Part shown: positions 1 through 64,000 of the stretch, one piece after another | How the letters are laid out: each line of letters opens with the position of its first letter | How positions within the stretch are numbered: position 1 is the stretch's first letter | Assembly: GCF_964204645.1 (NCBI RefSeq) | Contig: NC_134032.1 | Coordinates: forward strand, 14,310,275-14,374,274 | DNA: 64,000 nucleotides | Direction of reading: 5' to 3' | Source: Tubulanus polymorphus | Lineage: Eukaryota; Animalia; Nemertea | Program-made: the position numbers and the translations under genes | Notes under the pieces: model-generated | Database searches by the model: none | The model's input: the letters and a program-made list of their open reading frames with translations, nothing else | What the model was told of the DNA's origin: nothing

Positions 1-352
1 CCTCGAGACGGAATTAGAGACGGACCCCTGACTCCTTCCGGCTGAGATTTCATACATACCATCTAACTGCACTGTTCATTGTTTTCATCTCTCGAGCATC
101 GTCTCCCGTTAAATCCAAGGTGGCACTAGCAGCCTGCTGGTCAAAACTCGAGCCCAAACTCAAACTAGAAATACACAAAAAATACAAATTACAATTTCTG
201 GGGCTGATCATGCACCTTCAGTTGCTCAAAAGTTAAGAGTTAAGTTCACTTCTTCTTCTTCTTCCGATATCTGTCAACATCAACTGGTTGATGAAACACA
301 GTGTATAGGTGTGCGCAAATAAATATATACAGACATTACTAATAAATTTAGT

Positions 353-396
<44 letters not shown>

Positions 397-3300
397 GAGT
401 TTTTAAGCTAAGCGGTGTGGGAGAGAAGAGTCTAAAAGGATGTGTGCTTCGTTACAATCGAAACTGCATTGGTTACTATGGTATTTATCCGCCAGTTATC
501 TTTAATCGACTAAACCCAAGGACCCAGTTCCACATTTCTGTGTTAAGATTTTACTCAGAGTTAACTCATTGAAAATGAAATAAACTCTAACTTACAACTG
601 TGGAACTGGATCCCGAGTTCAGAGTTACCTCTAACTCACAACGTGGAACTGGATTTCGAGTTCAGAGTTAACTCTAACTCACAACGTGGAACTGGATTTC
701 AAGTTCAGAGTTAACTCTTAAACTCACAACTGTGGAACTGGGTCCTGGTGGTCTTTTCAAATTAACTCAGAAAAACAATCTTGTAATTCACCAAAATTTC
801 GAGGACGCTTATTTTCAAATTCTTTCTTACCCTTTCTCAGAAGCGAAATCTTTCGGTTTATAAGGAATGTAAAATTCCTCGTCTCTCACTCCGCCTGCTG
901 TCGTCCCGTCTGCCAAACGTTTTCGTTTCTTCTGTTTTTTCTCCTTGAATATTTTATCCGGATGCGATCGTTTCGGGGCGACCACTTGTTTGAAGGTATT
1001 CTTAAAATAAAAGATATGTATGTAAAACAACTTAATCCGGGGCCAGTTTACAAAAGAGAAGAGGGCCAAATTGAATTCAAGGATCAAGAATCTTTAAATC
1101 TCAGAACTCCCTAATAATTACTCAATCTCTGTAGCCTATTTAGACGAATGTTATGATTGTTTGGTAATTCCAGGTCGTCCTCTGTATTTGAGAGTTTGAA
1201 TAGAAAAGATCAATCTCAGAATTCCCTGATAATTTCCCAATCTCCATGATTAAATCCCTGGTTCCCTGATTTTCCTGCAGGGAATGCGATATCTTCAATT
1301 TCCTGATAATTCTCTGATTTCCATTAGAAAATATCTGATTTCCTGATTTCTGTGCAGGGAATTTAAAATCCTACATAAATTCCCTGCACAGAATATGAAA
1401 ATCTAAATTCCCGATAATTCCCAAATTTCCATAAGAAAATACCTAGGCTAGGTTTCATAGATGTGGATGAAAAAATAGTCCCTAGGAACATTTTGAAATT
1501 TGTCAGTTATATCCATGGTTTCTCATTGTTACTACCATAGTATGGTGGTTGTTACCCAGATTAACCCAAAATCATAAACTCCCCAATTTCCCTGATTTAC
1601 AGATACCCTGAAATTCCATGATTTTCTGATTGCTTTTAAGGTCAGCAGCCACAATGACAGTTGAACCAGGGTTTTCTAAATACCTGTAACGCATCTTCCG
1701 AAACTTCCATCTCCGCATTATTCGAATTTTCTACCTCCGCCATTCGTTCGTCTTCCTCCAGCGTTTTCTCGAGAAATCGATCCGTTTTCTCGCGTTGTTT
1801 TATCTGCGTCGAGATGATCGCGTTGCCGTGGAAATTACGCTTGTTTTTCATCACTTCGAATCCGCGATTTTTTGCGTGCGAGTTGATCTCGAAAATCGTC
1901 TGCAAGAAAAGCAGCGAGCAGACGACAATTTAAAATGAAACTAAAATTCTCCTGATTTATCAATTCAGGGTCCTGAGGCTGGTCGCATAGTCATGGATTA
2001 GACTTAAGACCAGTCTAAGACCAACTTAGTTCTATAGCCAATCTACAACTTGAGACCAGTCGACCACTTTTGGACTTAAGTCACGACTGTGCAACTGGCC
2101 CCTGCTGCGGGGCTAATTGCACTGACATGGCTTAGATTTAAGACCAGCCCAAGACCAACTTAGTCCTATAGCATATTAAGACTGAATTTTAAAAGGGTCA
2201 GTAATTTGATGAATATTCAATTGTTTTGTTTTTCTTTTTTCTATTAGCAGATGAGTAAATTTGAGTTGAATTTCTTGTTTGTATGAAACTAGATCCATTA
2301 GAATACCGGTACAAACTTACGGTTTGCGGACGATAATTTCTCATTTTTTCGATCAATTGCAATCTTTCGGTCTCGTCGTTTTCGCCACTTTCACCGAACA
2401 GGGGATGAAACGTCAACGGCACGGCGGACATTTCCTTCATACGTTTAATAGACTCACTCGCCGGAGCCGGTCTTGATCGGATATAGTTTTTAAATGCGTT
2501 CGTGCAAACTTTCACTTGTCCTTCCTTCAAATACAAATAACACATATTAGACTGTGTGCAGTAAAACGTATCTATAACATCATCAAATTGTGTAGAGACC
2601 CATCTTGAAAAGATGGCAGCCTCCATTAATCCCTATGACATCATTGATTGATTGATATCTTATTTACATAGAACATATACAATAATACAGAGACAAGAAT
2701 TATTAATTATTAATTATTAATTATCACCAACTGTTGTAGAGAACTGACCGACATGTATATAGACCCTTTCAGAAAACATGGGTGCCTCTATAATAATCCC
2801 CCTTATGACATCATCAAATTGTGTAGACCCTTCCTCCATAAACATGTTATGATATCATCTTTGTAGAGAAATGATCAATGAAATAGACCTGCCCAAAATA
2901 GATGGCCAGCCCTAATAATCCTCTCATGCATCAAACAGTCTAGTTATCATATGAATACGAACCAGCTCAGAATTGTGATAATGCCATTGTCTGATATTGA
3001 TCTCCTCGTCATCAGCAATCCACTGCGGTACCCGACCATAAACACCATCAACATCTGCAAAATAAATCGCTACATTTACATAACACATTTTATTCGAGTT
3101 TTGATGGAAATTTCGTTGCAAATTGCGGAACCAGATCTCTCTGATCTACCAATATTTTGAGCGTTAGAAACAGTTATTTTTACCTGGTGTATTCTTATCT
3201 TTAAGAGCGTATTTCATCGGTCGTCCGAGAAACAGATGTAAATCCAACACGTAGGGAATTTCGTCGTGAGCTACGAGCGAATACGCCGTTCCCGAACGTC

Positions 3301-6300
3301 CAGCGCGGGCCACACGACCTTGAAAAACAACAGACGACACACATTCAATACGATAAAAATTTCATGAAGCATTTCTATATTCGGATAAGCACAGTGAATT
3401 GAGCAGCTGGAGTAAAATTTACGAGAAAAGGGATTCTTCGTTCAGTAAATGCGCATAAAATTTGAATTTTTTGACCTAACGCCCCATCATCCCTCTTGTA
3501 TGCAAAATCGGCCATTTTTTCCTATACTTTAAGTATCAAATTATGCTACTGCACTAACCCCCCCCCCCCACCCTTAAAATTTTCTAGAAAAGGGATTCTT
3601 CATTCAGTACATGCGCATAAAATTTGAATCTTTGACCGAACGCCCCATCATCCCCCTTGTATGCAAAATCGGCCACTTTTCCTATACTTTAAGTATCAAA
3701 TTATGCTACTGCACTAACCCCCCCACCCTTATTTGTATATAACAGATGAATACCCTCGAAGATATCTGCTTTCAATATCAATTTCGATATCTCATCAACT
3801 TACCGACGCGATGGACGAAAAGTTTTGGTTTCGCCGGAAAATGATAATTAATCACGTTATCCAACATCGGAATATCGATACCTCGCGCGGCGAGATCCGT
3901 CACGACCATTACCATCGATTTCTTCTTTTGGAATTTAGCGATGTTTATCTTACGAGCCGTCTGATCCAGGGAACTGTATATATACGTGTTACTGATACCG
4001 GCGACATCTAGCAGCTGAAATATACAACGATCAATATATCTGATTCGGGTTTTCATATACAGTGGACCTCCGATATACGCCACTCCCGCCTACCGCCAGG
4101 TTTGCTCAATGTACATCTCTAAACAAATACATAATAAAACATCCCCGATATACCACCCTCCCATTTACCACCACCCTCGCTTACCGCCAGGTTTTCTCAA
4201 TGTACATCTCTTTATAAATACATAGTAAAACACCCCCAATATACCACCCTCCAATATACCGCCACCCCCGCCTACTGCCAGGTTTTCTCAATGTACATCT
4301 CTATACAAATACATAGTAAAACACCCCTGATATACCGCCATACTCTCTATACAGCCAGTTGTTCTGTACCGAGATGTGGGCGGTATATCCGGGGTTGACT
4401 GTAACTTGCAGAATAATTTACACACTAAGTTTAGAAAATAATTTCTCAAATCCAAGAATTTCAAAAACGAAATACGTACCATTCGGATGTATTCGACGTG
4501 ATGTTTCGTAGCGACGAATAAAACCGTCTGCTCCGTCGGTTTAATCACCTGCTTCAACAGATGGATCAATAACGCTGTTTTATCAACCGCGCGACATTGG
4601 AAAAATGAGAGCTGCGAAAAAAAAACCGATCACAATTACATCAAACGACATCAAAGAATCAATGTTTTACAAGTACATTAAAAACTCCAAATTTCCAATA
4701 ATCATCTCAATAGGAGGAAGCTAAGCCTATATTCCTGTACACAATCAGTAACACTGTCAATCAAACTTCTGCCATTGAGATGAGCTCATTTTAACAGAAA
4801 ATGCGTGAAAACTTCATCAAAAGACGACATCGCAGAATCAATGAATTTTAAGAATTACCTTAAGATTTTCGCTCAGTTTTGTATCCACATCTAAACGTAT
4901 CAAGGTCGGATCGTGGAGACCGGCTTTCGCGAATTCGACGAGTAATTTTGGCAGCGTCGCCGAGAACAACAGCGTCTGCCTCGTCTCCGGCAGTCGGTTG
5001 ATTATTTCTTGCAGTTGTTCCTGGAAACCCATTTCAAACAATCTGAAAAATAAAAGTAAACACATCCAGAGACCTCTTTGGACAGAAGTGTCGAGTTTTT
5101 CCTGATTTTTTCCTAGATTTTTCTGATTCGCCGAGTTTATTTTTGATGAGTTTAGGCAATTTTTTGCAAACTTCAATACAATTCAAACGTTATCAGGAAA
5201 ATTCTTTCAACAAGGTCCAATTTCAAGGCATAAAATGAAATGACCAATCAAAGTAAATTTTGTTAATAAGCAGATGTTATACTGACCTATCGGCTTCATC
5301 AAAAACAACATATTCAACCGCGTTCATTTTTAAATCCATTTCCATAACAACGTGCAGGAATCGACCCGGTGTCGCTATAATTCTGAAAACAAAATACCGA
5401 TGTCTTCTTAGATCTAATTGGTCGATTGGTCTAAGAAGCTTGAATATTGACCAATCGTAATTCATTTTACATTCAGTGATGATGCTTACATGTCTGGATT
5501 TTCGTGAAGAGCCGCAAATTGATCTTCCATACTGAAAATAACAATGAAAAACATCAAAGTCAATCTTTCGAAAAAGTCTTGAAAAAAAGTCAAAAGCACA
5601 AAAACGAATGAATTCCTACCTATCTCCACCGAGCACGACAGCTGACTTCAAACCTGTGTATTTTCCAATCTGAAAATAATACCGAAAAATTTTTTTTCAC
5701 TTTTTTTCAAAGTCTGCTCTATATTCATTGATTTTAGCTGAATATTTCTCCTAGTTTGTATCACATCATGTACCTTAAAGTCTCTTTGTTCATATATCTC
5801 ATGATTTTGTTACAACATTAGAATGTATATATTGTCGAAATATTGGAAAAATATTAAGTCAAGGAAACATTTAAGAATCAATGGTTCATTCTAATAATTG
5901 TGAGATTTTAAATTAATACTGTCACAATAGTCGCTCAGTTTTATCAGTGGGAATTTTTCGAAGTCATTAAAAAAACCTGACATTTTAAGCAGTCATTAAG
6001 GGATGCAAACCTCCTTGGTAAATTTAAGAGTTTGAAGAGCTAATTCTCGAGTTGGTGACATGATCAATGCGCGCGCTCCAGACTTCGCCGAGTGCAATTT
6101 CAATTTCTCGAACATCGGCAACAAAAACGCCGCCGTTTTCCCGCTACCCGTCCTCGCCATGGCAACCACATCTTTACCTTCCAGTATGATAGGAATCGTC
6201 TATAAAGCGAAAAATAACATGATTTTCTAAAAGTTTCCAGAATTTGTTTCTCGTTTGAAATGTATCAAGGAGCGATAATGCAAACCTTTCTTTGAATCGG

Positions 6301-6973
6301 GGTCGGAATTTTGTAACCTTTGCGAATGATACCATTGTAAACACTACGAGAAAATCCTGAAAAAAAAAAAATAAAATATTTTAATTTGAAAATACAGAGC
6401 CCAGTCTCACTTGCCAGAGTTACCTCTCAGGTGATGCTGCTGCATCTTAAAGTGTAGTTTGGAACCCAAAATCTTAGGGAAAGAATTTTGTATGTTGAAC
6501 TTTTTAATTTTGAATAGAATTATGCTGCACTAATTTGAATATTTTTGGAGGAAATTGACTAAGAAAATCTATTAAAAATTCAATTAATTACTAAGTTTCC
6601 AATGTTTTTCCCTTAAACTTTTCAGTGCTGACTAATTAATACCCTAAAGTGCTGGAGATGATTTGAACATTTTCAGCTCTCAATGTGTTATGTATCTACC
6701 TATACACCGCACTGCAGTAGCCTCGCTGAAAGGGTTTAAGGGAGAGAACTGTGGACCTCAGTTCTTATTTACAAACTTACCCATCGATTGGAAGCCTCCG
6801 GATTTTTTATGTTTACGATTTTGTTTAGCGACTAATCTTCTAGTTTCATTCGCCAGATCATCTTCACTATCGATTTCCTCCTCATCAGCACCACCCTCAC
6901 GTCCGGCCGTTTCACTATTCTTTTCATTGTCATCATCATGAAATTCTTCGTCATCGATCAGACTCAGGTCCAT
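1..6973 (-). CDS. DDX54: ATP-dependent DEAD-box RNA helicase DDX54/Dbp10; multi-exon, 3' part continues beyond the left edge
   Basis: Spliced translation gives [98 protein letters not shown]. Approximate exons: 6781-6973 (ATG), 6286-6356, 6011-6199, 5620-5669, 5490-5532, 5287-5382, 4859-5042, 4480-4612, 3803-4014, 3184-3318, 2963-3054, 2321-2526, 1684-1899, 831-1000, 1-165. Confidence 0.95.
6413..6533. repeat. ~125-bp dispersed element; second direct copy at 7627-7761
   Basis: CTCACTTGCCAGAGTTACCTCTCAGG..TATGCTGCACTAA is present in both copies. Confidence 0.8.
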
Positions 6974-7079
6974 TTTTATCAACAAACCCTTGAAATTCGG
7001 AAAACAGACTAATTTATTGCCCTAGACGCTATTTATTGGCCCTGTAACGTACGTAGCTAACTTGAAGATTGATGATCGT

Positions 7080-7520
7080 ACTGTAGAGTGATGGCCTTTT
7101 CTTGACTTGAACTTATGAAGAATCTTGTTTGATTTGTATTGAATTTATGAAATAAACGTCTAAAATCGACCGTTTTGTTTAAAATAAGATTTACAAGTAT
7201 ATATTTTCGAAACGAAGGTCCCGTTCTCTATTCAATTACCAAATTTGGAGCGATTCTGATCAGAATTGAGTCTTTAACGGGCTGAAATTCAACGTCGCTT
7301 CAGTATTTCACTTCAAAAACAACGTGGTAGACCACCATGACAGTTATGCTAAAAACGCGGACCAGGATTTCCCATCCTCGGTTAAAAAGCCCACAGGTCG
7401 GGATTTAGGGAATACTGTCATGGCGGCCAAAGTGAAACTGATGCTTGAAATGGGAACATTGTGAACATATTCTGGCTCCTGGCGCGTTTAGATTTGGGCT
7501 TAAATCGATATTTTTCTGGT
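7080..7520. promoter_or_regulatory. Probable bidirectional promoter of DDX54 and RNGTT
   Basis: Head-to-head genes with ATGs about 1 kb apart. A likely RNGTT 5' UTR donor (GTGAGT) lies at ~7519. ATGGCGGC (YY1-like) occurs at ~7420. Confidence 0.6.
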
Positions 7521-7976
7521 GAGTTCTAAGATTTAATTGAGATGATTCGAAAGATGTTAAAATCTATCGGGTTTTCCCCGTTAGTTCGTTGTAATTAACG
7601 TTTGAACGAGGAAAATACGCAGCACAGCCTCACTTGCCAGAGTTACCTCTCAGGCGATGCTGCTGCATCTTAGTCTAAGTCGTAGTTTGGAACCAAAAAC
7701 ATTAGGGAAACGATTTCGTATGTTGAACTTTTTGTGTTTGACTAAATTTATGCTGCACTAACTGCACTGTATTTTGAAACCCAAAGATAAGAAAGATTGT
7801 CCAAATATCAAAATGATGCTAAATTTCTTAAAAGTTTTAATTTTTTGACCCCTTTGTCAAAGGAATGAATGTTTGAAATATCAAAAAGTGAAAAAAGGGA
7901 TTTTCAAGTTAGCAGATTCAGATGATTTTAATATACTTTTTTCTTCTGTAGAATTACTGGATGCTAATAAACAAAC

Positions 7977-10900
7977 ATGGCCGGGAAACAGTTTAATAAA
8001 ATCCCACCCCGATGGTTGAACTGCCCTCGTAAAGGATCCATTATAAACAGTAAGTTTAAGTGTCACCAAATTAATTTCCCTTTGATCGATAACCATTGAT
8101 GAAATGCTTTGAGTCTGTTTTGTGTAGTCCAGTACCTAGCCGTTGTTCCAGGGAACCGTAACAACGACTGGTATTCAGACTATGTTTGGTATTGTTAATA
8201 AATCTCACTAGAAAAATATAGAAAAATAAAGCCTGAAATTATGTTTTTTTGTTAATGTCAATGTTTTGACTCTATCCTAATAGTCATCTTTCAGATTGCC
8301 GTAAAAGTAATGTAATTCATTTCAACTTTTCATCATAGTCATAATAGTCATCTCTATAAACTACTTGTAGGAAACTATTTTCGAGGCTAATTTATATTTT
8401 GTGCGCGATGAATTTTTTAGATAAATTTCTACCGTTTAAAACTTTGCTGGATGGGCGATATGACGGTGAAGTGCCCGAATCAAATCGTTGGAATCTCGAA
8501 ATGTTGATGTTATCCAGCAAAATGTACAAGGTAAGGAAGGGCAAACATTGTTACCGTTCTACCGTTTAAAACTTTGCTGGATGGGCGATATGACGGTGAA
8601 GTGCCCGAATCAAATCGTTGGAATCTCGAAATGTTGATGTTATCCAGCAAAATGTACAAGGTAAGGAAGGGCAAACATTGTTTTTCAGAAGCCGGTTCCA
8701 TAGTCATGGCTAAGACTTAACCCTTTCAGTGCGTCTACACCGCAGTGCGGTGTTTAAATCATTGATGGATTTTGCTAGTACACCGCACTGCGGTGTATTG
8801 ATGTAATTAGTAATTAGTAATTATCTCTATTGAAAAATGGCAGAAAGTGTCAAACATAGTGAAATACTAGTAACTAACGATACACCGCACTGCGGTGTAG
8901 ACGCACTATAGTGGTATTCCCATTGTTCAACACACTAGGGTGGAATTTTTTAGAATTTTCAAATTTTCTCCAGCACTATAGGGTATTAATTAGTCAGCAC
9001 TGAAAGGGTTAAGACCAGTCTTAAACTATCTTAGTTCTATAGCCAATCTAACAATTTAAGACCAGTCTTAAGATTTAAGACCACTTTCGGGCTTAAGTCT
9101 CGACTATGGAACTGGCCTCTGGGCATGCAGCACGTTTGTCTAAGTCTGAAAAGTGCTTATTTTTGAACACATTTAGGACAGTGAAATCCTGAAAGTGCTG
9201 AAAACCGGGTCCCTACAACTCCTTGCTACCTTCAAAAACTTCTAAACAGAAAATGCTTTTAAAGTTGCTTAAAACATTTAATTTTGGCAAAATGCCCAAT
9301 TCTTTTGGTAAAATGCAGCCGTTTTCTATCTCTGAGTTAAGATTTTACCCTGGGTTAAAACATTGAAAATGAACTTACTTTAACTCAGAGTTAACTCTAA
9401 CTCATGACTGTGGAACTGGGTCCGGGTCGACGATTAACTCAATGTTTTGGGAAAAAAAGAGGACGAAAGTTTTTCATCCATTTTTTTTTCAGGTGAACCT
9501 CGGATTAGTGATCGATTTAACGAATACGACTCGTTTCTACGATAAATCAACCCTCGAGGCGTACGACTGTAAATACCTGAAATTACAATGTCGCGGGTGA
9601 GTCGCCATTTTATTTACTCGTTTTTTTTTTTTCATCGCGGAGAAATCCTCAAAATCGGTCAATTTTATCGTCGAAATTCTACTTCGAAATGATTATGATA
9701 TTTCAGACATGGTGAAACCCCCTCGCAGGATCAGACAAACACTTTTATAAGCATCTGCGATCATTTCATTCGTCAAAAACCTCTCCACGTCATCGGTGAG
9801 TTATTGATGGTTACCCCAGTTTCGTTTAAGTTTCTAATCAAGAATCCACTGAAAAAATATCCCCAAAAAAGATCTAGTTGTCCTGCCTAATACCAAATTG
9901 GACTGCCAAAATCTGTCCCAGCTGAATGTTGTCGGCAAAAAGGAATAATTTTTATGTATCATAAACCACCACTAAGGCTAAACAAAAATGATACCTTGTT
10001 TCTCCGCAGCGGCCGGCTAATTTTTGTAAAATATGATAAAATTTATAAACAGTTCATTTCTATAGCGGCCGGGTCTGTTATGGTAAAATTGATCACGATT
10101 TAAAAAAAAAGTAATGTATAGGGTAGATAGGCGGCCGGCCGGGTCAACAGTTAAGCTCAGCAGAGCGGAGAAACAAGGTATCAATTTTTTTTATCCTAAT
10201 AGAATAGTGAGATCAGAAATTTATTGTTTCTTGTCGGGACAAACAAGAATCTATTGAGCTCTGTACCGTACAGAGTCTTAGTACCATAATTATAAGTACA
10301 TCTCTAGGCTTGCACTGTGTCCCTCACCTTTTTTATGTAAAAACTATGTGAACTCCTATATTTTTCAATAATCTTGGATGATGAAAATCAATTACATTAC
10401 ATTACATAAAACCATGGACAAAATGAAACGAACAACCCACTACCAACTCCGCTCCAGGTCAATATGTAAGAAAATAGTATCTGCCGCACTTTTCTCCCTA
10501 ACTTCAAACAGGGACAACTTCAGTTCACTTCAAACAGGAGGGGGGCCCTCCTGTTTGAAATGAACTAAACTGAATCCATTTCTTTCCCGGTTGGAAAATC
10601 TATTTTTGTAAAAAGAAAATCTAATAAATATAAACAGGCTGAATTCATCAAATTTATCGTACGTTATTTCATCATCACGGACTGGTTCCCGCTTTCGTTT
10701 CAGGAGTACACTGTACGCACGGATTTAATCGGACTGGTTTCCTGATCGTTGCGTATCTCGTGGAGAAACAGAACTGGAGCGTTGACGCGGCCGTTGATAT
10801 GTATCGTAAAGCTCGTCCACCTGGCATTTATAAACAGGACTATTTAGAGGAGTTATACCGTCGTTATGGCGACCCCGAGGAAACTCCGTCTGCTCCACCT

Positions 10901-13900
10901 TTACCAGATTGGTGTCTCGGTATGTTTTGAGTGAAATTAATATTCATATTATAAGTACATAGTTCCACAGTTCTGAAGCCAGTTCCACAGTTCTGAGCCC
11001 TGTTCCACAGTTCTGGATCAAGTTGCACAGTTCTGCACCCAGTTCTAGAGTTTTGAACCCAGTTCCACAGTTTGGAACCAAGTTGCACACTTATATAGAG
11101 CTGATTTCATAGTTGCTTTTTAGTTTGACTCTCTGTTTAGTTAGAATTCAGTTCATTTCAAATTGAAGTAACTTCAATGAACTGTAGAAAAGAGTCCAGT
11201 TCTACAAGTTATGATTATTTTCAGCTGTTTTTATTCAGTATTTGCTGAAATTTCAAGTTAGTAGAAGTTTCTAGAATCTCATCTGTTGTCTTCCCCATAA
11301 CTTTGTAGAAAGTGAAGATGGTTTGGACGACGATGGCAACTCCCTTAACGATACAAACGACCTCGGAGACGGCCCCCCGAACAAACGACGAAGACAAGAA
11401 ATCGTAAAAAAGGTATATTGTATTTGTAAAAAAAAAGTCAACGGTACATAATTACCCCGGAACGAAAATAGAGGTCATCGGCCATCAGATATGGCCACCA
11501 GGGCAGCCATCTTGAATTTCTTGTTTGGCGCGATACAGCCTTGAGTATGATGGATATCAATGAAACTTGATGTGAGATTTAAGACAGGTTTATATGTGTT
11601 CGACTTCAATTCTTACAAAGTTGGGGAGAGTGTGTTGCAGGGGGTATTTAAGGCCGCAAGGCGTCATTCTAGTTTATCTTCAGTAGTGGTCGGAATTTTT
11701 CGAGTGAGAAACTGTATTCTTCTTATTTACTCCACAGGATGCGTTATTTATGGACGGGGAAGTGGAGGGAGTAGAAACCGTAACCAAACAGCCCCTACTC
11801 GGCGATATACAAAAGAAATGTCAGAAATTATGCAGCTGGAAAAGGTTTAACACTTTTTATTAGCTCAAAAAATTTGATACATAAATTTCTGCAATCATTT
11901 GTAGATACCTGCTGAAAATACCAATTTTTTAGTACACGTTTTTTGTGCGTAACTAAAATAACTTAGGAATTTCCAAAATTCAAACAAATACCTGTTTTAC
12001 TTGGAATTTGTGTCATTGGAAAAATTCTTGTTTTAAAAACAGCAATGGATTTCCCGGATCTCAGCCCGTCTCTATGGATCTCAGTAATATCGAATTCCTC
12101 AAACAGAAAGCGTACAAAGTCAGTTGGAAAGCAGACGGAGTCAGGTTAGACGTTTAACCTTCACCTTGTATAGACCGTATCTAGTTAGTTACCTAATCGT
12201 TGGTGTTAAGCTTTTTATAATCGGATGAGCTTATGCCAACTTAAATACTTTTGGTTTGTGAAAATATCCGATCGTGAAACTAAACCACAGTCAGGTTACT
12301 GACTAGACCGTATCAATCGTGGAATCACTGCTGCAATGTGAATTTTTGAAAGTGAGCTGATAAAATATCCGATGTCTGATGCAAAAATCGATCGAAAAAT
12401 CACGTTTGTGAAATTGATCGCAAAACTTCGTAAAAATGCCTTAAATGATTTGAGGGGTCCCTACAACAAGTGACAATTATTGTCACTATGGAACAGCTGA
12501 GGGTGTATGGTTTGATGAGCAAAATTAGCGCTTGTAAAAATGCCTTAAATGATTTAAGGGTTCTACAAGTGACAATAATTGAGGGTATGGCCTGAGTGAG
12601 TTAGTATTGCCTTTTGGGACATCAAAATGCTCTTTTGGGAAGTGAAACAAGTTCTTCAAAATTAGCTCTGGATCCCTACACCCTTCAGCCTGTGATGCAG
12701 GCTGAAGGGTGTATGAAGGGTCCAGGCAGCAGATTAGTTTCAGCATGCACTAAAATTCAAATGCATCAATCATATTCCATATAAACTACCCAAATTTCGG
12801 TTATCCCGATGTCACATGACCGTGATGAAAAAAATGTTTCAATTTTTTTTCTGCATTCGTTGTCGTAGATACATGATGTTGATAGATGGAGCTCGTAATA
12901 ATTACATGATCGACCGAGACAACGCCGTTTTCCACGTGCCGAATTTAACGTTTCCACGACGGAAAGATCTTCATAAACATCTACAAAACACGCTCATAGA
13001 TGGCGAGATGATCATCGACAACGACAACGGGAAAAAAGTGCCGCGATTTTTAATCTACGACATCGTCACGTTTGAGGTAAGATCATCAAGATTAGTCTAG
13101 TACATTGTGCCATTGTTCCCCAGTTGTAGGGAACCCGTAACAACGACTGGTATTCAGACTACATCGAAATGTGTTACGTTGCAGGTTTTATCCACTTAAT
13201 CAAACTGTGGGTTCAGTTTCACAAAAATGTTTGCGAATACTAAATAGAAGGTTAAATTTGAATTGTTGTCCTCAGAAACCACATAGAAATTAAATGAACT
13301 TCAGCTTTTTGCGAAACTTCATCCTGGAGCTGGTTTTATAGATCAGTTTTGATTGTGAAGTCAGGTTTTATAGATCAGTTTTGATTGTGAAGTCAGGTTT
13401 TATAGATCAGTTTTGATTGTGAAGCCAGGTTTTATAGATCAGTTTTGATTGTGAAGCCAGGTTTTATAGATCAGTTTTGATTGTGAAGCCAGGTTTTATA
13501 GATCAGTTTTGATTGTGAAGTCAGGTTTTATAGATCAGTTTCGATTGTGAAGTCAGGTTTTATAGATCAGCTTTGATTGTGAAGCCAGGTTTTTTAGATC
13601 AGTTTTGATGTTTAGCTTAGAATGACCCCTAACATGATGCCATGAGTTTCATTCTTTTTTTCGTCAGGGTATCAACGTCGGTGGAACAGACTTTGATCGT
13701 CGTCTGCTGTGCATAACTAAAGAGATCATATCAACTCGTCACATGGCGATCGAACAAGGGAAATTAGACAAATATTCAGAAACATTCAGCATCAGAGCAA
13801 AACCGTTCTTCGATGTTACGCAATCAAAAGCAGTAAGCATGAATATTTAGTTACGATCAGGGTGGTCACTGATCTAAAAAGAGAGGCGCAGTGGCCGAGT

Positions 13901-16207
13901 GGTTTAAGCCACCGGTCATTGGTCTCGTCAATCCAGGGTTTATGGGTTGAAACCCTGGTGGCGACAGAGTTTCTTGGTCGAAGGTTCTTCTCTGGTCTCT
14001 CCTCCATTGAAAAAAAGAAACGTCAAACCCACTTATTATGCCCTGCGTGGCGCTTAGCGGGTTGAGGGTGTTAAAAAAAAATATTAATCTGAAAAATCAT
14101 TGAATCAGAAAAAGTTTGATGATATCAGAAAAAACCTAAAAACCCGCTATGAATAAATTGAAGATGAACATTTTTTTCCAATTTTCAGTTATTGGAAGGA
14201 AATTTTTCTAAACAAGTCAGTCATGAAGTGGATGGATTAATATTCCAACCAGTTCCTGATGTAAGTATAAACCTGCCAGTCCTAAACTTATGCATTGGTT
14301 ATATAAGTTTTTGGCACAAACATTAGAGCCACGCATGCCGCATAAGATTAACGAAGCTACAAATTCGGAATGATGAACAGACCCGTCAAGGCCCCAAACA
14401 TCTAAAACTTCAAGTTCAAGTTCAAGTTTAAATTCAGATTTGAACGGTTTAGGAATATCACGATTCGCGGATTGTATAATCTCTACTGGCGGCCGCTTCA
14501 ATCAGGTTTACAGAATTCCCGAATAGGTACAGTCGCCCCAGAAGAGAATTCCACCATCGGTAGAGATCAATCGAAACCTGTCTTATCTTTGAGCTGAAAG
14601 AGGGACTCTAAATCTCTACAATGTACGTGTATAACAAAGAAAGATAGATGTTCAGTTTTGATTTTTTTGTAGGCGTATAAATGTGGTCGGTGTTCAGCTG
14701 TATTAAAATGGAAACCGCCAGGATTAAATTCAGTCGATTTTAAACTTCAAATACGCCGTGAAACTCACCCGGGGTAAGTGAGGAAATATTCATGTATTTT
14801 CATTAAAAATCTTGATCTGGTTTTCACAGTTATGAGTTTTGACTCTTCGGTTACAAAAACATTTTTAAATGTACGACTTTGACACTAACTACAGTAATAC
14901 AAAAATACATAAAGAGATCTCTTTATGTGTCTATTCAATGATGTCATAGGGGGATTTTTGGAGGCTGCCATCTTTTCTGAAAGAGCTTGAAATCAAATTA
15001 TGAACAGATGATTTGATGATGTCATAGGGGGATTTATTTCTCGACTTTGACTCTAACTACAGTAATACCTATAGAACTGGGTCCAAGCAAATCAATGATT
15101 TCATAGGCGGATTTATGGAGGCTGCCACCTTTTATGGAAGGTTCAACAGATCTGTCATTTCATTCGGGAACTTTGATGTCATAAGCCGGATATAATTTGT
15201 TTATTTACAGTATGTTACCCGAGACTAAGGGTTATTTAATGGTTGGAAGTTTGGATCGACCATTTTCGCAAATAAAGGTATGTTGCCTCTAGATAAGAAA
15301 TCTTAGAAATATAAAGATCCAGTTCCACTGAGTTAAAGTGAACTCTGATTTAGTTAAGTCTGAGTACAATTTTAACTTTCAGGTGACGAAAGAACTTCGC
15401 GAATTCGACAACAAAATCATCGAATGTTACTGGGACGCCAGTAGCAATCAATGGAAATTCATGAGACAAAGGACGGATAAATCATTCCCAAATGGATACA
15501 ATACCGCCATGGGTCAGTGTGTCATACCTGCTCTCTCTCTTTAACTACTCTCCCTCTCATTGTCACCTACAATACCGCTATGGGTCGAGTGTATTTCACA
15601 GAAATCATTTACTGCGTACAGTCAGAGCCCCTTTTTATGCGATCATCAGGACCAAAAAAATATGGCATCATAACGTATTTGGCATTCGAATGAAGACTAT
15701 TCTAAGACCAAGTTAGTTCGATGGCCAATCTGACATACTTACATTCTTGTCTCGAACCTTTTTAACCCTTTCAGTGCTGACTAATTGATACCTTATAGTG
15801 CTGGAGATAATTTGAATATTTTGAGAAATTCCACCCTAGTGTGTTGAATAACGGGAATAGCACTATAGTGTGTCTACACCGCAGCGCAGTGTATTGTTAG
15901 TTAGTCGCAGTGCGGTGTACTAGCAAAATCCATCACCGATTCATACACTGCACTGCGGTGTAGACACACTGAAAGAGTTAAGAATTTTACCGGAAACTCG
16001 CATGAACAGGAAAATTTTAGCGTTTTGCTTGTTGTTTCAGGTGTGTGTCAAAGTATTAAGAATCCCGTTACGAAAGACATTTTGTTCACGCTGATTTCGA
16101 ATGAACGTTGGATGCCGGCGACGACGAACTCCAGTCACGGAGCCGGGCCAAGTCATACTCGATCGGATCGTGAATTAATGCCGCCACCGCCGCCCGGGCA
16201 TCACTAA
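7977..16207 (+). CDS. RNGTT: mRNA capping enzyme (RNA triphosphatase + guanylyltransferase), 15 coding exons
   Basis: Starts [20 protein letters not shown]; triphosphatase motif [11 protein letters not shown]; GFPGSQPVS; guanylyltransferase motif [10 protein letters not shown]; HEVDGLIF; LKWKP; [10 protein letters not shown]. Exons: 7977-8049, 8421-8530, 9493-9596, 9707-9795, 10704-10919, 11309-11412, 11738-11844, 12043-12144, 12869-13076, 13668-13832, 14189-14260, 14673-14773, 15211-15277, 15383-15512, 16041-16207 (TAA). Confidence 0.96.
8690..9118. mobile_element. Harbinger-type MITE family B (copies ~1975-2102, 19786-19900, 20981-21120), here interrupted by a piggyBac-type MITE
   Basis: GGCCAGTT(G/C)CA.AGTCATGGC...GACTGTGCAACTGGCC termini and internal TTAAGACCAGTC motifs. 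Confidence 0.7.
8717..9012. mobile_element. piggyBac-type MITE; copies at 15762-15981 (inverted) and 6612-6739 (degenerate)
   Basis: TTAA TSD and TIR CCCTTTCAGTGC/GCACTGAAAGGG. Confidence 0.8.
9975..10198. mobile_element. MITE family C; full copy 47180-47403, partial copies ~44060-44240 and 39510-39585
   Basis: TIR GGCTAAA(C)AAAAATGATACCTTGTTTCTCCGC; internal sequences of the copies are near-identical. Confidence 0.75.
13332..13610. repeat. 32-bp minisatellite, about 8 copies
   Basis: Unit GGTTTTATAGATCAGTTTTGATTGTGAAGYCA. Confidence 0.92.
13881..14052 (+). mobile_element. tRNA-derived SINE (copy 1)
   Basis: A box GTGGCCGAGTGG and B-box-like GGTTGAAACC. Highly similar to 59888-60057. Confidence 0.75.
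14488..14623 (+). ncRNA. Candidate intronic box H/ACA (scaRNA-like) RNA in an RNGTT intron
   Basis: Hairpin closed by GGCGGC/GTCGCC, then H box AGAAGA/AGAGAA (14540-14548), then a hairpin AGAGAT..ATCTCT with apical UGAGCUGA loop, then ACA-NNN (14618-14623). No target identified. Confidence 0.35.
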
Positions 16208-19200
16208 ACCACGTACTTTCTTAAAACGCGGACTAGTCAAGCCGTTTTACAAAAACTGGATTAATTCGAAACCCGAATAGTGGAATTATTCGATAGCAAA
16301 CAATAAAATTGCACTAAACATCATCTGGATTTAAGGATTTATGAAACAGCAAAGACTGATTGTTGGATTTACTTAGGATAAATGCATTTTATTCAGGGGG
16401 ATATCAAGCTTTACGCCGAACCATTTTAAGTTCTACTAAGAAATACCCGAAGGACACTTTATGTAAAACAAAGGTGCACTTTTGTCAAAATATTCCGCAA
16501 AAGAAGACTATTTTCTTATAAAAAAAGTATGACTATCAAAAATGTTTTTTTTTTTGGGAAAAATTCTTGAAAGGACACTATCTTAAAAAACGAAGTCCCA
16601 ATTTTGCTAAAGTTTCTCAAAAAACTCTTTGAAAGGGGACTTTTTTCTTCTTAGAAGGGTGCCTGCTGTTAGAATGCTCTTTTCTTAGTTATTTGCCCTA
16701 AAAGACTTGTTTTATTACCCCTGTTGTGTACTACATAGTGGTATTATGTTTATAGTGTTAAATGTATAACTGTATTATTGTGACTATATGGAGGAGGTCG
16801 GGCGGCCGGGGCGTGCTGGGGTCGAGTAGGTACTAACCAACTGAAAGAGAATCATTCACATTCATAGAATTAGATCACCCATTTTTGTGAAGTGATCGTT
16901 GAATCAAAGCCTGCTAAACATTTTAAACCATTCAAACCGTTTTTATCGCAATCTTTTTTTGCGTGGGACGTATGTGAAAATACTTCAGGCCATGTATATT
17001 TTTATCAGAGGTCGAAATTAAGAGTTGATCATGTTTTCTCGTAGTACAGTAAAAACATGCTTAATTCAGATCCGTGTTAAACGCAAGTTTGGAGTCAACA
17101 ATCAGAATAAGTCGAGGGTAAAATCTTCGAAGCAGGGTACGGGTGCGATTTAAGCGCTGGCCCGAGGGTATAAATTTCTGGTCGGGCCAGTAGATTCTTT
17201 ATTTCTAGAAGTCCCTCGGACCAGTGGCTATTTAAGTACTATACTATGAAAGTTATTCGATCTATGCGCAACCATCGGTTTGTTTAGGTCTCGATCCATA
17301 TTTTACATTGTGTTGGCCGCATTTCTTGGAATTGCGTGTGGAATAACGCACACCATTAAAGACAATGGAACTGGAACTAGTTTTCAGATTTTCAGAGGCT
17401 TACTCAGTGCTTGCTTGTGCATCGAATCTGAATTATCGCTGTGAATTCCTGGTTGTCATCAAATATTTTTGAATATTTTTTATACTTTCATCAGGAGACT
17501 AAAGATATTAAAGGTGATCGGTTCTGTGGTAAGCTTGATCCGGGCACGCGATAATTAGATGCAATTGACGCTGTGGCAAGTGAGCAGTCTACTGTGGGAT
17601 CATTCATACGCACAATATTTTTCAACCCTCCTCCCCTACGAAATACGCTGACCCCCTCCCCCAATGCTCAATGGCAATGCAAACCTGATAAATGAATGAC
17701 CCCTGTATCAAAATCTAGATGAATTTTTCATTTAAAAAAGTTAGTTTTAATTAGACTTTTGATTTCTGGTGAACTGAAGAAATTCATCGGTGCCTGATAA
17801 TCCGGACTAAGCCTGTTTTTACTGTATCTGAAATATTTGTGTGCCATTAACGATTTATGAATAACCATTACTACATTTTGTGTAAAAATTCCTGTCAGTG
17901 CTGTCGCCATTTGTGGAATAATGGTTATTTCGCTGAGTATTGATTATTTACCAGGAAGTTTCAGTTGTTTTTTGCGGCAGCGATTTTATTTATTTGTTGC
18001 GGAATCATGTCAATATCGTAGTAGAAAAAAATAGATTTCGAAATGAAACCAATTTTTTGTATAAAAGATATTTTGTAAATAAATGAATGATGAAAATAAA
18101 ATGATATAAATTATTATAATGATGAAATTTTGAGCTACCTTTGTTAATTTGAGGAAGAATTTGCATTTGCAACAATACCAATTTTAGTATGGGGAAAAAA
18201 ATTTCTTTTCAAAATTTCAAAAAAAAAATTTGGAAATGCCAGCCTTGTGAGCTACATAAGATTTTACAAAAAAATTTCTAAGTTTATTTCATTGCGGATC
18301 TAGGACCATTTCCAGAAAAATAAATTCTGTGCGCCCATCTCTGTTCTCACAAACGCCCATGACGCTTGTATCAAAAACATTCGGCTTTGGCCGGGCTAAC
18401 CCGGCGCTCCGCACGACGGAGCTATCCTTTCGACCCGCCTGCACTGTAGAGTAGGTGAGGCCCTGGCAGGCGAGGATGTGAATCTGATTCGCGCGATTAA
18501 GCGGATGTTGAATTGTGGTAGTTAATTACGTCATCGTTGATCGAACACTTACACGGAATCTGCGGCTTAATCCCCGTCAATTCGGTCGCGTATTTCTCGT
18601 CATACTGTGAGTATTTCCAATTCGTTTTTCCTACCGATATTTCTAACGGGTCAGTCTAGAGGGTGCGGGGTCGATTAGTCGCTTGAATCGGATTTAAAAC
18701 TCGTTTTAAACCGGGTTTGAATCGATCTCTATCGCGGACGTAATCGATTTTTCCCCGCCCATGAATCGCCGGCGCTATTTTATACGAGCCCGGCTGAAAT
18801 AGTCACCCCGTTTTCACACAGATTTTGAAGCCTAACCATCTTCTAAACGTTTGAAATCGCATCTCAATCGTCAGTTGATAATTTAGAACTGATGTACTAC
18901 TGTTTAATTTGACAAATTAGCTCAGATAGATCGAGTTCAGGTGGTAGTGCCAGTGGCAAGTGAGTAATTCAGCCATTAATATTATACATACATACACGCA
19001 TCACGCACAGCACTGCAGCAGCAGCAGTACTGATGATGATGATGATGATGCTGCAGCAGGAGATGATGCTGCTGTAGCCACTGCAAACCAATGATGTTTG
19101 TTGTGTATTTTTCACGCATTACTCATTAATGAAATAAATAAGGAGGAATTTTTTTGCTCGTTGTTGGTCGGAGATTAACTCCTGATGATCACTCTCTCAT

Positions 19201-20527
19201 CAGTCAGCGCAACAAGATGAAATTATAATTACTGATAAAACAATAATTACTGATCAGTTAATTATCTTTCTCTAGCCTCGAGTGGATTTGAGGGCGAAAG
19301 ATCACGTGATCTTTTTGCTTTTATTGGAGGTACGAGTACTGGAGTAGCGACTTCAAACAAGAAGAAAATTGCCTCATCCATAAAAAAATTTTAATCAAAA
19401 AAATTTTTTTGTGATAGTCTTCATTCCATTGAGGAGTATTAGGGGAGGGGCAAAGTGATTTTGATGTCTGTCTATAGTAATTTCACATAGGTGTAAGTTC
19501 CATGAATTGACCATTTCACCTTGCTGGTGTTTACCGGTGCAGGTTGTGGTTTGCTGATTAGTCATACGTACTGTAAAAGTCTGATGCCATCATCATCCAT
19601 CCCTCTTTGGGACGTTTTACTGTGTATAATCTGACTCAGTGCTGTTGCTGCTGCTGCTGCTGTTAGACCATCCCAGTTGATGGTGATAATTAGAATTCTA
19701 TTGATACCTGCTCTGTCACTCTCAGGATTTTTACGTGTCTTGGTTGGCATTATTTGAAAATAAAAATGGTTTGACCGTGAGTCCAGGGGCCAGTTTGCAA
19801 AGTTAAGACCAACTTATTTCTATAGCCATCTAACAACTTAAGACCAGTCTTAAGATTTAAAACCACTTTTGGACTTAAGTCATGACTGTGCAATTAGCCC
19901 CAGGGCCCAGTTAAAATTTTTGGTGTAATTGCTATGGTAACTTCATATTTCCAATGAGGACAACAATTCAAATTTAACCGTTTTAGGCTTAAACAATTTC
20001 GTGAAACTGGGCCCTGGTAAATCCAAAATTTTTTTAGTTAATGATTGTAAATAATTTAAATCGGTTCTTAATTTGGTTCTATAGCCAATCTAACAATTCA
20101 AGACCAGTCTAAGCTCATTTTGGTTCTATAACCAATCTAACAACTTAAGACCAGTCTAAGCTCATTTTAGTTCTAAACCAATCTAACAACATAAGACCAG
20201 TCTAAGCTCATTTTAGTTCTCTAACCAATCTAACAACTTAAGACCAGTCTAAACTCAATAGCTTCTTCAATAACCAATCTAGAAAACTCGAGACCAGTCT
20301 AAACTCATTTTGTCTTAGACTGGTCATTATTTCTAGAGGAGTCAGTCTAACAGTAAGACCAGGCCTCAGATTTAAGACCACTTTCGACTGTTAGTCCTTG
20401 TTGCGCAGCTTGGTGCTGCACGACAGCTTACAGACAAAATTTACTAATATATTTATCAACCTGAAACAAATATGAATTCTCTCTTTAATCATTGAATTGA
20501 ATTTTTTACAGATAAAAACGTGGGATT

Positions 20528-26359
<5,832 letters not shown>

Positions 26360-26616
26360 CATAATCGTCGCTTAGATACGGTGCAGCTCAACCTTCTCAT
26401 CAACTACAAACAACAATGCTTTCATTTATATTCACATAACCCTGGCAACGCAACACACTGCCTCCCGCCGACTCCGTGACGCCGTCGACGGCAACCAACA
26501 ATAACTACTACAACCCTCGAGAGTAGTCATAGCGACCGTTTCCAGGGTGATGCGATCGACAAAAGGCTTCTCAGTTTTTTACCGATAGCTACGTATATAG
26601 AATGATATCAATCAAT

Positions 26617-26690
<74 letters not shown>
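26617..26690. repeat. (TA)n microsatellite in the 14-3-3 3' UTR
   Basis: Direct reading of the sequence. Confidence 0.95.
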
Positions 26691-26694
<4 letters not shown>

Positions 26695-29600
26695 TAATGA
26701 ATGTATATGTTAATATATGCCCATGTACTATCATAATTGATTAGTATTATGATATTACTTATAATTATTATGATGTGAGACTTGATTAAGTCATGTTTAG
26801 TCTCTCCCTCTCTCTTCTCTCTCTCTATATTCTTTTGTATGTGTTATATATGTGTGTGTGAAGTAGAAGGTATCACTTTCTTCATCTTTGATCCGATGAT
26901 AGTGTTAGAAACTAATTTTAAAATATGTTCAACTCGGCGTTGTTTTAGGCGGGGATAATTTTGTTGCGTTATCGGCATCTAGGAAACGAATTTGTAGTCA
27001 AATCACGCGACAAAGTTCTTTACGGTTTTGGATATTTCAGAGTTTGGTCGGTATTTTCTAATTTCCGTAAATTTGTCTAAATCGCAACGGTATAAAAATT
27101 TTGTGGGTTTTTGCCGCGGAAAAAGTTGATAACTCCCTCTCAGTTTTATTATCGTTTACTGATTGTAAAGCTTGTCTCGGTACTAACTTGGCAACGTTGA
27201 TTTTTTGCCTAGATTTCGTTGTATCCCTTCGGAAATATTCGTGTGCGGTTTTATTTTAAAGAATCGCCGTAGCAATAGAGAAAATATTATATCACGATAA
27301 TATGAAAAGAGCACGAGCTTCATTGTAAATTCATTTTATTGCGGTTCGCATTTTGAAAAAAGTCCGTTTCCGATTTTCTTAATAATGTTGCAGGGAATCA
27401 ATTTTAAAAAAAGCAATGTCAATTCCCGTGTAGTTAGAAAATCGTCAAAGTTCTGACGAAAGTGGTTTTTTCTTTCTTTCTGTTGAAAATCTGAAATTTG
27501 CTTTCATCGTTGTTTTGGGGCGAGAATTAACCCCTTCATACTCGCTACAAAAATGTCTCGTAATTTGTTTCACAGTAGTTGATTATCTGTGTCATATATA
27601 TATGGATATATAGTATGAAGCATGTTTAGATTAACCCCTTCGCCTATTCTGCCTAGTAATAGTACATCTGCCCTACCCCTAATAGTTTCTCCGAATCGTT
27701 GATAAGATCTAGCACCCGTCGCTTGCTTGTTGCATCGCCCAGGGGCCAGTCGCCCAAAAGTTGGTAAGAGTTAACCAGTGGATAGTTGACGTAGTGACAA
27801 TTTCAAGTTCATTTTTACTATGGTATCCATCCGCCGGTTATTTTTAACCAAACTTCGAGCAACTGGGCCAAGAAGTTCATTATCGCGAATTATCGTAAAA
27901 ACCGTAGTCGTCGTAGAATTAGATACAAATTAGATAATAACTTAATATCTGAAAGATGGCCGCCATAATAATAGGCGCCATCTAGTGTTGTATTTTGAAG
28001 CCAGGTCGTCTCATCATCCATACATCATTTCATCTTGAAAATAAATATGAATATATATATAAATATATATATTATAATATGTGATATATATATTTATTAT
28101 TATTATTGATGATAATATTCATTGTTGATTTTCGATTGTTTCGTCGATGTCGTTTGATCGCGTGGAAAACCCACGCGAGATTTCGATTCGCGAAACGATA
28201 TCGAAATATCGTCGCCATTTAAAAAAACATCGTCATCGTCATCTCATTACGTCAGCTGCATCATCCTCATTATCATCATCATATTATTATTATCATTGTT
28301 ATTATTATAATAATTATTATCATTGCTGGAATTTGTTTTTAGATGTTATTCACCTCATCAAACGAGCACACGTGTTAATTAACTAATTAATTAACCAATT
28401 GCTAATTATAATTAGAAATATGAGTATTTTGATCATAGTGTGTCCCACCCGCTCGCCCCGCGCTGCCTTCATCCCTCACCCCATACAAAGCTTAAATCGC
28501 TCGCTCATTCTCAGTGTCTAAATTTTTTTTTCGAAAATTATCTCTTGTGACTTTCGTGTTGAAATTAGAATTTTGGCCGCGCCCGTCGCAAGTCGTCCTA
28601 CCCCGAGAGGGGCGCGCTCAGAGAATTCGAAGAAAAAAAAACGGGAAAACTCTTTCAGTTAATTGACGTCGGTGCCGTCTGGCGTGCCTCGGCCTAGCAT
28701 CAAATCTCGCATTATTTCACTCACACAATGTTAGCAGTTCGAAAATGGTCGTCAGTGTCGATGTTAGTTGCCACGGTGACTCGCATTATTCGACAGTTCT
28801 CGAAAAATCGGCGGGCAATTTCTCGAATAGTCGTTAGGTCGGATTTTTGTTCGAAGCAAAAACGTACGGATGAAATTATCAATTGTCGTCATAGCAACCG
28901 TTGTAAGAGTTATATCTAGTTTGAAAAAAAAGTTGTCTCATAGTAGTTCGCTCGTCAGCCACCAGGTGGTGTCTCGGTTCGGTTAGATATTTGTGCGATA
29001 AATCTAAAAAGATGATAATAATTTGTGCACTTTGTGTTTTAATCATTGGTCGGCGCTTTAAACCAAAATAAGCGAAAAATAGACAAACATCGGTCGTTCA
29101 AGGGGGAGCTTGTGGCTCCCTCTGTCATCATATCGTGAGCTGTACGTTAATCTTTAAAAAATGTTTCTTTTTCGAAAAGTCATCTGGTTGTTCAACGATC
29201 GATATATTAAGTGTCTCGATAGTTTTCGAAGAATTAAGAAATGTTTGAAGTCGATGATGGTTCATTTCAAGGTCTAATAATTTGGTAACCATTTTCATCG
29301 ATATACATGTCATTTTACGCCCTCCGTTTAGAGAGACTCTGATGTTATAATCGCGTCGTATCTCGTTCGGCTTCTTATTTTTTCGGGTGATCTGAAAAAA
29401 GAAATATGAATTCTAAGATCGAAATTTATATTCCCTTGAACTCTAAACGAGCGTCATATTCTAAACTCATCAAAATTCGATGTTACGATTTTGTCCCATA
29501 CGGGCGGAAATATTTTCGGTAATTGATGCTTCTCTACGATTGTTAAATGTTTACAATTATTAGTGAAAGGTTCATCAGTTTTGGAAATCGAGGTTGAAGA

Positions 29601-30009
29601 ATTTTTTTAGGAAGGATTTTTGATCGCGAAAATATTGTGTTTTTTTTTTTGGGATTGTTATTTATGGTTTGAAAAATGAATAAAAAGATTCGACATCAAG
29701 ACAGAGGTCTGACCACCGACTGCAATGTTTACCATTTAGCCACCGCAGTAACAGTAATCGGTCGCGTACCGGTATTATCATAAATATCTCCGATAAAAAA
29801 AAAACGAAACAAAAAAAATTGATTTCTTTTCGTGCATGTTTTTATTTTATAAATCGCCATGTCACAAAAATTTAAGAAAGATTATTAAAAGCTGACATTG
29901 TGTTAAAACGTAAAAAAAGATGTTTTATTTTTTTTTGTGTCTGTTGGTAGTATTTTCGAGGATGAGAAGATAAGTCATTCGATCCACTCCCTCGAAGAAT
30001 AACCCGTAA

Positions 30010-30745
30010 GATCATCATCCGGTTTTCAGACTGAAGGTGTCTAGAGCCATATTGTCCCTGCTGTGGGTTAACCCATAAGATCACAGGATTTCGGACTAAA
30101 GTATCTATACTATTCCACCGTTCCTGGTGGTAAGATCACCAAGTTTTCAGACTGAAGAAGATATTATCATATTGTCCCTGCTGTGGGTTACCCATGGCAT
30201 AAGACAGAGGATTTCGGACTAAAGTATCTATACTGTTCCACCGTTCCTGGTGGTAAGATCACCAAGTTTTCAGACTGAAGAAGATATTATCATATTGTCC
30301 CTGCTGTGGGTTACCCATGGCATAAGACAGAGGATTTCGGACTGCAGTATCTATAGCCACTGTTCCCGGTGGTAAGATCACCAAGTTTTCAGACTGAAGA
30401 AGATATTATCATATTGTCCCTGTTGTGGGTTACCCATGGCATAAGACAGAGGATTTCGGACTGAAGTATCTATATTGTTCCACCGTTCCTGGTGGTAAGA
30501 TCACCAAGTTTTCAGACTGAAGAAGATATTATCATATTGTCCCTGCTGTGGGTTACCCATGGCATAAGACAGAGGATTTCGGACTGAAGTATCTATATTG
30601 TTCCACCGTTCCTGGTGGTAAGATCACCAAGTTTTCAGACTGAAGAAGATATTATGATATTGTCCCTGCTGTGGGTTACCCATGGCATAAGACAGAGGAT
30701 TTCGGACTACGGTATCTGTAGCCACTGTTCCCGGTGGTAAGATCA
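30010..30745. repeat. ~120-bp tandem repeat, about 6 copies
   Basis: ATTGTCCCTGCTGTGGGTTACCC recurs every 119-123 bp. Confidence 0.9.
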
Positions 30746-31129
30746 TTCAGTTCACAAACTAGAGTATTTTGAGCTGTAGCTTATAAATAAGATCCTCTGG
30801 ATTAGTGACGTATGGATCACAACAGGAACAGCGGCCTTGTAATGAATACAACCAGTATCAATGACCAATATTATAAAATAAAAACCTTTTTTTGTTATAC
30901 AGGGATACTGGAGTCGGTCACTAATACTGGTTTTATTGATTCACTATCAATTGTGACAAGTCCCTATGGTATGGATTCGAACCTGGGGCACCCGATTGGA
31001 TTAGATGAATTGAACTTCCGGCTGGTGCTGCCACCTATGCACGTTTCGATTTACAACCGTCTTAGGAAACTCGGTGACGACAAAACTCACTATTCTGCGC
31101 GCTCCGCGATTCAGAGCTCCACAACAACC

Positions 31130-34100
31130 ATGCCTAAGTCGAAACGTGACAAGAAAAGTGAGTTTAAAGTTGATTTTCTCGATTAAAAGCGCCCGATCGA
31201 ACGGTTTAATAAGACGATTGTATTGTATTTTTATAGTCTCTCTCACTGAAACCTCGAAGAAAGGTTTAGAATTAAAGAACAAACTCGTACAAGACGTGAG
31301 TAACTTTCAATTCAATCAAATATTTTATTGACAAGTTTGTTTTTATGGGATTCATGAAGAAAGCGGTTATTTTAGTTAAGCGATATGATTTTGTATTTTG
31401 TCGACATCTGTCGATAGTAAGATATACTATATGATCTACAAGAAAATTAGGACCGACTACACTTTGACACAGAACAGACCCACTACTTACTAGCTCTATG
31501 ACTATATGGTTATGTACACCATGGCACAAGCGCCACGCAGAAAAGTAACCTAAACTGCAGTTAGACCATATTCTCATATACTTCTATTTTCTTGCTGAAA
31601 ATATATAGATTTCAGGGTTTATTGTCAGGTAGGGTGGAATTATAGGAATCCGCAAAATAGTCAAAAACACGCAGTCATTACAACAAACTAACAAATTCTT
31701 TTTACAACGTTGGGAGATAAGGATTTTAATAAGATTTTAGGATAAAAGAGTAGAGTTAAGGATAAGGGTGGGTTAATGATATAAGGGAATGATATGTAGG
31801 CGCTTTGTAGAGCTGCCTTCCTCTATGGTTTCACCGTAATTCTATATCTTGTTAATTCACACACGTGGGGCGTTTCTGGCCAGTAAGAAGTTTTCCAGTG
31901 TCATAGGCAACATCGGGAATCCGTAACTGTAGACGACGTATTTACGGATGATATCCTGAACTTGTGCGCGCGACGTTTCCAGTAAGGTATCGATATCTCG
32001 ACCTGTCATAAACGCTGGTATCGCGTCGCCCATTTTACGAATCGCTGCGTCCTGTTCGCTGATGCATGATTGGGCCGGTTTCAGAGCTAGATGCATCAGA
32101 AGTGCGCCCTCATCGACTGTGTGTGAAACCACCGTTATCTTATCAGCTTTCAAGCGTAGCAGTTCATCTATGTCGATTAGGACGCATGGAATGAATGGAC
32201 TGTCATCAGTGAGCAAGGTTTGGATTTCATGTCGTATGCTGAAATACTCTTTATCCGTAATTGAAGTCAGGAACACTCGTCCCCGCGCGTTAGCCAACTT
32301 AAAGAGCGATATTTCCAAACATTCCGCCGGTTCGTCCAGGTAAAAGAGAACGTGTAAAAAAATGATCAAATCGTAGAAGTCGTTCGGTAAGAAAGAAGGC
32401 GCCTCCTCGCTAGTGAATTTACGTTTATAGATCACGAACTGGAAGTCGTACTTACTGGCGAGTGTATTCATTCGAGTCTTCAGCTCCAGCGACATGACTT
32501 CGTTCGGTTCAACGCAGTCCACGCATTCGAAACTCACTTCATCGCCGAGTTCAGTCAACGCGTCTTCTAACAAATATCCGTGGGCTGGACCGACTGACAG
32601 TACCCTCAATCCTCTCCGCCTGTCGTCTGCTGCCCTCAGTTCGCCGTTAACAGTCTGGCAGACGGCGCGAACAGCTTCGCACAATCTTTTTGGTCCGAAA
32701 TTATTTTCGCTGTGATTGAGACGAAATGTCCGGAAAGCATCGCTGTATGTTAGATCGTTCATCTTCGCGCCCCGAGTGTCGTCTGCCAATGAGAAAAACT
32801 GTTATATATATACCAGTATTATAAACTTTGTTCTCAGTGCCTCATCGATTATGCAATCAAAGTACTTATTCATCGACGTATTTTAAGATAAATTTTTTTG
32901 AAATTTTTTTTGTCTGTGTCTGTGAAAAAGTAATTGCAATGTGCGTGATTTTTTTTTTACATGACCCGAATCAGGCACCATAGTTTAAGATAAATTTTTA
33001 TTTGTCTGTGTCTGTAAAAAAGTAATTGCAATGTGCGTGATTTTTTTTCTACATGACCCGAATCAGCCACCATAGGATTCCTCTATTTCCACTGCACACT
33101 GGTCGATCCTCACTTGCCACAAGTAGAATCCTCGTATTGCACAGTAATTAATATCCTACTGCACACCAGCGACACCTGGTGGATCCTCACTTGCCACAAT
33201 TAGAATCCTTGTATTGCACAGTTAGTTAATATCCTACTGCATGCCAGCGACACCTGGTGGATCCTCATTTGCCACAAGTAGAATCCTCGCATTGCACAGT
33301 AATCAATATCCTACTGCACACCAGCGACACCTGGTGGATCCTAACTTGCCTCAAGTAGAATCCTCGCATTACACAGTAATTAATATCCTACTACACACCA
33401 GCGACACCTGGTGGATCCTAACTTGCCTCAAGTAGAATCCTCGCATTACACAGTAATCAATATCCTACTGCACACCAGCGACACCTGGTGGATCCTAACT
33501 TGCCTCAAGTAGAATCCTCGCATTACACAGTAATCAATATCCTACTGCACACCAGCGACACCTGGTGGATCCTCATTTGCCACAAGTAGAATCTTCGCAT
33601 TGCACAGTAATCAATATCCTACTGCACAATAGCGACACCTGGTGGATCCTAACTTGCCTCAAGTAGAATCCTCGCATTACACATTAATTCATATCCTACT
33701 GCACACCAGCGACACCTGGTGGATCCTAACTTGCCTCAAGTAGAATCCTCGCATTACACAGTAATTAATATCCTACTGCACACCAGCGACACCTGGTGGA
33801 TCCTAACTTGCCTCAAGTAGAATCCTCGCATTACACAGTAATTAATATCCTACTGCACACCAGCGACACCTGGTGGATCCTAACTTGCCTCAAGCAGAAT
33901 CCTCGCATTACACAGTAATTAATATCCTACTGCACACCAGCGACACCTGGTGGATCCTAACTTGCCTCAAGTAGAATCCTCGCATTGCACAGTAATTAAT
34001 ATCATACTGAACACCAGGGACACCTGGTGGATCCTCTATTGCCACATGTGGAATTCTCCATTGCTGTACTATACTCGGCTTGTTTTTCGATTTTCAGATC

Positions 34101-37100
34101 AGAAATGCAGTCGACAATTACCCGAGAATCTTTGTATTCTCGGTCCACAATATGAGAAATGATAAACTGAAAATAGTTCGTACGGAATGGAAACATAGCA
34201 GGTTAGATATTCATAACCCTGAAATAATTAAATCGTTCAGTTTATCTTAGAATGTTTAACTTGGGACCCAGTTTCACAGTTGTGAGTTAGAATTAACTCT
34301 GAACTCAGGATCCAGTTTCACAGTTGTGAGTTAGAATTAACTCTGAACTCAGGACCCAGTTTCACAGTTGTGAGTTAGAATTAACTTTGAACTCATGACC
34401 CAGTTTCACAGTTGCGAGTTAGAATTAACTCTAAACTCAGGACCCAGTTTCACAGTTGTGAGTTAGAATTAACTCTGAACTCAGGACCCAGTTTCACAGT
34501 TGTGGGTTAGAATTAATTCTGAACCCAGGATCCAGTTCTATAGTTGTGAGTTAGAGTTAACTCTGAACTCAGGACCCAGTTTCACAGTTGTGAGTTAGAA
34601 TTAACTCTGAACTCAGGACCCAGTTTCACAGTTGTGAGTTAGAATTAATTCAGGACTCAGTTTCACAGTTGTGAGTTAGAATTAACTTTGAACTCATGAC
34701 CCAGTTTCACAGTTGCGAGTTAGAATTAACTCTAAACTCAGGACCCAGTTTCACAGTTGTGAGTTAGAATTAATTCAGGACTCTGTTTCACAGTTGTGAG
34801 TTAGAATTAACTTTGAACTCATGACCCAGTTTCACAGTTGCGAGTTAGAATTAACTCTAAACTCAGGACCCAGTTTCACAGTTGTGAGTTAGAATTAACT
34901 CTGAACTCAGGACCCAGTTTCACAGTTGTGAGTTAGAATTAACTCTGAACTCAGGATCCAGTTTCACAGTTGTGAGTTAGAATTAACTCTGAACTCAGGA
35001 CCCAGTTTCACAGTTGTGAGTTAGAATTAATTCTGAACTCAGGACCCAGTTTCACAGTTGTGAGTTAGAATTAACTCTGAACTCAGGACCCAGTTTCACA
35101 GTTGTGGGTTAGAATTAACTTTGAACTCAGGACCCAGTTTCACAGTTGTGAGTTAGAATTAACTCTGAACTCAGGATCCAGTTCCGCAATTACAGAAAAT
35201 TTTGCTTGTATACTATTTGAAGATAATTTCATATGGTTTTTATTTCATTTTTAGATTTTTTTTCGGTAAGAATAAAGTAATGGCGGTCGCATTGGGGCGC
35301 GGTAAAGAGGATGAATACAGAGACAACTTACACAATCTCAGTAAAGTCCTACGCGGCGAAAAAGGTCTCCTTTTCACAAACGAAACAAAAGAAAAGGTTT
35401 TAAAGTGAGTTTTCTAAATCTCGTTAAAAAACTTGTTTGGATGAACCGGAACCGAATTTCCAATTATGTACTTCGATTTAAAAATATTCTGTTAACTCGA
35501 CCGCCGATCACACAACTATATCTGTACTTCGATTTCCGATTTCAAAATCAAACCCCCTGTTTCGCTCCCGGCAGGTGTGGTGGGTCTGTAAGGGACACTC
35601 AATCAGAAAATCAAACAAAATTTACCAACCAAATTAATAGATAACGGGGACAATCCCTATTTTAAGATCAAAAAAGAAAAAAACTTGTGTTCAAAAGTAT
35701 AGTAAATCTTTAAACATTTTTACGAATGGAAGAATAGATTTAGACAGGGGCAATATCTGAGGGTCTTAGTCGTAAATATTTTTAGTAAAATTGTAAAAAA
35801 AAAAATGGCGGTTCTTTGACTGTAGTAAAAAGTTTCAATGAGATTTCATAATGATTTTTATGCGTTTATGTAGGTATTTCGACGACTATAGGGTATCGGA
35901 CTACGCCCGCGGAGGTATGGAGGCAACGCAGACCATTATCATAGAGGCCGGCCCGTTAAACCAGTTCTCACATTCGATGGAAATCCAATTACGACAATTA
36001 GGCTTACCGACGTGTTTAAAAAGAGGTTCGTTGTTTGTTTTTTTTCTTAGGTGCCGGTTTTAAACGTTTCGAATTAAAAAAGAGAAACAAAAGTCCGTAA
36101 AGTTTCCATTCAGCTATGAATTTATTTGTGCGACGTTTTGACTAGCACAGTTCTATGATGTAATACCGCTGGTTTGCTTCAACTCAATTTACTTAAATTG
36201 TCTCTTTGTTCTTGATTGCTTGTTGTATATATACCCCGTATTTTGTTTCATTCAGTATTCCTGAAGATGACTTTAAGAATATAGTCAAAACGTCGCATGA
36301 ATAAATTCATAGCTGAAAGGAAACTTTTCGAAGTTTATCTTTCAATTCATTAGTGTGGGATTCTCTATATATCGTCACAACACGGACAAAGGGATCATTC
36401 ATTTATTACGTACGCATAAAATTAGAATTTGCCAACTCCCCCTCTGTACGCAAAATCGGCCATTTTTTCCTATACATTAAGTATTACAGTACGCAATTGC
36501 ACTGACCCCTCCCTCTCCCCTTCCCCTAATGCGTACGTAATAAATGAATGACCCCAAAGTGTTTCATCAATTGGTTATAATGAGATTTAAATTTTCAACA
36601 ATTTTTGTGTCGCTCATTTTCAGGTGTGATCACGTTATCAACGGAATACACAGTTTGCACGAGGGGTCAGACATTAACCCCTGAACAAGCTCGAATACTA
36701 GTAAGTAGTAACTAGTAACATCCTCGTTCACTTTGTGTTTCTAACTCACATCAGATATCACATCAGGGGCCAGTTGCTCAAAAGTTTGTTAAAGATAACC
36801 AGTGGATAGATACCATAGTAACAATGAACTTTTGATTGTCACTATGTCAACTATCCACTGGTTAACTCTAACCAACCTTTGAGCAACTGGCCCCAGATTG
36901 TTAAGTCCAATTTTTGAGGAGCCGTGTGGACGAGTGCTTAGAGCGTTTGACTCAGGGAAACCAGGTCGTGCTTTCGAACCCCGTACATTACCGTAGTGTC
37001 CTCGGGCGAGACACTTATCCTCATCGTCTCTCTCCACCCAGGAGTAAATGCATACCTGGCCTGATAGATGACTCCTGAGCGCTTGTTAGCCACACGGTGT

Positions 37101-38310
37101 TAATCTATTAAAACTGAACCCAGTAAAGATACCCAACCTAGTCAACATTTTGCCAATGATTCGCAGACATATTGATGCAGATATTTTTTTCGTGAATTTT
37201 CAGAAATTATTCGGTTACGAGATGGCCACGTTTCAGATTCACATCGAAGGTGTCTGGGACGATTCGGAATACAAGAAATTTGACGACCGACCAGAGTCTT
37301 ACGTGCCGACAAAAATACTATTTAAACGTAAGTAACAGTTAAATTGAGCGAGTAACCGCTATTATGGTGTTACATTGGTTGACGTTTCACATTCGTCATC
37401 ACGATATGAGATAATTTTATTCCTTCAAATTTGGCAATGCCCTGCACCTCCTCAATCTAGGTCCTCTTGAGACGTATTTGATCGTGTGTTTAGACATTTT
37501 ATATTAATGATACTACTGACACCAGATATTAAGCATTTTATCTGCGTATTTTTAAAATCTGATCGTCCACACATTTGTTTTGATAATAAAATTCCAACCC
37601 ACTACATGTATATACAAATTTAAGATAAGCAACAAAATTAATTTATTCCCCTCTACCCCGTCCTCTCTCTCCCAGCCTCACTCTCCCTCTCACCCTCATT
37701 CTCCCTCTCACACTCTCCCTCTCACACTCCATCTCACCCTCACTCTCTCTCACCCTCACACTCCATCTCACCCTCACTCTCTCTCACCCTCCCTCCCTCT
37801 CACCCTCACACACCATCTCACCCTCACTCTCCCTCTCATACTCCATCTCACCCTCACTCTCCCTCTCACACTCCATCTCACCCTCACACTCCATCTCACT
37901 CTCCCTCTCACACTCACTCTCCCTCTCACACTCCATCCACCCTCACTCTCTCTCTCATACTCCATCTCACACTCACTCTCCCTCTCACACTCACTCTCCC
38001 TCTCACTCCATCTCACCCTTACACTCCATCTCACCCTCACTCTCTCTGTCCCCGTCTCTGTCCCTATCCCTGTCACTGTCCCTCTCCAGTCCTCTCCCTC
38101 CCCCTATTTCTCTCCTCCCCCTCCCTCTCTCAAGTGGAAAGTTCAATTGAATTTGAAATGAATTTTTGTTTTTTAGCGAATAAAGAGAACACAGCAGACG
38201 GACCGATTGTAGAGGCTGTCGACGACGATAATGAAAATACGGATGAAAGAAAAAAGATGGATACAGGTGGTGGTGAAGATGAAAGCAGTGAAGATGATGA
38301 CAGCACTTAG
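31130..38310 (+). CDS. MRTO4: mRNA turnover protein 4 homolog (Mrt4, pre-60S assembly factor), 8 exons
   Basis: [91 protein letters not shown], then an acidic tail. Exons: 31130-31157, 31237-31295, 34098-34201, 35255-35404, 35874-36025, 36624-36700, 37204-37327, 38177-38310. Confidence 0.95.
31857..32762 (-). CDS. Intronless class I SAM-dependent methyltransferase (histamine N-methyltransferase-like), nested antisense in MRTO4 intron 2
   Basis: Uninterrupted ~301-aa ORF from ATG 32762. Motif [11 protein letters not shown], acidic beta-2 [20 protein letters not shown] and L..GRVFL follow the HNMT-like pattern. TATATATA at ~32803-32812 and AATAAA (minus strand) at ~31618. Confidence 0.8.
   Translation of the reverse strand: MNDLTYSDAFRTFRLNHSENNFGPKRLCEAVRAVCQTVNGELRAADDRRRGLRVLSVGPAHGYLLEDALTELGDEVSFECVDCVEPNEVMSLELKTRMNTLASKYDFQFVIYKRKFTSEEAPSFLPNDFYDLIIFLHVLFYLDEPAECLEISLFKLANARGRVFLTSITDKEYFSIRHEIQTLLTDDSPFIPCVLIDIDELLRLKADKITVVSHTVDEGALLMHLALKPAQSCISEQDAAIRKMGDAIPAFMTGRDIDTLLETSRAQVQDIIRKYVVYSYGFPMLPMTLENFLLARNAPRV
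33090..34050. repeat. 77-bp minisatellite, about 12 copies, each with a CTCF-like motif
   Basis: Unit CAGCGACACCTGGTGGATCCTAACTTGCCTCAAGTAGAATCCTCGCATTACACAGTAATTAATATCCTACTGCACAC. Confidence 0.93.
34264..35185. repeat. 44-bp minisatellite, about 21 copies; same family inverted at ~585-745
   Basis: Unit GACCCAGTTTCACAGTTGTGAGTTAGAATTAACTCTGAACTCAG. Confidence 0.95.
36098..36328. mobile_element. Penelope-like inverted LTR remnant with a decayed hammerhead
   Basis: ~46-bp inverted arms. The right arm is preceded by CTGAAGA-TGACT..AGTC-AAAA-CGTCG and carries AATAAA. Confidence 0.55.
36766..36893. mobile_element. PIF/Harbinger-type MITE family A; further copies at ~27742-27869, 39306-39422, 58309-58426
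   Basis: TIR GGGCCAGTTGCTCAAA. 3-bp TSD is CAG here and CTG at the 58.3 kb copy. Confidence 0.75.
36916..37105 (+). mobile_element. Degenerate tRNA-derived SINE with a CORE-like central segment
   Basis: GTGGACGAGTG (A-like), TTCGAACC (B-like), then GTGTCCTCGGGCGAGACACTT..CACCCAGGAGTAAATG. Confidence 0.6.
37648..38130. repeat. C/T-rich low-complexity tract
   Basis: CACTCTCCCTCT/CACACTCCATCT units with almost no G on the plus strand. Confidence 0.9.
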
Positions 38311-38550
38311 CATTTACTGTAAAGGATGAAAGTAGATCAATTAAATGTAAAGCTTTCATCACATAAACACAAAATTGTTTGGAATTTGTCGAATTGGAAA
38401 ATTTTTGTCTGGCTAGGTTTGAGGATAGCTTCTCAGGCACCGTGGAGGCAATGCCCCCCCATTAGAACACACTTCAGATTTGACTGTAGGAGAGAGATAG
38501 CCTCTAGTCAATGATGACATGGTCGAAAAAGCACCAAGGTGAAAGGTAAT

Positions 38551-38711
38551 ACTGTGGAACCTTGTAATTACAAACTCGGATACAAAGATTCATCGGATAT
38601 AACAAATATACAATTTCATCCTGAGTAACACAATTCGATTAATTTCATGCTAGATAAAACGAATTATCAGTTTCTGGTCCCGTGAAGTTTGCTGTAACGA
38701 GGTTTCACTGT
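38551..38711. mobile_element. Tc1/pogo(Tigger)-type MITE; related ends at ~46884-46940 and 63715-63795
   Basis: TA-CAGTGGAACCTCG-type termini. Confidence 0.55.
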
Positions 38712-39172
38712 GTTTTCTTCCGCGATAGGCATTCCTGGTGAGAATGTAGGATGACGGATCCCATTGTTTGGATCCCCTATCAGAGAAGGGCAGACGTGTT
38801 TAAAGAGGACATCGACATGGTTTGTAGGATTAGTAACGTTAAGCACTTTCGAGTGGTTTTGACATAGACATTTTTAGTTTTTTCAATATTATGGAAACTA
38901 ATGTTCATACATTCATAAACGTGTTTTTTTAATCAGATGTATTTGCCTTTATCCATTGCTTCCTCAACGGATTTCTTCCCAAGATTCTGATAAAATGGCC
39001 TGTCCTTGATGTAGACTTCAGGTGCTCATTTTTATGGGACTGTTTGAGTTTGATATATGAATCTTTACGTGAACAAATCAGTCTACGTGATATCCACGTT
39101 TATCATAACTAATACGTCATTAATTGAAGATTAAAATTCGAATTTTATATGAAATAATTTATTAAAGTGAAA

Positions 39173-39214
39173 CCACAACGTTTCGGCTGTTGACTAACAG
39201 CCATCATCAGGTGG
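39173..39214 (-). ncRNA. Minimal type I hammerhead ribozyme motif (Penelope-like retroelement type)
   Basis: Minus strand reads CCAC-CUGAUGA-U-GGCUGUU-AGUC-AACAGCC-GAAA-C-GUU-GUGG. The catalytic core is intact, stem II is a perfect 7 bp, stem I is 4 bp, and AATAAA follows about 10 nt later. Confidence 0.75.
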
Positions 39215-39587
39215 AATGACCAGACAAAAGTAACGTAGCATATAAACTTACAGCCGTGTGTCGGAATAAATATAAACAGAACAAGTGACAGATGAAAACA
39301 ACCAGGGGCCAGTTGCTCAAAAGATATCCGGTCGTTAAAAACCATAGTACCAATGAAATTTCAATTGTAACCATATCAACTATCCACTGGTTAACTCTAA
39401 ACAAATTTTGAGTAACCAGCCCCAGGGGTACCGTAGAAACGACAGAATTCTATGAATAGTTCAGAATGAATACATATTATGTAACTTAGTGGAGTATGAT
39501 CTATAAGAAGTTATGTACAGGGTAGATAGGCAGCCGGTCGACTTTTAACCACAGCAGACGGTATCAGTTGTTTTTGTGCCTAAATCT

Positions 39588-41866
39588 CTAATTAGATAAC
39601 TGATCAGTGACTTGTTTAACACGATCGGCTAAAAACGTCAACGCTCTTAAATCTTCGGCCGTCGCTGAATTCGAATTCGCGAAGAATTTCACGAGCGTCA
39701 TCACCGCGTTGTCGGCTTCTTGAGACGCGACGCGATCAGTCGATACGGCAACTACAGGACGTTCCGTAGCGGTCGCAAGTTGACGGTCGACGCAGGATGT
39801 TCGTAATCCGTCGGTACCCGGCGTGTTTCTAAGCGCGCTAGAAACTCGCTCTTCATTTTGGTTTCGTAACAAACTTTCATCGGATAAAGTCAGATTCTTC
39901 ACGGGTTTCAAGTTTTTGCGGCCATTTCGTGAGACAAAGTCGCCCTCTTTATTTCGTCCTTCTAACAAACATTTCTCGGCTGAAGTTTGATTTTTCAGTG
40001 CGAGGGTGTCGGTATTCAATGCAGCAGAATGTCGTTGTCCACTTTGCGTTTCTAACAAATTCCCATCAGATAAAGTCAGATTGTTAACTAAATTCAAACC
40101 ATTAGCTTGATATTGGGGTCTACGCGATGCAACCTCTTTATTTTGTTTTTCTAACAAACTTTTGTCGTGTCGTAAAGTCAGATTTTTTGCACGTTTCACA
40201 TTTCGTAGCTCACACAACCCGGAGACTTCCACACCTCCCCCGTGAGTTTGCCTATCCGCGGAGCTCCCCTCGTTTAAATTCGGCGTACTTTTCTTCGTAA
40301 GTTTCAGATTTTTCAGCCCGTATCGCGACCGAAATCGAAAATACCAACCGTTCGAATACGTGAAATCTTTTGAAACGGACATCGATTCGCCGACCTCGCG
40401 AGCTTTCTGACGCACCATAGCCGGCGTCAGGGGCACGTTCTTCGACTTCATCGTACAGCACCACTTAAAAACAGCCTTCTCCATGTCTTCGTGTTTCGGA
40501 CGACGAAGTTTCTTCAAATCGGGATTCACCGAACTGATTTTCAGCCATTTATTCGGCGGTGAAGCCAGCACGTCACCGACAATCCTCTCCTTCAATTCGA
40601 AGCCCCATTTTTTGCCGAAGATCTCACGTATTTTACGCACGTTCAGTTGCGGATTTTTCGCCTTGAATTCGTAGATTTCGTATTTCTGTTGCGCCGATAA
40701 CGACGTTCGTTTTCGCTTCGTAGGTGGCGCTTCGGTCGCTGAGGAGAGTCCCATCGTCGACGACAACATGAACAACTTTCGTCGTTCTCGGGAATCTGAA
40801 AAATAGAAAATTAAAAAAAATTAATTCTAGCGATCTTGTTAGAATGGTAGAATTGGAATAAAATGTGTCCATGTATCCAAAATTCCTGAGTTTTAAAACT
40901 GAGTATTTCGTGGGTACTTTATCATTTTTTTTCAAATGGAAATGAACAGATATCATCATACTATTTTAGCGGTTGAAAAAAGTGATTTAGACCTACAAGA
41001 AATATTTCTGAAGAAGTTGCCATTTGACAGACAACAGAAATTCGAGAACAAGGCTACATGAAGTATGAAATCAATTTCCCAAATATTTCCAAACTGGGAA
41101 ATATTATTTCAAAATTGTTACGTTGAGAACCGGCATGTTTCTCTCTAGGAGTAGTTAGTTTCCTAATCCTTGGTGGTAAGCTTTTTATAATCGGATGAGC
41201 TGTGGTTTGTGAAAATATCCGATCGTGAAACTAAACCACAGACAGGAGGAGATCAAAATACCTTGAATTTCAGAATGATCCGTAGTCGTATCCATGCTAT
41301 TCATTAATTCATATTCTTCATCACGCATTCCGTCATTTTCCTCTTCGTGTAAATTATCACCTGATCCTAAAAATGGAAAATACATTGTGAAAAACCTTGC
41401 CCCAGTAGCTTAATTTCGACCATAAGTTCCCTTCCTTCATCCGATTAAAGATTCTTGAAACTGTGCGACTTTTGTGTTGTGAGATCTACGAGTTGTAGAG
41501 CACTCCACTGATTGATGGACGTATGTCTTTGAGACGTTTATGTCTTTGTTTCTTTGCGTTTTGATTAACTTAATCTAGATCTTCTTTTTATAATTAAATA
41601 TTAGTTAGAAAATCAATACCTTCTTCTGTGTCATGCGTAAGGGGGTCGTGAAACGGGTAGTAACCTTCGTCATGACCCTCCCCCTCCTCAGTAGTATGCT
41701 CAACAGCAGGCTCCGGATCTGCGGGTTCAACTTTAACCGTAATATTATCACAATTCTCGTCACTGTTTGGTTCCTGTTTAACGAGCAACGAAAGCGGATC
41801 GTCTTTCATATGCTGTAAACCTCTCGCATCGATGAAATGCCCTCCAGCCGCATCGATATCGCCCAT
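39588..41866 (-). CDS. CENP-B/Tigger (pogo)-derived DNA-binding protein with two HTH domains and no DDE domain, 3 exons
   Basis: Exons 41620-41866 (ATG), 41262-41366 and 39588-40795 join in frame via phase-1 GT-AG introns. KRKRTSLSAQQKYEIY is psq-type HTH. HEDMEKAVFKW..PLTPAMVRQKA..FTYSNGWYFRFRSRYGL is CENP-B/Tc5 HTH. The C-terminus SQEADNAVMTLVKFF resembles the CENP-B/TIGD dimerisation helix. Confidence 0.85.
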
Positions 41867-42231
41867 TTTAGCCAAATTTGGGCCAAATTTTTTCCGATTG
41901 TCAAAAACGGTCGACGACCTTGAACTGAGCGGAACCGGGTGCGGGCAAATGAAAAATAATGTCGATGTTACCTACTAGTAGTAGCTAATTGATTAATTTC
42001 TGTAAACGAATCAAAAGTTTCATTTCATCAAAAACAGGGAAAACTTGCATTAAGGTAACAAATTTAAGTAGATTTGGGCAAAAAGAAAGACAATTTAATT
42101 TAAACTAGTTCACAGCTTCAATACCAGGTGGCAGCACCAGACGGTGTATTATTGATGATGTGTTAGCTTTTCACTCGCTGTTCACTTTTTCTCAGTTACT
42201 TTTCTACCGGCAGCAGAAAAATCATTCGAAA

Positions 42232-45200
42232 ATGACGAATACGTGCGTGAATCTAGTTTTATACTCAGTTTTGGCAGTGATTCTAATCAGCTCCGTCAAT
42301 GGCAAGAAGAAACAAGCTGAACTGCAGTCTATAGTCGAGGTGGGTCACTCATCTAGGACTACTGCAGTATTCGAACCCAGGCAGCATATTGCTAATGTCT
42401 ATTTCAACCTGACTTGAGAGCATTCCTGGTAGCCTAGCTCAGTCAGTTTTGGTAGTACATACCTGATAAAGGTCTTAGTAGGACCAGAAAGGACTGGCAG
42501 TCGATCTAAATCATCATTTTTTAATCCATTTGAAACTGTATTGAAGGATATCAAAAAAGTCTTTATTGAAAGGGGTTAATGAGAGAAAATAGACTCCATG
42601 ATTTGAAAGTTTAACAATATGTTTCCATGCCTACCAACTGAAGTTTGGTATGTAGGCATGGAAACATATTGTTAAACTTTCAGATCATGGAGTCACTTCT
42701 CTTCATTTAACCCCTTTCAGTCAAGTCTTTTTGGATATCCTTCAATACAGTTTCTATTGGATTAAAAAATGATGATTTAGGTCGACTGCCAGTCCTGTCT
42801 GGTCCTACAAAGACCTTTATCAGGTATGTACTACCAAAAATGAGCGAGCTAGGTCACCCGGAATGCTCTCAAGTCCGGTTGAAATAGACATTAGGTTATC
42901 TCTCCCAAAAAATTGATTTTAAAAAGAAAGATGATGTGGATGATTTTCTACGACGCTGTCACTTTGATCTTTTATTCTATTTCAGTTTATGCCTGAAAAA
43001 TGCTCTGAAAAGGCTGCGTCTGGGGACACGGTGGCTGTCCACTATACCGTAAGTTGCTGCATTGGTAAAGCAACAAGTCGTTTTGTCGGACTCTTATAGT
43101 TTTATGTGTTTTATTTCCGCAGGGAACGTTAGAAGCAACAGGAGCTACGTTTGATTCATCTCGTCAGCCCGGACGAGAACCGATTAAATTCACGCTCGGC
43201 AAGCAGATGGTGATTAAAGGATGGGAACTCGGAATCATGGGAATGTGTGTCGGGTACGTGAAATAGGGAAACCTTACATTACACGATAATCCAGAAAGTT
43301 TCCACTAAAAACCAATCGGCTTAGTGGAAACTTTCTGTTGTTTCAATCTGGGTTTTTACAGATTAGAGGAAATCAAGGAATTTCAAATTTATTATTTGCC
43401 TGCACAGAATAGCAGGGAATCGGGCTCTCCTTGAAAATCAGGGAAACATATTATAAGTGTTTGAATTTTTGGTGTCTTGTTGTTTTTGCTGGTGACGAGT
43501 GTCACAAGGAACCTCTTGATAAAGAAACAGCCCTCACTGAGGATATCTTATAATTTAATCAGGGAATTTGAATTTTTGGTGTCTTGTTCTTGCTTGTGAC
43601 GAGTGACACAAGGAACCTTTTTATAAGAAAGAGCGTTCACTGAGGATATCTTATAATTTAATCGGGGAATTTTTGGTCAAGGTTTAGTCAAGTCGGGGAA
43701 ATATCATGCAGTTTGTTTGGTAAATTTTGTAAAAAAGCATTTTTCCCCTTTCATTTTTTCCAGTGAGAAAAGAAAACTGATAATTCCACATCATTTAGCA
43801 TATGGTGTTGAAGGTCGCCCGCCAGTTATACCGGGTAAGGGTAGAAAGTGAAAAACAATTTACTTAATTTGCATTTTCTTGGCTTCGGTGTCAGTTTCAC
43901 AGTTCCGCGTCGTTTGAGGCAAAAAATGTTAAGTCAATCTTTTAACTAAAAAGGAAAAAAAATGTGTCCGAAAATTTTCCTGGAGTTTTTATAGGCCTAA
44001 TGTTGACTTCTTGAGAGCTATCGTCAGTATTCCTACATAGCCTATGATTTATGGCTAAGGCTAAAAAAGATGATACGTTGTTTCTCCTAATCGGCCAGGT
44101 CACTTTTGTAAATTATGAAATTTGTAATCAGTTCACTTTTATAGCTGCTGGGTCTGTTATTGTTAGCCTGATCAGGATTTTGCAAAACTTATCTACTGGG
44201 TAGATAGGCGGCCAGGTTAACCTTAAAGCTCAGCAGACTTTGGACTCCATTTTGCTTTCGTGCTATTTCATCCTTGGTTTAAACTACTCAAAACTGCGTC
44301 AGCTGTGTAACTAACCGGGGATATTTTAGAATCGCTTGTGTTGTGTCTGCTTAAACAATCCCTGAATGGTTCAGTGGAACTTTTATGCTTTTTCGATTTC
44401 AATTTAAGCCGAAGCCACCCTTATATTTGAAACTGAACTAATGTCCATCAAACGTGGATCGAAAAACTCCGAACTTTAGATGGACTCAAATTTGAAATAA
44501 ATATTTCGATTCTAGAATCAGGTGTTTTATTTTATTTGTTGCCTGGGTGACGGTATTTTATTTGCTTTTGTTGACATAGCAGTTTGTTCCCCTTCACCAA
44601 ATTTCGTGTAATGAACTCGATTTAGAACTGTGGAACTGGATACAGAACTTGGGAACCGTTCAATAACTGTGGAACTGGCTCCAGTAACTGTGGGACTGAA
44701 TCCTTAACTGTGGAACTGGATTCAGTAACTACTGGGTAACGAACCAGATCCCAAACTGCAGAACTGGGTCCTCGGAACTGTGGAACTGGGTTCACAGTTC
44801 TGTGGAACTGGTTCCAGTAACTATGGAAATGGGTCCAGTAACTATGGAAATGGGTCCAGTAACTATGGAAATGGGTCCAGTAACTGTCGAACTGGGTTCA
44901 CATTTCTGTGAAACTGGTTCCAGTAACTGTCGAACTGGGTTCACATTTCTGTGGAACTGGTTCCAGTAACTATGGAAATGGGTCCAATAACTGTCGAACT
45001 GGGTTCACAGAACTGTGGAACTGGGTTCACAGTTCTGTGGAACTGGTTCCAGTCACTATGGAACTGGGTCCAGTAACTGTATCTGGGTTCAGTAACTATG
45101 GAACTGGGTCCAGTAACTGTATCTGGGTTCAGTAACTATGGAACTGGGTCCAGTAACTGTATCTGGGTTCAGTAACTGTGGAACTGGGTTCACAGTTCTG

Positions 45201-46221
45201 TGGAACTGGTTCCAGTCACTATGGAACTGGGTCCAGTAACTGTATCTGGGTTCAGTTACTATGGAACTGGGTCCAGTAACTGTATTTGGGTTCAGTAACT
45301 ATGGAACTGGTCCAGTAACTGTATCTGGGTTCAGTAACTGTGGAACTGGTCCAGTAACTATATCTGGGTTCAGTAACTGTGGAACTGGGTCCAGTAACTG
45401 TATCTGGGTTGAGTAACTATGGAACTGGGTCCAGTAACTGTATCTGGGTTCAGTAACTGTGGAACTGGGTTCACAGTTCTGTGGAACTGGTTCCAGTCAC
45501 TATGGAACTGGGTCCAGTAACTGTATCTGGGTTCAGTAACTGTGGAACTGGGTTCACAGTTCTGTGGAACTGGTTCCAGTCACTATGGAACTGGGTCCAG
45601 TAACTGTATCTGGGTTCAGTTACTATGGAACTGGGTCCAGTAACTGTATTTGGGTTCAGTAACTATGGAACTGGTCCAGTAACTGTATCTGGGTTCAGTA
45701 ACTGTGGAACTGGTCCAGTAACTATATCTGGGTTCAGTAACTGTGGAACTGGGTCCAGTAACTGTATCTGGGTTCAGTCACTATGGAACTGGGTCCAGTA
45801 ACTGTATCTGGGTTCAGTAACTGTGGAACTGGGTCCAGTAACTGTATCTGGGTTCAGTAACTGTGGAACTGGTCCAGTAACTGTATCTGGGTTCAGTAAC
45901 TATGGAACTGGTCCAGTAACTGTATCTGGGTTCAGTAACTGTGGAACTGGGTTCAGTAATGATTAACTTTTCATTGATTAGTTTTCAATTTGTATTTAAT
46001 CTCTGTCTCTCGTAGGTGAAGCGACGTTAGTTTTCGATACCGAGTTGATATCGATAGCTCGTGAGCCGGCGTTAACGACCGATAGTCTCGGTCGGGTCGC
46101 CGGGTTTATCTTCGTGCCGATGATCGTCGGCGTCGTGCTCTATCATCTCTACCGTAAAATCACCAATTCACCGTCGAAAAAAGATCTGAAAGAAGAACGA
46201 CGAAAAAAGAAGAGGAAATAA
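42232..46221 (+). CDS. ER FKBP-type peptidyl-prolyl isomerase, FKBP11-like membrane isoform
   Basis: Signal peptide [73 protein letters not shown]..IP. Exons: 42232-42339, 42986-43048, 43123-43253, 43764-43834, 46016-46221. The last exon encodes a TM segment and ends KKDLKEERRKKKRK*. Confidence 0.92.
42392..42894. mobile_element. Foldback element / ~500-bp palindrome in FKBP intron 1
   Basis: Arms of ~240 bp (CTAATGTCTATTTCAACC...GGTTGAAATAGACATTAG) around a ~17-nt loop. Confidence 0.85.
43455..43670. repeat. Dispersed ~110-bp repeat family in short tandem runs; also 25960-26150 and inverted 56460-56770
   Basis: GAATTTTTGGTGTCTTGTT..GGAACCTCTTGATAAGAAACAG..CACTGAGGATATCTTATAA. Confidence 0.8.
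44409..44479 (+). CDS. Alternative terminal exon of the FKBP gene (soluble isoform ending KNSEL)
   Basis: Pyrimidine tract plus AG at 44407-44408, in phase with exon 4. Reads AEATLIFETELMSIKRGSKNSEL*. AATAAA at 44496-44501 is followed by a GT/T-rich tract. Confidence 0.78.
44625..45958. repeat. ~20-bp degenerate minisatellite between the two FKBP terminal exons; same family inverted at 10960-11090
   Basis: GTAACTRTGGAACTGGGTCCA and GTAACTGTATCTGGGTTCA units. Confidence 0.92.
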
Positions 46222-48863
46222 AGAGACGTTCGCGGAACGTGACGGAACGGAGGGAGAACTAGTCATTTTATAAAAAATCGGGGGTAAATCCAGGGTGGTT
46301 TATAACTAATTATCGTTACTTATATGTCATTATGCTCGATAGGTGCTGCCATCTTCAAATAGTGATAAAAACTAATTACTAATAGCATTGATACACAGCG
46401 ATGCGGCGTACTAGCGAATTTCATCACTGATTTAAACACTGCATTGCGGTGTAGATGAAGAAAGGGTTGATGAGACTTGTAAAACCCTTTACAATTTTAA
46501 GTCCCCAATTTATATTTGAAGGCATTAGTTAATCAAAAATGACCTAAATCATGTTTAGTTGTCGAAATTTCTTTTGGTGTTTTTGACATAAAGGGACTTT
46601 AAATAGGCTCTCTATAACTTGAGTTTGTTTTAGGCAACATTTGTCAAAAATTGTGGATTTCTTTTCCTGTCAAAAGGTCGTTACTAACAGAATGCCCTTC
46701 ATTATGTTATGTTTGCTTTGAAAAACCCTCTGATCATGCCCCTTGTATCTACCCTTGATAACAGAAGATTTTATTATTTTTTGGATAGAATCAGGGAGTT
46801 TATTATCATTACTCAGAACCATGCTTTATTCAAGATTTAAAAACTCGTTACGACTGGTAGGATGGGCTGGAAATGATACAACACAGTGGAACCTATCGGT
46901 TATAACAAACCTAGAATTTTGTTTTCTGAGGTTGCTTGTGACAAGAAGGTTTCACTTTTAAATTCGCACAATTTCTAAAATGGGAATTATTCGTAGATGG
47001 ATTAACTTGTTTATATCCGAATCATAGATAACTTCGGTAATTTGAAGAATCCTGCTGCTGATACTTTTTATCTCATCCTAGAGGTCCCAGTTCCACAATT
47101 TCAGAGTCAAATTTCAAGCCGAGAAAAAATGATTCAAAAACCGTACTTTATTTATTCTGTCTCTCTTAAAATCGATTTAATGCTAAACAAAAATGATACC
47201 TTGTTTCTCCGCAGCGGCCGGGTCATTTTTGTAAAATATGATAAATTTTGTAAACAGTTCATTTCTATAGCGGCCGGGTCTGTTATGGTGAAATTGATCA
47301 CGATTTAAAAAAAAGTAATGTATAGGGTAGATAGGCAGCCGGCCGGGTCAACATTTAAGCTCAGCAGAGCGCAGAAACAAGGTATCAATTTTTTTTAGCC
47401 TAAAGAGTTAACGCTATTTGAGGTTAAATTTCATCCAAAGTTGACGCTGATGTCGGTAATAATTCACCGAATGACGTTTGTTTTTCTTCCTTTTCTTTGT
47501 TTTTGACGAAATTGAAGTAACGCTGCAACGTATTAGAACCTAATTAGATCCATTTAAAACTTTGATACTCTGGGGTCGGTTTTACAGACTGGTATTACCT
47601 TAAACCCGGGGGCTAACTTAGTTCATTATTAAATGAGTTAGCCCACAGGTTAAAGGTCGTAATACCACTCTATAAAACCGGGCCCTGGATGATATTCGAG
47701 CAATTACTTGTTGTACGCGAAAGCTTACAAGTAAGTGCTTGAATTTAAATCCGGGATAGATGAATCTATATCAATCAAAAATTGTTTCCAACACGTCTGA
47801 GAAGTTATTCATTTCGTCTCATGGTTTACCACTACTAGTAGTGAAAGATTAACCCTGAACTGTGGAACTGGCTCCATCATCATCATCATCATCATTATCA
47901 TAGTTGCCATCATCATCTGTAAGAAATGTTATGCAAAAATTATTTTGGGTGTTTGTGTGAGTTTGTAAATAAGATATCAAATGTCTCAATATTGAAAGTC
48001 GATTGAGTCGATCAATTAACTTGTTAATTAAGCGGTTAACCCGTTAATTAAGTAATTAACTAGTGTATTAAGAAATTTATCATGAATTTGATTGACAGTA
48101 GTAATCAGTAAGATGGATGATTTTCGCGAAGTGAAACAATTTTAAAGATTTAAATATAGGATGGGTGATTTGTTTGTAGAAAGTGGTGTTTTTGAAACGT
48201 GTTTGTTATATATAACCATTGATTAATTATGATATTGTGCAATTATCAACATCAATTGTTTTTCATATTTGATGAATTTTGATGATAAACATTCCAGAAA
48301 AAAAAACATGTTTTTATCAAATAATGGAAATGAATTTGTTTCAAATGTTTCTCGTCTCCGGAACTGGGCGTCTATGATGTACCAGTACTAAATCTCTAGA
48401 AAACAGGGGGTTTTGGTCCACTGATTGAAGGAACTAGGCCTCCATTCTCTACAAGGGCTTCATATCCGGAACTAGGTCAGAGTTAGATAGAGGGTGTCCC
48501 GGGTTCGAATCCAGTAATTACTGACACTGATTCAGAGTTGTCGATGCCGAATAGAGGATGTGCAGGGGTGTCGCGGGTTCGAACCCAGTTATTACTGACA
48601 CTGATTCAGAGTGGTCCTGATGCTATATAGAGGATGTGCAGGATTTAGAGTGGTCCTGATGCTGAATAGAGGATGTACATTGGTGTCCCGGGTACGAATT
48701 CAGAGTCTGAATTGACAATGAACAAGGGGGTGTCCCGGGTTCGAACAATTACTGGTCCCTAGTAAACGATGTACAGTGGTGTCCCAGGTTCGAACCTAGT
48801 AATTACTGATATTGATTCAGAGTGTGGGTCCTGATGCTGAATAGATGATGTACTGCAGTCCCG

Positions 48864-49030
48864 ACCGTATGGTGCTGTCGCTATGCTCATCGTTAGCGGG
48901 ATTTTCACACACTAATGCAAGTCAACTCTGGCAAGCTAGGGTTAATGGCAGCAACTCGATTGCCAGAGTTAACTTGCGTTAGTGTATGAAAATCCCGCTA
49001 ACGATGTGCATAGCAGCAGCACCGTACGGT
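48864..49030. mobile_element. Hairpin MITE; copies 49198-49364, 51468-51634, 51803-51970; related termini at 63257-63407
   Basis: ~70-bp inverted arms ACCGTAYGGTGCTGCCGCTATGCTCATCGTTAGCGGG... Confidence 0.75.
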
Positions 49031-49909
49031 AAAATGTTGATATCTTAACAAAAGTGATTACTGGTTACTAGGATTCAGAGTGATCCTGATGCTGAATAGG
49101 CATAGTACAGGGGTGTCCCGGGTTTGAACCTAGTAATTACTGACACTGATTCAGAGTGCGGGCCCTGATGCTGAATAGACGATGTACTGCAGTCCCGTCT
49201 GTACGGTGCTGCCGCTATGCTCATCGTTAGCGAGATTTTCATACACTAACGCAAGTCAACTCTGGCAAGCTAGGGTTAATGGCAGAAACTCGATTGCCAG
49301 AGTAAACTTGCGTTAGTGTATGAAAATCCCGCTAACGATGAGCATAGCGGCAGCACCGTACGGTAAAATGTTGATATCTTAACAAAAGTTATTACTGGTT
49401 ACTAAGATTCAGAGTTATCATGATGCTGAATAGACATTGTACAGAGGGGGTCCCGGGTTCGAACCCTTAATTACTGAGGCTGGTCCTGATGCTGAATAAA
49501 GGATGTAAAGGGGTGTCCCGGGTTCGAACCCATTAATTACTGACACTGAGAGTGGTCCTGATGCTGAATAAAAGATGTACAGGGGTGTCCCGGGTTCGAA
49601 CCCATTAATTACTGACGCTGATTCAGAGTGGTCCTGATTCTGAATAGACGAGAACTTTGAACCTAGGGGTCCATTGTCTGCAATTTTGTCCTGTCTCTAG
49701 AACTAGGGGGTCATTCATTGTCTACAAGAAAATTCTGTATGTATAAAACTTTACTTACGAATATTTACAATTGTGAAGGAAATTTCATCATTACATGGAA
49801 TCCTGGAGCGAATTTCAGACATAATTCATTCAAACTCCTCATAGATTTATGTAAATGCGATGATTAATTTAAGCCGTCTGTCGTCATCTAGAAACAGCAG
49901 ACGCTTTAT

Positions 49910-49962
49910 TCACGTTCCGATTTCTCCGAAATATATCTTCTTATCACTTGATACTGATGCGA
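49910..49962 (-). other. Duplicate copy of the SNRNP40 last coding exon
   Basis: Matches 52444-52496 (ASVSSDKKIYFGEIGT*), with intact TTTTCAG acceptor and AATAAA. Lies within a ~2.7 kb tandem duplication. Confidence 0.85.
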
Positions 49963-50216
49963 CTGAAAATATTAGTAAGCATGAATGAATTTAGGATTGT
50001 TTGTGGATCCAGTCTCACGGTTCTCTGTCTGATGTGATCGAGTTTGCTTTAATTGCAACTATTTCCGTGTCTAAACTGCTATATACTCAAAACCGAGGAA
50101 CTGTGTCCTGGAACTGTGTTGATGACATTTTACCTGGACTCGGTTCCTTACAGTTCTAGGTTAGATTTTGATTTCGAGCAAGGTGATCTCAGATATTCTA
50201 ATGCTTATGATCGTCA

Positions 50217-50532
50217 CAGGGTCCGATCTACGGAATGAGAGGCACTTGCCGGGGGGCAAGCATATCTGAAATTTTGCTTGCCCCCCTCCAAAAGCCACTT
50301 GCCCTACACAGGCAGTCCGATTGGTAGCACTATGATTCCTTTTCTGAAAAATCTTCCATTTTATCGCGAAAATAAAATGCGTTAAGAAATCTGTTGTATC
50401 AAATGGGAAAAAAGCTTTGTGACATAAAATTGCACTAGCCCGGTGATAATGACACTAGATGTCACTAGACAGTTGCCCTGATGAGAATATACTTATCCCG
50501 GGCATTCGGACAAGTGCTTAGATCGGACCCTG
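50217..50532. mobile_element. hAT-like MITE; second copy 52751-53063
   Basis: TIR CAGGGTCCGATCTA/TAGATCGGACCCTG. Confidence 0.65.
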
Positions 50533-50669
50533 TCGTCAAATTTTGATCCACAACAGAATTGGATCCAGAATTTTGAAAAACCAACAAGACTTATTCATAA
50601 ATATTCAAATGAGCCAACTTGAAGACTTGTAGTGAAGACTACTAGTAGTGAATGATTAACCCTGAACTG

Positions 50670-50712
<43 letters not shown>

Positions 50713-52443
50713 TATCATCGTCGCCATCATCATCTGTAAGAAATGTTATGCAAAAAATATTTTGGGTGTTTGTGTGAGTTTGTAAATAAGATTTCAAATG
50801 TCTCAATATTGAAAGTCGATTGAGTCGATCAATTAACTTGTTAATTAAGCGGTTAACCCGTTAATTAAGTAAATAACTAGTTAATTAAGAAATTTATCAT
50901 GAATTTGATTGACAGTGGTAATCAGTAAGATGGGTGATTTTCGCGAAGTGAAACAATTTTAAAGATTTAAATATAGGATGGGTGATTTGTTTGTAGAAAG
51001 TGGTGTTTTTGAAACGTGTTTGTTATATATAACCATTGATTAATTATGATATTGTGCAATTATCAACATCAATAGTTTTTCATATTTGATGAATTTTGAT
51101 GATAAACATTCCAGAAAAATAAAACATGTTTTTATCAAATAATGGAACTGAATTTGTTTCAAATGTTTCTCGTCTCCGGAACTGGGCGTCTATGATGTAC
51201 CAGTACCAAGTCTCTAGAAAACAGGGGGTTTTTGGTCCACTGATTGAAGGAACTAGGGTTCCATTGTCTACAAGGGCTTCATCTCCGGAACTAGGTCAGA
51301 GTTAGATAGAGGGTGTCCCGGGTTCGAACCCAGTAATTACTGATACTGATTCAGAGTGGTCGATGCCGAATAGAGGATGTGCAGGGGTGTCGCGGGTTCG
51401 AACCCAGTTATTACTGACACTGATTCAGAGTGGTCCTGATGCTGATAGATGATGTACTGTAGACCAGACCGTATGGTGCTGCCGCTATGCTCATCGTTAG
51501 CGGGATTTTCACACACTAATGCAAGTCAACTCTGGCAACCTAGGGTTAATGGCAGAAACTCGATTGCCAGAGTTAACTTGCGTTAGTGTATGAAAATCCC
51601 GCTAACGATGAGCATAGCGGCAGCACTGTACGGTAAAATGTTGATATCTTAAACAAAAGTGATTACTGGTTACTAGGATTCAGAGTGATCCTGATGCTGA
51701 ATAGGCATAGTACAGGGGTGTCTCGGGTTCGAACCTAGTAATTACTGACACTGATTCAGAGTGCGGGCCCTGATGCTGAATAGATGATGTACTGCAGTCC
51801 CGACTGTACGGTGCTGCCGCTATGCTCATCGTTAGCGAGATTTTCATACACTAACGCAAGTCAACTCTGGCAAGCTAGGGTTAAATGGCAGAAACTCGAT
51901 TGCCAGAGTTAACTTGCGTTAGTGTATGAAAATCCCGCTAACGATGAGCATAGCGACAGCACCGTACGGTAAAATGTTGATATCTTAACAAAAGTTATTA
52001 CTGGTTACCAAGATTCAGAGTTATCCTGATGCTGAATAGACATTGTACAGAGGGGGTCCCGGGTTCGAACCCTTAATTACTGAGGCTGGTCCTGATGCTG
52101 AATAAAGGATGTACAGGGGTGTCCCGGGTTCGAACCCAATAATTACTGACGCTGATTCAGAGTGGTCCTGATGCTGAATAGACGAGAACTTTGAACCTAG
52201 GGGTCCATTGTCTGCAACTTTGTCCTGTCTCTAGAACTAGGGGGTCATTCATTGTCTACAAGAAAATTTTGTATGTATAAAACTTTATTTACGAATATTT
52301 ACAATTGTGAAGGAAATTTTATCATTACATGGAATCCTGGAGCGAATTTCAGACATAATTTATTCAAACTCCTCATAGATTTACGTAAATGCGATGATTA
52401 ATTTAAGCCGTCTGTCGTCATCTAGAAACAGCAGACGCTTTAT

Positions 52444-55400
52444 TCACGTTCCGATTTCTCCGAAATATATCTTCTTATCACTTGATACTGATGCGACTGA
52501 AAATATAAGTAAATATGAATGAATTTAGGATTGTTTGTGGATCCAGTTTCACAGTTCTCTGTCTGATGTGATCGAGTTTGCTTTAATTGCAACTATTTCC
52601 GTGTCTAAACTGCTATATACTCAAAACCGAGGAACTGTGTCCTGGAACAATGTTGATGACATTTTATCTGGACTCGATTCCTTACAGTTCTAGGTTAGAT
52701 TTTGATTTCGAGCAAGGTGATATCAGATATTCTAATGCTTATGATCATCACAGGGTCCGATCTACGGAATGAGAGGCACTTGCCGGGGGGCAAGCATATC
52801 TGAAATTTTGCTTGCCCCCCTCCAAAAGCTACTTGCCCTACACAGGCAGTCCGATTGGTAGCACTATGATTCCTTTTCTGAAAAATCTTCCATTTTATCG
52901 CGAAAAGGAAATGCGTTAAGAAATCTGTTGTATGGAACGGGAAAAAAGCTTTGTGACATAAAATTACACTAGCCCTGGGGACAAGTGATAATGATAACCT
53001 ACTTGCCCTGATGAGAATATACTTATCGCGGGCAATTGGACTTAGTGCTTAGATCGGACCCTGTCGTCAAATTTTAATCCACAACAGAATTGGATCCGGA
53101 ATTTTGAAGAACCAACATAACTAATTCATAAATATTCAAATGAACCAACTTGAAGACTTACTGCAGATAGATTGAAAAAATATCAATATATGAATATTTA
53201 AATGAACATTCGAACTTACTGATTGGTTCAAAAAAACATAATAATATGAATATTCAAATGAGGAGACGGACTTACTGATTGGTTCAAACGGATGGAAATC
53301 AGTTTCGTTGACGGAGCCAGCATGTCCGGGTAGTTTGTACAGAATTCTACGTGACGTCGTGTCCCAGATATAAACAAACCGATCTCCTGAACCGGCGGTC
53401 ACCTGACTTCCGTCTGCCGACCACGATACGCGTAATAAATTCTACAATACAAAAATTAGAAAGAAATTCTTTAAAAAATGTTGTTTACGATTTTCTTTTT
53501 CATAGCAAAACATCTGGACCAAAGATCTTGATTTAAATTTGCAGACCAGATTTTTTCTTGAATAGAAAATAAATTGCCACTCAATTCTATGAGCCTTTTT
53601 CAAACATGATTAACAAACTAAACAGGCTGGCCACTTTGTGCCATTTTCATAAATCCCCTTATCCATTTTCATAAATCCCTGATGATTCTATTGGGTCACA
53701 CAAAATTCCCCGAGAAAATCAGAAAAATTTCTAAGTTTGAAATGTTCTGATTCATTCATTTTTTATTGAATCAAGTAGACCTACTGATAAACGTGTGGTC
53801 AATAACATTTCCGGTAAAATTTGTCAAATTCTTTTGCAAAATTTTCCCTGAGTTTTCCAGTAAATGGCCACTCTGTTATAAACTCATAGAATTCAATTGA
53901 AACATCATTTTATTAGTTTTGCTGAAATTTAAACCGTAAATTTAAACAGTGAAACCGTGCGGGTTGCAGCAGTGAAACCGTACGGGTTGCAACAGTGAAA
54001 CCGTGCGGGTTGCAACAGTGAAACCGTACGGGTTGCAGCAGCGAAACCGTACGGGTTGCAACAGCGAAACCGTACGGGTTACAACAGCGAAACCGTACGG
54101 GTTACAACAGCGAGACCGTGCGGGTTGCAACAGTGAAACCGTGCGGGTTGCAACAGTGAAACCGTGCGGGTTGCAACAGTGAAACCGTACGGGTTGCAAC
54201 AGCGAAACCGTGCGGGTTGCAACAGCGAAACCGTACGGGTTGCAACAGTGAAACCGTGCGGGTTGCAACAGCGAAACCGTACGGGTTGCAACAGTGAAAC
54301 CGTGCGGGTTGCAACAGTGAAACCGTACGGGTTGCAGCAGTGAAACCGTACGGGTTGCAACAGTGAAACCGTACGGGTTGCAGCAGTGAAACCGTGAAGA
54401 GTCTGGTCAGTAACTTGTCTGTTTACCTTTTCGAATGTATGTTGATTTCCTTGGAAAATTTTTACGCATCGTTCCTGAGGCGCAAACGGACGAACATCCC
54501 AAATACGCACTGAAAAATTTATCAGAAAATCTTGTCAACTCTTTCTATGGAACATCATTTTAGAAGTTTTTGAGGAGTCGTAGGGACCCTGAGAGGGTTC
54601 TTCTACTAACCTGTATTATCCATAGCAGTTGTGAGTAAATAGGAACCGTCCGGACTCAAACGCATTCCAGTTACAGTATCAGAGTGACCCCTCATTCTGT
54701 ATAATAGCGAGTTCTTCCTTAAATCCCAAATCTGAAAAAAAACAAACAACTTAATATTCTGTTGAGGGACTCGTGAAAACCGCCTCATTTTGATTGCGAT
54801 CATATTCATTCCGACATTCATCTAATTGGGACGGTATTTTTGGTCCATCAGCACAAAACTCTGCTAAGGGATCATTCATTTATTACGTACGCATAAAATT
54901 TGAATTTTTCGACCCCCCCCTCCTCCCCCTGTACGCAAAATCGGCCATTTTTTCGTATACATTAAGTATTACAGTACACTATTCCACTGACCCCTCCCCC
55001 TCCCCTAATGCGTACGTAATAAATAAATGACCCCTATCAATTTATCCATGTATGAATGTAAATTCAATGTTAAATAAATAATCATTATTACAATATATTT
55101 ACCTTGATGTCATTATCGATGCCGCCCGACATGATCTGTTCAGCTGTATCACTGAACGTCACAGACGTCACCTGATACGTGTTTTGAAACGTCCAAATTT
55201 CACCTTTCTTTCGAGAATCCCATAACTGTCAAAAGAGAAACAGTAATTCAGCGACTTACTTACTAAAAACCAGTTTGATTCTGGTAACCACTAATTTTGG
55301 TGTTGTAACCAATCTAACAACTTAAGACCAGTCTAAGCTCATTTTAGTTCTATAACCAATCTAACAACATAAGACCAGTCTAAGCTCATTTTGGTTCTAT

Positions 55401-58400
55401 AACCAATCTAACAACTTAAGACCAGTCTAAGCTCATTTTAGTTCTATAACCAATCTAACAACTTAAGACCAGTCTAAGCTCATTTTGGTTCTATAACCAA
55501 TCTAACAACTTAAGACCAGTCTAAGCTCATTTTAGTTCTATAACCAATCTAACAACTTAAGACCAGTCTAAGCTCATTTTGGTTCTATAACCAATCTAAC
55601 AACTTAAGACCAGTCTAAACTCATTTTGGTTCTACAACCAATCTAACAACTTAAGACCAGTCTAAACTCATTTTGGTTCTACAACCAATCTAACAATTTA
55701 AGACCAGTCTAAACTCATTTTTGTTCTATAACCAATCTAACAACTTAAGATCAGTCGAAGCTCATATTAGTTCTATAACCAATCTAACAACTTAAGACCA
55801 GTCTAAGCTCATATTAGTTCTACAACCAATCAAACAACTTAAGACCAGTCTAAACTCATTTTGGTTCTACAACCAATCTAACAACTTAAGACCAGTCTAA
55901 GCTCATTTTGGTTCTACAACCAATCTAACAACTTAAGACCAATGAAGGCTAATTTTCATTTTAGAAATAATCTAATATCTTAAGACCAGTCTAAGCTCAT
56001 TACAGTTCTATAACCTATATCTAGATCATAAGGCTGGTCTGAATCATTCAAGTTTGAATCCCACTCAAGTTTGAACTACAGCCTAGTTTAGAACCTCATC
56101 GGAATAAGACGCAGAATAGGTTAAATTAGTGTTATGATGAATGAGGATGATAAACATACCTTGACAGTTCCATCATCACTACCGCTGCAGATCAGCTGAG
56201 GACCTCGACGAGCGAGATTCACTGTGTTTACAAACGTCTGGTGACCTTTCAATCGTTTAATTCTCTGTCCGGTCATTACGTCCCACAATGCCACAGTTTT
56301 ATCGGACGATGCTGTGCACAGCGTACTATCAGCAACGGAAAAAAAATTCAAAATATTGCACTGAATTCATCAAAACAGTTAGGTCTATAAAATTCTGAAG
56401 ATAAACGTATTTTAAAAACGAACACAGGGATCTTACAGATCGGGGAATCCAAAATGCCCTGATATAATTCCCGGATTGAATTATGATATCCTCAGTGGAG
56501 GCAGTTTCTTATCAAGATGTTCCTTGTGCCACTCGTCACCAGCAAGAACAACAAGACACCAAAAATTCAAATTCCCTGATTAAATTATAAGATATCCTCA
56601 GTTGGAACTGTTTCTTATCAAGAGGTTCCTTGTGTCAATGGACACCAACAAGAACAGCAGGACACCAAAAATTCAAATTCCCTGATTGAATTATAAGATA
56701 TCCTCGGTGAGGGCTGTTTCTTATCGAGACGTTCCTTCACCAGCAAGAACAAGAAACCAAAAATTCAAACTTCTTGATTTTCACGAAAAGAGTCGGAATT
56801 CCCTGAATCTCTGTAGGTAATAATAAATGACTCCAAAATCCCCTAACCCGTAGAAACCCTATGAACATCATACTATGTCATGTATGGTTACTTACTTGAT
56901 GTCCGTGGACCATTGGAGTTCCATCACAGCTCCAGAATGACCTTTCAGGATTCCCAGATTCTGACATTCCCCGTACACTGTCCACAAATCTACAAAACAA
57001 TCATTAACAATTCCTCATATAATCTCGGGGTCTTAAGTTGTCTGTACCTTAAGCCGGGCGTAGGTCGGCCTTGCGACGCCATCGTCGCGTCACGAGTGGG
57101 GGCGTAAGTCGGTTGCGACGCGATTGTCAGCGACTGTGTGCGACTAGTTGCTCCCAGTTGCAAGAGCGTGCAGGTCGGTTGCGACGGTCGCGTCGCGTCG
57201 CAGAAAGTAGAACATGTGCGACTCATTGCGACTGGCAGTCGCAACCCGTCACTGGCAGTCGCAAGGTAGCGTAGGTCGGTGAGTCGTTGCGACGCTATCG
57301 TCGCTGGCGGTCGCAGTGAGTTACAAGCCGTCGCAAGGCCGACCTACGCCCGCCTTTAGTACCGTACTAAAATGGTCTTAGATTCAGTCTAGATTTAAGC
57401 CATGACTAGTATAAAACTGGCAGCAGGGGTTTAGAATTTAAACGACATTTGAACCTGCGTCGAGAAGAAAACACAATATCCGTGTATGATGAATAAATGC
57501 GAGAAATCCCACAATAAATACTGTCAAAACGAGAAACAGAATAGCAGGCGTACTGATCAGGAGCCATCATCAGGAGTACGCCTGATATATATACTCTTCT
57601 ATTCAAGTTTCTCATTTTGGCTGAATTCACTGTGGGATTTCTCGTGTTTTAACATTTGAACCTGTCGGTCATCCTTATTACCGAGATGACGTATTTTACC
57701 GAGATGAACCGAGATGAAATGAAATATAGCATATTTATTTATTCCTTATCGATTTTAACACTTGAAATCATGTTATATCAGTAATAAATACCTTCTAGAG
57801 TCATTTTTTACATATTTTTTTTATTAAAAAAAATTTTGACTTCAAATACGTAAACTCGGTTAGCAATAAAATTTCATTGAATTTGATTGATCGACGATCT
57901 CATCTCGGTAAAGTTAAGTTATTTTTCTACAAAAATATCCGACAAAATATGTAAAATATGACTCCAGCAGGTATTTATTACTGACATGATATGATTTCAA
58001 TTGTTAAAATCGATAAGGAATAAATAAATATGTTATATTTCATTTCATCTCGGTTGATCTCGGTAAAATACGTCATCTCGGTAATAAGGATGACCGGAAC
58101 CTGTTTCGTGATAATACTTACAGATAAGACGATCGAATCCTGCTGAGGCGAAGTACTGTCCGTCAGGTGAGAATTTACCGCAGAATATTTCACCCTCGTG
58201 ACCGGTTAGAAGCATTATAGGAGCTTCCAGGTTAGACGTACGAGCTGAACCCTGTCACATATAGAAAAATAAAGAAAACCCTTAAGACTTAAGAAAAATA
58301 GATACCTGGGGCCAGTTGCTCAAAAGTTGGTAAGAGTTAACCAGTGGATAGGTGACAATTAAAAGTTCATTGTTACTATGGTATCTATCCACTGGTTATC

Positions 58401-58933
58401 TTTAACAACTTTTGAACAACTGGCCCCTGGTTTTATTTCTGCTTAAGTTTTAAGTAGACCTGGTCCCACCGCCTATCTACCCTGAATTTAACTTTCTTAA
58501 AATCAAGACCAAGCTTACAATAAAAGCCCAGAGGGTAGAAATGAACTAATTGATTGATTACAAAATCTTTTTTGCAGTACCAGTCCAGTTTACAAAATGA
58601 CCCGGGTAGGCCAGAGCCGGCCGGCAGAGCCAGAGGTCAGAGGAGCAATAATTTATATGTGAATCAAGCAAGGACGAGGTTAAATTTTTCAGTGACCTGT
58701 CTGGGATGCGGTTGTTTAGTTTCGCGGTCGGATATTATTAGTTTCTCAAACCAATATCTATCAATATCATAAGGTGTACATGTTTATAGAAACAATAAAA
58801 TATTTGAATTTGAATTGACGATGCTTACCGCTTCAATAACGGCGTTGTCCCTGCCGTAAATCGCTATCGAATCCGTTTTAGACTTTTTAGCGGGCACCAG
58901 AGCACCTTCCATCGCTTTACGCTTCAAATCCAT
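52444..58933 (-). CDS. SNRNP40: U5 snRNP 40 kDa WD40 protein, 9 exons
   Basis: RTSNLEAPIMLLTGHEGEIF..LKGHSGAVMEL..RLKGHQTFVN..TYQVTSVTF..RGHSDTVTGMRLSPDGSYLL..RIWDVRPFAPQERCVKIFQG..RILYKLPGHAGSVNE..SSDKKIYFGEI. Approximate exons: 58829-58933, 58122-58251, 56896-56989, 56160-56326, 55103-55225, 54611-54731, 54427-54509, 53276-53441, 52444-52496. Confidence 0.95.
53945..54396. repeat. 23-bp minisatellite, about 19 copies
   Basis: Unit AACAGYGAAACCGTRCGGGTTGC. Confidence 0.95.
54867..55034. mobile_element. MITE family D; copies 36390-36555, 17596-17703, tandem pair 3430-3750
   Basis: TIR GGGATCATTCATTTATTACGTACGCA / TGCGTACGTAATAAAT(G)AATGACCCC. Confidence 0.75.
55307..55942. repeat. ~46-bp minisatellite; also at 20070-20310
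   Basis: Unit TTCTATAACCAATCTAACAACTTAAGACCAGTCTAAGCTCATTTTRG. Confidence 0.92.
57051..57358. mobile_element. GC-rich MITE
   Basis: TIR GGGCGTAGGTCGGCCTTGCGAC / GTCGCAAGGCCGACCTACGCCC, with internal TGCGAC/GTCGCA repeats. Confidence 0.75.
57666..58096. mobile_element. Non-autonomous DNA transposon with ~128-bp TIRs and an 8-bp TSD
   Basis: TSD GAACCTGT at 57658-57665 and 58097-58104; TIR starts CGGTCATCCTTATTACCGAGATG. Confidence 0.85.
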
Positions 58934-59407
58934 TCTCACAAATTCCGAATTTTCAATAAGGATGAGAAAAAAATTGAAAAATTTATTGTTCTTCAAAGAA
59001 ACCCGGAAGTAGTGCCGGCTTGTGCTAAATACCGATAATTCAATTCAATTCAATAAAGATTTATTCTATCCGAGTATTGATAAATAATGAGACAGACCGA
59101 CCCGGCAATGGAATAGAAACCTGACTTAACAAAACTTACAGAGACCGACCAAAATGGACAAACCAACCAAAAGTTATTTGAATATAGAATTGCTCCATGG
59201 TACTGGTCATCTCATATCGAATCATCTCGAATCTGTGTGACCAGCAGGGTCTTACCCGTGTCGACAACCAACCTTTTTATCCTCTTTTCAGCACAAAACC
59301 GGAATCCAGAATAAAATCGAATGAACATTTCACTGAAGAGATTGAATGAATGAATTTATTTACATAACTAAATAATACAAATGCATGAAAATTGGTCGTC
59401 AAAAACT

Positions 59408-62400
59408 TCAGGAATTTGTCGATGTTGTTTTTGATCGTTTCTGTTTTACTGATTCTAGAATTGTTTTCTGTACGACTGGATAGATTTTTAAACACGACGT
59501 CACGGCGACTTTCACAGCCTGCAAAACATCAATATACCGATTACAAGAAAATATATTTTACATGTAGTAGCCAGACCTGGAGGTTGTCTTAAATGTCACA
59601 GCACAAATCTGAGGTGTATTCCAGGGCATTCGGATCAGGGATCTGGGTCGTTACCACAATGAATTGAAGTTGAGGGCTCGTGATAATCAGAGATAATTAG
59701 CCCCAAGGCAAACAGAGTCCGAGGCATATGGCAAGCTTGGTCAGGGGCATGTAATAATCAGAGGCAAGCAACTTCAGGGTAAGCTGGGTCCGGAGCACGT
59801 GAAAAGCAGAGCCATTAATTTCAGGGTAAACAGGTCTCGGGCACGTCATAATCAGAGCCAATAAACTTAAGCAGAGCTCGGGGCACAGAGAGGCGCAGTG
59901 GCCGAGTGGGTTAAGCCGCCGGTCACTGGTCTCGTCAATCCAGGGTTTATGGGTTCAAACCCTGGTGGCGACAGAGTTTCTTGGTCGAAGGTTCTTCCCT
60001 GGTCTCTCCTCAATTAGGAAAGGAAATTTCAAACCCGCTAATAATGTCCTGTGTGGCAATCGGCTCCAGGTTACCTACAGTGCCTCACAAGTAACAAATT
60101 CACAGTTATCTTTAAAACGAACCTGAGAAATATTTTCCAGTAGCATTTGTCCGACGAGTGCAGAGCATGAAATCTGATTCAACGACGGCAGGTAACCGAT
60201 AGTAACCATCCCATTGTTAATAGACTCACAGTTGCGAACCTGCATAACAAAGAGTTTTCAATATATCATGTTATCAATCAACACACCTGCAGTTTATTTC
60301 TTCTGCTGCTGACCACAATAAACTCAACATATGACGATTAATTTAATAAGTGGCAAATTTAACCCCCCACCCCCATCGCTAATGTTTGCTGATTTTTACC
60401 CCCCCCCCCCCTGTAACACCACTGATGTTTGCTGATATTTTAAGCCCCTTACTCAGACTTCTCATGAATGCGTACATTCAAACTTGGCTAAAGTCATCAC
60501 ATTCCTAAAGTTGTCTTAGTTTTTGATTCCCAATTCAATTTACTAAATATAATTCATCTTCCAAATACGACTACTTCAGCAAATTTGATATGTACACATT
60601 GGCAGACGTGGGCATCTCTGACCCCCTCCTCCTACGCTCTACTTCACTAACGACTTTGTATCGAATATAATTTTCAGAGAAAACATTCTTCACCTACCTC
60701 CGTGAAGCTGGCTCCCGGTTCCCGGTTCGGCTCCCGAATCAAAATCATTTTCAATCGGGAGCCCAATCCGGAACCGGGAACCGGGAGCCAGCTTCAGGGG
60801 GGTTCTTCACCTGTGGTTTGTACTCCTCTTCATTCGTCGGATCTAGAATCATCGTTTCGTCCGTCTGTCTCTGAGAGCGTTGAAATAAAAACGTCATATC
60901 GATGAAAGAATTACAACCTGAGAGAGACCTAGGTTGTAGGTTGAAGTGTTTTAGGGTTTAGCGACACCCTTTTTTGCTCTATAGATTTAACAAACTAAAA
61001 TTGAACTGATTTGACTCAAGAACTTGAAACTTACAACAGTTGTTCCTATGACGATATCGTACATCTCGATTTCTGCATCGGCCAGTGCTACCGATGCGCA
61101 CGTTATTGCAGCTGCAAGTGCTGGATATATAGAATAGAAAATATCTTAATCAGGTACAAAAGTTTTAGGATTTTAGATTCTAGTGTCTTGGAAGATGTGG
61201 ATTGCAAGGGACCGTCAACAATTTTCAGAGACTGTTCCTGACAATCAGGGGACAGCAAACAATTTTCAGAGACAGTCGCTGACAATTGGGGGACAGTAAA
61301 CCGTTTTCAGAGATTGTTGCTGACAATCAGGGGACAGTAAAGAATTTTCAGAGACAGTTGCTGACAATTGGGGGACAGTAAACCGTTTTCAGAGATTGTT
61401 GCTGACAATCAGGGGACAGTAAACCATTTTCAGAGACTGTTCCTGTCAATCGGGGGACAGTAAATAATTTTCAAAGACTGTTCCTGACAATCAGGGGACA
61501 GTAAACCATTTTCCGAGACTGTTCCTATCAATCGGGGGACAGTAAACTATTTTCAGAGACTGCTCCTAAAAATTAGGGGACAGTAAGCCATTTTCAGAGA
61601 CTGTTCCAGACAAAAGGACTTTATTTTACGCACCTGATCCATCATCTTGTAGAACTGTTACAAACACATCAACAATCGCTTTTGGAAATTTATCCTAAAT
61701 TACAAATCAAAAAACAAAGCTTAATTTCGAGGAAATTATCCACGAATCAAGGAATTCAATCTGTTTATTACTTACCAAACAGACAGCTGGCTCGAGCGTT
61801 TCCATGACAATAACTGACATATCTTTATCGTGATTATCGAGTTGATGAGATCGTCTACGCTGAGTGGAGAATGTCGCGTATTTCAGCTCACACGATAACT
61901 GTCCGTTCATACTGAAATCTTCACGACGGGCGACCTGCCGTGGTCCGTACCTGTGTGGAAAAATAGAGCCAACATATCAAATGAACTAATGTTAAAGCTG
62001 CAGTAGACTCCGTTCAAGCCACAACAAAAATTCGGAGTTGGATGATACAGCAGACTCCGCCTAAGTCAGATCTTTTGACTAGAGAGTGATATCTCATTGG
62101 GACGGTACAGAATCTGCTCAAGTCAGATCCACAGGGGCTTGTATTTGAAGTTTGGGGGTGAATTGTAGCTTAGATCATTCAGTATCCCTGGTACCGGTAC
62201 TATATATATAAAAAGAATTATAGTACCAGAGATACTGGATGATCTAAGCTACAGTTCACCCCCAAACTTCAAATACGAGCCCCTGTGGTTGGATCTTTTG
62301 ACTAGAGAGTGATATCCGAGATGGATGATACAATAGACTCTGTTCAAGTCAGATCTTTTGACTAGAGAGTGATATCTGAGTTGGATGATACATTAGACTG

Positions 62401-62981
62401 AACTCAAGTCAGATCTTTTGAGTTGAGAGTGATATCTGAGTTGGATGATACATTAGACTCAACTCAAGTCAGATCTTTTGAGTTGAGAGTAATATCTGAG
62501 TTGGATGGAATAGTGTTAATGGGATCTACTGACTAATTAGAGAGACTTACACGGCACACATGACTTTAGTTTGACCGATTTCAATGTAAGCCGAACCTTT
62601 TGCTTTACTGATCACTCCCGCTTGTACAACTACAATATAGAAACATCAACAAATAGCAAACTTTTCAGCAAAAACTGCTTTGAGTTTTCTTGAGCTTGTC
62701 ATGACATTAGTGTTTTCAGGAAACTTACAAACGGGTCGAAGTTGATCGTGATTTCTGTCGTCAGCTCTTCGACCGTTTTCATCTAGTAGAGTCTGAAACA
62801 TAGTTATTGTGGATTTTTCGTTTTCTTTTTGAATTTCGCTTGAACAGCTGTTGAATTGAAATGAATCGAAATCGAACAAATAAATATTTACATGTTTTGA
62901 GTCGATGTCAACTCCGACTGCAAACTTTGGCGGATAGAAAGTTTCCTCTGGACCGTTTATTCTTCTTGTATCACCAGGCAT
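59408..62981 (-). CDS. EXOSC6: Exosome complex component MTR3 (RNase PH-like), 9 exons
   Basis: [112 protein letters not shown]. Approximate exons: 62892-62981, 62729-62792, 62551-62630, 61775-61950, 61633-61695, 61036-61116, 60811-60870, 60123-60239, 59408-59518. Confidence 0.93.
59888..60057 (+). mobile_element. tRNA-derived SINE (copy 2)
   Basis: A box GTGGCCGAGTGG and B box GGTTCAAACC. Same body as the copy at 13881. Confidence 0.75.
60703..60796. mobile_element. Small hairpin MITE
   Basis: TGAAGCTGGCTCCCGGTTCCCGGTTC / GAACCGGGAACCGGGAGCCAGCTTCA. Confidence 0.65.
61220..61612. repeat. 41-bp minisatellite, about 9 copies
   Basis: Unit ATTTTCAGAGACTGTTCCTGACAATCAGGGGACAGTAAACC. Confidence 0.9.
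62129..62288. mobile_element. Hairpin MITE inserted in a 60-bp tandem repeat (~62000-62510)
   Basis: ~65-bp arms CCACAGGGGCTYGTATTTGAAGTTTGGGG. Confidence 0.7.
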
Positions 62982-64000
62982 TGTCGTGTTTAGTTTTATT
63001 TCGGTCGTGTAACTACTAAAATTATTCAGTGTCTATTTAGTGTTGTGTTAAATCGTGGTGATCATGGGGGCTGACATCTTTGATTCCGCCACTTTCGGGC
63101 TCGAATCCCGACTTTAAGTACGCTAGCGAATAATCTTATTTTCAATTTACCAATACGAATAAGATTTCAGGTGCGTAACCACCATCTAGTTTATTTGTTT
63201 GATATCTTAATAACATGATGAATTGTGAAATTCACTGCGGCTTATCCAGTTTGTTAACCGTCAAGTGCTGCCTCTATAAATATCGTTGACGGTGAATTTG
63301 TGAACTAACTTATCATTATCACCCGCATGCCACAGTAGGAACACTGGGTTATGAGTTAGTTCACATATTCACCGCTTATGTTATACATAGCGGCAGCACT
63401 AGACGGTCAAAATCCGGCAGCGGGATTATCTGAAGGTTCGAACACTATCGAGAGAGCGATAACCCATTATCCAGTTTCATAGAACTAGAAAGGTTTACAG
63501 TAGACTACGCCCTATTACTCAGACATATCCGTCTCGGAGTTCAGAGTAACTCGGAAATAACGAAATCATTGATAGCGGCTTCCTAACTATGAATTCCATG
63601 ATATCATGCTTCAGTGTTTGAGTACCTCGGGCCAACTTGCTGGTCGTCTAGTCCGGTCAAGATCGGTGACGTTTACCGCAATTTCTTCGATTTTAATGTA
63701 ATGAAATTGATATACAGTGGAACCTCGTTACAGCGAACTTCAAGGGACCAGAAAATCTGTTCGTTTTAACCGATAGTTCGTTATATCCAGTACTAAATCA
63801 ATTGAATTTTCTATATATTAAGATTTTATTTATATATTTAAGATACAATATTCAATAAAATTACTACAAATGAAAGATACACTGCTTAGATAATATCTAA
63901 GCAGTCGATTCCAGAAGGGTAGCATTTGTGACATTGTAAAGGGAAAAAATCTATTATAATTTATTATTAGTTAAAAACAAACACGATTCTAATCGATATA

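Follow-up and report, generated by a model that had tools for sequence, protein, structure and literature searches.

Does a single gene of the ribbon worm Tubulanus polymorphus supply two FKBP proteins, one anchored in the membrane of the endoplasmic reticulum (ER) and one without an anchor, by choosing between two last exons? The question was raised by an earlier note on a stretch of genomic DNA of 64,000 nucleotides (the window; positions are counted from its first letter). The note described an FKBP gene with two alternative last exons, here called exon A (proximal) and exon B (distal), and compared their presumed use with the switch between secreted and membrane IgM.

T. polymorphus has one FKBP11 ortholog, and this locus contains it. 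The RefSeq protein LOC141909986 (P0071) corresponds to exons 1-4 plus exon B at 100% identity, and in a genome search exons 3 and B were each detected only once. The coordinates previously proposed are exact, and the gene model holds. Exon 1 is identical to residues 1-36 of P0071 (100%) and starts with a signal peptide whose hydrophobic core has a Kyte-Doolittle mean of 2.19. Exon 3, identical to residues 58-101 (100%), reaches 41 bits against PF00254 (FKBP_C) on its own, above the curated cut-off of 21.1 bits; exon 4 (20.1 bits, profile positions 59-82) falls just below that cut-off, and the domain is carried by P0071 as well. The exon lengths (108+63+131+71) place the end of exon 4 in phase 1. 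A signal peptide, one FKBP domain, a C-terminal helix, a lysine-rich tail and a KK(D/E)LKEE motif are all present, which is the architecture of FKBP11 orthologs. The features of the locus are shown in Table 1.

Table 1. Features of the FKBP11 locus of T. polymorphus (positions within the window).
Feature	Position	Strand	Content or evidence
Exon 1, coding part	42232..42339	+	Start codon and signal peptide (24 residues), then KKK...
Exon 2, start of FKBP domain	42986..43048	+	Translation; both joints GT..AG in X4 contig 25
Exon 3, core of FKBP domain	43123..43253	+	Pfam PF00254, E=2.5e-10, profile positions 17-57
Exon 4, end ...RPPVIPG, phase 1	43764..43834	+	Donor shared by exons A and B
Exon A, candidate alternative terminal exon	44409..44479	+	Last FKBP beta-strand, KRGSKNSEL and stop; no membrane helix
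AATAAA, candidate poly(A) signal	44496..44501	+	17 nt after the stop of exon A
Minisatellite, 21/40-nt units, ~65 copies	44626..45959	.	Tandem Repeats Finder
Exon B, coding part, constitutive last exon	46016..46221	+	Last beta-strand, linker, helix, lysine-rich tail, stop
Membrane helix of exon B	46096-46152	+	Hydrophobic 19-mer, Kyte-Doolittle mean 2.04
KKRK end of lysine-rich cytosolic tail, exon B	46207-46218	+	Translation
3' untranslated region, exon B transcript	46222..46900	+	Continues ~310 nt further, to roughly 47210

Exon B reads (G)EATLVFDTELISIAREP...KKDLKEERRKKKRK followed by a stop, lies behind a TAG acceptor and is identical to residues 125-192 of P0071 (100%). Its tail, ...SKKDLKEERRKKKRK, is homologous to those of FKBP11 and FKBP11-like proteins from reptiles, amphioxus, a brachiopod, molluscs and echinoderms. 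Judged by its letters, the KKRK end behind the membrane helix conforms to the di-lysine rule (KKXX/KXKXX) for COPI retrieval signals, in its KKXX form. The earlier view of exon B as the membrane form with a KKXX end is thus upheld by the translation and by the hydrophobicity of the helix. By its sequence, the main product of the gene is a type I ER membrane protein made of a signal peptide, a luminal FKBP prolyl-isomerase domain, one helix and a cytosolic KKRK tail.

Splicing was examined in the assembled contigs of X4, one of four sequencing runs, none of which is on record as RNA. X4 was treated as RNA because spliced contigs are present and depth over the introns is absent; runs X1-X3 behave as DNA and lack the exon joints found in X4. 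Contig 25 of X4 (1568 nt, depth 418 (418.5)) joins exons 1-2-3-4-B, with joints 42337>42984, 43048>43123, 43252>43763 and 43833>46015, all of them GT..AG. As exons 3 and B each occur once in the genome, this contig is not a retrocopy. The junction between exon 4 and exon B, postulated in the earlier note, is therefore seen in a spliced RNA contig and matched by P0071. Exon B is the real, dominant last exon, and the main product comes from splicing of exon 4 to exon B. The transcript extends beyond position 46900, as positions 311-1196 of contig 25 cover 46015-46900 and 310 letters remain. The RNA contig continues past an AATAAA at 46217, and the poly(A) site of exon B lies beyond ~47210.

Exon A gave a different picture. 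In the bin that contains exon A and its AATAAA (44354-44514) the depth of X4 contigs was 0, compared with 418 on exon B. Junction 43834->44409, which the earlier note had proposed as a sign of exon A usage, was not found among X4 contigs; of the two candidate last-exon junctions, 43833>46015 was the only one seen in them. Contigs drop minor variants, and hence zero depth in X4 shows only that exon A is no major form in that sample. Protein records were also searched, with single exons or database proteins as queries. Word searches with P0071 and with P0002, a protein reached by a whole-library search with exon B, did not yield an isoform A protein (~147 residues, NSEL end), and exact look-up of P0071 and of P0030 returned no match. 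P0071 is recorded without an isoform label, so that the annotation probably includes one transcript only. Reports of alternative last exons in FKBP11 or FKBP2 were not found in a literature search.

The sequence of exon A and its surroundings was then considered in its own right. The exon is a frame of 23 codons with one copy in the genome, and reads (A)EATLIFETELMSIKRGSKNSEL and a stop behind an AAG acceptor, in phase with exon 4. The KNSEL end, the AATAAA at 17 nt past the stop and the weak AAG acceptor that had been ascribed to it are all found in the sequence. A T-rich tract precedes the AG acceptor, and a T/GT-rich stretch (~44521-44541) lies downstream of the AATAAA at 44496, which is one of only two AATAAA/ATTAAA hexamers within 44400-47400. 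Two traits count against usage: the AAG acceptor is weak, and a CAG acceptor located 34 nt upstream leads to the wrong frame. A Kyte-Doolittle scan detected no hydrophobic 19-mer in exon A. Most of the DNA that separates exon A from exon B is taken up by the minisatellite, and DNA contigs fragment there.

Exons A and B are both phase-1 continuations of exon 4 that encode the last FKBP beta-strand, in agreement with the proposal that they are paralogous and usable only one at a time. In both exons the strand is of the type ATLxFxxEL, as it is in FKBP2 and FKBP11 relatives. When the codons shared by the two exons (n = 13) were compared, 10/13 residues were identical, second positions were identical in 13/13 codons and third positions in 1/13 (Fisher p=4e-7); Sd was 11 and Nd was 4. 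In a simulation of neutral decay with 0.35 or more substitutions per site, at least 10/13 residues were kept without a stop in no more than 2.5% of trials; with 0.15 substitutions per site, 40% of copies still had at least 10/13 residues. Long neutral decay of exon A is therefore unlikely in view of its codon-position signature. By this comparison, exon A appears to have been held under protein-coding constraint and looks kept by selection, and the idea that both exons are constrained at the protein level gains support from the contrast between second and third positions. A recent segmental duplication was considered as the source of exon A and rejected, as the flanks do not align. The CpG observed/expected ratio is 0.96; because the genome is not CpG-depleted, CpG content is uninformative for exon A.

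The earlier note drew a contrast with vertebrates, in the sense that one gene would stand in place of two. This contrast fails: the genome of T. polymorphus contains a separate FKBP2 gene (G000:C1), on a contig other than that of FKBP11, whose product ends in GATLIFEVELIKIERRDEL (ERRDEL). Given that a separate FKBP2 exists, exon A would add a third product rather than replace a missing gene, and the presence of a soluble FKBP2 with an RDEL end counts against exon A usage. The predicted isoform A resembles FKBP2 (FKBP13) in having a signal peptide, an FKBP domain and, at the end of a short tail, EL, but exon A is of the FKBP11 type: its second codon positions agree with exon B in 13/13 cases and with FKBP2 in 10/13. 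Derivation of exon A from the last exon of FKBP2 was rejected on these grounds, and third codon positions bear no sign of recent copying between the two. Sequence comparison thus sets the FKBP11 locus apart from the FKBP2 lineage.

A further issue is whether the end of isoform A might act as an ER-retention signal, as had been suggested. NSEL does not conform to the PROSITE pattern [KRHQSA]-[DENQ]-E-L (as quoted in PMC2140024), as both N at -4 and S at -3 lie outside it. In tests with human reporters, N was equivalent to K, R or H at position -4, and every residue except proline was functional at -3; these positions were tested singly (PMC2140024). In the same study a QSEL end sent the reporter to the Golgi, several ends that matched the motif were poorly retained, and human FKBP2 (RTEL end) was located in the ER (PMC2140024). 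For KDEL-receptor binding, positions -1 and -2 (EL) weigh most (PMC9220330). Altogether, the terminal residues are as described, and retention through NSEL is plausible only by way of the single-position tests (PMC2140024).

Comparison with other species provided additional information. Genes of the FKBP11 (FKBP19) and FKBP11-like type share a signal peptide, a single FKBP domain, one helix and a lysine-rich cytosolic tail, and the tail motif (S/T)KK(D/E)LKEE(R/K)..K is common to gecko FKBP11 (P0152, P0183) and to proteins of amphioxus, Lingula, molluscs and a holothurian. A phase-1 intron after ...IPG is found alike in Tubulanus, Lineus, Lingula and Holothuria. Exon A was absent from the orthologous loci of Lineus longissimus, Lingula, Branchiostoma and Haliotis, and the expected conservation in related genomes was therefore not found at four loci, one of them from another nemertean; the last intron of Lineus FKBP11 is ~265 nt long. 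In comparison with these four loci, Tubulanus alone has an extra, upstream copy of the last exon that lacks an anchor. Lineus was the only other nemertean represented among the database matches; these contained no second species with exon A.

What, then, is exon A? A tentative interpretation, to which we give an even chance, sees it as an alternative terminal exon that is of minor use or is used under certain conditions only. Under this hypothesis, exon A would have arisen long ago, within this lineage, as a paralogous copy of the first part of the last exon. Splicing would join exon 4 to the weak AAG acceptor, and cleavage of the transcript would take place after the nearby AATAAA. The resulting isoform would contain a complete FKBP domain in ~147 residues, without an anchor and with a KNSEL end that might be a weak KDEL-receptor signal; otherwise, the protein might be secreted. 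The weak proximal acceptor and its poly(A) site would compete with the strong distal acceptor, and in the sampled animal distal exon B would win almost completely. A quite different possibility, which we consider a serious one though short of an even chance, is that exon A is a relic: a former terminal exon of FKBP11, or of a lost tandem duplicate, that has lately fallen out of use and persists as undecayed intronic DNA, so that the gene now makes the membrane form only. The lack of contig depth over exon A in X4 against 418 on exon B, the single protein on record, the weak AAG acceptor, the absence of the exon from four other species and the supply of a soluble luminal FKBP by FKBP2 (RDEL) can all be explained in this manner, and the simulation permits recent neutrality, as shown by the 40% of copies that had not fallen below 10/13 residues after 0.15 substitutions per site. 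The relic must, however, be reconciled with third positions that are saturated (1/13) and second positions that are untouched (13/13), which indicate that exon A was constrained for nearly its whole long history. A narrow time window would be needed to catch the exon just after its loss, and its phase, stop codon, T-rich tract and nearby AATAAA are all intact.

Usage of exon A might also serve export. NSEL would then be non-working, and the gene would produce either an ER membrane enzyme or, for instance in gland or mucus cells, an FKBP for export. The misfit of NSEL to [KRHQSA]-[DENQ]-E-L, the arrival of the related QSEL in the Golgi together with the poor retention of several motif-matching ends (PMC2140024), and the canonical RDEL of the worm FKBP2 point in this direction. 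We nonetheless find it improbable, as EL at -2/-1 weighs most for receptor binding (PMC9220330), N at -4 and a non-proline residue at -3 are each functional singly (PMC2140024), and RNA contig depth over exon A is lacking in X4. One might finally argue that the likeness of exon A to the last FKBP strand is a chance open frame within an intron, since the frame has only 23 codons and exon A alone, which is too short, gives no Pfam match. This view is effectively refuted: 10/13 residues and all second codon positions match exon B, in the right phase and directly after an AG, and a scan of the window for the strand motif matched only exons A and B and two unrelated frames.

Were exon A in use, a single gene would provide its prolyl isomerase domain in two forms, one attached to the ER membrane and one unattached in the lumen or secretory pathway. 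Retrieval would depend on COPI (through di-lysine) for the first form and on the KDEL receptor for the second. Such a locus would offer a natural experiment, compact in scale, on the reasons for which ER FKBPs are anchored. Should exon A be a relic, the gene is an ordinary FKBP11 gene in which a dead exon is well preserved. Used or relic, exon A is a modest feature restricted to one lineage, and the system is not of a new kind. The heavy chain of IgM is the textbook example of a secreted/membrane switch by alternative terminal exon and poly(A) site. Likewise, the proximal end in Tubulanus has its own stop and candidate poly(A) signal and would give a soluble product, and the distal exon adds the anchor. 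In IgM, however, the secreted tail is an extension of the last constant-region exon and not a duplicated exon, and the proximal choice of Tubulanus is not seen in the RNA contigs of X4.

A closer counterpart is found in the holothurian Holothuria leucospilota, whose FKBP11-like gene (L027) has the same layout, with two tandem last exons that each start with a phase-1 beta-strand. Duplication of the last exon in the FKBP11 family is hence not a one-off. A broader scenario, tentative and in our opinion rather unlikely, is that terminal exons duplicated in ancient times allow one FKBP11 gene to encode two enzymes, a membrane form retrieved by COPI and a luminal or secreted form that lacks the anchor, and that such duplication has recurred independently in nemerteans and holothurians, diversifying the anchoring and retention of ER folding enzymes. 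In H. leucospilota the proximal last exon is used in Logan contig L031 (one uninterrupted frame of 185 residues), and the distal one is seen only in the annotated NCBI protein P0013. Because both holothurian exons encode a helix and a lysine tail, the choice there alters the anchor, which is retained either way. It is the proximal exon that encodes the canonical FKBP11 tail in H. leucospilota, and the distal exon in Tubulanus.

Exon-by-exon translation reads window positions 42232-46221 (+) as a single gene. Its exon 4 ends in phase 1, as counted from the exon lengths, and two downstream exons, A and B, carry on the frame. The exons, phase and pair of last exons described in the earlier note were right to the base on re-translation. 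Several repeats lie in and around the gene. A foldback (MITE-like) element in intron 1 (42420-42850) is one of a family of very high copy number, whose word depth in the DNA run X1 is 17,000-46,000 and which has copies in the RNA-like run too; intron 3 holds a 103-nt unit twice (43460-43672), from a high-copy family of depth ~15,000-23,000 in X1. Two copies of one repeat family also occur: the first (~44060-44240) sits in intron 4, between exon 4 and exon A, the second (~47190-47380) at the spot where the exon B transcript's RNA contig ends.

Exons, splice joints and tandem repeat of the gene, with the holothurian last exons (window positions unless a locus is named)
Feature	Position	Strand	Remarks
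Exon 1	42232-42339	+	signal peptide (translation)
Exon 2	42986-43048	+	part of FKBP domain (translation)
Exon 3	43123-43253	+	part of FKBP domain; Pfam FKBP_C match of 41 bits on its own
Exon 4	43764-43834	+	part of FKBP domain; matches the following section of the Pfam FKBP_C profile
Exon A	44409-44479	+	AAG acceptor; translates as EATLIFETELMSIKRGSKNSEL, then stop
Minisatellite, 1.3 kb	44626-45959		between exons A and B
Exon B	46016-46221	+	TAG acceptor; EATLVFDTELISI, linker, hydrophobic helix, ...KKDLKEERRKKKRK, then stop
Joint	42337>42984		X4 contig, GT..AG
Joint	43048>43123		X4 contig, GT..AG
Joint	43252>43763		X4 contig, GT..AG
Joint	43833>46015		X4 contig, GT..AG
Holothuria leucospilota tandem last exons	L027:18307-18516 and L027:23416-23646		both with membrane helix and lysine tail

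Searches used single exons or database-returned proteins as queries. A whole-library search with exon B returned last-exon fragments and full-length FKBP11-like proteins from many animals, and one of its matches bears the vertebrate FKBP11 tail. Word searches from those FKBP11-like proteins reached P0071, the RefSeq protein of this gene (LOC141909986), which aligns at 100% with exons 1, 3 and B and is identical to exons 2 and 4 save for residues at the hit ends, where the alignment overruns the splice sites into intron. The exon B form is the one that RefSeq annotates. The shared tail motif (S/T)KK(D/E)LKEE(R/K) and the overall architecture mark the gene, as judged from sequence, as an FKBP11 ortholog, present in one copy in the 268-Mb assembly. 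A separate FKBP2 ortholog is found in the same genome (contig C1 of assembly G000, ~6831000, minus strand; L004:1365-2061); it encodes a signal peptide, and its last exon ends in GATLIFEVELIKIERRDEL (ERRDEL, then stop). Both vertebrate genes thus have their counterpart in the worm, and the proposed contrast, in which one worm gene did the work of two vertebrate ones, fails. The FKBP2 last exon was also considered as kin of exon A and rejected: exon A groups with exon B.

Duplicated last exons were also found in Holothuria leucospilota. Like the Tubulanus gene, its locus has the same exon layout and two tandem last exons, each opening with the last strand in phase 1. The canonical tail belongs to the proximal one, which is the last exon of an uninterrupted Logan contig (L031), read as a transcript; the distal one, whose helix is divergent and whose end is KKKK, supplies the end of the NCBI protein P0013, and an Apostichopus protein of distal type carries the label isoform X1. 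Hence, the FKBP11 family includes genes with duplicated, mutually exclusive last exons. The holothurian forms, however, both keep the anchor, whereas exon A of Tubulanus has none.

Contigs of four sequencing runs were aligned to the gene. None of the runs is recorded as RNA, and the RNA nature of X4 was judged from contig behaviour. A 1568-nt X4 contig (depth 418.5) joins exons 1-2-3-4-B and ~1 kb of 3' UTR, with GT..AG at all four joints; the last of these, 43833>46015, is the exon 4-to-B splice foreseen in the earlier note. In bin 43871-44031, which is unique intron sequence, X4 depth was 0, the joints were not found in the DNA-like runs X1-X3, and no second copy of exon 3 or exon B was found in the assembly. 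X4 thus behaves like RNA, and the contig does not stem from a retrocopy. Exon B is the constitutive end of the gene. An AATAAA overlaps its stop codon (46217-46222); as the contig reads ~1 kb further, this hexamer is either unused as a poly(A) signal or not the sole one. At its other end the contig starts precisely with the start codon (42232), the 5' UTR not being recovered; no AG lies just upstream, hence no obvious splice acceptor.

The exon A transcript foreseen in the earlier note did not appear in the contigs of this single RNA-like run: X4 depth was 0 in bin 44354-44514, which spans exon A and its AATAAA. In the sampled animal, then, exon A does not give a major form. Contigs lose rare variants and prove presence, not absence, and assemblers are likely to clip short dead-end branches of low relative depth; a minor exon A isoform could therefore still exist.

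That exon A merely resembles exon B by chance is scarcely credible. Over 13 shared codons, first positions are identical in 10, second positions in all 13 and third positions in one, with 11 synonymous differences on 9 sites and 4 non-synonymous on 30 (Fisher p=4e-7); the flanking DNA does not align. The duplication is old, its divergence path dominated by protein-level constraint, which bears out the suggestion that conserved residues over diverged codons reflect selection. In a simple simulation, neutrally drifting copies were scored for at least 10 of 13 residues kept and no stop: 2.5% passed at 0.35 substitutions per site and 0.3% at 0.5. Exon A must then, on this model, have been a working coding exon through nearly all its history. 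Recent disuse is compatible with the simulation, as 40% of copies passed at 0.15, and a recently silenced relic has a probability somewhat short of even, that long coding history speaking against it.

Exon A is the sole copy in the genome, and its surroundings fit a terminal exon. A T-rich tract precedes its AG; the sole other AG near the acceptor ends at 44374 and is out of frame; and an AATAAA 17 nt past the stop, followed by a T/GT-rich stretch, is one of two AATAAA/ATTAAA hexamers in 3 kb. Given these signals and the codon-position pattern, exon A can reasonably be taken as an alternative terminal exon. No annotation of it was found, nor RNA support in X4. We put its present use as a minor or conditional exon at about an even chance.

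In exon B, KKRK behind a helix of Kyte-Doolittle mean 2.04 fits KKXX, in agreement with the membrane-spanning, di-lysine end assigned in the earlier note; the topology of the product is a predicted one. Exon A ends in NSEL, which does not fit PROSITE [KRHQSA]-[DENQ]-E-L. According to Raykhel et al., N at -4 equals K, R or H in effect, every residue except proline worked at -3 when tested singly, and a reporter with QSEL went to the Golgi, though AGR3 itself is in the ER (PMC2140024); a review holds that positions -1 and -2 count most (PMC9220330). In view of the misfit and these results, NSEL is a plausible candidate for a weak retrieval signal, with secretion as a serious competing possibility; that exon A is both used and its product secreted seems improbable.

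Orthologous loci, fetched via database proteins, were scanned in all frames for the last-strand motif. A single last exon was found in Lineus longissimus (L026; last intron ~265 nt), Lingula (L028), Branchiostoma (L029) and Haliotis (L030). The conservation of exon A in related genomes was thus not found at these four loci, which suggests that exon A is lineage-specific. Partial copies resembling exon 3 (..PIAFVLGSHQIIPG..; L030:13344-13713) form a tandem array within an intron of the FKBP11-like gene of Haliotis rufescens.
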